Positions 1-64,000 of a stretch of DNA of 64,000 bases are shown piece after piece. Source of the stretch: Hypanus sabinus (lineage: Eukaryota); contig NC_082712.1 of NCBI RefSeq assembly GCF_030144855.1, forward strand, positions 29,636,001 through 29,700,000, in the 5' to 3' direction. The notes below the pieces were generated by a model. That model was not told where the DNA came from, did no database searches, and saw only the letters and a list, made by a program, of their open reading frames with translations. Position 1 is the stretch's first letter, and every line of letters begins with the position of its first letter. Position numbers and translations under genes: made by a program.

Positions 1-949
1 TTCCTGGTAAATTGTTACCAATTTCAGGGAAAACTATGGCTTCTTTTACTTGAATGCTTTCCTGAAAATAGTTATATGAATAAATTTCAGTCTTGCAGCA
101 ACCATTACTTCTGTATCACTCACCTAAAAAATTCTAGCTAAAGTTAAGCAACATCATTCATTGAAAATTGACCAACAGAAATCATTTTGAAATTGATCTC
201 ATAAAATATGCTTAAACATTTGCACTTTGTCCATGGTTTTATTTTCAAAGGTTTTATACTTAGAGCTGCAGTTCAGCATAGACACATGTCCCTTGGCCTA
301 ACTAGACCATGTCCACCATGACTCCCCTCTAAGATAGTTCCATCTGCCTATATTTGGCTCATATCTTTCTAAACTGTTCCTATTGATGTGCCAGTCCAAA
401 CGCTTTTTAAATGTTGTTAATATACTTGCTCCAGCCACTTCCTGATATCTACATGGTCACCCCACTTCCTATGTTTCAACAACATCACCCCTCATTCATC
501 TGAACTTTAAAGAAATCACAGCCAATCTGTTCTCATCTTCCGAGGATGAGAGATAACTTCATAATGATTTATAAGTAAGAGGTACTGATAGAGTGGACAG
601 CCAGCGACTTTTTCCTCAGGGCAGTAACAGCTAATATGAGATGACATTCTTTACAGGTGATTGGAGGAGCATGGACTGCTTGCTACCCTCATGATCTGTA
701 TCAGCTCCTTCCTGTGCCTAACAGCAGACCATTAGTTTGTGTAGAGATGACGAAAGATGAATTAGATGCCTATCTAGATCAGTGAGTTATGCACCCTTCC
801 TACTCTTAGTTCTTCCCCTCCTACAACTTCCTTACTCAAGTTCAAATTCAGATTGTGGACCAGCACCTCATCTTCCAATTAGGCTAGTCAAAATTTTTGA
901 TTACTGACTCTGTTGTTCTCAATTACCCTTCTTCCAGACACAACTATAA

Positions 950-1410
950 GTCAATAATGATGAAGGAACAGAATCAGGCCATTCAGCCCATCCAGTCTGC
1001 TCCAACATTCTATTACAGCTGGTTTAACATCTCTGTCAACCACATTCTCCTGTGTTCTCAGCATAGCCTTTGACAACCTAACTAATAAGAACCTTTCAAC
1101 CTCTGTTTTCAATATACCCAACGACTTAGCCTCCACAGCTGTCAATTAATTCCAAGGATTCACCACCTCTCATTAAACGAATTCCCCCTCATCTCTGTCC
1201 TAAAGGGGCGTATATGTATTTTGAGGCTGTGTCCTCTGGTCACCTCTACAATAGGAAACATCCCCTCATTGTCCAATCTTTCTAGGCCTTCCAATATTCA
1301 ATAGGTTTTAATTCTCAATCCCTCATTCTTCTAAACTCCAGCAAGTACAGGTGCAGAGCCATCAAACACTTTTATTCCCAGGATCTCTCTCTGAACCCTC
1401 TCCAAGTATA
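950..1410 (-). mobile_element. CR1 LINE 3' fragment (decayed)
   Basis: Minus-strand translation (LGILKTEVERFL) and the 3' UTR hairpin region (ggccattcagccca) match the ends of the longer CR1 copies in this window. Confidence 0.75.
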
Positions 1411-1427
1411 ACATCATTACTTATTCC

Positions 1428-1760
1428 TGGGTGGCAGGGTGAAGATATGTTTCTACCAAAGGAGGGGCAAGGCGCTCCTTCCCTCCACTAGCCTGGAGGT
1501 CACCTTTGGGCAAGGTACAGCATCTGCTTAGAACCCCCCACAAAAATATCAGGATCACGTGAAGCTATGGGAGCAGCTGGTCAATATCACAAGTCCTGGT
1601 TACATGACCACTGATGCCAGGCAAATAATCTCTAAAGAGTAATGATAATAACTGGGGTTACTTGTCTTGTAAAGACACTGCCCAGAAGAAGGCAATGGCA
1701 AATCACTTCTGTAGAAAAAATTGCCAACAATAATTATTGTCATGGAAAGACCATGATTAC
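1428..1760 (+). mobile_element. RTE/BovB-related non-autonomous retroelement
   Basis: 3' part agaaggcaatggcaaatcacttctgta...ttgccaa resembles the BovB/RTE 3' tail; there is no ORF. Family assigned from memory. Confidence 0.55.
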
Positions 1761-4214
1761 AGTACATAACAAATGGACAAACTTGTTCCATTATAATTAT
1801 ATTGATTCATATCACATTGATTTCTTACTTTCTTTCCTTCCAACTGTAATTCCCCCAAATTATAAACTGTGCTTATCTCTATTTTGCCCACTTCTGAAAG
1901 ATAATTGACATGAAATGTTAATCCTATATCTCATACCACAGAGGTTACCTGAGCTGTGCTGAACTTACTATTTTATTCAGAGTTGGTTAGAGCATTCAGG
2001 GAGCATTCAAAGACAGTGGATAGGATTTAAATATCTGCCTGAATGCAGGTTAGGGATTAAATTAAAATAGTCTTTATGCCTCTTGAACAAAGAATAAATA
2101 AAAGCATTTATGACTGTATAGGATCCTTTACATCCATTTTAGATTGGAATGGTCAAGCTGAGCCCACAGTAAACCTGGTAGAAGTGGTGAAATTGATCCA
2201 ATGCAGCAGTCACCATAGGATTACAGAGTCATTTATGCTGCAACTGATTTTCACTTCCATAGATTTTAAACAAAATGGACTCCTGATTCACCAATGACTT
2301 TTTGTCTCCTACCTGGAACAACTTTACTCCGTTCATCTCTGACGTTTCCATGTTCCCCAATATTTCACTGAAATGTCATGCGGACTATATAACCAGGTCT
2401 CTGAATCTAGATTTTCTATTCAGGGATGAAAGTACCAGCAGAAGCCCAACAAATACTCTATTCAAAGTCACTTATAAGATTGACTGCTTCTATTTTCCTT
2501 TAGCTCTTCCAAACAACCATTAATTGCCCTACAACGACCAGACTCCTGAATCAGTGTGGATAACTTCAATCAGCAATACTGTGAACTGATTCTTTGACAC
2601 ACAGACTCAGTTTCAAGGACTCATGTACTCAGTATTATTTTTATCCGCAGAGTTTGTCTTCTTTTTCACATTGGTTGTTTGTCAGTCTTTGTTAATAGTT
2701 TTTCATAAATACTACTGTATTTTCCTGTAAGAAAATGAATCTCAAGGATGTATATGGTAACATATACATACTTTGACAATGGATTTACATTGAAATTCGC
2801 TAATTTAAAACAAACTTTTTTTTCATATTAGATGACTTGATATTTTTCAAATTTACATTTCATATTATCTTAGCCTTGCCCATTCATTTCACCTGCTGCC
2901 CTCTTCCTACCCACCCTCCCACATCTCTCAGCATCTTCCCTCCTTTCTCCCACCTAACTTAGTGCCATCAGCAAACATGAATGAACTATACTAGCATCCC
3001 TCAGTCAAACCAGTCACACCCTTACAGACTATTTATTCCTTCTGCTTTCTGTTCAACAATCAATCCGTATCCATAAATTACTATCAATATCATGGGCTCT
3101 GATCCTGTTTATTAACCTATTGTATAAAGTTTAATCATGCTGCGTCATCTGGCTGACTTCACTTATTCTTTTAGTTAAACTTAAAAAAAAATCCAGTCAA
3201 ATTTGTTTTTTCTTTGATAAACATTGACTCTCCCCAATATTACGATCTTCAATGTCTCCTGTTACCACTTCTTTAATCATAGATTTCAGTCTCATCCCTC
3301 CTACTGATGGCAGGCTGCAGTTCCCTTTATCCTCTCCAAAACAGTGAGTTTACACTTGTTGCCTTCTGCTCTATAAGAGCAGTTTTTGAATCTTTGGAAT
3401 TTTGGAAAATGTTTGAATCTATTATCCCCACAGTCACCTCCTTCAAAACCCATTAATTTCCCCAATACTTAACATTAGCAATGCTAATTCCTTTGAGTTC
3501 ATTGTTCATCCTAGATCTACAGTCTTCTGCTATTCCCCTGTAGTTTTCTTCTAAAAGGTCACAAAATATTTGTTTGTTTTCTCTGCCTTTGCAAACAAGA
3601 TGAAAGAACTGGCATGTGAAGGGAATGCAGATGCGGGAATCTGGAGCAATATCATTATGTTGGAGGAATTGAGTGGGGTGAGTGTTCTAGTCCAGGTAAT
3701 CCAGATGAAGAGTGTGAACCCAAAACACAGACTGTCGTTTTCCCTCCACAGGTGCTGCTGGACCCTTTGAGTTACACTTGAATCTTGTTTAACTTCTATA
3801 GGAATCCTCTCTCACAGCAGTCATCTATGGTTTGATTAATATTTGATATTGCAATTAAATCATCCACCAGTAATCTGTGATTAATGACTAGCATCTGTGG
3901 AATTAATTCACATTTTGACAGAGTACTAAACCTGATATATTTTTCTAATGCTTAAAGCTGTAAAATTACATTAACCTAAAATTAAATTTGCACTCTTTTT
4001 GCAGATTTGAATTAAAACTTATCTAACGATAATATAAGAGAAGATGAATCAATGAACATCATTCAGAATTGCAAAGTAAACAATTATCACTAGCCAGATG
4101 TATAGTTGCTATACTTCAAGGAAGAATCACCTTTAAGCCATAGAATTACAACAATGACTAAGCCTCAGTATATTTTGCAATAATTTGTTATAAGAGTTGG
4201 TAAAAGAATAAAAA

Positions 4215-4520
4215 CAAGGAATTCTGCAGATGCAGGAAATCTTAAGCAAAACACAGAAAATGCTAGGGAACTCAGAAAGTCAGACAGCATCTATGGAAAT
4301 AAATACACAGTTGACATTTCAGCCTGAGATTCTTCTTCAGGACTGGAAAGGAAGGGGAAGATTTCAGAATAAAAAGATGAAAGGAGGGGAAGGAAGTTAG
4401 CTTGAAGGTGATAGGTGAAGACAGGTAGGTAGGGAAGCTAAAGGGCTGAAATAGAAGGAACATGATAGGAGAGGAGAGTAGAACATAGGATAGAAGAGTG
4501 GAGCACTGGTAAAGGCATGC
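4215..4520 (-). mobile_element. Penelope-like element terminal-repeat remnant with hammerhead-like motif
   Basis: ctgcagatgc...ggaactcag...gcagcatctatgg block, then minus-strand CTGAAGA...GAAATGTC (4308-4345) and a purine-rich tract. The same block flanks the GIY-YIG remnant at 34.3-35.6 kb. Confidence 0.65.
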
Positions 4521-5149
4521 TTTTGATTCCCTAAGAGTGCAATCAAAAAACCCCACTGCAAGAAAGAGACCACTTAGTTCACCTCATGGGCCTTTCTTTG
4601 AAAGTGCTATCTAATTAGGCCCATTCCTGTATCAATTCATCACAGATTTCCATTTATTCTATTCCAAGCATATTGAAAGCTTGTTGAATCTGCCTTCATC
4701 CCCTGCCTTAAAATAAGTGCCCCATCTTCCTCACAGTGCTCGTCAACTAGCCTAAATCTGGGTTCTGCTTACCATAACAAGGACATAAGAAACAGAGACA
4801 GGAGTTAGGCCATTTAATTTCAAATGTCTGCTTCCCCATTCAATACGACCATGATTAAAATTTTACTTCAGCTCCACATTCCCTCACTAATCCCAAAGCC
4901 CTTAATATCTGAAAAATCTATCAATGCCTATCTTAAATATATTCAGAAGTTGAGTGGCCACAGTTCTCATGAGAATTGGTCCAATGCCTCAATCTTGGCC
5001 CACAAGTTTTATTTCAGTCCAGAAGGGCTGATACCTTCACCATCATTTATTTTACTATTTCAACCGCATCCACCAACTCTTCTGACTGTAGAAACGGACT
5101 ACCTTTCTTTATTTTGTCAAATGCTTAATTAATTCACTCTAGGGAGAAC

Positions 5150-5520
5150 AGAAGACTTGCAGCAACAAAACAATTGCCGGGGAACTCAGCTGGTCAGGCA
5201 GCATCAGTGGGGAGAAAGAAATGGCGGACGTTTCAGGTTGAGATCATGCATCAGAAATGTTTAGAGGATTGCCGACGTAAAGAGGGGGGGAGGAATGAAG
5301 TACGGGGAAGATGGAGTCTATCATCCCTTACTCTACCTAGGTCCATCTATCATTTTCACTCCTTCCCTCCGTTAATATTGTCTATCTTTTCTGTACACCC
5401 TCAGGGTTTCGACCTGAAACGTCAACCATTGCTCTTCCTTCACAGATGATGCCCGACCGGCTGTGTTCCTCTGCAGTTTTTTTTTTATTAATCAGATTTC
5501 AACATCTGCTTTCTCTTGTG
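5150..5520. mobile_element. Fold-back (inverted pair) Penelope-derived repeat
   Basis: ggaactcagctggtcaggcagcatc...gacgtttcaggttgaga on the left is inverted as tttcgacctgaaacgtc...gatgatgcccgaccggctgtgttcc on the right. Confidence 0.65.
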
Positions 5521-5639
5521 TTTTGCAGATAGGAATCTCCTTCCACACTGTCTGGAAGTGTCATTTCAAAAGATTATTACTATTTTTGGGATAATCCGCT
5601 GCCAACTTCCCACATATCTTGAGCCCCACCATTGAACAC

Positions 5640-6085
5640 GTCAGCATGGAGCACTATGGCAGAAAGCAGCATCCATCATCAAAGACCCCCGCCATCCACG
5701 ACATGCTCTCTTCTCGCTGCTGCTGTCACGAAGGAGGTACAGGAGCCACAGGACCCACACCACTAGGTTCAGGAACAGTTATTAGCCCTCAACCATCAGG
5801 CTCCTGAACCAGAACGGATAACTTCACCCGCCCCATCACTGAACTGTTCACACGAACTGTGGTCTCACTTTCAATGACTCGTCATCTCATGTTCTCAACA
5901 TTTATTTATTATTTTTTCTCTTTGGTCTTTGCACATTGTTTGTTTGTCCGTCCTGTGCGGTGCGGGCTTTCATTGTTTATATTGTGTTTCTTGGATTTAC
6001 TGTGTATGTCTGCAAGAAAACGAATCTCAGGGTTGTAAATGGTGACATTTATGTATTTTACTAACACATTTAATTTGAACTTTGA
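5640..6085 (+). mobile_element. Rex1/Babar-like LINE 3' end
   Basis: aaagcagcatccatcatcaaagacccc...aggttcaggaacagtta...aatctcagggttgta...tttgaactttga; the same end occurs at 42.4-42.9 kb and about 38.0 kb. Confidence 0.65.
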
Positions 6086-7009
6086 TTAAGTCCCTACAGA
6101 TTTCAGCGAGAAAAGCGTTACTAATGTTCATTACAAGAGAAAACAGCAAAGTTGTCACTTAAGGTAATGGGCCAGGATACGGTAATCTTTGGTTCTGGGG
6201 AAAAAGCTAAAACCCTTCCACTTTTATCACCAGTCCCGAGGAAGGGTGGCTGACCCCAAACCTAAACCGCTTTCTCTTTCTAAAGGTGCTGATTGACTGG
6301 CTGAGCTTTTCCAGCTTTTCTTGATTTTGTTTCAAAATTTCCGATAGGTGCTGTTCCCAGATCGTTAAAGGAACACCCCTCCCCCAAGGTTCTATACACT
6401 GATAAGTTTTGAAAAGTTACAAAAGTAAATAGCTGGTTACTTTGCGCGATTGCTTCTGTGGTAGGATCCTGTTCATGTAAGAGGTCCACATCGTGCGCTG
6501 TTGTGAGGTTTGCATCCGATCACTGTCTTTCTCGTACACCATTACGTGTTGCTTTTCTCGCTTGGTGCTTTCAACACAGACTCGAGTCGAGTTCTTGGAA
6601 ACAAAGAAAACAAAATCTGGTTAAAGAGGACCTTGCCTCTGTCGGTGCTCAAATCAAATCAGTTTCAGAAATAATCTGGCGGATTTGCGAGGGGAGTCCA
6701 GTAAAAAGCAGGACAGGCAGTTGCTGCGATGTGGTTGCACCTTTTCCAGGAATGCTGGTCCATCGCACCGACTTTAAGCGGCTTAGTATTCCAAATAAAG
6801 AAGGCGAGTCTCTATTGCAGAAAAAGCCAACACAAACATCTCTGCGTGTCACCGGCCCAATCCTTACAATAAACTTAACTACAACACCAAACAGTAACAC
6901 CACTCCCATAGCAACCAACAACTTCCTCACTCTTCACAGCCCTTTCCCCAACTCTCTGTCGTCATTTTTTAATTTTAGAAGCAGAGATTCCTTTACGTTT
7001 TTAGTATGT

Positions 7010-9230
7010 GTTAAACTTTTTTGGCCATCTACATTAATCCTATTTGCCTTCAGTAGGTCTATATCGTTCTGTGGCTTGCCTATATAAATGCCTGCTTAAC
7101 TGTAATGATTGTACCTGACTCCACAGCCTCTTCTGAAGTAAGTATAACCATTCTCTGTGTAAAAATAAATCCCAGCAAATCCCATTCAAAATTCCTTCCT
7201 CTCATCTTAAACCTACACCTGCTTGTTTTTCATACTCTACCATTGGAAAAAAGTTGATTATCTACCCTATAACTTATAACTTTACGTAACTTTCAAGTCA
7301 CCCAGCTGTCTCCTTCACTTTAGAGAAAATAAGTCTATTCAATCTCTCACTATTACTAAAGACCTTCAGTCTAGATAACACCTGGTGAATCCACACCCCC
7401 CCCCCGACTCTTTTCAGAATATTCACATCCTTTTTATATTATGCCTACCAGAATTGCACAAAATAGCCGAAGGGTGACCTAACCAGTGAAAACAATGTCT
7501 CAGCTTTTATATTCTTAAAGGGCAAGCATGTTAAACACCTTATCAACCTGTGTTGCACTTCAAGGAAACTATGAACCCCAAGTTTCTGAACCCTCTGTTT
7601 ATAAACATCCCTTACTGCCATGCTATTTATTGTATACATTATACCCCATATGACTTCCTAAAATATAATGCTTGCTATAATTATACTCCATCTCTGAATG
7701 TTCTGCCTAACTTTACATCTAATCCACATCCTGCTTTATTATTAAACACTAGTCACACTACCACCAACATACCTCTGATAATCACATCTAACCAGGTAAT
7801 ATACTGTATGTCACAAATAGCAAAGATTCCAGCACCATTCCTGGCAACATTCAACTGGTCACAGACTTTGAATCAGAAAAACAGCTTTCTACCATTACCC
7901 ACTGTCAATCACAAAGCTAACGGTGTATCTAATTAACAAATTTACCTTGGATCCTATATGCCTTAATCTTCTATTCAGAGGTAAATTCCATAGAATGTCT
8001 ATCACCCTACCTTTATCAATCTTCTTAGTTACCTCCTAATAAAAACACTATCAAATCAGTGAGGCAGGATTTCCTCTCCTCAAAGCCCTGTCTATGATGG
8101 ATAAGCCCCTGACTTTCCAAATGTACATTTTCCTGTAACTTAGCATTTTCTCCAGGCTCACTAACCTATAATTACCTGGCTTATCTATTATATACTTCCC
8201 AAATAGAGGAACAGTATTAACTCTTTCTTTTTCAATCTTTTTATTAATATCAACATATTAATAGTTAACATACAAGAATATACACTCAATTGGTACAAGG
8301 GAATTAAGTCTCCCAAAATCATACATTGTACAAATATAACGTACACATAGCAAAGAGAATTGGAATAACAATAAGAAAAAAGAAATTAAACAGAAATTTT
8401 ATATATATATACCCCCAAAAAACTAAACTATCCAAGGCTAACTACTAACTTAAAAAAAAGAAAAGAAAAAGAAACTTGGGTTGTTTATAATATCTAAAAA
8501 AAAAGAAAAAGAACTGTAAGTGTCATCAACTCCAATCCTCTCTACACGTATAAAACCAAAAGAATAAAAAGAAATAGGTTTGGAAAAGGTCAGATTACAT
8601 CATATGAAAATATTGAATAAATGGCCTCCAAGTCTTTTTAAATTTAATAGAAGGATCATATATAACACTTCTAATTTTTTCCAAGGAACAGTATTAACTC
8701 ACCTCCATTTTTCTTGCATTTCAACAGAGGATAACAAAGATGAAAATAGCTCCATCAAATCCTTTCCTTTCTTCCCATAGCAACCTGGGATAGATCTCAT
8801 CTTGCCCTGAGAATTTGCCAACAGTGTTGCATTCCAGGATGTCTAAAATCTCCTCCTTCTAAAACACTGATTATCCACATACTCCTCCCTGAGCCCACCA
8901 TCTTCCATGTGCATATCCTTGGTGAATACAGCATTGCCTGGATCCAAGCATAGGTGACTTCTTTTAGGTCCCAAGTGTCTCTTTCCCCAGCTACCTTCAA
9001 TTTTTTAAATATCCATGAATGTCTTGGAATTCTCCTTAATTTGCCAAGTATATTCATTCTCTTATTTTGCCCTGCTGATTTCTTTCTTAATTCCTTCACA
9101 ATTCCTCAAGAGGCTCCCTTGATCCCAATTAAGTATTCTTGCCACGTTTCCTTTTATTCCTGATCAAGCCTTCAACATCTTCTGTCATCTAAAATCCCCT
9201 AACCTTATTATCTTTGCCTTTGTCTTTTGA
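7010..9230 (-). mobile_element. Old degraded CR1 LINE, interrupted by an L1 fragment
   Basis: Remnant RT-region motifs on the minus strand (LVRSP..YFVQFW in ORF 7445-7639); many stops. Confidence 0.6.
8224..8683 (-). mobile_element. 5'-truncated L1 (ORF2 C-terminus, 3' UTR, A-rich tail) with 17-bp TSD
   Basis: Direct repeat aggaacagtattaactc at 8207-8223 and 8684-8700. The minus strand reads LEKIRSVIYDPSIKFKKTWRPFIQYFHMM*, a fish-type L1 ORF2 end, followed by AATAAA and an A-rich end. Confidence 0.85.
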
Positions 9231-11599
9231 TCAATCCCTGTGTAATATGTATGATTAGTAATTAAAGATCTGTGCATTTTCAGGTGGAGAAAAATAATAA
9301 ATTTCATACTGGCGTGGTTATATTGCTAAAACTGTCAGCTTAACACCTTCATACAAATTGTTTTGGCCACTTCTTTACAGATATGAATTACCTGCCCTGA
9401 CTGGCTTAGTCCTGCTTCTGCTGTTAGGTTAACTCTTTCAGTGAAGAATCCCTTTGCAATTGCGATATACTCTTGTATTTATTTTACTGATCAATTTTAC
9501 TCAGAGATAGATATCCACTCTTTGGAATACTATTACAATGCTGATAAAATTGGCATCTTTTATTTTAAAATATGACCAATTGTTGTCTTTTATTGTCTTT
9601 ATCAGCCCTTGTATTCAATTTTTTAAAATTATTTTTATGGTCCTGCACAGGAAGGTCTGGTCAAACTCAAAAATAAAACTGCAGGTGCTGAAAATCTGAA
9701 ATAAAAACAGAAAAGTCTGTAAACACTCAGCATATGAGGCAACATCTGTGGATAGAGTTAACGTTTGAGGTTGAAGATCCTTCCTCAGAACAGTTCCAGC
9801 ACCTTTTCCTGTCTCTACTTGAACCTGGTCAGCTGCTAATTATGGCTCTGCCAGTCAGATCAGCCAACATAAATATTATTTTTGTTTTGTTCTTTTTATC
9901 CCTCCCTCCGCAACTTTATCTGTATTTCAATTGTAAAGCATGTAAGTTCTGTTAATGGGTCATCGCAGAACAATAACTATCCTTACCTTTTTTACTGTTC
10001 TTTTAACTGAATGCTGACCAAAATCTTTCAAGTTGAAACATTCTTCCCCGCCTGATGCCTTGGCTCTTGTGTAATTTCTCCTCACCAATTCCATGTAGCC
10101 TTCGGGAGCAGTGAAAGCTGCTGATCCAATCTAATGAAGCTTGGCTCCCCTATTCTTTAGTGGAAAAACAAAAAGCCCTACAAGTAGTTTTTACTTCATT
10201 TAATTCATGTCTGTTTGTTTCCAATGGATTGAGTGTTAAAAAGAAATTCATCACCATTTAATAAAGCATGTGCAACTGGAAATCATTGAACGGTTTGCTC
10301 TCGAGTTGCATGCCTGTAAATTTGCATTTCATTTCACTTGAGGAGTCTTTGACTTAGAAAATTAATGTACGATTCTTTATATGGATGCTTACTCAATGCC
10401 TTTTCATTCTATTTTTACTTTTATCGAAAAAATACTATATTCTTAATATGTATAGTAAATAGCCTAAGGAAGTTTTTTTTTAAATCTACATTTTCTGTAC
10501 CAGAAATTTAATACATTTCTTTACAATGCATCAATGCCAATCATGCTTTTTTCTCTTTTTTAAATAATGTATTTGAGAATCAGCAAAGAGCTTATTACAC
10601 AGGGCACAGTCTTTCAATTTCCAGAGGCAACTGTACCTTAGACTGAGGCCCTTGCCCATGGTAGCCACATCAAGCTTCAGTGTCCCTTGGCACAAGTTGC
10701 TGCATTTTGGAACGTGCCAATTGGCAACAGTTGCATGTGATCATTTCCTTACATTGGAAAACTAACAGGTTTTCGGCAGACAAAAATGTGTTGTTGATTA
10801 TCTAGTAGCAATTAAGCTTTCAATTAATTTTCATGATTTCTCATCTCTAGAAAATGAAAGTTGTGTTAATAATCTGTACAGGAACAAACCTGTTAAGGTA
10901 AACATGCTTGACACAGCCCATAGATTTGTTAATTCACATACAGATGGAAGTGAATGGATGCAGATAATAATTACCCTTGACTGTGGGCAGTTAATGGTCA
11001 ATTACCATGGTAGTCTGTAGACACAGGATAGTTGGACTACCGCTTGTGAATGTATAAATATATATTGATTTATACATATATAAAAATGGAAAAGGCTTTA
11101 TATGTAAAAATGTTTATGTAATACTTATGAATACCTTATCCAAATTTTTTTTAAAGGAATTTTCTTGCTCATGAAGTGTTTTGGTATACTATTTCTATTA
11201 AAATGATGCATGCTTTTAGTAACTGAATATTTTGGGCTGACAACAATTGAGGGTTTCTCTGAATACCAAAGTTTAAACTGATATGTTTTGCATGTGATGC
11301 TAGTGTAGAAAACCCTCTTTACACCCCTCATCATTGTAAAAAGGTCACTCCTCATCTTCCCACATTCCAGTGAGAGGAAACCCAGATAATCCAAACTCTC
11401 CGTATAAATACAGCAACACACACAGAATGCTGATGGAACTCAGCACGCCAGGCAGCATCTATGGAAAAGAGTACAGTCAACATTTCGGGCCATGATCCTT
11501 CAGCAGAATTTTGTGTGCCAGTCTTGATAACTCTAAACCTCCAATATTCTGTGTGTAGTGACCATTACTAGTTATTATTGAAGGAACAATAAAGGTTGT

Positions 11600-12785
11600 T
11601 AAGTTGATGGAGAAGATCCTGAGAGGCAGGATTTATGAACATTTCGAGACGTATAATATGATTAGGAATAGTCAGCATGGCTTTGTCAAAGGCAGGTCAT
11701 GCCTTACGAGTCTGATTGAATTTTTTGAGGATGTGACTAAACACTTCGATGAACATAGAGCAGTAGATGTAGTGTATATGGATTTTAGCAAGGCATTTGA
11801 CAAGGTTCCCCATGCAAGGCTTATTGAGAAAGTAAGGAGGCATGGGATCCAAGGGGACATTGGCTTGTGGATCCAGAAGTGGCTTGCCCACAGAAGGCAA
11901 AGAGTGGTTGTAGATGGGTCATGTTTTGCATGAAGGCCGGTGACCAGTGGTGTGCCTCAGGAATCTGTTCTGGGATGTCTAGTCTTCGTGAGTTTTATAA
12001 ATGATTTTTGTAAGTGTGAGGTGGTTCATTTTGGTAGGTCAAATATGATGGGAGAATATAGTATTAATGGTAAGACTCCTGGCAGTGTGGATGATCAGAG
12101 GTACCTTGGGGTCCGAGTCCATAGGACACTCAAAGCTGCTGCACAGGTTGACTCTGTGGTTAAGAAGACATAAGATGCATTGGCCTTCATCAGTTGTGGG
12201 ATTGAGTTAGGAACCGAGAGGTAATGTTGCAGGAATATAGGACCCTGGTCAAACCACACTTGGAGTACTGTGCTCAGTTCTAGACGCCTCACTACAGGAA
12301 GGATGTGGAAACCATAGAAAGGGTTCAAAGGAGATATGCAAGGATGTTGCCAAGATTGGGGAGCATGCCTTCTGAGAATAGGTTGACTGAACTCGGCCTT
12401 TTTTCCTTGGAACAACGGTAGATGAGAGGTGACCTGATAGGGGTGTACAAGATGATGAGAGGCATTGATCGTGTGGATTGTCAGAGGCTTTTTCCCAGGG
12501 CGGAAATGGCTAGCACGAGAAGGCACAGTTTTAAGGTGCTTGAAAGTAGGTAAGTTTTTTTTATGCAGAAAGTGGTGAGTGCGTGGAATGGGCTGCCAGC
12601 GACAGTGATGGAGGCATTTACGACATGGTCTTTTAGAGATTCCTGGATAGGTACATGGAGCTTAGAAAAATAGAGAGCTATGGGTAATCCTAGGTAACTT
12701 CTAAGGTAAGGATCTGTTGGGCACAGTTTTGTGGGCCAGAGGGCCTGTATTGTACTGTAGGCTTTCTATGTAACCATGAATCATA
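11600..12785 (+). mobile_element. CR1 LINE RT fragment plus 3' end
   Basis: SQHGFVKGRSCLTSL, VDVVYMDFSKAFDKVPH and SGVPQ motifs; internal deletion and stops. Confidence 0.9.
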
Positions 12786-13114
12786 TATCGATTGCACTTT
12801 GAAACAGTAAAACATTCTGCTGAAGAAATTTAGTTGGTCAAGGAGCAACTGTGGTGAATGGGGAGGGGTGAGTTTTTGATATGTCAGGTTGAAACCTTGC
12901 ATCAGGGATGACGACTTTTCCTGTCATGCCACAGATGCTGCTCGACCAGCTATATTCCTTCAGCAGGTTGTTTCTCGGCCCGAAATATCAATGCCATAGA
13001 TGCTGCCCAACTCACGGAGTTCCAGCATTTCATGTCTGCCTCTCTGGATTTCCAGCATCTGCAGAATCAGTTGTGTTTATAATTTTAAGTTCTCTGGTGT
13101 TTACACTTTGAAAC

Positions 13115-13910
13115 ACTATAAGACCATAAGACATAGGGGCAGAATCAGGCCATTCAGCCCATCGATCCTGCTCTGCCATTTCATCATGGCTGATTCTGGA
13201 TCCCATTCAACCCCATACACGGCCATACTTGATGCCCCTGACCAGTCAGGAGTTTATCAATTTCCACTTTAAATATACCCACGGACTTGGTCTCAACCAT
13301 AGTCTGTGGCAGAGCATTCTACAGATTCACCACTCTTCGGCTAAAAAACAACCCTCCTGTTCTAAACGGTTGTCCCTCAGTTTGGAGGCCGTGCCCTCAA
13401 GTTCTGGATACCCCCACCACAGGGAACATCCTCTCCACACTGACCTTATCTAATCCTTTCAACATTTGGTCGGTGTCAATGAGAATCCCACGCATTCCTC
13501 TAAATTCCACTGAGTACAGGTCCAAAACTGCTAAATGCCTCTATGTTAATTCCCCTTCCCGGAACCATCCTCATGAACCTCCTCTGAACTCTCTCCAAAA
13601 CTGTTGACAATACTCCAAGTGCAGCCCGACTAGTGTCTTATAAAGCTTCAGCATATATTCAATTTTTATATTCAATTCACCTTTAGATAATTGGCAACAT
13701 TGTATTTGCCTTCTTTACCACAGACTCAGACTGTGAATTAACCTTCTGGGAATCTTGCATGAGGACTCCTAAGACCCTTTGCACATCTGATGTTTGAATT
13801 TTCTCCCCATTTAGGTAATTGCTCCTTTTACCAAAATGCATTATCATACATCTCCCAACACTGTACTCCATCTGCCACATTTTTGCCCAGTCTTCCAATT
13901 TGTCTAAGTC
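13115..13910 (-). mobile_element. CR1 LINE (host element, 3' part)
   Basis: WAKMWQMEYSVGRC...VVKKAN and an (accataag)-type tail; continues at 16668 after a nested insertion. Confidence 0.85.
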
Positions 13911-16667
13911 TCTAAGACCATAAGATATAGGAGCAGAAGTAGGCCATTTGGCCCATCAAGTCAGCACCGACATTCAATCATGGGCTGATCCAATTCTTCC
14001 AGTCATCCCCACTCCCCTGCCTTTTCCCCATACCCTTTGATGCCCTGGCTAATCAAGAACCTATCTATCTCTGCCTTAAACACACTCAATGACTTGGCCT
14101 CCACACCTGCTCATGGCAACAAATTCCACAGAGTTACCACCCTCTGACTAAAGTAATTTCTTCGCATCTCTGTTCTAAATGGACGTCCTTCAATCCTGAA
14201 GTCATGTCCTCTTGTCCTGGACTCCTCTACCATGGGAAATAACTTTGACATATCTAATCTGTTCAGGCCTTTTAACATTCAGAATGTTTCTACGAGATCC
14301 CCCCCCTCGCCCTCCTGAACTCCAGGGAATTCAGCCCAAGAGCTGCCAGATGTAACCCTTTCATTCCTGGAATCATTCTTGTGAATCTTCTCTGAACCCT
14401 CTCCAATTTCAGTATATCCTTTTTAAAATAAGGAGCGCAAAACTGCAAGTGTGATCTCATGAGTGTCTTATAGAGCCTCAACATCACATCCTTGCTCTTA
14501 TATTCTGTACCTCTAGAAATGATTGCCAACATTGCATTTGCCTTCTTCACCACTGATTCAACCTGGAGGTTAACCTTTAGGGTATGCTGCACAAGGACTC
14601 CCAAGTCCCTTTGTATCACTGCATTTTGAATTCTCTCCCCATCTAAATAATAGTCTGCCCATTTATTTCTTCCACCAAAGAGCATGACCATGCAACACTG
14701 TATTTCATTTGCCAATTCTTTGCCCATTCCCCTAAACTATCAAAGTCTCTTTGCAGGCTCTCTGTTTCCTCAACACTACCCACTCCTCCACCTATCTTTG
14801 TATCATTGGCAAATTTAGCCACAAATCTATTAATCCCATAGTCCAAATCATTAACATACATCGTAAAAAGCAAAACCGACTCCTGTGGAACTCCAATGGC
14901 AGCCAGCCAGAATAGGATCCCTTTATTCCCTTTTTTCTGCCAATCAACCAATGCTCCTCTCATGCTAGTAACTTCCCTTTAATTCCATGGGCTCGTAAGT
15001 TGTTAAGCAGCCTCATGTGCAGCAGCTTGTCAAAGACCTTCTGAAAATCCAAGTACACCATATTGATTGCATCTTCTTTGCTTGTAATTCCCTCAAAAAA
15101 TTGCATTAAGTTTGTTAGGCAGGATTTTCCTTTCAGGAAACCATGCTGTCTCTGACCTATCTTGTCATGTGCCTCCAGACACAACATCTCATCCCTAACA
15201 ATTGATTCCAACAACTTCCCGACCACTGATGTCAGGCTAGCAAGTCTATTGTTTCCTTTCTGCTGCCTCCCATCCTTATTAAATAGCGGGATAACATTTG
15301 CAATTTTCCAGTCATCCAGTACAATGCCAGAGTCTATCAGATCCTGGAAGATCATTGTAAATGGTTCCACAATCTCTCCAGCTACTTCCTTCAGAACCCA
15401 CAGGTGTATTCCATCAGGTCCAGGAGATTTATCCACCTCAGACCATTAAGCTTCCTGAGCACCTTCTCAGTTGTAATTTTCACTGCACATACTTCATTTC
15501 CTTGACATTCTTGAATGTCCGGTGTACTGCAGATGTCTTCCACTGTGAAGACTGATGCAAAATACACATTCAGATCCTCTGCCATCTCTATGTCTCTCAT
15601 TACAATATCTCTTGTGTCATTTTCTATTGGTCCTATATCTACCCTCAACTCTCTTTTACTGTTTATATACTTAAAAAATGTTTAGTATCTTCTTTGATAT
15701 TAGTTGCCAGCTTCCTTTCATAATTAATTTTTTTCCTTCCTAATGACCTTCTAAGTTTTCTTCTGCGGGTTTTTAAAAGCTTCCCAATCCTATATCTTCC
15801 CACTAGCTTTGCTTCCTTGTATGCTGTCTTTTGCTTTTACTTTGGCTCTGACTTCACTTGTCAGCCACATTAGTATCCTTCTTCCATTCAAAAATTTCTA
15901 ATTTGGAATATATCTGTCTTGCACTTCCCTCATTTTTCACAGAAATTCCAGCCATTGCTGATCTGCATCCTTCCTGCTAGTGTCCCTTTCCAGTCAACTT
16001 TGGTGAGTTCCCCTCGCATGCCATTGTAATTTCCTTTGCACCACTGAAATACAGACACATTGGAATTTAGTTTATCCTTCTCAAATTTCAAAGTGAACTC
16101 AATCATATTGTGATCACAGTTCCCTAAGGGTTCCTTAATCTTAAACTCTCTTATCACCTCCAGATCATTCCACAACACACAATCCAGCACAGCCTAGTGG
16201 GCTCAACAACAAGCTGTTCTAAAAAGCCATCCCTTAGACATTCTACAAATTCTCTCTTTTGAGGACTGGTTTTTCCAATTCACTTTCATGTTAAAATCCC
16301 CAACAATTATCATGACATTGCCCTTCTAACATGCCTTTTCTATCTCCTGCTGTAATTTGTAATCCACATCCCAGCTGCTGTTTGGAGGCCTGTATACAAC
16401 TACAATCAAGGTCCTTTTATTGTTGCCATTTCTTAACTCAACCCATACAGACTCTACAGCTTCCGATCCTATTTCATCCCTTTCTAATGAATTAATATTG
16501 TTTCTTATATACAGGATCACACCCCCCCACCGCCCCATCTACTAAGTTATCTTTCCAATACACTGTATGTCCTTGGACATTCAACTCCCAATAGCAGCCA
16601 TCCTTTAGTTAAGTTTCAGAGATGGCCACAATATCATTCTTGCCAATCTGAATTTCAAGATCGTCCA
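13911..16667 (-). mobile_element. CR1 LINE ORF2 (endonuclease to RT) nested in another CR1
   Basis: ORFs with GGVILYIR/VVYRPPN, DKSPGPDGIH, QHGFLKGKSCLTN, YLDFQKVFD, GVPQ and KFANDTKIGG; flanked by taagtc at 13905-13910 and 16668-16673. Confidence 0.9.
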
Positions 16668-17690
16668 TAAGTCCTGCTGCAATATGATTGCTTCCTCAGC
16701 ACTACCTACTCCTCCACCTATCTTCATAACTTTGCCACAAAACCATCAATTGCACTATCCAAACCACTGACAATGTGAAAAGTAGCGACTCTAATACTGA
16801 CCCCTAAAGAACATCACTAGTCACTAGCAGCCAACCAGAAAAGCCCCCTTTCTTCCCACATGCTGCCTCCTGCTGGTCAGCCATTCATCTAACCATGCCC
16901 GTATATGTCCTGTAACGCCATAGGGATTTTATCTTAAGGAGCCTCAGATGAGGCACCTTATCAAATGCTTTCTGAAAAATGACACCTACAGCCTCTCCTT
17001 TCTCCACCCTGCTTGTTACTTCTTTGAAGAATTCAAACAGATTTTTCAGACAATTTGTCTTTACAGAAACCGTGCTGATGTTGACTTTAGCATTAGTTTC
17101 CAAGCACCCCAAAACCTCGTCCTTAATAATGGACGCCAACACTTTCCTAACTGCCTGAAACTCTTTTCCTAGATGCTGTCTGGCCTGCTGAATTCCTCCA
17201 GAATTTTGTATGTGTTGCCCAACCACTGAGATTAGCCTAACTGGCCTATAATTTCCTCTTTTTTTTCGTCTTCCTCACTTCTTAAAGAATGGAGTGACAT
17301 TTGCAATTATCCAGTCCTCAAGGATCATGCCAGAATCAAGTGATTCTCGAAAGATCATGACCAATACATCCGTTATCTCTCCAGCAACCTCGCTCAGGAC
17401 TTTGGGGTGTAGTCCATCTGGTCCAGGTGACTTTTCCACCTTAAGAATTTTGAGCTTGCCTAGCACATTTTCCTTTGTAATAGCAATGACACTCACTCCT
17501 GCCCCTGACGCCCACGGACCTCTGGTATACAGCTGGTGTCTTCCACAATAAAGACTGAAGAGAAGTACTTATTAGGTTCATCTACCATTTCTATGTCCCC
17601 GATTACTACCTCACCAGCACCACTTTCTAGTGGCCCAATACCAACTCTCACCTCCCTTTTATTCTTTATGTGACTGGAAAAAAACGTTTA
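16668..17690 (-). mobile_element. CR1 LINE (host element, 5' part)
   Basis: KSPGPDGLHP, FQKAFDKVPH; reads on from the 13115-13910 piece; small Penelope-type insert at about 17155-17220. Confidence 0.85.
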
Positions 17691-19959
17691 GAATATATTA
17701 CTACTTCTCGGTTTAATAATCTCGGAGTTATTTGTCCTGTAATACCTGACGCTGAAAGTTTTCCACGTGGTGTTTCTTACTGTCAATTTACGATGGTTTA
17801 ATTTATAATCCCCAAAATCCCGCGTCTGTTCATATAATTGTAAATAGAGATTATCGAGGTCCCCACGCAAGGATGGCACGCAAATTTGCGACGCGTTCTT
17901 TTTTTGCTGTCGCATGCGGTAAAGCCCCCTCGATTCCAAGCAGTAAGTCAACACATGCTCGGTAATCGTGAAGGACAAGCATATCTTCTCCGTTGTTTTC
18001 TACAGTATACCGTCAGTGAATTAAAACAGAGTGCCGGATGGACTCGCAGAGTGAATCTACCAATTCAGACTGAGCATAAAAATGTAAGAACCTTTTTGTT
18101 TCACTTATTGCGCGAAGGGAATGAAAAGATGTTGCCCCAATTTTATAAACGACTTACTCAAGCGAGTTGCTGGTACATTCACTTTCTAAAGAAACACACG
18201 AAGGAGCAGGCTTCAGTCAATTTAGCGGATTTCACATGCATACACAGAATGGAAGTGAGGGGGCTCAGTTGGAAATGCACTTGTACTTTGCATTAATTGT
18301 ATTTTACTGATCAGTTACCTTGGAAAATTGGCCTCAGTTGGTCATTGGTCCTTGCCAATGTCGCTTTTAAGCATCCACGAATGACATGTTTAAACGAATT
18401 TCTCTCATCGAAGAGTTACACGCCAAGCTATTTTGGGATTGCGCTTCAGATTAGACTGCGACCTCTCAGCAAAACCTGCAGCTCTGCGGAGCGATGAGGC
18501 CCTCTGGACATTTGAACTGACCCCAAACGCGCTAGAGCAACAGTAGCACTCGAATAATGTGATGGAACTAGGGCCCCATTAGGGGGAAGGCACTGTACAC
18601 TTTTGTATAATTGAGAACATTCAAAGACACTGCCATGGAAACCAGAATCACACACCAAAGACAGAGACCGAGATGAAAGACCTCTTGCAAGTGTTAATCA
18701 AAAGGAACAGGCATTGCCATTAACAATCCTTGTTTACAGTGGCCTTTTTGTCCTTGACTCCTGCAATAAATCTCAAAGAACGCACCTCACCTTAATATTA
18801 GCAAAAAAAAACAGCGAACTGCTGGAGGAACTCCAGCGGATTGAACAGAAAATAGTCAAAGTTCGGAATGAGACACTGCATCCTGAGTCGAGTGCCGCTC
18901 GCCCCGATTAGTTCCTCCAGCGGTTTGATTTTGTTGCAGATTCCAGCATCTGCAGTCCCGAGTCTCACCTGTTCAGTTTTACAGCCTTTGAACCTTAGCG
19001 ACTTCCATTTACAGGTGGTGGATGATCGGAGCCGTAGCCACAAGCAGATGTGAATAGGTGCCACGGTGCGGACCTCCAATGGATCCATATGGCGAGGGTC
19101 TTCTGCAAAACCTACGACGGGAGCCTTCTACTGCCGAATTTACAACGCTTTCCTTTACTCAGCCATTTCCTCATTACCTTTCCCTTTCATTCATTCAAAG
19201 GACCTAGGGTCCTTAATATATATTAGTGCAATCCGTTGTCTTCAGCAGTTTCCTTTCATGCAAGGTAAGCACTGCATACAAATTTTTTTAAAGTGCCGGG
19301 AATCTAAATTTGGATAATCATGAAAAGCCCCTACGTCCTTTTAAAAATATATATGTATCTCCCCACTTCGCAACATAAGAAGCTGGTCAGGTGTTCACCA
19401 GAATATAAAGTAGCTAAAAATATATATTGGGGAAAAAAACAAACTGCAGATGCTGTAAATCTGAAACAAAAACATGAATTCTGTCCTGTTTGTTATAAAC
19501 ATCAAACAGAACAGATATGTGGGAAGAGAGGCTGAGACAACGCTTCAGGTTATAGACCCTTTTACAGACTTGTAATAATGCGGTTATGTTAAAATATCCT
19601 TTCTCCTCGCCCTATTCTAATTCAATATCAAGCATGTGTTTAAATTCTGAGAAACTGGAATATTATTAAAGGCGTAATTTTCTCTACAACGTCCTCCCTT
19701 GTATTGTTTGTTTTCAAGCAGATGCAATGATAAATGGGTTAACTTTAGTACAAAAGCATTTAATAATGATGACAATGAACACTCCACCTTGGCACCTTTT
19801 CAAAAATGTTAAATAAATCACCTCGTTTACACTTGTTGAACTACAAAAAATAATGAGATCTCATCTTCAACATTACTCAGTCGTACCACTTAACTCCAAG
19901 AAAAAGTATTACTGGATCATCACAGCAGCTCTCGTCCTCTAATTTCAACCCTCAGTCTA

Positions 19960-20135
19960 CTTAGGGCGGGGTTCCATTCCTATCCCGAACAGCCCACACA
20001 TCGAAGAAGCGACCGCGAACTGAATTCAGCCAGCAGCCGGCAAATCCGCCGGTCTCCGAAACGCTCGCATGTACGAGCTGTACAGATACGGCGCATGCAA
20101 CTCGGAACCTTGCACTACGTAGAACCACATCATAC
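19960..20135. promoter_or_regulatory. Orphan CpG-rich promoter-like element
   Basis: Dense CpG, GC box GGGCGGGG (19964-19971), NRF1-like GCGCATGC (20091-20098), loose ZNF143-like ACTAC motif (20114). No coding exon identified nearby. Confidence 0.45.
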
Positions 20136-21013
20136 TAATTCAATTAATTCTCTAATACTACAGATAGCATTCTGATCTCAACTGATATTAATTAAAATAC
20201 TAGGAGCAGTTTTGGGAAGGATATTCAGACTACGGCAATGGCCAAGTTAGGATTGTCGGTGGTAATAGCAGTTTAGCTCATGTTTGTTGTGGAATCCACA
20301 TTTCCCAACAAAACTTTAAAATAAATTAAATTGTGGTAATCAGTAATTAAGACCAAAATTATGTATGGAATCCAGATTTTCAAACTGACTCATTAGCACT
20401 GTATCTGTCTCATCCTCCATATGAAACTAAATTGAAATTTAAAGTTATGAAAGGTCATTAACCATAAACATTAGCACAGTTGTTCTCCGGTCAGATGCCC
20501 TGCCTCTCTGGCTATCCCAATGTTTTTGTAAAATTTAGATTACATTATTTCCATATATGGAAACCCAATTCCTAACTATTTCATTAATTCTGCCTAGTTG
20601 ATATATATAAATGTAAGCCCAAACTATTTGCTTAGAAAATTTGAAGCCCTTTTCCAACATTCTAGAAATTAAAGGATTAGTTAATTATCAATTATACTGA
20701 TGGAAATATAATAGGTTGGGGACAGGGGTTCTGGATGTCAGATCCAATGCTTGTGTTTAGGCCACAGTGTGTAGATTGGAGGCCCAGACGTGTCCTGCTC
20801 TGGGGTTGGAGACTTGTCTGTGTGAGAGTGGGTAGGTGGAAGAGAGGAAAGGGGCTTGCAGTTTGACAGTGGTGCAGGTTTGTTTTGGTGCTGCTGCTTG
20901 TGTTGTTCTCCTGATCTTGCTATGTTGGTGCCAGAATGAATAGTGACACTTAGGGGCTGCTCCCAGCACATCCTGTGCTGCAAATGACCCACTTAACAGT
21001 ACGTTTGAATATA

Positions 21014-22614
<1,601 letters not shown>

Positions 22615-23524
22615 TGCATGTGCTAAATGAATCTGGATTAAATAGCTAACAAAGACTATTGAATTGGTGCAGGTGTGGCATTATGACTGATGTCCAGTTA
22701 TTCTGTTTCCAAAGAAAATCAGTTATATTGTTCCTGTATTATTCCACAGACTAACAGACACCCTTAATCCAACTGCAATAGCTTACTCCACATTCTGTGT
22801 GAACAATATAATTAGAATGGACTTTGACCAAGGTGCAAGTATATGAAAGGAGTCTCTGGATAACCACATGAAACTGGAACCCCAGAAATGGTTGCAACTT
22901 TCATCAAAGCACCCAGACACTATTTTTTCCAGTTGTTACTCATGATAAAATTACATACTGAAGACCTCTCAACTCTGAACAGAGTATCTACCCATGGGAC
23001 AAAATTGTAGATGTTCCAATGTTACAGCCTCTAGCAGTATCCGAATCACCCTCATCCTGAAAATGCTATCACCAGGCCATAAGTAGTCCAAATTAAAAAG
23101 AAGCAACATTTTTAGAAGTGTGTTCATTTACTTGCCAGAGTAAAGATTTGATCATTCTATGGTGCCACATGCAGGAAAAGCAACATTAAAAAATGTGGCT
23201 ATGCTTTACATTGATTTACACATGGCCTATACATTCCCTACTAGTTTACATACCTGTCTAAATGCTTGTGGAGCATTACTATCCATTTCCACTACTTCCC
23301 CTTGACAGTACTTTCTGAGCATCTACCACTGTGTAAAACAAACTGCTTTAACTTTAATGCTATGTCCTCTCACATTTGACTTCTCAACCTGAGGAAGTGC
23401 AACTGTCTACTCCATCCAGGCCCCTCAATTTCCTATACTTCCATTAGACCCTCAGCCCAAAAGCACCGCAGACGAAACAATCCACATAAGATTAGCTTCT
23501 CTGTTACGCTAATACTCTCCAATG

Positions 23525-24677
23525 GATAAACCAACTCATCCTGGGCTGCCGTCCCCACATGCTTCAAATCATGCAGCATATTCCTGTATCAAAGAACTGT
23601 ACACCTTCAGAACTGAACAACTACTGCCCAGTGACAATGACACTAATCATCAGGAATCTTTGAATGGCTGGTAATGGCACATATCAAAACTCCATTCCTG
23701 CCACACTGGACACTCACCAATACGCTTACCAACAGCACCTCTCTACGACAGATGCCATAGCATCAGTCATGCATCTGACCCTGACGTATCTAGAAAACAA
23801 GGCCACTTACGTCAGAATGCTGTTTCTGGAATTCAGTTCAGCATTTAACACTAATCAACAGACTTCAGGTAGTCAGGACGCACAACTGCTCTTTCCTCCC
23901 CATTATCCTCAAAATGGGTGCCCCCAGGGTTGTGCGATGAACTCACACATGACTGCATAGCCAGACAGCTAAGTAATCACTTTGCCAAGTTCGCCGATGA
24001 CATCACAGTGGTGGGGCTCATCACTGACAATGATGAGATGGCCAACAGAGAGGAGGTGGAAGAGCTTGAGGCCTGGTACCATGTAAATAACCTCTTCCCC
24101 AATGTCAACAAGGCAAAGGAGATAGTTATCGACTTCATGAGAAATTATACCACTTACATCCCACTTCACTCAGCAGCACAGCAGTGGAAACTGAGCAGTT
24201 TCAAACTCCTGGAAGTGCACAGCACACACAACCTCTCATGGTCCCAGAACATATTCTACACTATTAGGAAAGCTCACCAACGCCTCTGCTTTCTGAGGAG
24301 GCTGAAAAAGCATTTTATAGATGTGCAGTGCAGAACATCTCAACATGCTGCATCACTGCTTGGTATAGAAACTGGTAGGCAGGAGGCTCTACAACGCATC
24401 AAATGTACCCAATGTATCACTAGCAGCACCCTACCCATCATGAAAGGAGTATGAGTAGGAAGGTCCTGGAAAAAGGCTAGTAACATCATGAAAGATCCCA
24501 CCCACCCTACTCATGGATTGTTTGTCCCACTCCCATCAGGGAGAAGGCTACAAAGTCAGGAGCACCTGACTCAAAAACAGTTACTTTCCCTAAGCAGTAA
24601 AGTCACCAATATTTTATCATTTCCTGTCTGTCACCTAGTATACAGACACTCCTGTGCCTAGCATCATTTTATGGATC
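23525..24677 (+). mobile_element. Rex1/Babar-like LINE RT fragment (tail resumes at about 26514-26665)
   Basis: QYAYQ..STTDAI, RMLFLEFSSAFNT, PQGC, KFADDITVVGLI, KAHQRLCFLRRL. Confidence 0.85.
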
Positions 24678-24679
24678 TA

Positions 24680-26511
24680 CAGTGGTGCTAGAAAGCTTGT
24701 GAACCCTGTAGAATTTTCCCCACTTCTGCACAGATACGACCTAAAATGTTATCAGATCTTTAAGCAAGTCCTAAAACTAGATAAGTGTTGGCACGTGCCC
24801 TCGTGGGGAAGGCATCAGACTGGTAACCTGAAGGTCACTGGTTCAAGCCTCAGCTGAGGCAGCGTGTTTATGTCCTTGAGCAAGGCACCAGTGCCAAGCT
24901 GCATGGGTCCTAGTGCCCTTCCCTTGGACAACATCAGTGGTGTGGAGAAGGAAAAGCCTGCAGCTTGGGCAACTGCTGGTCTCCCATACAACCCTGCCCA
25001 GGCCTGCGCCCTGGAAACTCCAGGCGCAGATCCATGGTGTCTCAAGACCAACGGATGCCACCACCAAAACTAGATAAAGAGAACCCAATTAAATAAATAA
25101 CATGAAAAAACATTATACTTGTTCATTTAGTTATTTAAAAATTATCTAATATTACATGTTTGTTGGAAAAAGTATGTGAACTTCTGGGGTAATGCATTCT
25201 ACAAAAGCTATTTGGAGTCAGATGTTCTAATCAATGAGAATTGATCAGAGGTGTTGGTTGTCGAGGTGCCCTGCACTATAAACAAGACACACAAAGTCAG
25301 GTTTCTGACAGAGCCTGCTTTTCTCAAAAAAGACTTAATGTACACCATGCCTCAACCGAAGCAACTTTCAGAGGATCTTAAAAGAATTATAGAGATGCAT
25401 GAAGCTGGAAAAGACTGCAGAAGCATTTCTAAAGACCCGAGTGTTCATCAGCCCACAGTAAGGAGGAAATTCAATGCTGTTGCTACTCTCCCAATGAGTG
25501 GGCATCCAGCAAATATCACATCACAAGTACAACGTACAATGCTGAAGGAGGTAAAAAAGAACCTAAGGGTAATAGCAAGAGACTTGCAGAAATCTCTAGA
25601 AATTGCTAAAATCTCTATTTGTGTGTCACTGTAAGAAAAACACTGAACAAGAATGGTTTTCATGAAAGGACATCATGGAGACAATTTTCTCCAAAGCTAA
25701 TACTGCAAGCCTCAAGTTAGCAAAAGACTACCTGGATGCTCTACAGCACTTCTGGGACAATGTTCTATGGACAGATGAGACAAAGTTGAACTTTATGGCA
25801 GAAATGCATGTTGCTATATTTAGAGGGAAAACGTCACTGCGCACCAACACCAAAACCTCGTCCCATCTATGAACCATGGTGGAAGGAGCATCATGGTTTG
25901 ATGCTGCTTTGCCGCTTCAGGGCCTGGACAACTTGCAATCGCTGACGGAACAATGAATTCAAAATTGTATCCAGACACTTTACAGGAGAGTGTCAGGGTA
26001 GCAGTCTGTCACCTGAAACTTAATAGAAGTTGGATGATACAACAAGGCAATGATCTGAAAGACAAGAGTAAATCAACAACATAATGGTTTAAAAAGAAGA
26101 AAATTTGTGTTTTGGAATGGCCAAGCCAAAGTCCTAACTTTAATCAATAGAAATATTGTAGAGGAAGCAGTTCATGCAAGGAAGCCATCAACACCCCAGA
26201 GCTGAAGCAGTTTTATATGCAGGAATGGCCTAAAATTCCTCCAGGCCAAGTGCAGGACTGATTAACAGTTACCAGAAATGCTTGGTTGAAGTTATTGCTG
26301 TACAAAGGTTCTCCTACTTTTTCCAACAAATACATGTAATATTGGATAATTTTTCTCAATAAATAAATGAACGAGTATAATATTTTTTGTGTTATTTATT
26401 TAATTGGGTTCTATCTAGTTTTAGGACTTGAGTGAAGATCTGATCACATTTTAGGTCATAATTATGCAGAAAGAAAATTCTACGGGGTTCACAAACTTTT
26501 TAGCACCTCAG
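24680..26511 (+). mobile_element. Tc1/mariner IR/DR-type DNA transposon (second family), inactivated
   Basis: TA at 24678 and 26512; about 205-bp TIRs (cagtggtgctagaaagcttgtgaacc / ggttcacaaactttttagcacc). Transposase from 25347: MPQPKQLSEDL, VLWTDETK, HGGRSIMV, LEWPSQSP. Confidence 0.95.
24785..25065 (+). mobile_element. tRNA-derived SINE with RTE-like tail, inserted in the Tc1 left TIR
   Basis: 12-bp TSD aaaactagataa (24773-24784 and 25066-25077); B-box GGTTCAAGCC; gtccttgagcaaggcac core; tail ...gaccaacggatgc(cac)n. The right TIR shows the empty site. Confidence 0.85.
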
Positions 26512-26664
26512 TACAATCAAAGCCATCTTGTGTATTTATATTTATTGCAATTTGTATTATTATATCTTGTGCTTTTCTGTGCTGCACCAGATCTAGGGTA
26601 ACAATTACTTTGTTCTCCTTTAAGCTTGTGCACTGGAAATGGCATTAAATAATTCTGAATCTTG

Positions 26665-27345
26665 AAACATCCTGATGAACCTCTTCAGCACTTCTCCAAA
26701 GTCTTCACATCCTTCCTACAGTGCAGTGATCGGAATGGCACATAATACTTCAAATGTGGTGTAACCAAAATTTCATACAGCTGCAATATGACTTCTCAAC
26801 TTTTATTCTCAATGCTCAGAATGATAAAGGTATACCATATTTTGTCATTAAAGGCTTATCAACGTGTTTTCACTTTCCAAAAGCTATAAACTTGTACCTC
26901 ATGATCTTTCTGTATACCAGTACTTCATAGGTTCCTGCTATTTACTGTACATTTTCCTCATGCTTATCTGAATTACACCCATCTTCCCAATTTATATCTT
27001 GCTGAATCCTCTGACAACTTTCCTTACTGACCAATTTTTTTTATCGTTTACAAACTTACCAATCAGCACACCTACCTTTCCTCCCAATAATATATCACAG
27101 TAAGTTACTAGAATTGATCCCTATAGAACACACTGGTAAGACCTCTAGTCACTATTACACTCCTCCACTACTACCTTCTGTCTTCTATGGCCAAGTCAAT
27201 TTTGAATGCAATTTATCATGTCTCCATGTATCCTATGCACCTTAATTTTCTGGATTGACCTACAAGAGATCTTGGTGAATGTGTTTCTGAAGTCCAGGTA
27301 CACACCATCCGGTCTTATCCTCAATGTAGTAAACAACATTGGTAT
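26665..27345 (-). mobile_element. Degraded CR1 fragment
   Basis: Plus-strand tcacatccttccta...gcacataatacttcaaatgtggt matches the antisense CR1 RT 3' region seen elsewhere in the window. Confidence 0.6.
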
Positions 27346-27349
27346 CTAT

Positions 27350-28120
27350 CCAAATCTGATGTTTAATGGAAACAAGTGTGAGGTGTTGCACTTTGGGAGG
27401 ACAAACCAGTGTAAGATTGCAGTAAATGGTAGAACACTGAGGTATGTTATATAGCAAAGGGACTTGGGAATACAGATCCATAATTCCTTGAAAGTGGCAT
27501 CACAGGTAGGATGGGCTGTAAAGAGGTTCATAAATCACAGCATTGAGTACAGGAATTGGGATGTTATGTTGAAGATGTACAACAAGTTTGGCCAAGATTG
27601 GAGTACTGCATGCAGTTCTGGTCACCAACCTACAGGAAATTTATCAATAAACTTGAAAGAATGTAGAGAAAATTTACAATGTTGCTGGGACTTGAGGTCC
27701 TGAGTTATAAGGAAAGCTTGAATAGCTTGGGACTTTATTTCCTGGAGAGTAGTAGAATGAGGGAAGATCTCTAAAAGGTATATAAGATTATGAGGGGTAT
27801 AGATAAGTTGAATACACACAGGGTTTTTTCTCACCAGGTTGGGTGAAACTAAATTAGAAGTCTTAGGTTAAGGATGAAATGTGAAATATTTAAGGTGAAT
27901 CTTCATTCAACGGATGGTCCAAATATGGAACAAGCCAGTGGAAGTGATAGACAGAGGTTTGAATTGTAACATCTAAGAGAAATTTAGATAGGTAGATGGA
28001 TGGGAGAGTTTTGGAGGTATATGGTCTAGATGCAGGTGAATGGGACTAGGCAGATTGGGTCAGCACATGACTAGATGGGCCACAATCTATTTTCTTGATG
28101 CAGTATTCTGTGACTATGGG
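27350..28120 (+). mobile_element. CR1 LINE 3' fragment
   Basis: FNGNKCEVLHFGRTN, GIQIHNSLKVASQV, IEYRNWDVML. Confidence 0.85.
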
Positions 28121-28699
28121 AGAGTCATAGAAAACAACATTAAAACCCTATGATGAATTTTAGGGTTTACTGATTTTCACCGGGAAAATACAAACATCAG
28201 ATAAATTACAGGACATATTGAGGACCATAAGAACATCTTTATTAACTATGGAGAAAAATTTTGTGTGGCTATTTTTAAAACAAATCAGTAGCTCATGATG
28301 CAATTGAAGTATGGCTCATAATTCATCAAAAAAGGACATTTATATATATGCAATTAAATTCCATTTATGCTCCCTTTTGTAATATCACATTCTACTGTAT
28401 GTGCCACTTAAAATTACACAAATATTTGAACCGTCCAACAGTTCCAAAATGGACATGAACTGAAAAGTGTAGTCAATGAAACACAGTACATTGCCACATT
28501 AAAACAAATCAATCTAGTTAGGTCTGAAGGGTCTTGATAATTGGTAATACGAAGAACTGATGTTGATTGTTTAAAAAGGCATTTGTCATGATCAATTAAC
28601 CCAGTTCTACATGATAGAAACACATTAAAAGCAACTAAATAAATTAGGTTCATTTGAGAAAAAATGCTGAGTTCCAAGTAGTGCAGTGAAATCCATCTT

Positions 28700-29105
28700 T
28701 AATCATAATCTTAGATCCACAAATAACGGTTTGCTTAGCATTCCTAGAGCCAAGCATACAAGAACTGGTCATGCGGCCTTTTTGCTTTTACGCAGCAAAG
28801 AACTGGAATACTCCACTGACGGAGATATGCCAGGTTAGTATTGTGGAACGTTTTGAAACTCTTCTAAAAGCCTATTTTTTTAAAAATTTGACCTACTTAC
28901 AGGATTACTTAATACATGCTAATATTGATAATATTTATATCATCTGTTACATTATATTATATTTTATTCCATATAATGCTTGCCCTTACTTATGATTTTA
29001 AATTTTCCTCTTATTTTTATGACTATATTGGTTTATTTTTATAATCAACATAATGCACGTTGAGCCTGAATCTTAACGCATGAAAGGTGACATATGAATA
29101 ATTAT
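28700..29105 (+). mobile_element. L2 LINE 3' end
   Basis: Reads GLLSIPRAKHTRTGHAAFCFYAAKNWN...FETLLKAYFF, typical of an L2 ORF2 C-terminus, followed by an AT-rich 3' UTR. Confidence 0.65.
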
Positions 29106-30087
29106 CAAATTAATTATGGATTTCACAGCTAAAAATCTTTATAATTCTCCTTCTCAATATCTAAAATCTGCTTTACTCCTGTTTTGTTTCCATTTCTCCC
29201 CACCTAACTTCAATAAAATTTTGCACTTTTATAGTACCTTTTTAATGTATATACAGTTTTATCCCAGGTGATTTGACGGGAGAGTTAAAAAAAAAACAAA
29301 ATCCGGTTGCTAACCTCAATGTGATTGACGGCTTACACTATCAAAGGATTGATTAAAGTCTAAAGTAAAACCTTAAAGAATCAGGAAGATTTAAGGGGGG
29401 AATTCTGGAAGTTAGGAGTTAAGCTGTTGAAGGCAATGGCTGCCAAGAATGCAAAGAATGAAATCACAGATACTTAACTGGCTAGAATTTTGGCAGTGCA
29501 GATATCTGAGTGTAATCAGTACTGAGATCAGTGAAGCAGTGAGTAAGAGTAATCAAGTCTCAGAGATAAATCATTGATGCTTCAAGTTAAGTAAGATGAA
29601 AGTGGGCAAGGATATGCAATTTAAAACTCATCTCTCAGTCAAATAAGATTCCTAAGTTGCAAACAACCTGGTCTAGCATCAGGTAATTTTTCTAAAGATA
29701 GTAGGTGGTGGAGTCAAAAGGTTAAGAATGAAGTTTGCAGTGGAGGCAAAGATCACATTTCCAGTCTTCCCACTATTTAGTTGGATACAAAGCAATGCTT
29801 CAGTAAGTGATACACATTGATGCAATTACCTGATGTATGAACTTAGATTCATGTTGTGAAATTAAGGCTACATTGAAACAACATTTGTGGAATAATATTT
29901 AAATATAAGCCAGATGGAGAGATGACAAAGTTGAAGAAAGCTATTGAAGGAAGACATGCCAGTATAGTTTACCAGAAAGAATAAGACTTGAGATAAGGAG
30001 AAAGAGTCGGTCAGATTTATTTCCCTCTATAATTGAACATCAAGTTTGAAAGGGAGATCAAAACTGTATTTAGTTTCCCAATAATAG

Positions 30088-30210
30088 TGTCCTGATGAGG
30101 GGCCTTGGCCTGAAACATCAGCTGCTTATTCTCCTCCATAGATACAGCCTGATCTGCTGAGTTCCTCCAGCATTTTGTGCATTGCTCTAGATTTCCAGCA
30201 TCTGCAGAAT
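30088..30210 (+). mobile_element. Penelope-derived repeat with hammerhead-like core
   Basis: CTGATGA (30092-30098), stem gggcc-tt-ggcct, GAAAC-ATC, then ctgctgagttcctccagc...ccagcatctgcag. Confidence 0.7.
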
Positions 30211-30790
30211 GTATTTAGTTTCATCCAGGCACCAGAGTTTTAAAATGTCTTATCTAGACTCAAGTTATACATAACTTTGGCTATGATATGGTCACTAAAA
30301 TCTGCCAAATCTAGCTTTATACATTTCTTCATTATCACTATTTGCTGAAGAATTACAATCCATGTACTAAACGGCACCTGCTAATACCTATGCTGTAAAC
30401 ATACTAATGAACACCTACAGTATATATCAGTTGTTAACATTTGACTCTGCTGCCAAATTACATAGTTTTACACTTTGGGTAAAATTCTTTTTTCTAAATC
30501 CATTCACAAAATTTATATCTACCAAGTGCCTCCAATAATGAACCTTGTTCTACTTCAATTTTAAGTGGCTGCCAGAAACCCACCTGTCCATGATTTAGTT
30601 CATTATGGTCTGCCAAACATCTAAGTGACAATCTATTTTAATACTTTTCCATCCATGTCATGGGTAGGACTATTTATTGACAAATAATATGCTGAAACCT
30701 ATGTAGATGTTACAGTAATCACATTTATGTGATGCAAGCAAGATTTCTTGCTTATAATAAAGGAGTCTACATTAATAAAATATTTAAATC

Positions 30791-30796
30791 TTTATT
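30791..30796 (-). terminator. Candidate polyadenylation signal of RWDD4
   Basis: AATAAA on the minus strand about 510 nt after the stop codon, followed by U-rich sequence. Confidence 0.45.
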
Positions 30797-31302
30797 AAAA
30801 CCCTGAATATTTCCAAAAACCTGAATGTTTCTGGGTTATTTCCCTTATGGAATTTATGGATATCAAAGATGGGATGGACAATCCATAACATGATGCTGTC
30901 TTCATTAAAACAGGGAAACAGCATGATTGCAGATAGCTCAATATTGTTACCATGTGTTTAAAAAAATGCTGAGTCAGGGCATAATAATTAAAAACCACTT
31001 TTACCAAGATATTATTCAATAGAAATATTTGTCCTAGAATTATCTGTTACTGTGTGGTCAAGTCAGCAGCTTTTTTAAAAAATAATCTTTGTAAATAGAT
31101 TGATTGAGATGACAAGTTTAGTGCATAATAGCATCTTTGCAATATGCAGCTAGTTTGCAAGAGTTAAAAGAACGACAATTTTATACCAAAGGTGCTGTTA
31201 TTTTACCAAACAGACGTTCCACAGAAACACAGGAAATGAATGTGCTCCAGCAAATGAAATCTGACACTAAGATCACGCCAATCCACAATCCACAAACTTG
31301 GG

Positions 31303-31335
31303 TTACTCATCATCCTTGCAGCCAGTTTTGCTCAA
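31303..31335 (-). CDS. RWDD4: RWD domain-containing protein 4, last coding exon (LSKTGCKDDE*)
   Basis: Acceptor ...ggtttgcag; matches the known RWDD4 C-terminus LSKTGSKDDE; stop TAA. Confidence 0.95.
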   Translation of the reverse strand: MSKTGCKDDE

Positions 31336-32466
31336 CTGCAAACCAATGAAATGAGAAAAGATTAAAGGAAACTCAAGTACAAATCAGAAAGGTTTGAGAA
31401 CAATTCTAAATTTAATGCACTGTTCTGTGTAACTATGCAAACCTCCAGATTTGATAATTGTATTTTTTTCAGAATTTTTGCAGAAAGAAACTGCCCCAAC
31501 CCTGAAAATTTTCAATACTTTTGCAGAGCACTTTTTCGCATTTCCCCAAGTTAAATGACTGTATCAGTCTTAACAAGGAAGTACAGCAATAAGAGATGAA
31601 AATTGGGATAAAGGCCACACAAGAGGCTAACAGAAGGGGAAAATGGAAAGTGCAGAGTGAACAATCAGAGCTAAACACATGGTGTGCTGGGGGTACTCAT
31701 CAGGTCAGGCAGCATCTATGGGTGTAATAAACAGTCAACATTTTGGGTCCAGACTCTTCAGGACTGGAAAGAAAGGGAAAAGAAGTCAGAATACGAAAGT
31801 GGGGGAGGGGACAAAGTAGTACAAGGTGGCAGGAGATGCATGAAACTGGGAAAGGGGGAGGGATGAACAAAAGAGCTGGGAAGTTGATCGGTAGAAGAGA
31901 TAAAAGGCTGGAGAAGACGGAATCTGATAGGAGAGGACAGAAGACCTTGAAAGAAAGGAAATGGGGAGGAGCACCAGAGGGAGGTAACGGTAGGTTACTT
32001 CACCCCACTCTGGTTTCACCCATCACCTGCCACCTTGAACTTCTTCCTCCCTCCCCCGCAACCACCTTCTTACTCTTACCCTTATCTAGATGTTGTGGGC
32101 CTGGAAGCTACTGTCAGATCAGCCTTGATAAGGAATTTTTTTAAAAAAAAGTTGGTACACTTACAACCACAGTATAAAAAGAGGCAGGCAGAATGGATGT
32201 TTGTGGTGCTAATTAAGTAGACTGCCTAGTCATACATGAAGTTAGGCTTTGTATATTTGGAGAAGCATTTATCAACTGACTTCTGATTTATTATTGGTAA
32301 AGTGTAGAGCGGCTTTTAGGTGTTAGGAAGCAATACTTTAGGATACCAATCCCTTGAACTGCTTTTATAACTGCAATATTTATGAGGTTAGCCCAGTTGA
32401 GCCTAACAGCCTGCACAGGATAAATTACTTCTGGTGCATCATATTTTAAAACAAATAAAGACTTAC

Positions 32467-32469
32467 ATG
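32467..32469 (-). CDS. RWDD4: RWDD4 3-nt microexon (CAT, His)
   Basis: Minus strand cacatag|CAT|gtaagt. It supplies the His of the ...DV(V/I)KHLSKTG motif, which neither flanking exon encodes. Confidence 0.85.
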
Positions 32470-32726
32470 CTATGTGCCCAGGAACAAAGTCATCCATCAG
32501 ACATCACAGATATTTGAAAGAAAACAGAAAAATATATCAGTAATTGAAATGCTTATAATTGATAAACAATTCTAAAGTTTGGCAGTTGCAATAAATTTCA
32601 TTTATTTTTGATCATATCTAACAATTTTTTGTGCAATGAAATGTGTTGATTGCTTCCTGCTCATCCTATAATCAGATGTGTAGTCACTATAATGTTGAAA
32701 CTCTTAACAAAAAGTCAATGCTATAC

Positions 32727-32776
32727 CTTAATGACATCCACCCAATTCCATCCTCGTGGCAGTTCCCCTCGGTTAT
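32727..32776 (-). CDS. RWDD4: RWDD4 coding exon 6 ((D)NRGELPRGWNWVDVIK)
   Basis: 50 nt, AG/GT boundaries, phase consistent with its neighbours; conserved RGWNWVDV motif. Confidence 0.96.
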
Positions 32777-34047
32777 CTGATGGAAAGATCATAGACAGTA
32801 CTTAAAATTACTCTCGTGGCAAGATTCAAGCCGCTGCATTTCTTTCATTAACATTCCTTCCACTCTGGAAACTTTCATAACTCTGCCCATTCAGTCAGCT
32901 CTACCATCCCCATATGTGGCTAATACTTAAAGTGAATTTAGTGAGCTACACAACTTTGAGAACATTAAATCTAACTTCAATTCAAACAATTCTACAGTAG
33001 CCTCCATCTACCTTGTCAATTGGGATCTGCAATGAGCTTGGCCCATACTGCCTTTGTGAACCAAAGATTTAACTGTGGACCTTTAATAATGACAAAGAAA
33101 ATTAAAATAGATGGATTATAATAAGGAAAATTAAAACCAATCAGTTAAAAGGGACAATACTTTTATAGTGACAGAATTGGATAGGGAGAGAAAAATAAAG
33201 TTGCACCTCTTGACTTTCCTTGGGCTTCAGGAAGGAAAACAGTGTGATTTATCAAAATGCAGATCTGTGATAATGTTCTGATAAATGCATTACCACATTT
33301 GGGATACAAGGGAAAACTGCAAAATGTGCAAATATGGCAAAGAAATGTCAAGGCACTATACGCAATCTGATAGAACAGGTGATTTCATGGCAGCTAAAAT
33401 GCAGTGTGGAAATGTGGCAGGTGTTCCTCAAGCAGAGTAATATGTATAGTTCCAAGCACAGTACTTGGGTAAAATTGCAGAATAAAGTTCCAAATACAAA
33501 GGATTCTAGATCCGTAGCTATACAGAGAAAATGAGGTTATTCCCCTAAGGATTCATTTCCCAAGTTTGGATAAAGCTCTTTAAAATTGAGAAGGGCTTTG
33601 AAGGGGTAAATAAATGTTTCCAATGGTTGAATGATCACTGTCCAGACGAGTTAAGCTGGTATGAGATCAGAAAATAACATGTGAACAAATTCAATATAGA
33701 ATGGAACAGGCTAATGTTAATTCAGAGCTCTTTTTAGTAACAGATTCACACAGGCAGAAGACTCAAAGAAAATGTATACTTGAAGTTCCTATTAGCAGAT
33801 ATAGAATGAAGGGAAACAACTTCAGTAATGCAGCTGGCACCACAGAACCTAAGTAGATGTGTGGTAGAGAAAAATTTGTATTTGATTGGTGGAGCTGTTT
33901 TACAATCACTTTGCAGTAAAATAAAACTAGAATGTTATTTAAAACATCATCTTCCTAACTCCCAATTGCATTGCAGAAGAATTGAGTGATATATCACAAC
34001 TGCAAGCACACAATATTTAGTAAACATATCATTGCAGAATTCCAAAC

Positions 34048-34159
34048 CTGTTTTATCAGCCAACTTTTTCTTTTGGGACTTTGACAATTGATCTTTTTTC
34101 TCTTTTTTCTTAGCCACAGGAATACTTGTAGTTACAGAATTTTCATCCGTTGACGTGGT
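34048..34159 (-). CDS. RWDD4: RWDD4 coding exon 5 (TTSTDENSV...KKKEKKDQLSKSQKKKLADKT)
   Basis: 112 nt, AG/GT boundaries; basic segment matches RWDD4. Confidence 0.95.
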
Positions 34160-34259
34160 CTACAGAGAAATTAAATTTTATATTAATACCAAATCATTAA
34201 ACTAATCCTTTTCATCCTCTCCATAACAAATGACTACTAAAATCAAGGTGCTATCTCCT

Positions 34260-35625
34260 GTCCAGAGCAACACACAAAATGTTGGAGGAAGAGAGCATAG
34301 GGAGCACCTATGGAGAGAAATAGACAGTTGAGCTCTTTCATTGGGACTGGAAAGAGGGGAGATAGGCAGTATAAAAAGGTGGGCAAATGTATGGGGGTGG
34401 GGAGGGTGGATCCAGCAAGAAGGGAATGATAGGCAAATGAAGAAGGGGGAGAATGGGAATGACGGAAGCAGGATTGAAGATGGAACCTGATGAAAGGACA
34501 GTGAACCATGGAATAGGGAAGAGGTGAAAAATAAATCAGAAAGGAGGACCGTGTGGTGAAGGGTAGATTGAGAGGGATACAGGAGGGAAAGAAGGGATGG
34601 GGCCAGTGGGAAAAGGGTCAAAAATGGATAAAGGTTTGGATTAAGGGTTAAAAGTGGACAGAAGTAAGTAGTTACTATAAATAAGAAAAACTTGTTTCAT
34701 GTTGTCAGATTGGAGATTACCATGGCAGAATATGAGCTCCTGTTCCTTTAATCTGCATCTAACCTCAATTTGGCAGATGCAGCTATGGACAGACATGTTG
34801 CTAAGATTGGAAAATGGAGTTAAAATGGTTGGCCACTGGGAGATCCTAGCTGACATGGCAGACAGAGCAAAGCTGCTCAATGAAACTACACCTCAATCCA
34901 CATCAAGTCTTAACCATGTTACATCAGATACAACAAATTACATCGATGGACTCATATGTGAAGTGCTGCCTCACTGGGAACGGCTTTTGGGGGCCTTAAC
35001 TGGCAGTGAAGGACAAACTGTAATAGGGAAAGGTGTAACTCATAACACCATTGCAGGGATAAGTGCCTGGAGGGGAATCAGTGGGGAGTGATTAATAGAC
35101 AAGGGGGACAAAGAGATTGACCTGTGGAAAGAGAGGGGAGGGGAGGGGAATATGTGTCTCATGGAGGGAATGCCTTTGGAGATGGTGGATGAGATTATGG
35201 ATGTGCAAGTTTGTGGAGTGGTAGGCTGCTCTGGATATTTTCATCTCTAACAGTTGATGGGACATTAACAACCTTGACTTCACTACTCCCCTCACATATT
35301 CCAGCCTCAGCCCCTCTGAACACACTGTAATCCTCAACTCCTTGTCATTATCCCATGGTCCAGTTTACCACTTCCATCTGTTAACTCACAGATTCATACA
35401 TCATTCCTACTCTCCCCCCCCCCCCACTTGCCTGTCATTCCATTTTCATCTTGAATTACCTAACACTTGCCAGCTCTTGCTTCACCTTTCCCCCTCCCCA
35501 TTCTCCAACCACACACACACACTCACTTCTTGACCCAATATGTTAATTGTGTATTTCCCTTCATTGACGCTGGCTGACCTGCTAAGTTCTGCCAGCATTT
35601 GGTGTGTTGTGACATCTGCAGTCTC
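34260..35625 (-). mobile_element. Penelope-like retroelement remnant with inverted terminal repeats
   Basis: GIY-YIG endonuclease C-terminal remnant (RCRLKEQELIFCHGNLQSDNM, 34641-34880) between inverted copies of the caacacacaaaatg(c/t)tgg block. Confidence 0.7.
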
Positions 35626-35914
35626 TCTTCTATCTCACATACAGAAATGTGTGACTGAACATCAAGCATTTGCTTGATTCTACACATTTTTCCAAAAATA
35701 AACTGGTGAGGGGTCTGTTTCTGCTTAATACATGCATAATGCATTTATTACACAACCAATAGCCTTAATAAATTTAATCTTTTGGTGTGTATCAACTGGC
35801 TGTTGTCTTCTACGTTCAACAATTGTGTTTAATTGTAATATACAAGGAACTCTGATGGCTGTGAAATCCACTTTAAAAAAGCAAGTTTGTTTTCCTGCAT
35901 TTAAACAACTTAAA

Positions 35915-36090
35915 TGTTACACACACAACATGCTGGAGGAACTCAGCAGGTTGGGCAGCACCCACGGTAATGAACAGTCAATGTTTCGGGCCAAGACCCT
36001 TCGTCAGGACTGAAGAAGGAGGGGGCAGGGTCCCTATAAGGAAGGTGTGAGGAGGGTGGGAAGAAGGCTGGTAGGTGCCAGGTACGTGAG
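35915..36090 (-). mobile_element. Penelope-derived repeat with the best-preserved hammerhead motif (35975-36012)
   Basis: Minus strand CAGTC-CTGACGA-A-GGGTC-TT-GGCCC-GAAAC-ATT-GACTG. Confidence 0.75.
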
Positions 36091-36576
36091 GAAGAAGCGG
36101 TTGGAGGCGTGTCTGGTGGACAATGAAGTGTAGGAGAGGTCCATGGCAGACGGTGGAGAGTGAGGCCCAGAGTGGTGGCAGAGAGAGTGAGTGCGCCAGG
36201 AACACACAGGAGTGAGAGACTGGCATCACAACAGCAAGACCAAGGAACCGACTGTGGACTTCAAGGAAGGGAGGTCAGGAGACCACAGGAGTCTCATCAG
36301 TGACAGGTGAGCCACGGAAAGGGACAGCAGCTGCAAGTTCTTGGGCATAAACATCTCAGAGAATCTATTCTGGGTCCAACAGATTGATGAAGATAGCATC
36401 CTAACAGCTCTATACAGGACTTTGAGGAGATTTGTTATATCACCAAAGACATCTGCAAATGTCATAGGTGTATGGTGGACAGCATTCTGACAACCTGCAA
36501 CGCAACACCACTAACATCATTCCCATAATCTTGATTGATAAGTTACAGAACCTGGGACTCTGTATCTTCCTCTGCA

Positions 36577-37322
36577 CACTTTGGAAGGACAAACTCCAAG
36601 GCAGAGTACAAAGTAAATGGCAGGATACTTGGTAGGGTGGAGGAGCAAAGGAATCTGGGGGTACATGTCCACAGATCACTGAAAGTTGCCTCACAGGTAG
36701 ACAGGGTAGTTAAGAAAGCTTATGGGGTGTCAGCTTTCATAAGTCGAGGGATAGAGTTTAAGAGTCGCGAGGTAATGATGCAGCTCTATAAAATTCTGGT
36801 TAGGCCACACTTGGAGTACTGTGTCTAGTTCTGGTCACCTCACTATAGGAAGGATGTGGAAGCATTGAAAAGGGTACAAAGGAGATTTACCAGGATGCTG
36901 CCTGGTTTAGAGAGTACGCATTATGATCAGAGATTATGGGAGCTAGGACTCTTTGAAGAGAAGGAGGATGAGGAGACATGATAGAGGTATACCAGATATT
37001 AAGAGGAATAAATAGAATGGACAGCTAGCGTCTCTTCCCCAGGGCACCACTGCTCAATACAAGAGGACATGGCTTTAAGGTAAGGGGTGGGAAGTTCAGG
37101 GGGGATATTAGAGGAAGGTTTTTTCACTCAAGAGAGTGGTTGGTGTGTGGAAAGCACTGCCCGAGTCTGTGGTGGAGGCAGATACACTAGTTAAGAGACT
37201 ACTAGACAGGTATATGGAAGAATTTAAGGTAGGGGGATATATGGGAGGCAGGGTTTAAGCGTTGGCACTACATTGTGGGCTAAAGGGCTTGTACAGTTCT
37301 GTACTATTCTACGTTCTATGTT
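36577..37322 (+). mobile_element. CR1 LINE 3' fragment
   Basis: HFGRTNSK..LGVHVHRSLKVASQV..LVRPHLEYCV; (ttcta(c/t)g)n tail. Confidence 0.9.
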
Positions 37323-38312
37323 CATGCAACTGGATCCTCAACTTCCTAACCAGAAGACCACAATCTGTGAGGATTGGTGATAATATCTCTTCCTCGCCTA
37401 CCATCAACACTGGTGCACCTCAGGGGTGTGTGCTTAACCCACTGCTTTACTCTCTCTATACCCACGACTGTATGGCTAGGCATAGCTCAAATACTATCTA
37501 TAAATTTGCTGAAGGTACGACCATTGTTGGTAGAATCTTAGATGGAGACGAGAGGGTGTACAGGAGCAAAATATGCCAAGTAGTGGAGTGGCATCGCAGC
37601 AACAACCTTGTACTCAACGTCAGTAAGATAAAAGAGCTGATTGTGTCTTCAGTAAGGATAAGACGAAAGAACACATACCAATCCTCACAGAAGGATCAGA
37701 AGTGGAGAGAGTGAGCAATTTCAGGTTCCTGGATGTCAAGATCTCTGAGGACCTAACCTGGTCCCAACATTTCAATAAAGGCGGCAAGACAGTGAATATG
37801 CTTCATTAGGAGTTTGAAGATATTTGCTATGTCAACAAAAACACTCAGAACTTCTATAGATGTACCATGGAGAGCATTTTAACAGGCTGCATCACTGTCT
37901 GGTATGGGCCTACAAAGTACCCAGGACATCTTCAAGGAGCGGTGTCTCAGAAAGGCACCATTATTAAGGATCCCCAGCACCCAGGGCATGCCCTTTTCTC
38001 ACTGTTACCACCAGGTAGGAGATATAGAAGCCTGAAAGTGCACACTCAGTGATTCAGGAACAGCTTCTTCACTCTGCCATCTGATTCCTAAATGGATGTT
38101 GAATCCGTGAACATTACCTCACTTTTTTAATTACATATTATTTTTGTTTTTGCATGATTTTAATCTATTCAATATATATACACTGTAATTGATTTACTCA
38201 TTTATTAATTTATTTTTTTCCTCTTCTTCTATATCATGTATTGCAATGAACTGCTGCTGCTAAGTTATCAAATTCAACAACACACGCCGGTGCTAATAAA
38301 CCTGATTCTGAT
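37323..38312 (+). mobile_element. Rex1/Babar-like LINE RT and 3' end
   Basis: [37 protein letters not shown]; ends aataaacctgattctgattctg. Confidence 0.9.
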
Positions 38313-38724
38313 TCTGCACTCTGGCATGGAAGTTTCAATGCACAGGATCACAAAAGAAGCTGCAAAGGGTTGTAGACTTAACCAGCTCCAACTTGGGCAC
38401 AACACTCCCCATCATTCAGAGCACCTTAAAGAGGCAGTGCCTCAAGGAGACTGCATCCATCACTGAGACCTTCAACAAATTTCACATCACGCAAGTCAGT
38501 GAAAATAAATCTGACTGACTCTGCACACAATTTAAATCCTAACAGCACAGTATTTCACAAACCACCTTACATTTCAGTGTTGTTTGTCCTATGAACAGAA
38601 ATATAAAGTGCATAAATGCAACTATAATATCACAGTCCAAGTCCATGACATAACATTTCAGCAGGACCAGATCACTCAGGAACCATGCCCATTAAAAGAA
38701 ATACCATATATTGCAGGGTTTTTA

Positions 38725-38973
<249 letters not shown>

Positions 38974-39518
38974 TTAATTAACAAAGTAATTCGATAAGTT
39001 CTGCCATATCTTTATAAAAGCTTCCAACCATTGCAAGTGACACCAAAATCATTAAGTTTAACATTCAGAGACAGGGCACAAAGTCTTACTAAACTTGAGT
39101 CAAGTACAGGATAGAAAACAGTTGACGATCATAACTGAACTGGCAAGTGCTCATCTACACCACTGCATACATGGGTGAAATTTTGGGAAATATGTTTTGT
39201 CTACTTTAAAGTTTGTACAAAGATGGATATAAATCACATTGCTGAGCAGTTACATAGTACATCAGTAACAACGCCATAATATCCATCAACAAGTGTGGCC
39301 TTATTGCAACATATGGAGCAGAAAATGAAGATCTCTTATCAAAATAGTAATTGTTATGTCTATACTTTCTAAAAAAATAAATAATTCTTAAATTGAGCAC
39401 AATTCAGTTCAAAAATTACCACCAGTTTTTAATTCGCTAAGGACATTTCAGATCCTTTAGAAACTGAAGTGAGATCAAGTTATTCCGAATTCTGTACTGT
39501 ACCAGTTTTGAACTCTTA

Positions 39519-39629
<111 letters not shown>

Positions 39630-40749
39630 CTAAAATGCAACAAAACAAAATAGAAATAAAAGTTAGATTTGATACTGGTAGTTAAGTGAAAATATGATGA
39701 AACAGTATTTTTTTGTCAACAATTATTGATACATGGGATATTCTCAAGGACTTTTAACATCCAGCTCCAGTTATTTATTGCATAATGGTCACCATTTGTT
39801 ACACTACCCCACAACTTTTCCTGTCAAGAAAAACAATTAAAGATAAAGTTGGAAGATAGGAGAGAGAAGTACTGGAATTTCAATTTTGTCACCAGGCAAT
39901 TATCCAGTGCAGGAAATCACATTCATGCTGTAGAACCTATTTTTTCCACAAGTAGTAAAAATAAAATAATTATCTCCACAATGGGCAAGTTATGTTTTTG
40001 TGACAATGCTCAAACCTCAGCAATTGGAAACAATTACAGTCAATTATCATGAGAATACTTTTATACAAATTCGTGGTTTTGAAATAAAAAAGCATTTCTA
40101 AAGAAAACACTTGAAACACCCAGGAGATCAGGCAGCACCAGTGGAAAGAGAAACACAATACTGAAGATTCCCATAAAGGGTCTTGGCCCAAAACAGCGAC
40201 TGTTTATTCCCGTCCATGGGTGCTGCCTGACCTTCTGAGTTCCTCCAGCACATTATGTGTGTTATTGAAGATCCAAGACCCCTCTTCAGAACCGAGAAAG
40301 AACGTTATCTTTCAGTAGCAGAGAAAATGAGAAGGGCTGGCAGGACATAATAAATAAACACTTAGTACAAGACCAAATGTATTAATCTGGCTGTTAAAAT
40401 CAGATTATGCTTCTTTGTTATACTTTGCTTTAGTTATACTTCAAAATTATTCTGATGAATTGCTACAGGAAGCTTTTGTTTTTGGTACAAAATAGATGTT
40501 TTGAGAAAAATCTCAAAAATCTTGTGTGCTTAGTTTAATTCTTTTTCCAACTATACCCATACTTCATGATCACTTTTATATATATAATTACACCCATACT
40601 TCACAATCACTCCAATATGATTTTATTTGATTCATGTCACTATTGAATTAATGGATGCTACAAGTCAGCTACGAGAATGAATCTTCCACTAATGTTCCAG
40701 TATACAAGTAGAATCTGAAAATACAACACAATGAAGTAAAGAATAATCA

Positions 40750-40923
<174 letters not shown>

Positions 40924-41779
40924 TCATTACAATATGACACACACCCTCTAACTGTAAAATATTTACATCCATATACAGTAATCATAACCCCAAATTAGAT
41001 TATCTGAATGAAGTTTGATAGCATTTAATGAGCACAAGAAGCAAATTCATAAATCTAATAAACATTGTTTTTCTTTCCTCAGATGTAGCTTCAGTTAAGT
41101 TTTGACAGTATATCCTTCAGATTTTAAGCAAGTTTCTATAATTGTCCATAAACAATGTACCACAATATGTGATTTTACTCTTTCAGAATCATACAGGGAC
41201 AAGCTGAAAATTAAGCAAATCTACAGTAACAATTTTCATATGATCCTCTGACTTTTTGGACATAACGTTCAACAGGTGAATAAGATGGTTATGTTGTCTC
41301 CACTCATTTAGCGAATCATTGGTCTTGCAAAGGTGGAAGTGAGGCACCTTTTCTGAATCATAGGTGTACATGTGAGAAAAGGTTTTTGACCTAGTTACAA
41401 GGCCAACGATCATCACCAATTCTGAGCAAAATTCTTCACTTGTTCAGTTTATGAAATCATATTGTAGTGAAGTCGTGCAAAGAAGCACAAGGGGAAACAA
41501 CAGTACGAGGGGGGGAAATGCAGCATGCGAACTCCAACTTTGTTTTGCCCTACTTTAAGATGCAACACTAATGTATTGAGGATGTTAGAAATCCGGGAAC
41601 AGAGCAGCAAATGGTGGAATCACTCGGTATCTGCAGAGTGGGAAAAGGAATTACACTTCCAAATCGATGAAGGGGTTATTGATTTGTAACGCTAACTCTG
41701 CTCCACTCTCCACAGAGGCTGTCAGGAGCTTTTTCAGGTCTTATTTCCAGCAATGGGATGCATCAGAAAAGTTCCTGTA

Positions 41780-42410
41780 TTCGCATTGCGGGCATTTTGA
41801 CGTTAGCCATTGACTGAGACCATGCGGAGCCCCTGGGACCGCCAAGAGAAGCAGCAGGCAGGCAGGCAGAGTCGCCAATCCCCCGGCACTGGGGAGAGAC
41901 CCCGTCGGCTGACCGGCTCGAGCACGCATTGCGGCTCCGATGCGCGGCGGCTCTCACCGTCTGGTCTTCGTTGGTTGCCATCGCAATTACCGGGCGGTGT
42001 CAGAGCCGAGTCACCTCCATCCACCCACCCCGGTAGGGGGGGGAGGGCTCGGTTCAGCAACGCGTCCACCGGAGGAAACGGGCACTTCTTTCCGCCCGGC
42101 CTGACTGCTCGCCCCCTGTTTACCCTTTGACCCCTTCGCGCCGCACTCCATTGGTCGCGGCGGCGGCATATTCGGCCAATCAATCGCTTACTTTGTACGG
42201 GCGCCTGCGGGCGTCACGTGGTCGGACTCCCATCCTCCCCTGACGTGGCGGAGTGGGGGGGATCCCTTCCCTTGGTTTCGTGACGGGTGCCCAACGTGAT
42301 TATAGTCTCAGGTATTCACTGACAACTCCCCGATCTACGAGCAGGTCTCCTAGTCCGTCGACTCTGTCTGGGCAGACGCATCCTACAGTCCGGCTGCACG
42401 TTCCCGTTCT
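41780..42410 (-). promoter_or_regulatory. CpG island / promoter of RWDD4
   Basis: High GC and CpG; CCAAT boxes at 42150-42154 and 42176-42180; GTCACGTG at 42213-42220; TGACGTGG at 42241-42248. Confidence 0.85.
41958..41981 (-). CDS. RWDD4: RWDD4 coding exon 1 (MATNEDQT)
   Basis: ATG inside a CpG island, donor gtgaga; matches the MSANEDQE start. The eight exons sum to 564 nt = 187 aa plus stop. Confidence 0.95.
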
Positions 42411-42411
42411 A

Positions 42412-43350
42412 ATTCAACGTTTAAAGTAAATGTATTACCAAAGTACATATATATATTTCCCCGTATATAACCCTGAGATTCATTCTCTTGAGGGCAATCA
42501 CTGAAAAAAACAAATACAATAAGATCAATCAAAGACCAACAGGATGGGCAACTAATGTGCATAAAAACAATAAACTGTGCAAATACAGAAACAAAAAAAT
42601 GCATACTTGCATGCATATATAAATAAACAATAATTATCAAGAACATGAGATAAAGAGTTCTTGAAGGTGAACCCATGGGTTGCTGGAAAAGTTCAGTGAT
42701 GAGGTGAGTAAAGTCATCCCTTCTGGTTCAAGAGCCTGATGGGGGGTAATAACTGTTCCTGAAGCTGGTGGTACAGCTCCTGAGGCTTCTGTACCTTCTT
42801 CTTGATGGCAGCAACGAGAAGAGAGCATGTTGTGGATGGTGAGGGTCACTGACGACGATGGATGCTGCTTTCCTAAGATAGTACTCCGTGATAACATAAG
42901 AGCATAAGAAATAGGAGCAGGAGCAGCCCATCCATCCGTCGAGCCTGCTTTGCCATTCAATGAGACCATGGCTGATCTGACCGTGGACTTATATCCACCT
43001 ACCTGCCTTTTCCCCATAACTATATAAAAATGCAACTAGTCAATATACTCTCCACCACACATTTATTTTGTCAAAAAGTTTTAGATGACATGCTGAATCT
43101 TCGCACACTTCTAAAAAGCAGTGGTGCTACCGTGCTTTTTTTGTAATGGCACTTACGTGCTGGGCCCCAGACAGATTCTCTGAAGTGATAACATTGAGGA
43201 ATTTAAAGTTGCTGACCCTCTCCACTTCTGATCCCCCAATGAGGATTGGCTCCTGGACATCTGGTTTCCTTCTGCTGAACTCAATAATCATCTCATTGGT
43301 CTTGCTGACATTGAGTGAGAGGTGGTTGCTGTGGCACCGCTCAGCGCTAT
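42412..43350 (-). mobile_element. Rex1/Babar-like LINE 3' part, split by a short CR1 tail (about 42892-43025)
   Basis: LSLNVSKTNEMIIEF, VERVSNFKFL, LRKAASIV..DPHHP..LFSLLPSRRRYRS; the inserted piece has an (acataag)n tail. Confidence 0.85.
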
Positions 43351-45004
43351 AGCACCAACCTCTTCTTTTGGAAAGATTTTCATAATTTCTTCTAAAGTTT
43401 GTGTATAATGTGTATAATTTATATTTTATATATTTGTATATGATGCTATGTAAGTTGTTTATTGCATATGCATATGACAAAGCTCGACTTTGACTTTGCA
43501 TAGTCCCCCACTAGTGAGCAGGTCACCTAGTCCACACCAGGTATCAGTACATGCTCATTCAACATTTTGGCTGCATATGCTCCTGGTTGAGCATTCCGTA
43601 GCCAATTCATTGCTGGTCTGCATGCAGCTTAGACAAAGGGAGAGATGGGTAGTGGGTAGGGAAATATAAAACTTGAATGAAGCAAAAGGACCAGGGAGAG
43701 AAAATGAAGATATTCAAATGAACATCTGCAAAGATAATGCAGACTTGAAGCATTGGCAATCCCTTGCCCAACAAAAGTCCTCAGCCAGCAGAATTCTTCT
43801 AGCAGACTGGAGATACAAGAGACTGCAGATACTGGAATTTAGGGCAATATACACAAAAGAAAAATCTGGAGGAACTCAGCTGGTCAGGCAGCATCTATGG
43901 AGGGAAATGGACAGTCGATTTTTTGAGTCCTGCAACAGATAATTTGTTGCTCCAGATTCCTCCTTCTGAATGAACAAGATGTGAATTTTATTTTTAGAAC
44001 TAATTTGGATTATGGATTTGCAGGAGACAACACAGGGAGGTTACAAATTAGGATGTTCACCAATAGGATAACATAGTTGGCAGTGTGAAGCATGAAGCTG
44101 GTTCAGAGACTGAAGTGATGGTAATCAAATGATTCCAGAGTTTTCAAATGGTAGAGAATTTATGCATACACTACAAGAGTTATCTCTATGATCCATATGG
44201 TCCCATCAAGACTGTGAATCCAATGCAGATTAGAGCTAAATCATAGGTCGATATGTCCCTGAGCATTTATGGACAATTATCAAGGTTGCCCAAGTTCTGC
44301 TACCATAGGGTATGCAGTAATAATTATTTTATTCCCCCTTGAAGACATTATGGAGAGAAAACCTTGTAGAAGTATGTTATTGTACTCATCTGGCATTGGA
44401 CCAGACACTGTGGCCCGGCCATCAAGTACCTCAGCACAAATAGTGAAAACAAATGACACAATCCATTAAGATATAAATACCAGACATGAAATCATGAAAA
44501 TTCCCACATATAGCCAAGAGACAGTTGATAATAAACAAACATTCATGAAATGGAGACATAAAAGATACCATGCTGGCATCCAGAGCAACAAGTGAAGCAT
44601 AATTTATCCCTTAGTAGGGTTGCCTGTTGAGGCCACCGAGGAAGGAGTGGATACGTGCCACTGATTGGGGTCTGGCTCTGTCTGTCGGTGCTGCTCTCCA
44701 GTGTTCGCTCAGTAGGAAACAAGTTGGATTGTTCTCGTCTGCAGCTACACATTGCAAATTGAGGCACTGCTGTGGGCTGTTTTAGCAGAACATAGCCCCA
44801 GGACAACAACTAAGCACCATAAATCTGCAGGCCATTTCACTAAAGGATTTAGGCTATATTATTGTTCTTAATTTTGTAATTAAGCTTTTCTGCTATCATA
44901 ATTGTATGTACAATATGTGCTGTGTGACTGTTACCTGCTTTGCACCTTGAACACAGATGAACACTGCTTTCATGTGTCAGGTTGAGTAACAATTGAACTC
45001 AATA

Positions 45005-45345
45005 TTCAAACCGGTCCTGTCCTCCCATCCGTAGAGGGAGATGCTGCAGGATGTCCATTCTTTGTGAGCGCACGGTTTGAAGTCACCTGACTGGGGAGAA
45101 CAGTTTTGGCCACTGATTGGATCACGGTCATGTCACTCCAAGAAGAGCCGCCCCATTGACGCTTTACGTCATGACGTAGTGTTTGTGGTGGGCCTATAGC
45201 TTCAGCTTGAGGAAGGCCGGAAAGAGTACCGAGGTGAGGTACGGTATTGTGCTGCGGGGCCGGGTGTCGATGGGGGACAGCGATCAACTATCACCGTGTC
45301 CCGCGATGGCATTGAGGCTCTGTCGGTGACTCCGTATCAGTTACC
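45005..45345 (+). promoter_or_regulatory. CpG island / promoter of TRAPPC11
   Basis: CpG-rich; GTCACCTGAC at 45082-45091, ATTGG at 45116-45120, a GC box, palindrome TACGTCATGACGTA at 45165-45178, ETS-type CCGGAA at 45217-45222. Confidence 0.75.
45190..45233 (+). other. TRAPPC11: Probable non-coding exon 1 of TRAPPC11 (start approximate)
   Basis: Strong donor GAG|gtgagg at 45233/45234 inside the CpG island; the ATG-bearing exon has its own acceptor, so an upstream UTR exon is required. Confidence 0.65.
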
Positions 45346-45461
45346 GTCTCCGAGGGAGGGAGATCCCCACTGTTCGTCAATGTCTCCAGGGTAGGAAGGG
45401 AGACTTTACCCTGCTCGCCCCCAGGGAGGGAGGCTCACCCACCGGCTTTGACCCTCTCCGG

Positions 45462-46465
45462 GGAGGGAGAGAGACCCTGCCCCACTGTCAGTGACTGTCT
45501 GTGGGGGAGGAGAGAGAGACCCAGCCCCACTGTCAGTGACTGTCTCCGGGGGAGGAGAGAGAGACCCTGCCCCACTGTCAGTGACTGTCTCCGGGGGAGG
45601 AGAGAGAGACCCTGCCCCACTGTCAGTGACTGTCTGTGGGGGAGGAGAGAGAGACCCAGCCCCACTGTCAGTGACTGTCTCTGGGGGAGGAGAGAGAGAC
45701 CCTGCCCCACTGTCAGTGACTGTCTCCGGGGGAGAGAGAGAGAGAGAGACCCTGCCCCACTGTCAGTGACTGTCTGTGGGGGAGGAGAGAGAGACCCTGC
45801 CCCACTGTCAGTGACTGTCTCCGGGGGAGAGAGTGAGACCCAGCCCCACTGTCAGTGACTGTCTCCGGGGGAGAGAGAGAGACCCTGCCCCACGGTCAGT
45901 GACTGTCTCCGGGGGAGAGAGAGAGAGAGAGAGACCCTGCCCCACTGTCAGTGACTGTCTGTGGGGGAGGAGAGAGAGACCCTGCCCCACTGTTAGTGAC
46001 TGTCTCCGGGGGAGAGAGAGAGAGAGACCCTGCCCCACTGTCAGTGACTGTCTCCGGGGGAGAGAGAGAGACCCAGCCCCACTGTCAGTGACTGTCTCTG
46101 GGGGAGGAGAGAGAGACCCAGCCCCACTGTCAGTGACTGTCTGTGGGGGAGGAGAGAGAGACCCAGCCCCACTGTCAGTGACTGTCTGTGGGGGAGGAGA
46201 GAGAGACCCTGCCCCACTGTTAGTGACTGTCTCTGGGGGAGGAGAGAGAGACCCAGCCCCACTGTCAGTGACTGTCTGTGGGGGAGGAGAGAGCCCCTGC
46301 CCCACTGTTGGTGATTGTCTCCGGGGGAGAGAGAGAGACCCTGCCCACTGTCAGTGAATGTCTCTGGGGGAGGAGAGAAAGACCCTGCCCCACTGTCAGT
46401 GACTGTCTCCGGGGGAGGAGAGAGAGACCCTGCCCCACTGTCAGTGACTGTCTCCGGGGAGGGAG
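45462..46465. repeat. Minisatellite, about 22 copies of a 45-bp unit, with degenerate copies on both sides (about 45340-46620)
   Basis: Unit GAGACCC(T/A)GCCCCACTGTCAGTGACTGTCT(CC/GT/CT)GGGGGAGG(AG)n, counted directly. Confidence 0.97.
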
Positions 46466-46949
46466 GGATACCTTGTTGTCTATCTCTTGGGGGGAGGATG
46501 GGTGATTCTGCCCCACTGTCAGTGGTCATTCCCAAGAGTTAGAAAGTGGGGCTATTCCCCACTGTCATTGACCTTGTTGGGGGAGGAAGGGAGACAGACC
46601 CTGCCCCACTGTCAGTGACCTTCTCTGGCATAAGGGAGTGAGGCTAGTTCATTATGTTACTTCTCTTGAGGGTGGAATGAGCTTGAACCCTGTTATTAAT
46701 AACTGTCTCTTGACTTGGGACTGGCATTGTCCCTCGATTGATGACAGATTCAGCCCTGTTAGAATACAGTTGTATAACCATGCCTCATTTGTGATTCTGA
46801 CTGTGGGACTGGTATTTTGTTCTTAAAACTCTCCACTCTGCTTGTCTTTTTTTCCCCTCTAGAAAACTATCTTTAAAATCACAATGGAACTGTGCTTTGT
46901 GTCACTAGTCCTAATAACCATCTGTCATGTTGCTAATGCTTAATTTAGA

Positions 46950-48170
46950 GCATGAGGCATAGAACAGTAGAGCATGGCGACAGGCCCTTTAGCCCACAAT
47001 GTTGTGTGGAGTGTCTAAAAAGAAAATCAACACCTCCTTCCCAAAAATTAATCCCTTTTACTTGCACAATGTCCATATAGCTCCATCTTCCTTGTATCTG
47101 AGTACCTATCTAAATGTCTCCTAGAAGTCTATAATGTATTTATGTTTACCCACATACTGGGCAGTGCATTCCAGACTTTCACCACTCTGAGTAAAATAAC
47201 TTGCCCCTCACATCCCCTTTGAATGTACCCCATCTCACCTTCAATTCAATGCCCTCTGGTGTTGGACATCTCTACTCCAGGAGAAAGATGCTCCCTGTTT
47301 ACTCTCTCCATGCCTCTCATAATCTTGTAAACCTCTATCAGATCTCCCCTCAGCCTCTGCTGCTCCAGAGAAAACAACCCAAGTTCGTCCAGCTCTCATG
47401 ATAGCATATGCTCTCTAAACCAGGCAGCATTTTGGTAAACTTCTTCTGCACCCTCTCCAAAGCCTCAACATTCTTCCTATAGTGGGGCAACCAGAACTGC
47501 ATGCAATACTCCAGATGCAGCCTAACTAGAGTTCCATAAAGTTACAACATAACCTTTTGACTTTTGAACTCAATGCCTCAACTAATAAAAGCAAAGCATC
47601 CTATTAACCTTCTTAACCACCCTATTGACCTGTGCAGCCACTTTCATATGGAGCTATGAACTTGGACCCCAAAATCTCTCTGCTCAGCAAGACTGTTAAG
47701 GATCTTTCTCTTAACTATGCACTGTTTCCTTTCATTTGCCCTACCAAGGTGCAGCACCTCACATTTATCTGAGTTAAATGTTAGAGCTCTTAAAGATAGC
47801 GGAGTCAAGGGATATGGGGAGAGGGCAGGAACGGGGTACTGATTATGGATGATCAGCCATGATCACAGTGAATGGCGGTGCTGGCTTGAAGCACCGAATG
47901 GCCTACTCCTGCACCCATTGTCTATTAAATTCCACCTGCTATTGCTCTGTCCATATTTGCAACTGATCTGTATTGTGCTATATTCTTTGCCAGTCTTCTA
48001 CACTATCCAGAATTCCACTGATCTTGGTATCACCTGAAAACTTACTAACCCACCCATCTACATTTTCATCCAGGTCATTTAAATCACAAATAGCAGAGGT
48101 CCCAGCACAGATCCCTGAGGAACATCACTAATAATGGACCTTTAGCTCAATTAAGTCCATTCATTTGATA
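46950..48170 (-). mobile_element. CR1 LINE 3' fragment (with a small plus-strand CR1 tail at about 47780-47927)
   Basis: Antisense RT-end sequence (ccagaactgcatgcaatactccagatgc) and 3' hairpin region. Confidence 0.8.
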
Positions 48171-48401
48171 GCTGTTTGTAAAATATTTGGGATATTGTAA
48201 CATTATGCTAAAGGTGGTATGTAAATGCAAAATATTGCTATTTTGTAATATGTTGGCATTGTGCCTTCATAATGGATATTAAATCGTAGTTGAGCTTAAA
48301 TAACTGAAACCTGTGGGCAATTAATTAAGAAATAGAGAAGTTCAATGTGGCAATCCTGTCAAAAAAATTGAAGTGAAACTGCAAAAACTTCCATGCATTT
48401 G

Positions 48402-48462
48402 TAAAAAGGAAAAGAACTAAAAAGGAAAAGAACTAAAAAGGAAAAGAACTAAAAAGGAAAAG
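48402..48462. repeat. 16-bp tandem repeat (taaaaaggaaaagaac) x about 3.8
   Basis: Direct reading. Confidence 0.9.
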
Positions 48463-49324
48463 TTAATGCTCTCTACAGATGGAGACTGAAGGACTCGTAT
48501 TGAGGAATAACAAAGCAACAGACAAATATTTTTTATTAAAAATTTCCAGAAAAACTTAGTAGCTTCGGTCTCCATTTTGAATATTTTCCATCTGGTTTTC
48601 ACAGAGGAAGTCCACAACAAAACTCTCCAATATTGGTGAACAACAATTCTGGGGTGAAAGAAATTAACCTGAGATTAACAGAAAGCATTGGTGGAGTTGA
48701 TGTCCAACATGCAAGATTTTGAAAGAGATAGCAATGCTTTCCACAGATTGTATTATAACAAATATAACCATGGTACTTTCAAAAAAAGGGGCAGGGCAGG
48801 TGAGATAGAGGGAGAAAATGGGGAACTGTAGACCATTTCAACCAGATGTTGGTAGTGGTGGAAATGCTGCAGTTTGTTATTTAAGGAAGTGGTAACAGGG
48901 CATTCAGTAATAGCTCTGGCACAGCTAACATGGAATTATGAAAGAAATTGTCTTTGACTGATCTGTTAGTTTATTTGAGGTTGTAGCTAGCAGAATGGGT
49001 GAGCTAGTGGGTGTGGTGTAATTGGACTTTGAGGTGCCACGCAAGGGGTTACAAATCAGAATTGGAATTCTTAAGATTTGGGGTACTATTTGGATTAAAA
49101 GAAAGAAGCCGAGAGTGAGTGTTAGCTCATTTTCAGTTTGAGGCTTGGAATAGCAGAGTACAGCTGGCATCCACGCAATGGTCCTAGCTCCTTACGTTTG
49201 ATGTTAGCGTTTTGGATTTGTGGACCCAAGTTTGCTGATGATACAAAGCCGGGTGGCAACATGAGTAATAAGGAACAGGATGTAGGGAAGTTAAGGAGAT
49301 GCAGGTAGACCAAATAAATTATCT

Positions 49325-52140
49325 AGAATAGAGTCATAGAAACGTGCTGCAGCACAGAATCAAGCGCTTTGCCCCATCTCGTCCATGCCAACCCATTTAA
49401 ACCTCTTATTCCCATTGACCTGCAGCAGGAACATAGCCCGCCATATCCCTACCATCCAGGCAGCTACCCAAACTTATCTTAATCATCAAAATCGAGTTTG
49501 CATACACCACTTACACATGACCCTCTTAGTGAAGGAGTTTTTCCTCATGTCACCTTTAACCCATGACCTTTGGCTGTAGGGTTCACACAGGCTCAGTGGA
49601 AAAGAGCCTGCTTATATTTACCCTATCTGTACCCTTCATAATTTTGTATATATCTATTAAATCTCCTCTTGGTCTTCTATGTTCCAAGGAATGAAGTCCT
49701 AATCCGTTTAATATTTTCTTATAATTCAGGTCCTCTAGACCCAGCAACATCCTTGTAAATTTTCTCTGTACTCTTTTAATCTTATTTACATTTTTCCTGT
49801 AGGTACATAACTAAAACTGCACACAATATTTCAAGTTAGACCTCACCAATGTCTTCGATATAACATCCCTTCTGTTGTACTCAATATTTTGATTTATGAA
49901 GGCCAGTGTGTCAAAAGCTTTCTTTAGGATCCTATCTTCCTCTGACACCACTTCCAACAAATTGTGGACCTATATTTTCAGATCTATTTGGTCTACCACT
50001 CCCCCCATTGCCCTATCATTCACTGTGTAGAACCTATCCTGCTTGGTCCTACTATAGTGCAATACCTCACACTTGTCTGCATTAAATTCCATTTGCCATT
50101 TTTCCTCCCACTTTTGCAGTTGGTCCAGATCTGATTGCAAGCCATGATAGCCATCCTCGCTGCCCACCACACCCCCAATCTTGGAGTCATCCGTAAATCT
50201 GTTGATCCAATTAACCACATTATCATCCAGATCATTGATGTAGATGACAAGCAACAATGGACTCAGCACCATCCCTGCAGCACTCCACTAGTCACAGGCC
50301 TGCAGTCAGAGAGGCAACTATCCACTACCACTCTCTGGCTTCTCCCACAAATCCAGTATATAATCTAATTTACTACCTCATTTTGAATGCCAGGTGACTG
50401 AACCTTCTTGACCAACCTTCCATGTGGGATCTTGTCAAGTGCCTTGTTAAAAGTCCATGTAGACAACATCCACTGCCTTCATCAATTTTCCTGGTAACTG
50501 CCTTCAAAAACACTATAAAATTGGTTAGACAAGACCTACCATGTACAAAACCATGCTGACAATCCTTAATCAGTCCATGTCTTTCCAAATACTTATATAC
50601 CTGGTCCATCAGAGTACCTTCCAATAATTTCCCACAACTGATGTCAGAGTCACTGGCCTATAATTTCCTGGTGGTTTATTTTGAAAGCCTTGAATAGTGG
50701 AACAACGTTGGCTATCCTCCAGTCCTCTGGTACCTCATTTAATTTAATTATCTCTGCTAGGGTCCCAGCAATTTCTGTACTTGCCTCCTGCAGGATCTGA
50801 TGGAAAGCCTTGTCAGATCATTGAGATTTATTCACCCTAATTTGCCTCAGGACAGCAAACATCTCCTCCTCTGTAATGTATAAAGGGTCCATAAAGTTGA
50901 TGCCGTTTACCTCGCTTCAAAAGACTCTTGTGTCTGTATCCTGAGTAATTACAGATGCAAAAAATTATTTAAGACCTTCCCCCATTGTATTTGGGTCTAC
51001 ACATACAGTACCATTCTGATCTACCAGAGGACCAATTTTGTCCCTTGCAATCCTTTTGCTCTTAACATATCTGTAGATTCCCTTAAGATTATCCTTCACC
51101 TTGTCTGCTAGGCCATCCTCATGCCTGATTTCTTTGTTAAATGTTCTCTTGCATTTCTTCGGCACACCATTTGATCCCACCTGCCTATACCTATTATGCA
51201 CTTCCTTTTTCCCCTTAACCAGGGCCTCAATATCTCTTGAAAACCAAGGTTCTCTACACCTGTTATCTTTAGCTTTTATTCTGACGAGTGCATACAGGCT
51301 TTGTACTCCCAAAATTCCAATTTTGAAAGCCTCGCATTTACCAAGTACACTTCTGTCAGTGAACAGCCAGTCACAATCCGCACTTGCGAGATCCTTTCTG
51401 ATACCATCAAAATTGGCCTTTCTCCAATTTACAGTCTCAACCCACAGACCAATCCTATATTTTTGCATATTTGAAACTAATGACATTGTACTCACTAGAT
51501 GCAAAGTTACACAACCTCTGGCACCTGCCATGTCTCATACCCTAATAGGAGGTCAAGTATCATACTCTGTCCTTGGGATTTCTTTGTACCTATTAAGGAA
51601 ACTTTCCTGAATATATTTGACAAACTCTACCCCATCTAGTCCTTTTACAATATGGCAGTCTCAGTCAGTATGTAGAAAGTAAAAATCACCTACTATAGCA
51701 ACCTCACAGACACAAAATACTGGAGGAAGTCAGCAGGCCAGACAAGTTCCCCAGTCTTTCCTAACTGAGCACTGCTCCCGACTAGTAACACCCCCCCCCC
51801 CCCCAATCCCTCCTGCTCGGTCGCGTCTAAAATAACAGAACTCTTGAATATTCAGCTGCCAGTCCTGCCCCTCCTGCAGCCAAGTCTCACTAATGGCTAC
51901 AATATCCTAATTCCAGGTGTTGATCCATGCCCTGAGCTCACCTGCCTTTTCTATGATACTTCTTGCATTGAAATATACACAGCTCAGGATACTATTCGCA
52001 CTGTGCTCAAAACTTTTGGTTCCTGACTTTGTCTGAGGTCTTAACAACATCTGCTTCCACAACCTCTCTACTAAATGTTCTGGCACTCTGGTTCTCATCT
52101 CCCTGCCAATCGAGTGTAAACCCCACCATGCAGCACTATC
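49325..52140 (-). mobile_element. CR1 LINE ORF2 (from endonuclease start to 3' end), decayed
   Basis: LSCVYFNARSI, NWRKANFDGIR, QHGFVHGRSCLTN, IYINDLDD, RFTDDSKIGG. Confidence 0.9.
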
Positions 52141-52789
52141 AGCTCAAAATATAATGTGGGGGTCATCCGCATTGAGAGGAAAAATAGAAAAGGGAAGTTT
52201 TTAAATGTTGAGATGCTGAAATGAATTGATATTCAGAGGCATTGGCATGTCCTTGAATGCAAGTCACTGGAAGTTGATGTACTGGTAATGGTATATTAGA
52301 AAAGGAGGCAAATGGTAATGTTAACTTTCATTGCAAAAATTCTGGGCTCTCAGCTAAAGTGCTTGCTCTACAAATGTGCTATTTAGGCTCTGAGCCAGAT
52401 ACATCCTGGATGACAGCTCCATCTCTCATGTATTGTGGCATACAGCAGAAGTGCTTTGAACTGGATTTGAATTAACTCAAGGAAACTCCGTTCAATTTCC
52501 ATGATAATGCTTTTATCTCTTTGCCATTGCTGCTACATAATTTAGAAATGGTATGGATCAACGATGTACTTTCTTTACTAAGATGTGCTTGAGCAACAAA
52601 TATTGAGATGTATATTCTACTGAATGTGCTCCTTGCCTAATGAAATTTCATATTCTGGAGATGGGTTAATGTTGGTCCTTGAGTCAGCTGCAATTGCTAA
52701 CATCCCTCTATGGCTTTCCTACCCACTTATTTGTCATTAATAGAGTTACGTTAATTCTTATTTTAGGTTGACTGCTATTAATCTGGAAA

Positions 52790-52993
52790 ATGAGGTCAGC
52801 ACAGTGGGACTTTCCTTTGGAGCTTTGTTGCCGGCCCATGGCTTTTGTAGCTCTCACGGGCCTTGATGTGACCTATAATGCCGTACATCGAGCCATTTGG
52901 GATGCATTTTGTGCCAATAGACGGGCTGACAGGGTTCCAATATCATTTAAAGTACTTCCTGGAGATCATGAATACCCAAAATGCAGACCAAAG
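52790..52993 (+). CDS. TRAPPC11: Trafficking protein particle complex subunit 11, first coding exon (exon starts at 52767)
   Basis: [52 protein letters not shown] matches the TRAPPC11 N-terminus; acceptor ttttag at 52766, donor gtaaga at 52994. Confidence 0.97.
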
Positions 52994-53089
52994 GTAAGAA
53001 TCTTTCTAATAGTGTCTGCCTTTTATATATTACAAGATTGTGAGTTTGGCTTATTTAGTAAAATTGAGTCTTACGTAAAAAGATAAAGA

Positions 53090-53370
53090 TACGATTAAAA
53101 TTAACTTTATCACATGTACATTGAAACCTACAATGAAATGCGCTGTTTTGCATCAATGTCCAACACAGTCCATGGTGTGCTCAGGGCAACGTGCATGTGT
53201 TGCTATGCTTCCTTCCAGTGCCAACATAGCATGCCCACAATTAACTAATCCAAGTTCCTAGTCTGAAGTTTTTGGAATATGGTAGGAAATTGAAGCACCT
53301 AAAGGAAACCCACACAATCATGGGGAGAACATACAAACAAATTACAGACAGTGGCAGGAATTGATCCAGA
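53090..53370 (-). mobile_element. V-SINE (HE1-like)
   Basis: Antisense V-domain-like core gaagcacctaaaggaaacccacacaatcatggggagaacatacaaac. Confidence 0.6.
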
Positions 53371-53797
53371 TCTTACAGGCTGTTAATGTATGGCTTTATT
53401 GCAGGAAGTAACATTGACAATTTCCTTCTTTTCATTTCCCAAATGTACTCGTCATGCACTTTAACTCCTGCAGTTGGACATTATCCAACTCACTCATTGG
53501 CCATATCCCAATGACCCAAAATGTTAGCTATCCTGCTGCAAATGTGGATGCTGCTTGAACTGCTGAATACTTCTAATTTATTTTGTTTGATGTGGATTCT
53601 AGCATCTGCTGTCTCTAGTGTCTCAACGTTCCAGACAGTCCAGCATGTGGACTTTGAGGTGGGAGGGAGTGGGGAGAAAGGTGCAATGAGATGGTGGCTT
53701 TAAGGACTCTGGCTGAAGGCAAATAGAAGAACTCCTGAAGAAATTAAGTCAGCAATCATCTTGGAGACAGTGGCTTTTTATGTAATATTATAGTGTA

Positions 53798-54355
53798 CAT
53801 TCAGTGGCCACTTTATTAGGTACACATGTACACTTGGTCATTAATTCAAATATCTAATCAGCCAGTAACATGACAGCAACTCAGTGCATAAAAGCATGCA
53901 AACTTGGTCAAGAGATTTAGTTGTTGTTCAGACCAAACATCAGAAGGAGGAAGAAACATGATCTAAGTGACTTGGATTGTGGAGTGATTGTTGGCGCCAG
54001 ATGCAGTGGTTTGTGTTTCTCAGAAACTGCTCATCTCCTGGGATTTTCACACAACAGTTTACAGAGAATGGTGTGAAAAACAAAAAAAAAACATTTAGTG
54101 TGTGGCAGTTCTATGGATGAAAGCACCTTGTTAGAGAGTTCAGAGGAGAGTAGCAGGCTGATTCAAGTTGACAGGAAGGCGATGGTAGCTTAGATAACCA
54201 CGGATTACAATAGTGATGTGTAAAAGAGCATCTCTGAGCATGTAACACATCAAACCTTGAAATGGATAGGTTACAGCAGCAGAAGACTATGAACATACAT
54301 TCAGTGGCCACTTTATTAAGTAAAGAAGGTATCTGAATAAAGTGGCCCCTGAGTG
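53798..54355 (+). mobile_element. Internally deleted Tc1 derivative with three TIR copies
   Basis: TA-cattcagtggccactttatta ... aataaagtggcccctgagtg-TA; extra left TIR at 54298. The interior is a decayed transposase N-terminus (DLSDLDCGVIVGAR..SETAHLLGFSH..LKWIGYSSRR). Confidence 0.88.
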
Positions 54356-54611
54356 TATTTAGTCCTTGATTCAGTGGGTGGTATCAGTAAGTAACAGCTA
54401 GCTTCACTTTGCTGACCCACCATTGAAATGTCATCATCAGCAGGTTTGATGACAATGTGTGTTTGGCATGAACTTTGAATTTTTTAACTACGGGTGACCA
54501 TTCCCCTCTTATCCTCTCCGCCTGACCCCATGCTTGTTCTTCTCCTTGTCTCATGGCTCTCCATCATCGTATCATGTTATCCACTCCAACTCTCCCCATC
54601 TGCCCATCACC

Positions 54612-55290
54612 CAGAATCAGGATCAGAACCAAGTTTAATATCAATAGCCTACATCGTGAAACTCGTTAGAACATTTAACTTAGGGGCAGCAGTACATTGC
54701 AATACATGATAAGTAGAGAGAAAAAAATCAATTACAGTAAGTATACATATGTATATTAAATAGTTAAATTAAAAAGTAGTGCAGAAACAAAAAAAAACGT
54801 GAGGTAGCGTTCAAGGGTTCAATGTCAATTTAGAAATCTGAAGACAGATGGAAAGAAGTTGTTACTGAGTCACTGAGTGTGTATCTTCAGGCTTCTATAC
54901 CTCCTTCCTGTTGGTAAAAATGAGAAGAGGACATGTCCTGGGTAATGAGGGTCCTTAATAATGGCAGCTGCCTTCTTGAGGCATCGCTCCTTGTAGATGT
55001 CTTGGATACTACAGAGGTTGATACCCATGATGGAGCTGACTAATTTTACAACCTTCTGTACCTTCTTATGATCCTGTGCAGTGACCCACCCCAGTGATGC
55101 AGCCTGTCAGAATGCTCTCCACCATACATCTGTAGGAAATTTAGAGTGTTTCAGGTGACAAACCAAATCTCCTTAAACTCATAGTGAAATGTAGGTGCTG
55201 TCTTGACTTCTTTATAGCTGGCTTGATATATTGCAACCAGGTTTGATCAACAGAGATATTGACACCCAGGAACTTGAAATTGCTTCCATT
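54612..55290 (-). mobile_element. Rex1/Babar-like LINE 3' part
   Basis: (cagaat)-type tail and antisense RT-end sequence similar to 37323-38312. Confidence 0.75.
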
Positions 55291-56025
55291 GATTCTCATG
55301 CATTGTTCCCATTGATTCTCTGCCCTACCCCCTTCCCTTTATTCTGTGGTCCGCTGTTCTCATCTTTCATTCTAAATTTCTTCAGTTTGAAGTTGGTGAA
55401 TCTGTGGAATTCTTTGCCACAGGCAGCTCTGGAGGCCAAGTCGTTGGGTATATTTGAGACAAAAGTTGATAGATTCTTGATTAGTCAGGGCATAAAGGGT
55501 TATGGGGAAAAGGCAGGAGATTAGGGCTGAGAGGAAAATGGCAGAGTAGACTTGATAAGCCAAATGGCCTATTTCTGATCCTTTATTTATGGTCTTATGT
55601 CTTTCAGATTCCAACTCCAGCCATTTGTTACTTCTGCCTTCTTACATCAATCCTATTCTTCTCCCTCCCTTGCTGACCTATCAAAATTCCCTCCCCCAAC
55701 AACCACTCTTGGTCCACCCCTTTCTACCCCTGTCCAACTTTTTTAAAATCGGCTTTTTTCCCTCCTATCCAGTCTTGATGAAGGGTATTGGGTTGGCTTG
55801 TGGAATTGTTATTTTTTTCTTGTAGTTCAACTTTCTTATACTTGTTTGTATTTTTTAGTCTACATAATTTTTATATATACACACAAATATTTCATTGAGT
55901 TTCTCATGGATGCAGTTGCCTCTGTATATTTCGGAAACTTCTTGGTTTCAGTGGCAAGTGTAGTATTACTTGATAGGGGCTACCTTATTAGTTAAGCAAT
56001 GTAATTTCAATGGAAACTGGAGAAA

Positions 56026-56240
56026 TTCTGCAGATGCTGGAAGTCCATGCAGCACACACATAATGCAGAAGGAATTCAGCAGACCAGGCAGCATCTATGG
56101 AAAAGAATGCAGTTGACATTTTGGGCTGAGACCCTTCAACAGGACTTGTCTCAGCCTGAAACATTGACTGTACTCTTTTCCATTGATGCTACCTGGCCTG
56201 CTGGTTTCCTCCAGCATTTTGTTTCTGTTGCTCGAATTTC
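56026..56240. repeat. Fold-back Penelope-derived inverted repeat
   Basis: Arms 56049-56132 and 56148-56231 are imperfect reverse complements around a 15-nt loop. Confidence 0.85.
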
Positions 56241-56679
56241 AGTGGAATGTATGTTATCATTAGTCTGGTGTAAGAAGACCATGTTGCCTTTCTCTTTGGT
56301 TTGCTCTCTTCCTTTCTTTCTCAAAATGCTTCCTCACTACTATGCTCTTGTAACACTTAATAAGATGATCATAAGCAATAAGATTTATCCCTCATTCTTG
56401 AACTCCGAAGGACCTTGGATCGCAAAAACATCAGGATCCAATGAGGGTCTCAACCTAGAACGTCAACTGTTCAATTTCTCTCCATGGATGTTACCTGAGT
56501 TCCTCCAGTGCCTTTGATGACAATGTTAATGTTTTCCATAGTATACAGAGAGCTACAAGAGGGGACTGGCTAGAATGAATAAAGGAAGTGGAACGTTGAG
56601 ACAGTCAGCTGCATGTCTACAGTTAGTGATGAATACATCTAGAGAGGGTAAGGGGGGAGTGGGACAAGTTCAGGTGAAT

Positions 56680-59377
56680 CAGAGGGGGTGGGGTGGCCCT
56701 GTTGGTGAGGAATGAGATTCAGTCCTTTGCAAGGGGGGACATAGGGTCAGGAGGAGTGGAATCTGTGTGGATAGAACTGAGGAACAGTAAGGGCAAAAGG
56801 ACCCAAATGGGTCTTGTCTACAGGCCACCAAACAGTAGCATGGATATTGGGTGCAAGTTGAATAGGGAGTTAACAGTGGCATGTGGCAAAGGTAATGTCG
56901 CAGTAGTTATGGGGGATTTCAACATGCAGGTGAACATGCAGGTTGGTGCTGGACCACAGGATAGGGAGTTTGTAGAGTGCCTACTGGATGCATTTTTGGA
57001 ACAGCTTGTACGAGAGCCGACCAGGGACAAGACTTTTCTGGATTTAGTGTTATGTAATGAATAGGGTTTGATAAGCGATCTCGCAGTAAAGGAGCCATTA
57101 GGAGGTAGTGATCACAATATGATAAGCTTTTATCTGCAATTTGAGAAGGATAAGGGCAGCTCGGAGGTGTCAGTGTTGCAGATGAACAGGGGAAACTATG
57201 GAGGCATGAGGGAGGAGCTGGCCAAAGTTGACTGGACAGATAGCCTAGCAGAAAAGACAGTGGAACAGAAATGGCAGGTGTTCTTGGGAATAATGCACAA
57301 GGTGCAAAATCAGTTCATCCCCCAGAGAAGGAAGGATTCAAAGGGGGGGAAAGGGGCCACAGTGGTTAACAAAGTAAGTCAGAGATGGCATAGCATTAAA
57401 AAAAAGGAAGTATGACAAAGCTAAGGTGAGTGGGAGGACAGATGATTGGGAAGTTTTTAAGGAACAGAGCTTAACTAAAAAGACAATACGGGGAGAAAAA
57501 ATGAGGTACGAACGCAAGCTAGCCAGAAATATAAAGGAAGATAGCAAAAGCTTTTTTAGGTATGTGAAGAGAAAGAAGATAGTTAAGAACAATGTTGGGC
57601 CCTTGAAGAATGAATTGGGTGAAATTATTATGGGAAACAGAGAAATGGCAGAAGAATTTAATGAGTACTTTAGATCTGTTTTCACTAAGGAAGACACAAG
57701 CAATCTTCCAGTTGTATGGATGGGCCAAGGACATAGGGTAACAGAGGAAATGAAACAGATTGACATTCGGAAGGAAACGGTGATGAGAAGACTGATGGGA
57801 CTGAAGGCTGACAAATCCCCAGGTCCAGATGGTCTGCACCCTAGGGTACTAAAGGATGTGGCTCTGGAAATTGCGGATGCATTGGTAATCATTTTCCAAT
57901 GTTCCTTAGATTCAGGATCAGTTCCTGAGGATTGGAGAATGGCTGATGTTATCCCACTTTTTAAAAAAGGAGGGAGGGAGAAAACAGAGAACTGTCGACC
58001 TGTCAGCCTGACATCGGTGGTGGGAAAGATGCTAGAGTCCATTATTAAGGATGAAATAGTGGGATATCTAGATAGCAGTGATAGGATTGGGCCGAGCCAG
58101 CATGGATTTACCAAGGGTAAATCATGCTTGACTAATCTGTTGGAGTTTTTCGAGGATGTAACCAGGAAGTTAGACGGGGGAGATCCAGTGGATGTAGTGT
58201 ACCTCGATTTTCAGAAGGCATTTGATAAGGTCCCACATAGAAGATTGGTGGGTAAAATCAAAGCTCAGGGGGGAAGGCATTGACATGGATAGAAAAACTG
58301 GTTGGCAGATAGAAAGCAAAGGGTAGCGGTGAATGGGTGTTTCTCGGAATGGCAGGTGGTGACTAGTGGGGTGCCACAGGGTTCGGTATTGGGACCACAG
58401 CTGTTTACCATTTATGTTAACGATTTGGATGAGGGAATAAAAAATAACATCAGTAAATTTACTGATGATACTAAGCTGGGTGGCAGTGTGACATGTGATG
58501 AAGATGTTAGGAGAATTCAGGGTGACTTGGATAGGCTGGGTGAGTGGGCAGATACTTGGCAGATGGCGTTTAATGTGAATAAGTGTGAGGTTATCCACTT
58601 TGGGAGTAAGAACAGGAAGGCAGATTATTATCTGAATGGTGTAGAGTTGGTTAAGGGAGAAATACAAAGAGATCTCGGAGTCCTTGTTCATCAGTTACTG
58701 AAGGTGAATGAGCAGGTGCAGCAGACAGTGAAGAAGGCTAATGGAATGTTGGCCTTTATTACAAAGGGAATTGAGTACAAGAGCAAGGAAATCCTCTTGC
58801 ATTTGTACAGAGCCCTGGTGAGACCACACCTGGAGTATTGTGTACAGTTTTGGTCTCCAGGGTTAAGGAAGGACATCCTGGCTGTAGAGGAAATGCAGCG
58901 TAGATTCACGAGGTTATTTCCTGGGATGTCTGGACTGTCTTACGCAGAAAGGTTAGAGAGACTGGGCTTGTACACGCTGGAATTAAGGAGATTGAGAGGG
59001 GATCTGATTGAAACATATAAGATTATTAAGGGATTGGACAAGATAGAGGCAGGAAAAATGTTCCAGATGCTGGGAGAGTCCAGTACCAGAGGGCGTGGTT
59101 TGAGAATAAGGGGTAGGTCATTTAGGACAGAGATAAGGAAAAACTTCTTCTCCCAGAGAGCTTTGGGGGTCTGGAATGCACTGCCTCGGAAGGTAGTGGA
59201 GGCCAATTCTCTGGATGTTTTCAAGAAAGAGGAATCTTATGGATAGAGGAATCAAGGGATATGTGGACAAGGCAGGAACAGGGTGTTGATAGTAATTGAT
59301 CAGCCATGATCTTAAAATGGCAGTGCAGGCTCAAGGGGCCGAATGGTCTACTTCTGCACCTATTGTCTATTGTCTAT
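56680..59377 (+). mobile_element. CR1 LINE, near-complete ORF2 with few lesions
   Basis: Endonuclease (YRPPN, MGDFN, SDHN) and RT (QHGF, YLDFQKAFD, GVPQGSVLGP, FTDD) across four consecutive ORFs; (ctattgt)n tail. Confidence 0.95.
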
Positions 59378-59909
59378 AACATGGCAGAGTTCACAGTCTG
59401 GGATCTAGACTCCATACCAAAGAAATCGGCATGGCTATGTATGTTGCAGAAGAAGACATCATGGCACATTTAGGAGTTCACTGGGATAGGGATTGGAGGG
59501 AGGTACGCAGCTGAGATCTTTGTGGAGATGTAGTGCTCAATCAAAAGGAATAGTGAAAATGTGGTGCTTGCAGTGTTCTTTTAAGTTTCCTAAGTGACTG
59601 CAGTCATGGCATTTCTATTTTCCAGCTTTGAAACCTTGAATTATTTTATAAAAGGCACCATATTAATTGAGTAGTTTGTTTTAATCAGGTGAAAAATACA
59701 TTTCATTTTAACTCTTACCCTGACTAAATTATCTTACAGAGTTGTAAATTACTTGTGTTGGTTGTACATAGCACTGATATGTGTTATTGGAAAACTTCAA
59801 ATTAATAGACCAAACTTTTAAATGTATTGTTAAGCCTGAGACTTCATAGTCTTAACATATTTGTCTGGCTTATAAAATTAAACTGCTTCAACATTCTTGG
59901 TTTAACTGA

Positions 59910-60134
<225 letters not shown>

Positions 60135-60899
60135 TAATCTTTGTATATTCTGTGAGTGAATAGAATGTGACTTCATAAATCATAGTTCTGAAATTCAAAA
60201 ATATTGGAAATGTACAGTGGGTGTGAGGTCACAGTAGTGGAGGAACAGGTGTTACAGACAAACAGACAGACATACTTTATCGATCCCGAGGGAAACTGGG
60301 TTTCATTACAGTCGCACCAACCAAGAACAGTGTGGAAATACAGCAATATAAAACCATAAATAATTAAATAATAATAAGTAAATTATGCTAAGTGGAAACC
60401 AGTCTAGGACCAGCCTATTAGCTCAGGGTGTCTGACACTCCTAGGGAGGAGTTATAAAGTTTGATGGCCACAGGCAGGAATGACTTCCTGTGATGCTCAG
60501 TACTGCATTTTGGTGGAATGAGTCTGTGGCTGAATGTACTCCTGTGCCTAACCAATACATCATGAAGTGGATGGGAGACATGACTCAAAGCATTCAGTCA
60601 CTCTGCTTTTGGTTTTCCAATTTTCCTTGCATGATCTGAAGCTTTTTGTTGAATGCCATCTCACTCATTGCAACATATTCCTATTCTACCTGTCTGTGCT
60701 CGGTATCCTATGGTATCCCATTGAATCTCAATTTAAGCTTGAGGAATGGCATCTCATTGAGAAACCAGGCATGTTCCAGCCTTTCGACTCGATTGTGTTC
60801 AAATCCCATCTGTGTCTGATTCCCATTCTGAGCACTCTGAACTGGGAGAAGTGCCAGGGAGTTGCTGCTTCATCTGGAAGGAGTGTTTAGGTCACTGGA

Positions 60900-61650
60900 T
60901 GGTGAGAAGGGAAGAAACAAAAGGATGATATTGGTGCATCTTTGCTTGTGTGGAGACAGGGAAGGAGGGAATTGAGCCAGTCGGAGAAGCAGAGAATGAA
61001 AGTGGAGTCGGAGGCTGGAGGGTGATAGGAGGGAGAACAAAGTCTACAAGTACTGGAATCTGATAAGTAAGCATGGTGATAATGAAGGGGGAGATAATGG
61101 ACAGATGAAACTACATATGGAAAAGGATTGATTGATCGACTTAGTGATACAGCACAGAGTTGTCCCTTCAGCCATGCTGCTCCCAGCAACCTCCAGCAAA
61201 CCCGAATAACCCTAACCTAATCACAGGACAATTTACAATGGCCAACCATTGGGCCGGAAGGTTCTGTTTCCGTGCTCTATCTCTAATATGAAGAGGCATT
61301 ATGGGAAAGGGCTAAAGATGGGAAGACCAGAGGTTGATATGAAAGACAAAGAGGGGAACAAAAAAGGTAAGGGTGAGCTGAAATTGGGAATTCAGTGTTC
61401 ATACTACTGGGTTGTAGACTACCCAGGCTGATTATGAGGTATTGTTCTGGTTGTTGTTGGATCTCACCCTGGCAATGGGAAAGGCCAAGGATGGATGGGT
61501 CAGTGTGGGAATGGGGATGAGAGTTGAGGTGGCATGCACCAGGAGCTCAGGGTGGCCATTATGGAGGAAGTTTAGGTGCTCTGCGAATTGGCTGCCTAAT
61601 CTGTGCTTGGTCTCGCAGTGCAGAGAAGGCCATGTTAGGAGACTGAATGC
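60900..61650 (-). mobile_element. Penelope-like element remnant
   Basis: Minus-strand ETKHRLGSQFAEHL (GIY-YIG region) plus a purine-rich tract; interrupted by SINE/CR1 bits near 61130-61290. Confidence 0.6.
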
Positions 61651-61903
61651 AGTAGACAAGATTGGAGTAGATAGGTTAGACAAAGTGCATGAATTGAGAC
61701 TGTCTGCAACACAAAAGTATTTTTCAGTAACACAGAGAATCTGTGGATGCTAGACAGCACGTGGTTGAAGAATCAGAGAACAGCATGATCTTTTTCAGTT
61801 TCTTTACTTTTTACTGACAGTGTGAGATAAGTACAAATTACTGTTATGTGGAGTATGAAGCAAGGTGCCCAATGTAATATGTAAAATAAAAGGTTGCATG
61901 AAA

Positions 61904-63716
61904 GGACTTCTGGTTATGGCGCAGTGCTGAGCAGACATGTGTCAGAGCTCCTCCAAAAAGTTTTGAAATTACGCAACCAAACAACCTGGAATTACCTGAA
62001 CAGCTCCAGTTTGTCTGATTGGAAACTGAGTGATAGTCTAAATACCATCGAAACCAACGAAGCAGACACAAAAGTCTTCGAAATGAGACCCCACCTGTAA
62101 CCATATGGTGCAAGCTAACAACAATGCTAGTGAAGAAAAGGCAACAGATGCTAGCATGGCAACAGGCCCAAACCAAATCCTAACCGCCATTCAAACAATG
62201 AAAGATGACTTTGTGTGGAGATTTGATGGGCTATTAAACGGAGTACAAGCTGATCTGAAAGCTGTAACAGTGCACATTACAGAAGCCAAAAGTAGAATTA
62301 GCACTAATGAAGATGACATTGCCTATCTGCGTAATCAGAATACAACCATGAAAGTAAATAGGAGGCATTAGTTTTTAAAGTGGACGACTTGGAAGATCGT
62401 AGCCGCTGTTCTAACCTTCACCTGGTGGGTCTCCCGGAGAGGGCGGAAGGAGCTGATATGGTCTGTTTTTTGGAAAAATGGATCCTCGAGGTGCTTAGAA
62501 CTGTAAACTTCCTTGGGCCCCTGCTGCTTGAGAGAGCGCACAGAATTAGCAGGGCTAACGAAGTTGAAGTACAGTCGGCTAAGTGATCAAGGGTAGTGAT
62601 AATGAAGTTCTGAAACTACGCGGACAAGACCCGGGTTACGAAGGCTGCCAGACTGAAAGAACCTGTACTTTTCGATAATCAGAGAATCATGTTTTTCCCC
62701 GACATCTCTGCTGAACTCCTCAGGTGAAGGAAAGTTTTTGATTCAGTGAAGAAAGAGTTGGCCTCTCTCTCCATCCCAGACCTACGGGAAGGGGTAATTC
62801 ACCCCGCTAAACTGCTGCTGACCTACAAAATAAAACGCCACACCTTTGACAGTGCACCGGCAGCGGAGAAATCCGTGCAGGAGCTGAAGGACTACAACAT
62901 AGAGGCTGCAGGCAAGTGAGACAGTACAGCAGTTTTCTGACTTTAGCTTGTATAGGTATGTTCATAGTGCCTAAGGGGCATAAATGAATGCTAACGAATG
63001 TTAAGTGTTTTACCTACTGTATCGTTTATGCTAACAAATTTGCATCGGTTCTCATTGTCTTCAGTGGCACTGTAACTACGACCAGGTTAAATTTGAAAAA
63101 GACTCTTGGTATAATTTGGTTGTAATATTCTCTACTACTGATAACGTTGGGGCTCTGTTCTGGCTGTTGACCATGCTGTTCTTCACCATGATGACGGTGC
63201 GGGAGGACCAGTTAAGCTCCATAATTAGGCTCTCTTTCGGGGCTGTCAGGAGGTGTTCATTGTGGAGTGGGTGGGAGTATTTCAATTTGGGAAATACACT
63301 TAGTTTTGTTTACAATGTTCTAGTTACTATTTACCAGTTTTTACTCATTTTTTTGTTATGTTGTAATTTCAGTTAACAGTCATTCTAAATCAATTCACAA
63401 TTCATCAGCATGATTGAAATTATAACTAATAGCTTATGCCCTGTGAACTTCAGTTTACCTCTTGGAATGTAAGAGGATTAAATAAACTTGTCAAGTTAAA
63501 GCAAGTCATGAGTAGGATAAGACAGTTAAAAGCCAAAATAGTTTTTTTGCAGGAGACCCATTTAACCCTTGAGGATATAGTTAGAGTAAGGAGGAGATGG
63601 CCGGTACAGGTTTTCTCAGCCTCTTTCAGCTCACACTCACGAGGAGTAATTACCCTTATACATAAGTCGGTGCCTTTCTACCTTGTTAATGTAACTGAAA
63701 ACCAATCTGGCAGATA
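61904..63716 (+). mobile_element. L1-clade LINE 5' portion: 5' UTR, disrupted ORF1, start of ORF2 (AP endonuclease)
   Basis: Start ggacttctggttatggcg; ORF1 motifs DDLEDRSRCSNLHLVGLPE, LERAHR, FFPDIS, HPAKL; ORF2 at 63436 FTSWNVRGLN..IVFLQETHL..SRGV. Confidence 0.92.
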
Positions 63717-64000
63717 CAGGTGACCCCTGCTTTTTGAATGTTTGCTTTACGACAACTCGCTGTTACGAAAGACCTACATTAGTACCTGTTTTCGCTAACC
63801 AAAGAGGTTTTTCGCTTTTACGAAAAAAAGACACCTGCTTTTACGTGTGTTTACCCTGAGAAAGGCTACAATGACCGTGAAGCCTTGTGCAGGCAGTTGT
63901 TTGCGCATGCGTGTACGTGCGTACACATGTCATACGTATGTGTGTATGTATGCATGTACATGCTGATTTTTTTTCACCAAATTGATTTTGGCTGGCTGTC
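63717..64000. mobile_element. Tigger/pogo-like DNA transposon end, inserted at a TA in L1 ORF2 (runs off the window)
   Basis: The L1 frame stops at TA|caggtgacccc; repeated subterminal (tt)cgct(t)ttacga motifs follow. Only one end is visible. Confidence 0.65.

Follow-up and report, generated by a model that had tools for sequence, protein, structure and literature searches.

The gene RWDD4 lies on the minus strand of the window, that is, the whole 64,000-nt stretch of DNA of the stingray Hypanus sabinus that was analysed, which contains no N bases. Exon-by-exon rebuilding gave eight exons with a coding region at 31303..41981, and all of the gene's features described below are on the minus strand. 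Exon 1 (41981-41958, encoding MATNEDQT), exon 2 (40908-40828), exon 3 (39629-39520), exon 4 (38887-38737), exon 5 (34159-34048) and exon 6 (32776-32727) are followed, after a gap of 1391 nt, by the coding part of the last exon (31303..31335), which encodes LSKTGCKDDE and the stop codon. Exon 6 is 50 nt long and ends in ..NRGELPRGWNWVDVIK, its last codons being TGG GTG GAT GTC ATT AAG (WVDVIK), and its donor, AAG|gtatag, is weak; the last exon has the acceptor tttgcag| and begins with TTG AGC AAA. In the gap there is one tag|CAT|gtaagt only, spanning 32471-32461 (...cctgggcacatag|CAT|gtaagtc), in which a canonical AG acceptor and a GT donor enclose exactly three in-frame nucleotides, the structure of an ultra-short internal coding exon. 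This micro-exon, exon 7 (CAT, 32467..32469), encodes a single histidine, is in phase 0 on both sides and has as its junction flanks the exon 6 end ...GTCATTAAG and the last-exon start TTGAGCAAA..., and its donor GTAAGT (32461..32466) is complementary to the 5' end of U1 snRNA at all of the positions +1 to +6. The initial annotation had put the CAT codon, the GTAAGT donor, the WVDVIK end of exon 6 and the LSKTGCKDDE start of the last exon at these places, and all of them are correct in the sequence.

The micro-exon divides the gap into an intron of 257 nt (32470..32726), which starts with GTA TAG and would be read as valine and stop if retained, and an intron of 1131 nt (31336..32466). In the latter, a C/T-rich stretch with ctcccc and ttcc runs is present at 31780-32060 and a G-rich stretch at 32000-32090, 5' of the former in the transcript, and the pair looks like an inserted repeat. 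A scan of 31000-43000 at the Rfam gathering thresholds gave no match. The spliced product including CAT is 187 aa long and ends in ...WVDVIKHLSKTGCKDDE, and the product without CAT has one histidine fewer and keeps the reading frame, so that skipping is frame-neutral, as had been claimed. In 5000 first-order Markov simulations, AG-CAY-GTRAG was expected 0.003 times in the 1391-nt intron, and it is seen once. In addition, among the six AG-NNN-GT sites of this intron the CAT site is the sole one with a consensus donor and the sole one with a His codon.

RWDD4 is a broadly expressed gene of the housekeeping type. Residues 1-176 of the rebuilt protein are identical to the RefSeq RWDD4 product of Hypanus sabinus, and identity to other elasmobranch RWDD4 proteins is 79-97%. 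The protein has the characters of an RWDD4 orthologue, namely, an N-terminal RWD domain (called from precomputed PF05773 assignments on elasmobranch RWDD4 relatives), a K-rich linker and the C-terminal W-V-D-V-x-K-H-L-S-K-T-G. For the white-shark orthologue, which is 85% identical, the AF2 model has a confident RWD fold at 1-111 and then a disordered linker, and places the histidine within a short helix (171-180) with a pLDDT of only 56-63, so the effect of losing one residue is not predictable from it. A review of GCN1 lists RWDD4 among the RWD proteins and gives its tail no function (PMC10931611). The tail is, in sequence, very widely shared: K-H-L-S-K/Q-T-G after W-V-D-V/I-V/I is found in sea anemones, corals, annelids, molluscs, a brachiopod, insects, shrimp, echinoderms, amphioxus and all the vertebrate classes sampled, including mammals, in whose sampled models K-H-LSK is present in agreement with the VKHLSKTG reading that the initial annotation gave for them. 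The histidine and the following leucine are invariant in an alignment of 40 sequences from cnidarians to vertebrates, which was built from His-containing sequences, and the histidine is conserved also in species in which its codon is not a separate exon.

Orthologous loci in five other genomes (two sharks, a skate, a teleost and a starfish) were found through annotated proteins, and in each the sequence from the last base of exon 6 to the first of the last exon was delimited and searched for AG-CAY-GT; for tetrapods the evidence consists of protein isoform patterns alone. The micro-exon context reads acag|CAT|gtaagt in the whale shark (Rhincodon), 264 nt after exon 6, in the zebra shark (Stegostoma), 246 nt after exon 6, and in the milkfish (Chanos), 620 nt after exon 6, tcag|CAT|gtgagt in the skate Rhinoraja, 1619 nt after exon 6, and tcag|CAT|gtaagt in the starfish Asterias rubens, 1031 nt after exon 6 and 240 nt before the last exon. 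Thus, the donor is GTAAGT in four of the other species and GTGAGT in the skate. Each orthologous intron read contains exactly one AG-CAY-GTRAG, with an expectation of 0.002-0.045 per intron, and the lengths of the flanking introns vary outside the sharks and rays. Absence of the AG-CAT-GT context from related species had been regarded in advance as evidence against the exon, and the context is present in both sharks and the skate. Moreover, the proposed conservation across jawed vertebrates, which holds for the sharks, the skate and the milkfish, was if anything too modest, as the starfish has the exon too. Compared with the two sharks, the stingray shows an identity of 0.83-0.93 in exon 6, 0.17-0.47 in mid-intron and 0.67-0.80 at 32507-32463, intronic conservation being highest just upstream of the micro-exon, over about 45 nt ending there; with the skate included, about 110 nt around the CAT motif are conserved. 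RefSeq RWDD4 models of other species (Rhincodon typus X1/X2, Amblyraja radiata X1, zebrafish NP_001005985.2 and Asterias rubens) imply the orthologous 3-nt exon, and the stingray exon is like these in the gene, the CAT codon, the phase-0 introns and the ag|CAT|gtRagt context; unlike these models, the Hypanus sabinus product is without the micro-exon and the last coding exon.

The intron upstream of the micro-exon has several features of its own. The 80 nt immediately 5' of the acceptor AG (32471-32470) are free of AG (32472..32551), the next AG upstream being at 32553-32552 as the initial annotation had it, and in all six species read this zone is 71-115 nt long. AG-to-AG gaps of at least 80 nt make up 1.1% of such gaps in the RWDD4 gene, but the 80-nt zone alone is unexceptional, because the zones at the other acceptors of the gene are 12, 22, 34, 40, 43 and 111 nt. 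Within the zone lies a distal branch-point-like heptamer, TACTGAT (32536..32542), whose A is 68 nt before the micro-exon, and directly downstream of it a T/C-rich tract (32516..32533); both had been described earlier, and the T-rich run comes after the heptamer. The counterpart TACTAAT is found at -67 to -72 in Rhincodon, Stegostoma and Rhinoraja, and the pyrimidine fraction in the bin -60..-51 is 0.8-0.9 in all four cartilaginous fishes. Nearer the exon is CTGA-TGGATGACTTTG (32485..32500), in which a proximal branch-point-like CTGAT with its A at -28 is followed by the block TGGATGACTT. This block (32485-32496, 14-25 nt 5' of the micro-exon) is invariant in the stingray, the skate and the two sharks, is absent from the milkfish and starfish introns, and could contain a proximal branch point (GAUGAC) or be a splicing enhancer. 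The prominent elements in the aligned cartilaginous fishes, including the skate, are TACTRAT, the pyrimidine stretch TTTCTCTCAAAT and TGGATGACTT, and around the last of these the order is the proximal candidate CTGAT/CTTAT at -28 to -35, then invariant TGGATGAC, then a short pyrimidine run at -20..-11. The presence of TACTAAT in both sharks and the skate favours the distal TACTGAT as candidate branch point; the distal and proximal candidates appear equally conserved, so that conservation cannot choose between them.

Exon 6, on the other hand, has a donor without the G at +5 in the four other vertebrates (gtatac, gtatat, gtacgg and gtaaaa), while that of the starfish, unlike the vertebrate ones, is strong (gtgagt). 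Two further candidates were considered and rejected. The first, an RNA structure connecting the conserved block upstream with the splice sites, was discarded, since RNAalifold on the four cartilaginous fishes gave -1.5 kcal/mol without informative covariation and the stingray sequence folded no better than its shuffles (z = 0.18). The second was a trace of duplication: exon 6 ends in TGGATGTCATT, which has a hexamer in common with the conserved intronic TGGATGACTTT, but this resemblance was too weak.

The behaviour of database models at this junction was tallied in 345 RWDD4 models containing the motif. The commonest reading is the canonical K-H-LSK (212 of 345), present in mammals, birds, amphibians, teleosts, sharks, echinoderms, insects, molluscs and cnidarians. 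The other 133 models (39%) are aberrant at exactly the K/His/LSK junction: in 62 the translation continues through the GT after K, giving K-V... or a stop, 25 read K-LSK without the histidine, 19 read K-H-V-S..., that is, CAT GTA AGT translated on, 12 read K-Q-LSK with glutamine in place of histidine, nine join the histidine to a different downstream exon, an alternative 3' exon (coelacanth, owl, zebrafish NP_001005985.2), and six give other readings. These errors are themselves informative. The K-V or stop readings indicate an intron directly after K, and the K-H-V-S readings place a donor immediately behind CAT in birds (Anomalospiza, Patagioenas), many teleosts, sturgeons and the zebra shark. 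In the coelacanth, K-V read-through occurs together with histidine joined to three different continuations, so that its histidine is on a separate exon. Mammalian proteins show no more than K|V read-through and isoforms containing the histidine. The K-Q-LSK models are mostly Ensembl-derived or non-RefSeq (including P0119, P0139, P0156, P0163, P0165 and P0174); the acceptor of the last exon is usually CAG (31336-31338 in the stingray, tttgCAG|TTG), so the glutamine is probably this acceptor's own CAG, counted as coding to make good the missing residue.

The rays are among the species affected. The RefSeq product of Hypanus sabinus is 177 aa long, that is, exons 1-6 followed by K-V-stop in intron 6 (32726-32721); the model passes over the one-codon exon, and the product is thereby 11 conserved C-terminal residues short. 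The Mobula product and isoform X2 of Hemitrygon are likewise 177 aa long and end in K-V, and the Pristis product is without the histidine; the micro-exon is therefore absent from all four ray products and the last coding exon from three. The protein searches yielded no stingray transcript whose C-terminus is complete. The expectation that annotation would easily miss such an exon is thus borne out, both by the 133 models that go wrong at the junction and by a Hypanus sabinus product that stops in intron 6. Common aligners are less sensitive for exons shorter than 8-10 nt (PMC7821500).

Taken together, CAT at 32469-32467 is very probably a genuine 3-nt coding exon of RWDD4, most likely included in nearly all transcripts and supplying the invariant histidine of W-V-D-V-I/V-K-H-L-S-K-T-G; for Hypanus sabinus itself, inclusion is what the genomic sequence predicts. 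Transcript-like material of other species agrees with this reading. The histidine is present in all 61 Logan/JGI cluster representatives counted as transcript assemblies, the contigs being taken as transcripts since they are mostly about 1-2 kb long and encode the whole protein, and in the 16 Logan members that the skate and goby clusters list, one of which was seen on 37 contigs. Clustering at 90% identity may hide His-less transcripts, which would be 99% identical, behind His-containing representatives, so the statement that all transcripts carry the histidine is weaker than its wording. If the exon were instead a regulated cassette, substantially skipped in some tissues to give a K-LSK isoform with an altered C-terminal register, the survival of the reading frame on skipping, the 25 His-less models and the isoform pairs of NCBI would all be accounted for; RefSeq pairs with and without the histidine exist in a skate (Amblyraja), two sharks (Scyliorhinus canicula and Chiloscyllium plagiosum), the carp (Cyprinus) and a caecilian (Rhinatrema), and indicate that some real skipping is possible. 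However, the His-less models all come from genome annotation (NCBI, and UniProt/UniRef in one case), all 61 representatives and all 16 listed members of the two clusters have the histidine, and His-less junctions are an expected artefact because of the loss of aligner sensitivity below 8-10 nt (PMC7821500). Moreover, the skate annotated without the histidine has a perfect cag|CAT|gtgagt in the intron, and the histidine is kept where its codon is not a separate exon. Substantial regulated skipping is therefore considered improbable.

Far less probable still is that tag|CAT|gtaagt arose by chance or is a relict and that stingray RWDD4 ends in K-V-stop at 177 aa or joins K to LSK, although this is what the products of the rays say if taken at face value, those of Hypanus, Mobula and Hemitrygon X2 in the truncated form and that of Pristis without the histidine. 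Against it, the last coding exon has remained intact, its acceptor being good and its frame open to the conserved stop, and the motif, expected 0.003 times by chance, is conserved with its surroundings of about 110 nt in the skate and the two sharks. Furthermore, truncation after K is found also in many unrelated species that have His-containing isoforms too, and the V-stop is not conserved, the whale shark reading gtatac at this place.

An included exon of one codon raises the question of its recognition. A 3-nt exon cannot carry the acceptor-side and the donor-side complexes together as in usual exon definition, and the RWDD4 micro-exon leaves no room to be defined in that way by U2AF/U2 on its acceptor side together with U1 on its donor side. 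What recurs in all six species is a donor of near-perfect U1 match on the micro-exon and a long AG-free zone, and a poor donor on exon 6 recurs in the five vertebrates only. The favoured model of splicing is that the near-perfect micro-exon donor, bound by U1, would be committed first to the acceptor of the last exon, and that the weak exon 6 donor would then be left with the AG of the micro-exon alone, so that inclusion could occur without exon definition. The AG-free zone of 71-115 nt may let a branch point and pyrimidine tract sit about 50-70 nt upstream, and a branch point so distant would keep U2 and U2AF clear of U1, the acceptor AG being the first one downstream of it. The conserved intronic sequence on both sides may be a third feature that eases recognition.

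Known systems offer partial parallels. The constitutive mini-exons of troponin (6-7 nt), on which Sterner and Berget worked in 1993, are reportedly recognised jointly with an adjacent exon from which a short intron separates them. The likeness is that the exon is too small for exon definition and that sharks and the stingray have a short upstream intron (246-264 nt), across which an exon-intron-exon unit might be recognised; the difference is that in the milkfish, the skate and the starfish this intron is 620, 1619 and 1031 nt, respectively, and a short upstream intron was accordingly rejected as a general explanation. Recursive splice sites (ratchet points) have the form AG|GTAAGT and leave no nucleotide in the mRNA. 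The RWDD4 micro-exon resembles them in that an acceptor is almost immediately followed by a strong donor inside one long intron, and by analogy the two intron halves are likely to be removed stepwise. However, the AG does not abut the GT as in a zero-length exon: three nucleotides lie between them and are kept in the coding sequence of the orthologues. The neural and retinal micro-exons dependent on SRRM3/SRRM4 (bioRxiv 10.1101/2021.09.08.459463) share with the RWDD4 exon its very short length, preservation of the frame and a conserved flanking intron. They differ from it in that the stingray has no UGC enhancer close upstream and that the histidine is present in all transcript assemblies seen. 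The lack of UGC near the acceptor, which the initial annotation had pointed out, extends to the whole 80-nt AG-free zone, where there is no TGC; this is a weak test of membership in that class, as in the other five species a TGC occurs at 35 nt or less from the acceptor, which is near chance.

Exons of 3 nt have been described in TLN1 (PMC4317164), RPS24 (PMC12207440), cytohesin-1 (PMC6314551), MAP4K5 (PMC8632122) and the Drosophila gene homothorax, hth (PMC7392893), and one in NCAM1 is mentioned in a preprint (bioRxiv 10.64898/2026.05.13.725022). The RWDD4 exon shares with all of these a single codon, canonical AG and GT, preservation of the frame, difficulty of mapping and frequent mis-annotation. 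While most of them are alternative cassettes regulated by tissue or state, the exon of RWDD4 looks constitutive and, unlike them, encodes a residue that is invariant even where there is no separate exon for it.

The origin of the exon can be approached from species in which one or both of the introns are missing. In amphioxus (Branchiostoma belcheri, locus 5709-6277) the sequence reads GTC AAA CAT|gtaagt ... acag|CTC AGC, so that the histidine ends the upstream exon and, of the two introns, only the one after the histidine exists. In shrimp, Lingula and the sea anemone Actinia, K-H-L-S lies within one exon and there is neither intron. In addition, a search seeded with the starfish protein gave 80 proteins, mostly invertebrate, among which the His-less or K-V ones are all ambulacrarian, namely, those of two hemichordates, a crinoid, a brittle star and a sea cucumber (P0241, P0242, P0243, P0255 and P0256). 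Their restriction to this group is the signature of an intron after K there and of none in the protostomes and cnidarians, and it suggests the same missed micro-exon across Ambulacraria. Since amphioxus has the intron after CAT, shrimp, Lingula and the anemone have neither and the starfish has the exon, the micro-exon is probably older than the vertebrates, and the intron after the histidine is at least as old as the deuterostomes. We infer that the ancestral exon ended in ...AAR CAT|gt, as in amphioxus, and that a second intron, inserted between K and H, isolated the codon. This K/H intron was either gained once before the split of echinoderms and vertebrates, with loss in amphioxus, or gained twice independently at the same spot. 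That the constitutive 3-nt exon was a single invention, made in the common ancestor of echinoderms, hemichordates and vertebrates more than half a billion years ago and held since then by a strong donor and a long AG-free zone, has in our judgement an even chance of being true.

No paper discussing the RWDD4 micro-exon was found, nor one combining RWDD4 and microexon, and the supplements of the MicroExonator paper and of Li et al. (2015) do not contain RWDD4; a long-read preprint on SF3B1 lists the gene solely because of an alternative 3' splice site nearby. At the level of annotation the micro-exon is already known, as it is implicit in the RefSeq models of many species, including the curated zebrafish record, and 3-nt exons are an established class, in which the case of RWDD4 changes nothing in kind. 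Its significance is of another sort. The coordinates given here correct the gene model of stingray RWDD4, and the gene serves as a measure of the damage that a 3-nt exon does to automated annotation, in the form of donor read-through, loss of the histidine and substitution by glutamine. If the single ancient origin is true, the exon would rank with the oldest ultra-short exons known and would serve as a clean natural model for the processing of a one-codon exon by the spliceosome. Moreover, RWDD4 provides a comparative series from no intron (cnidarian, brachiopod and shrimp) through one (amphioxus) to two around one codon (starfish and vertebrates), in which the two-intron species all have a long AG-free zone and a consensus donor, and this series may help studies of micro-exon recognition and of intron gain.
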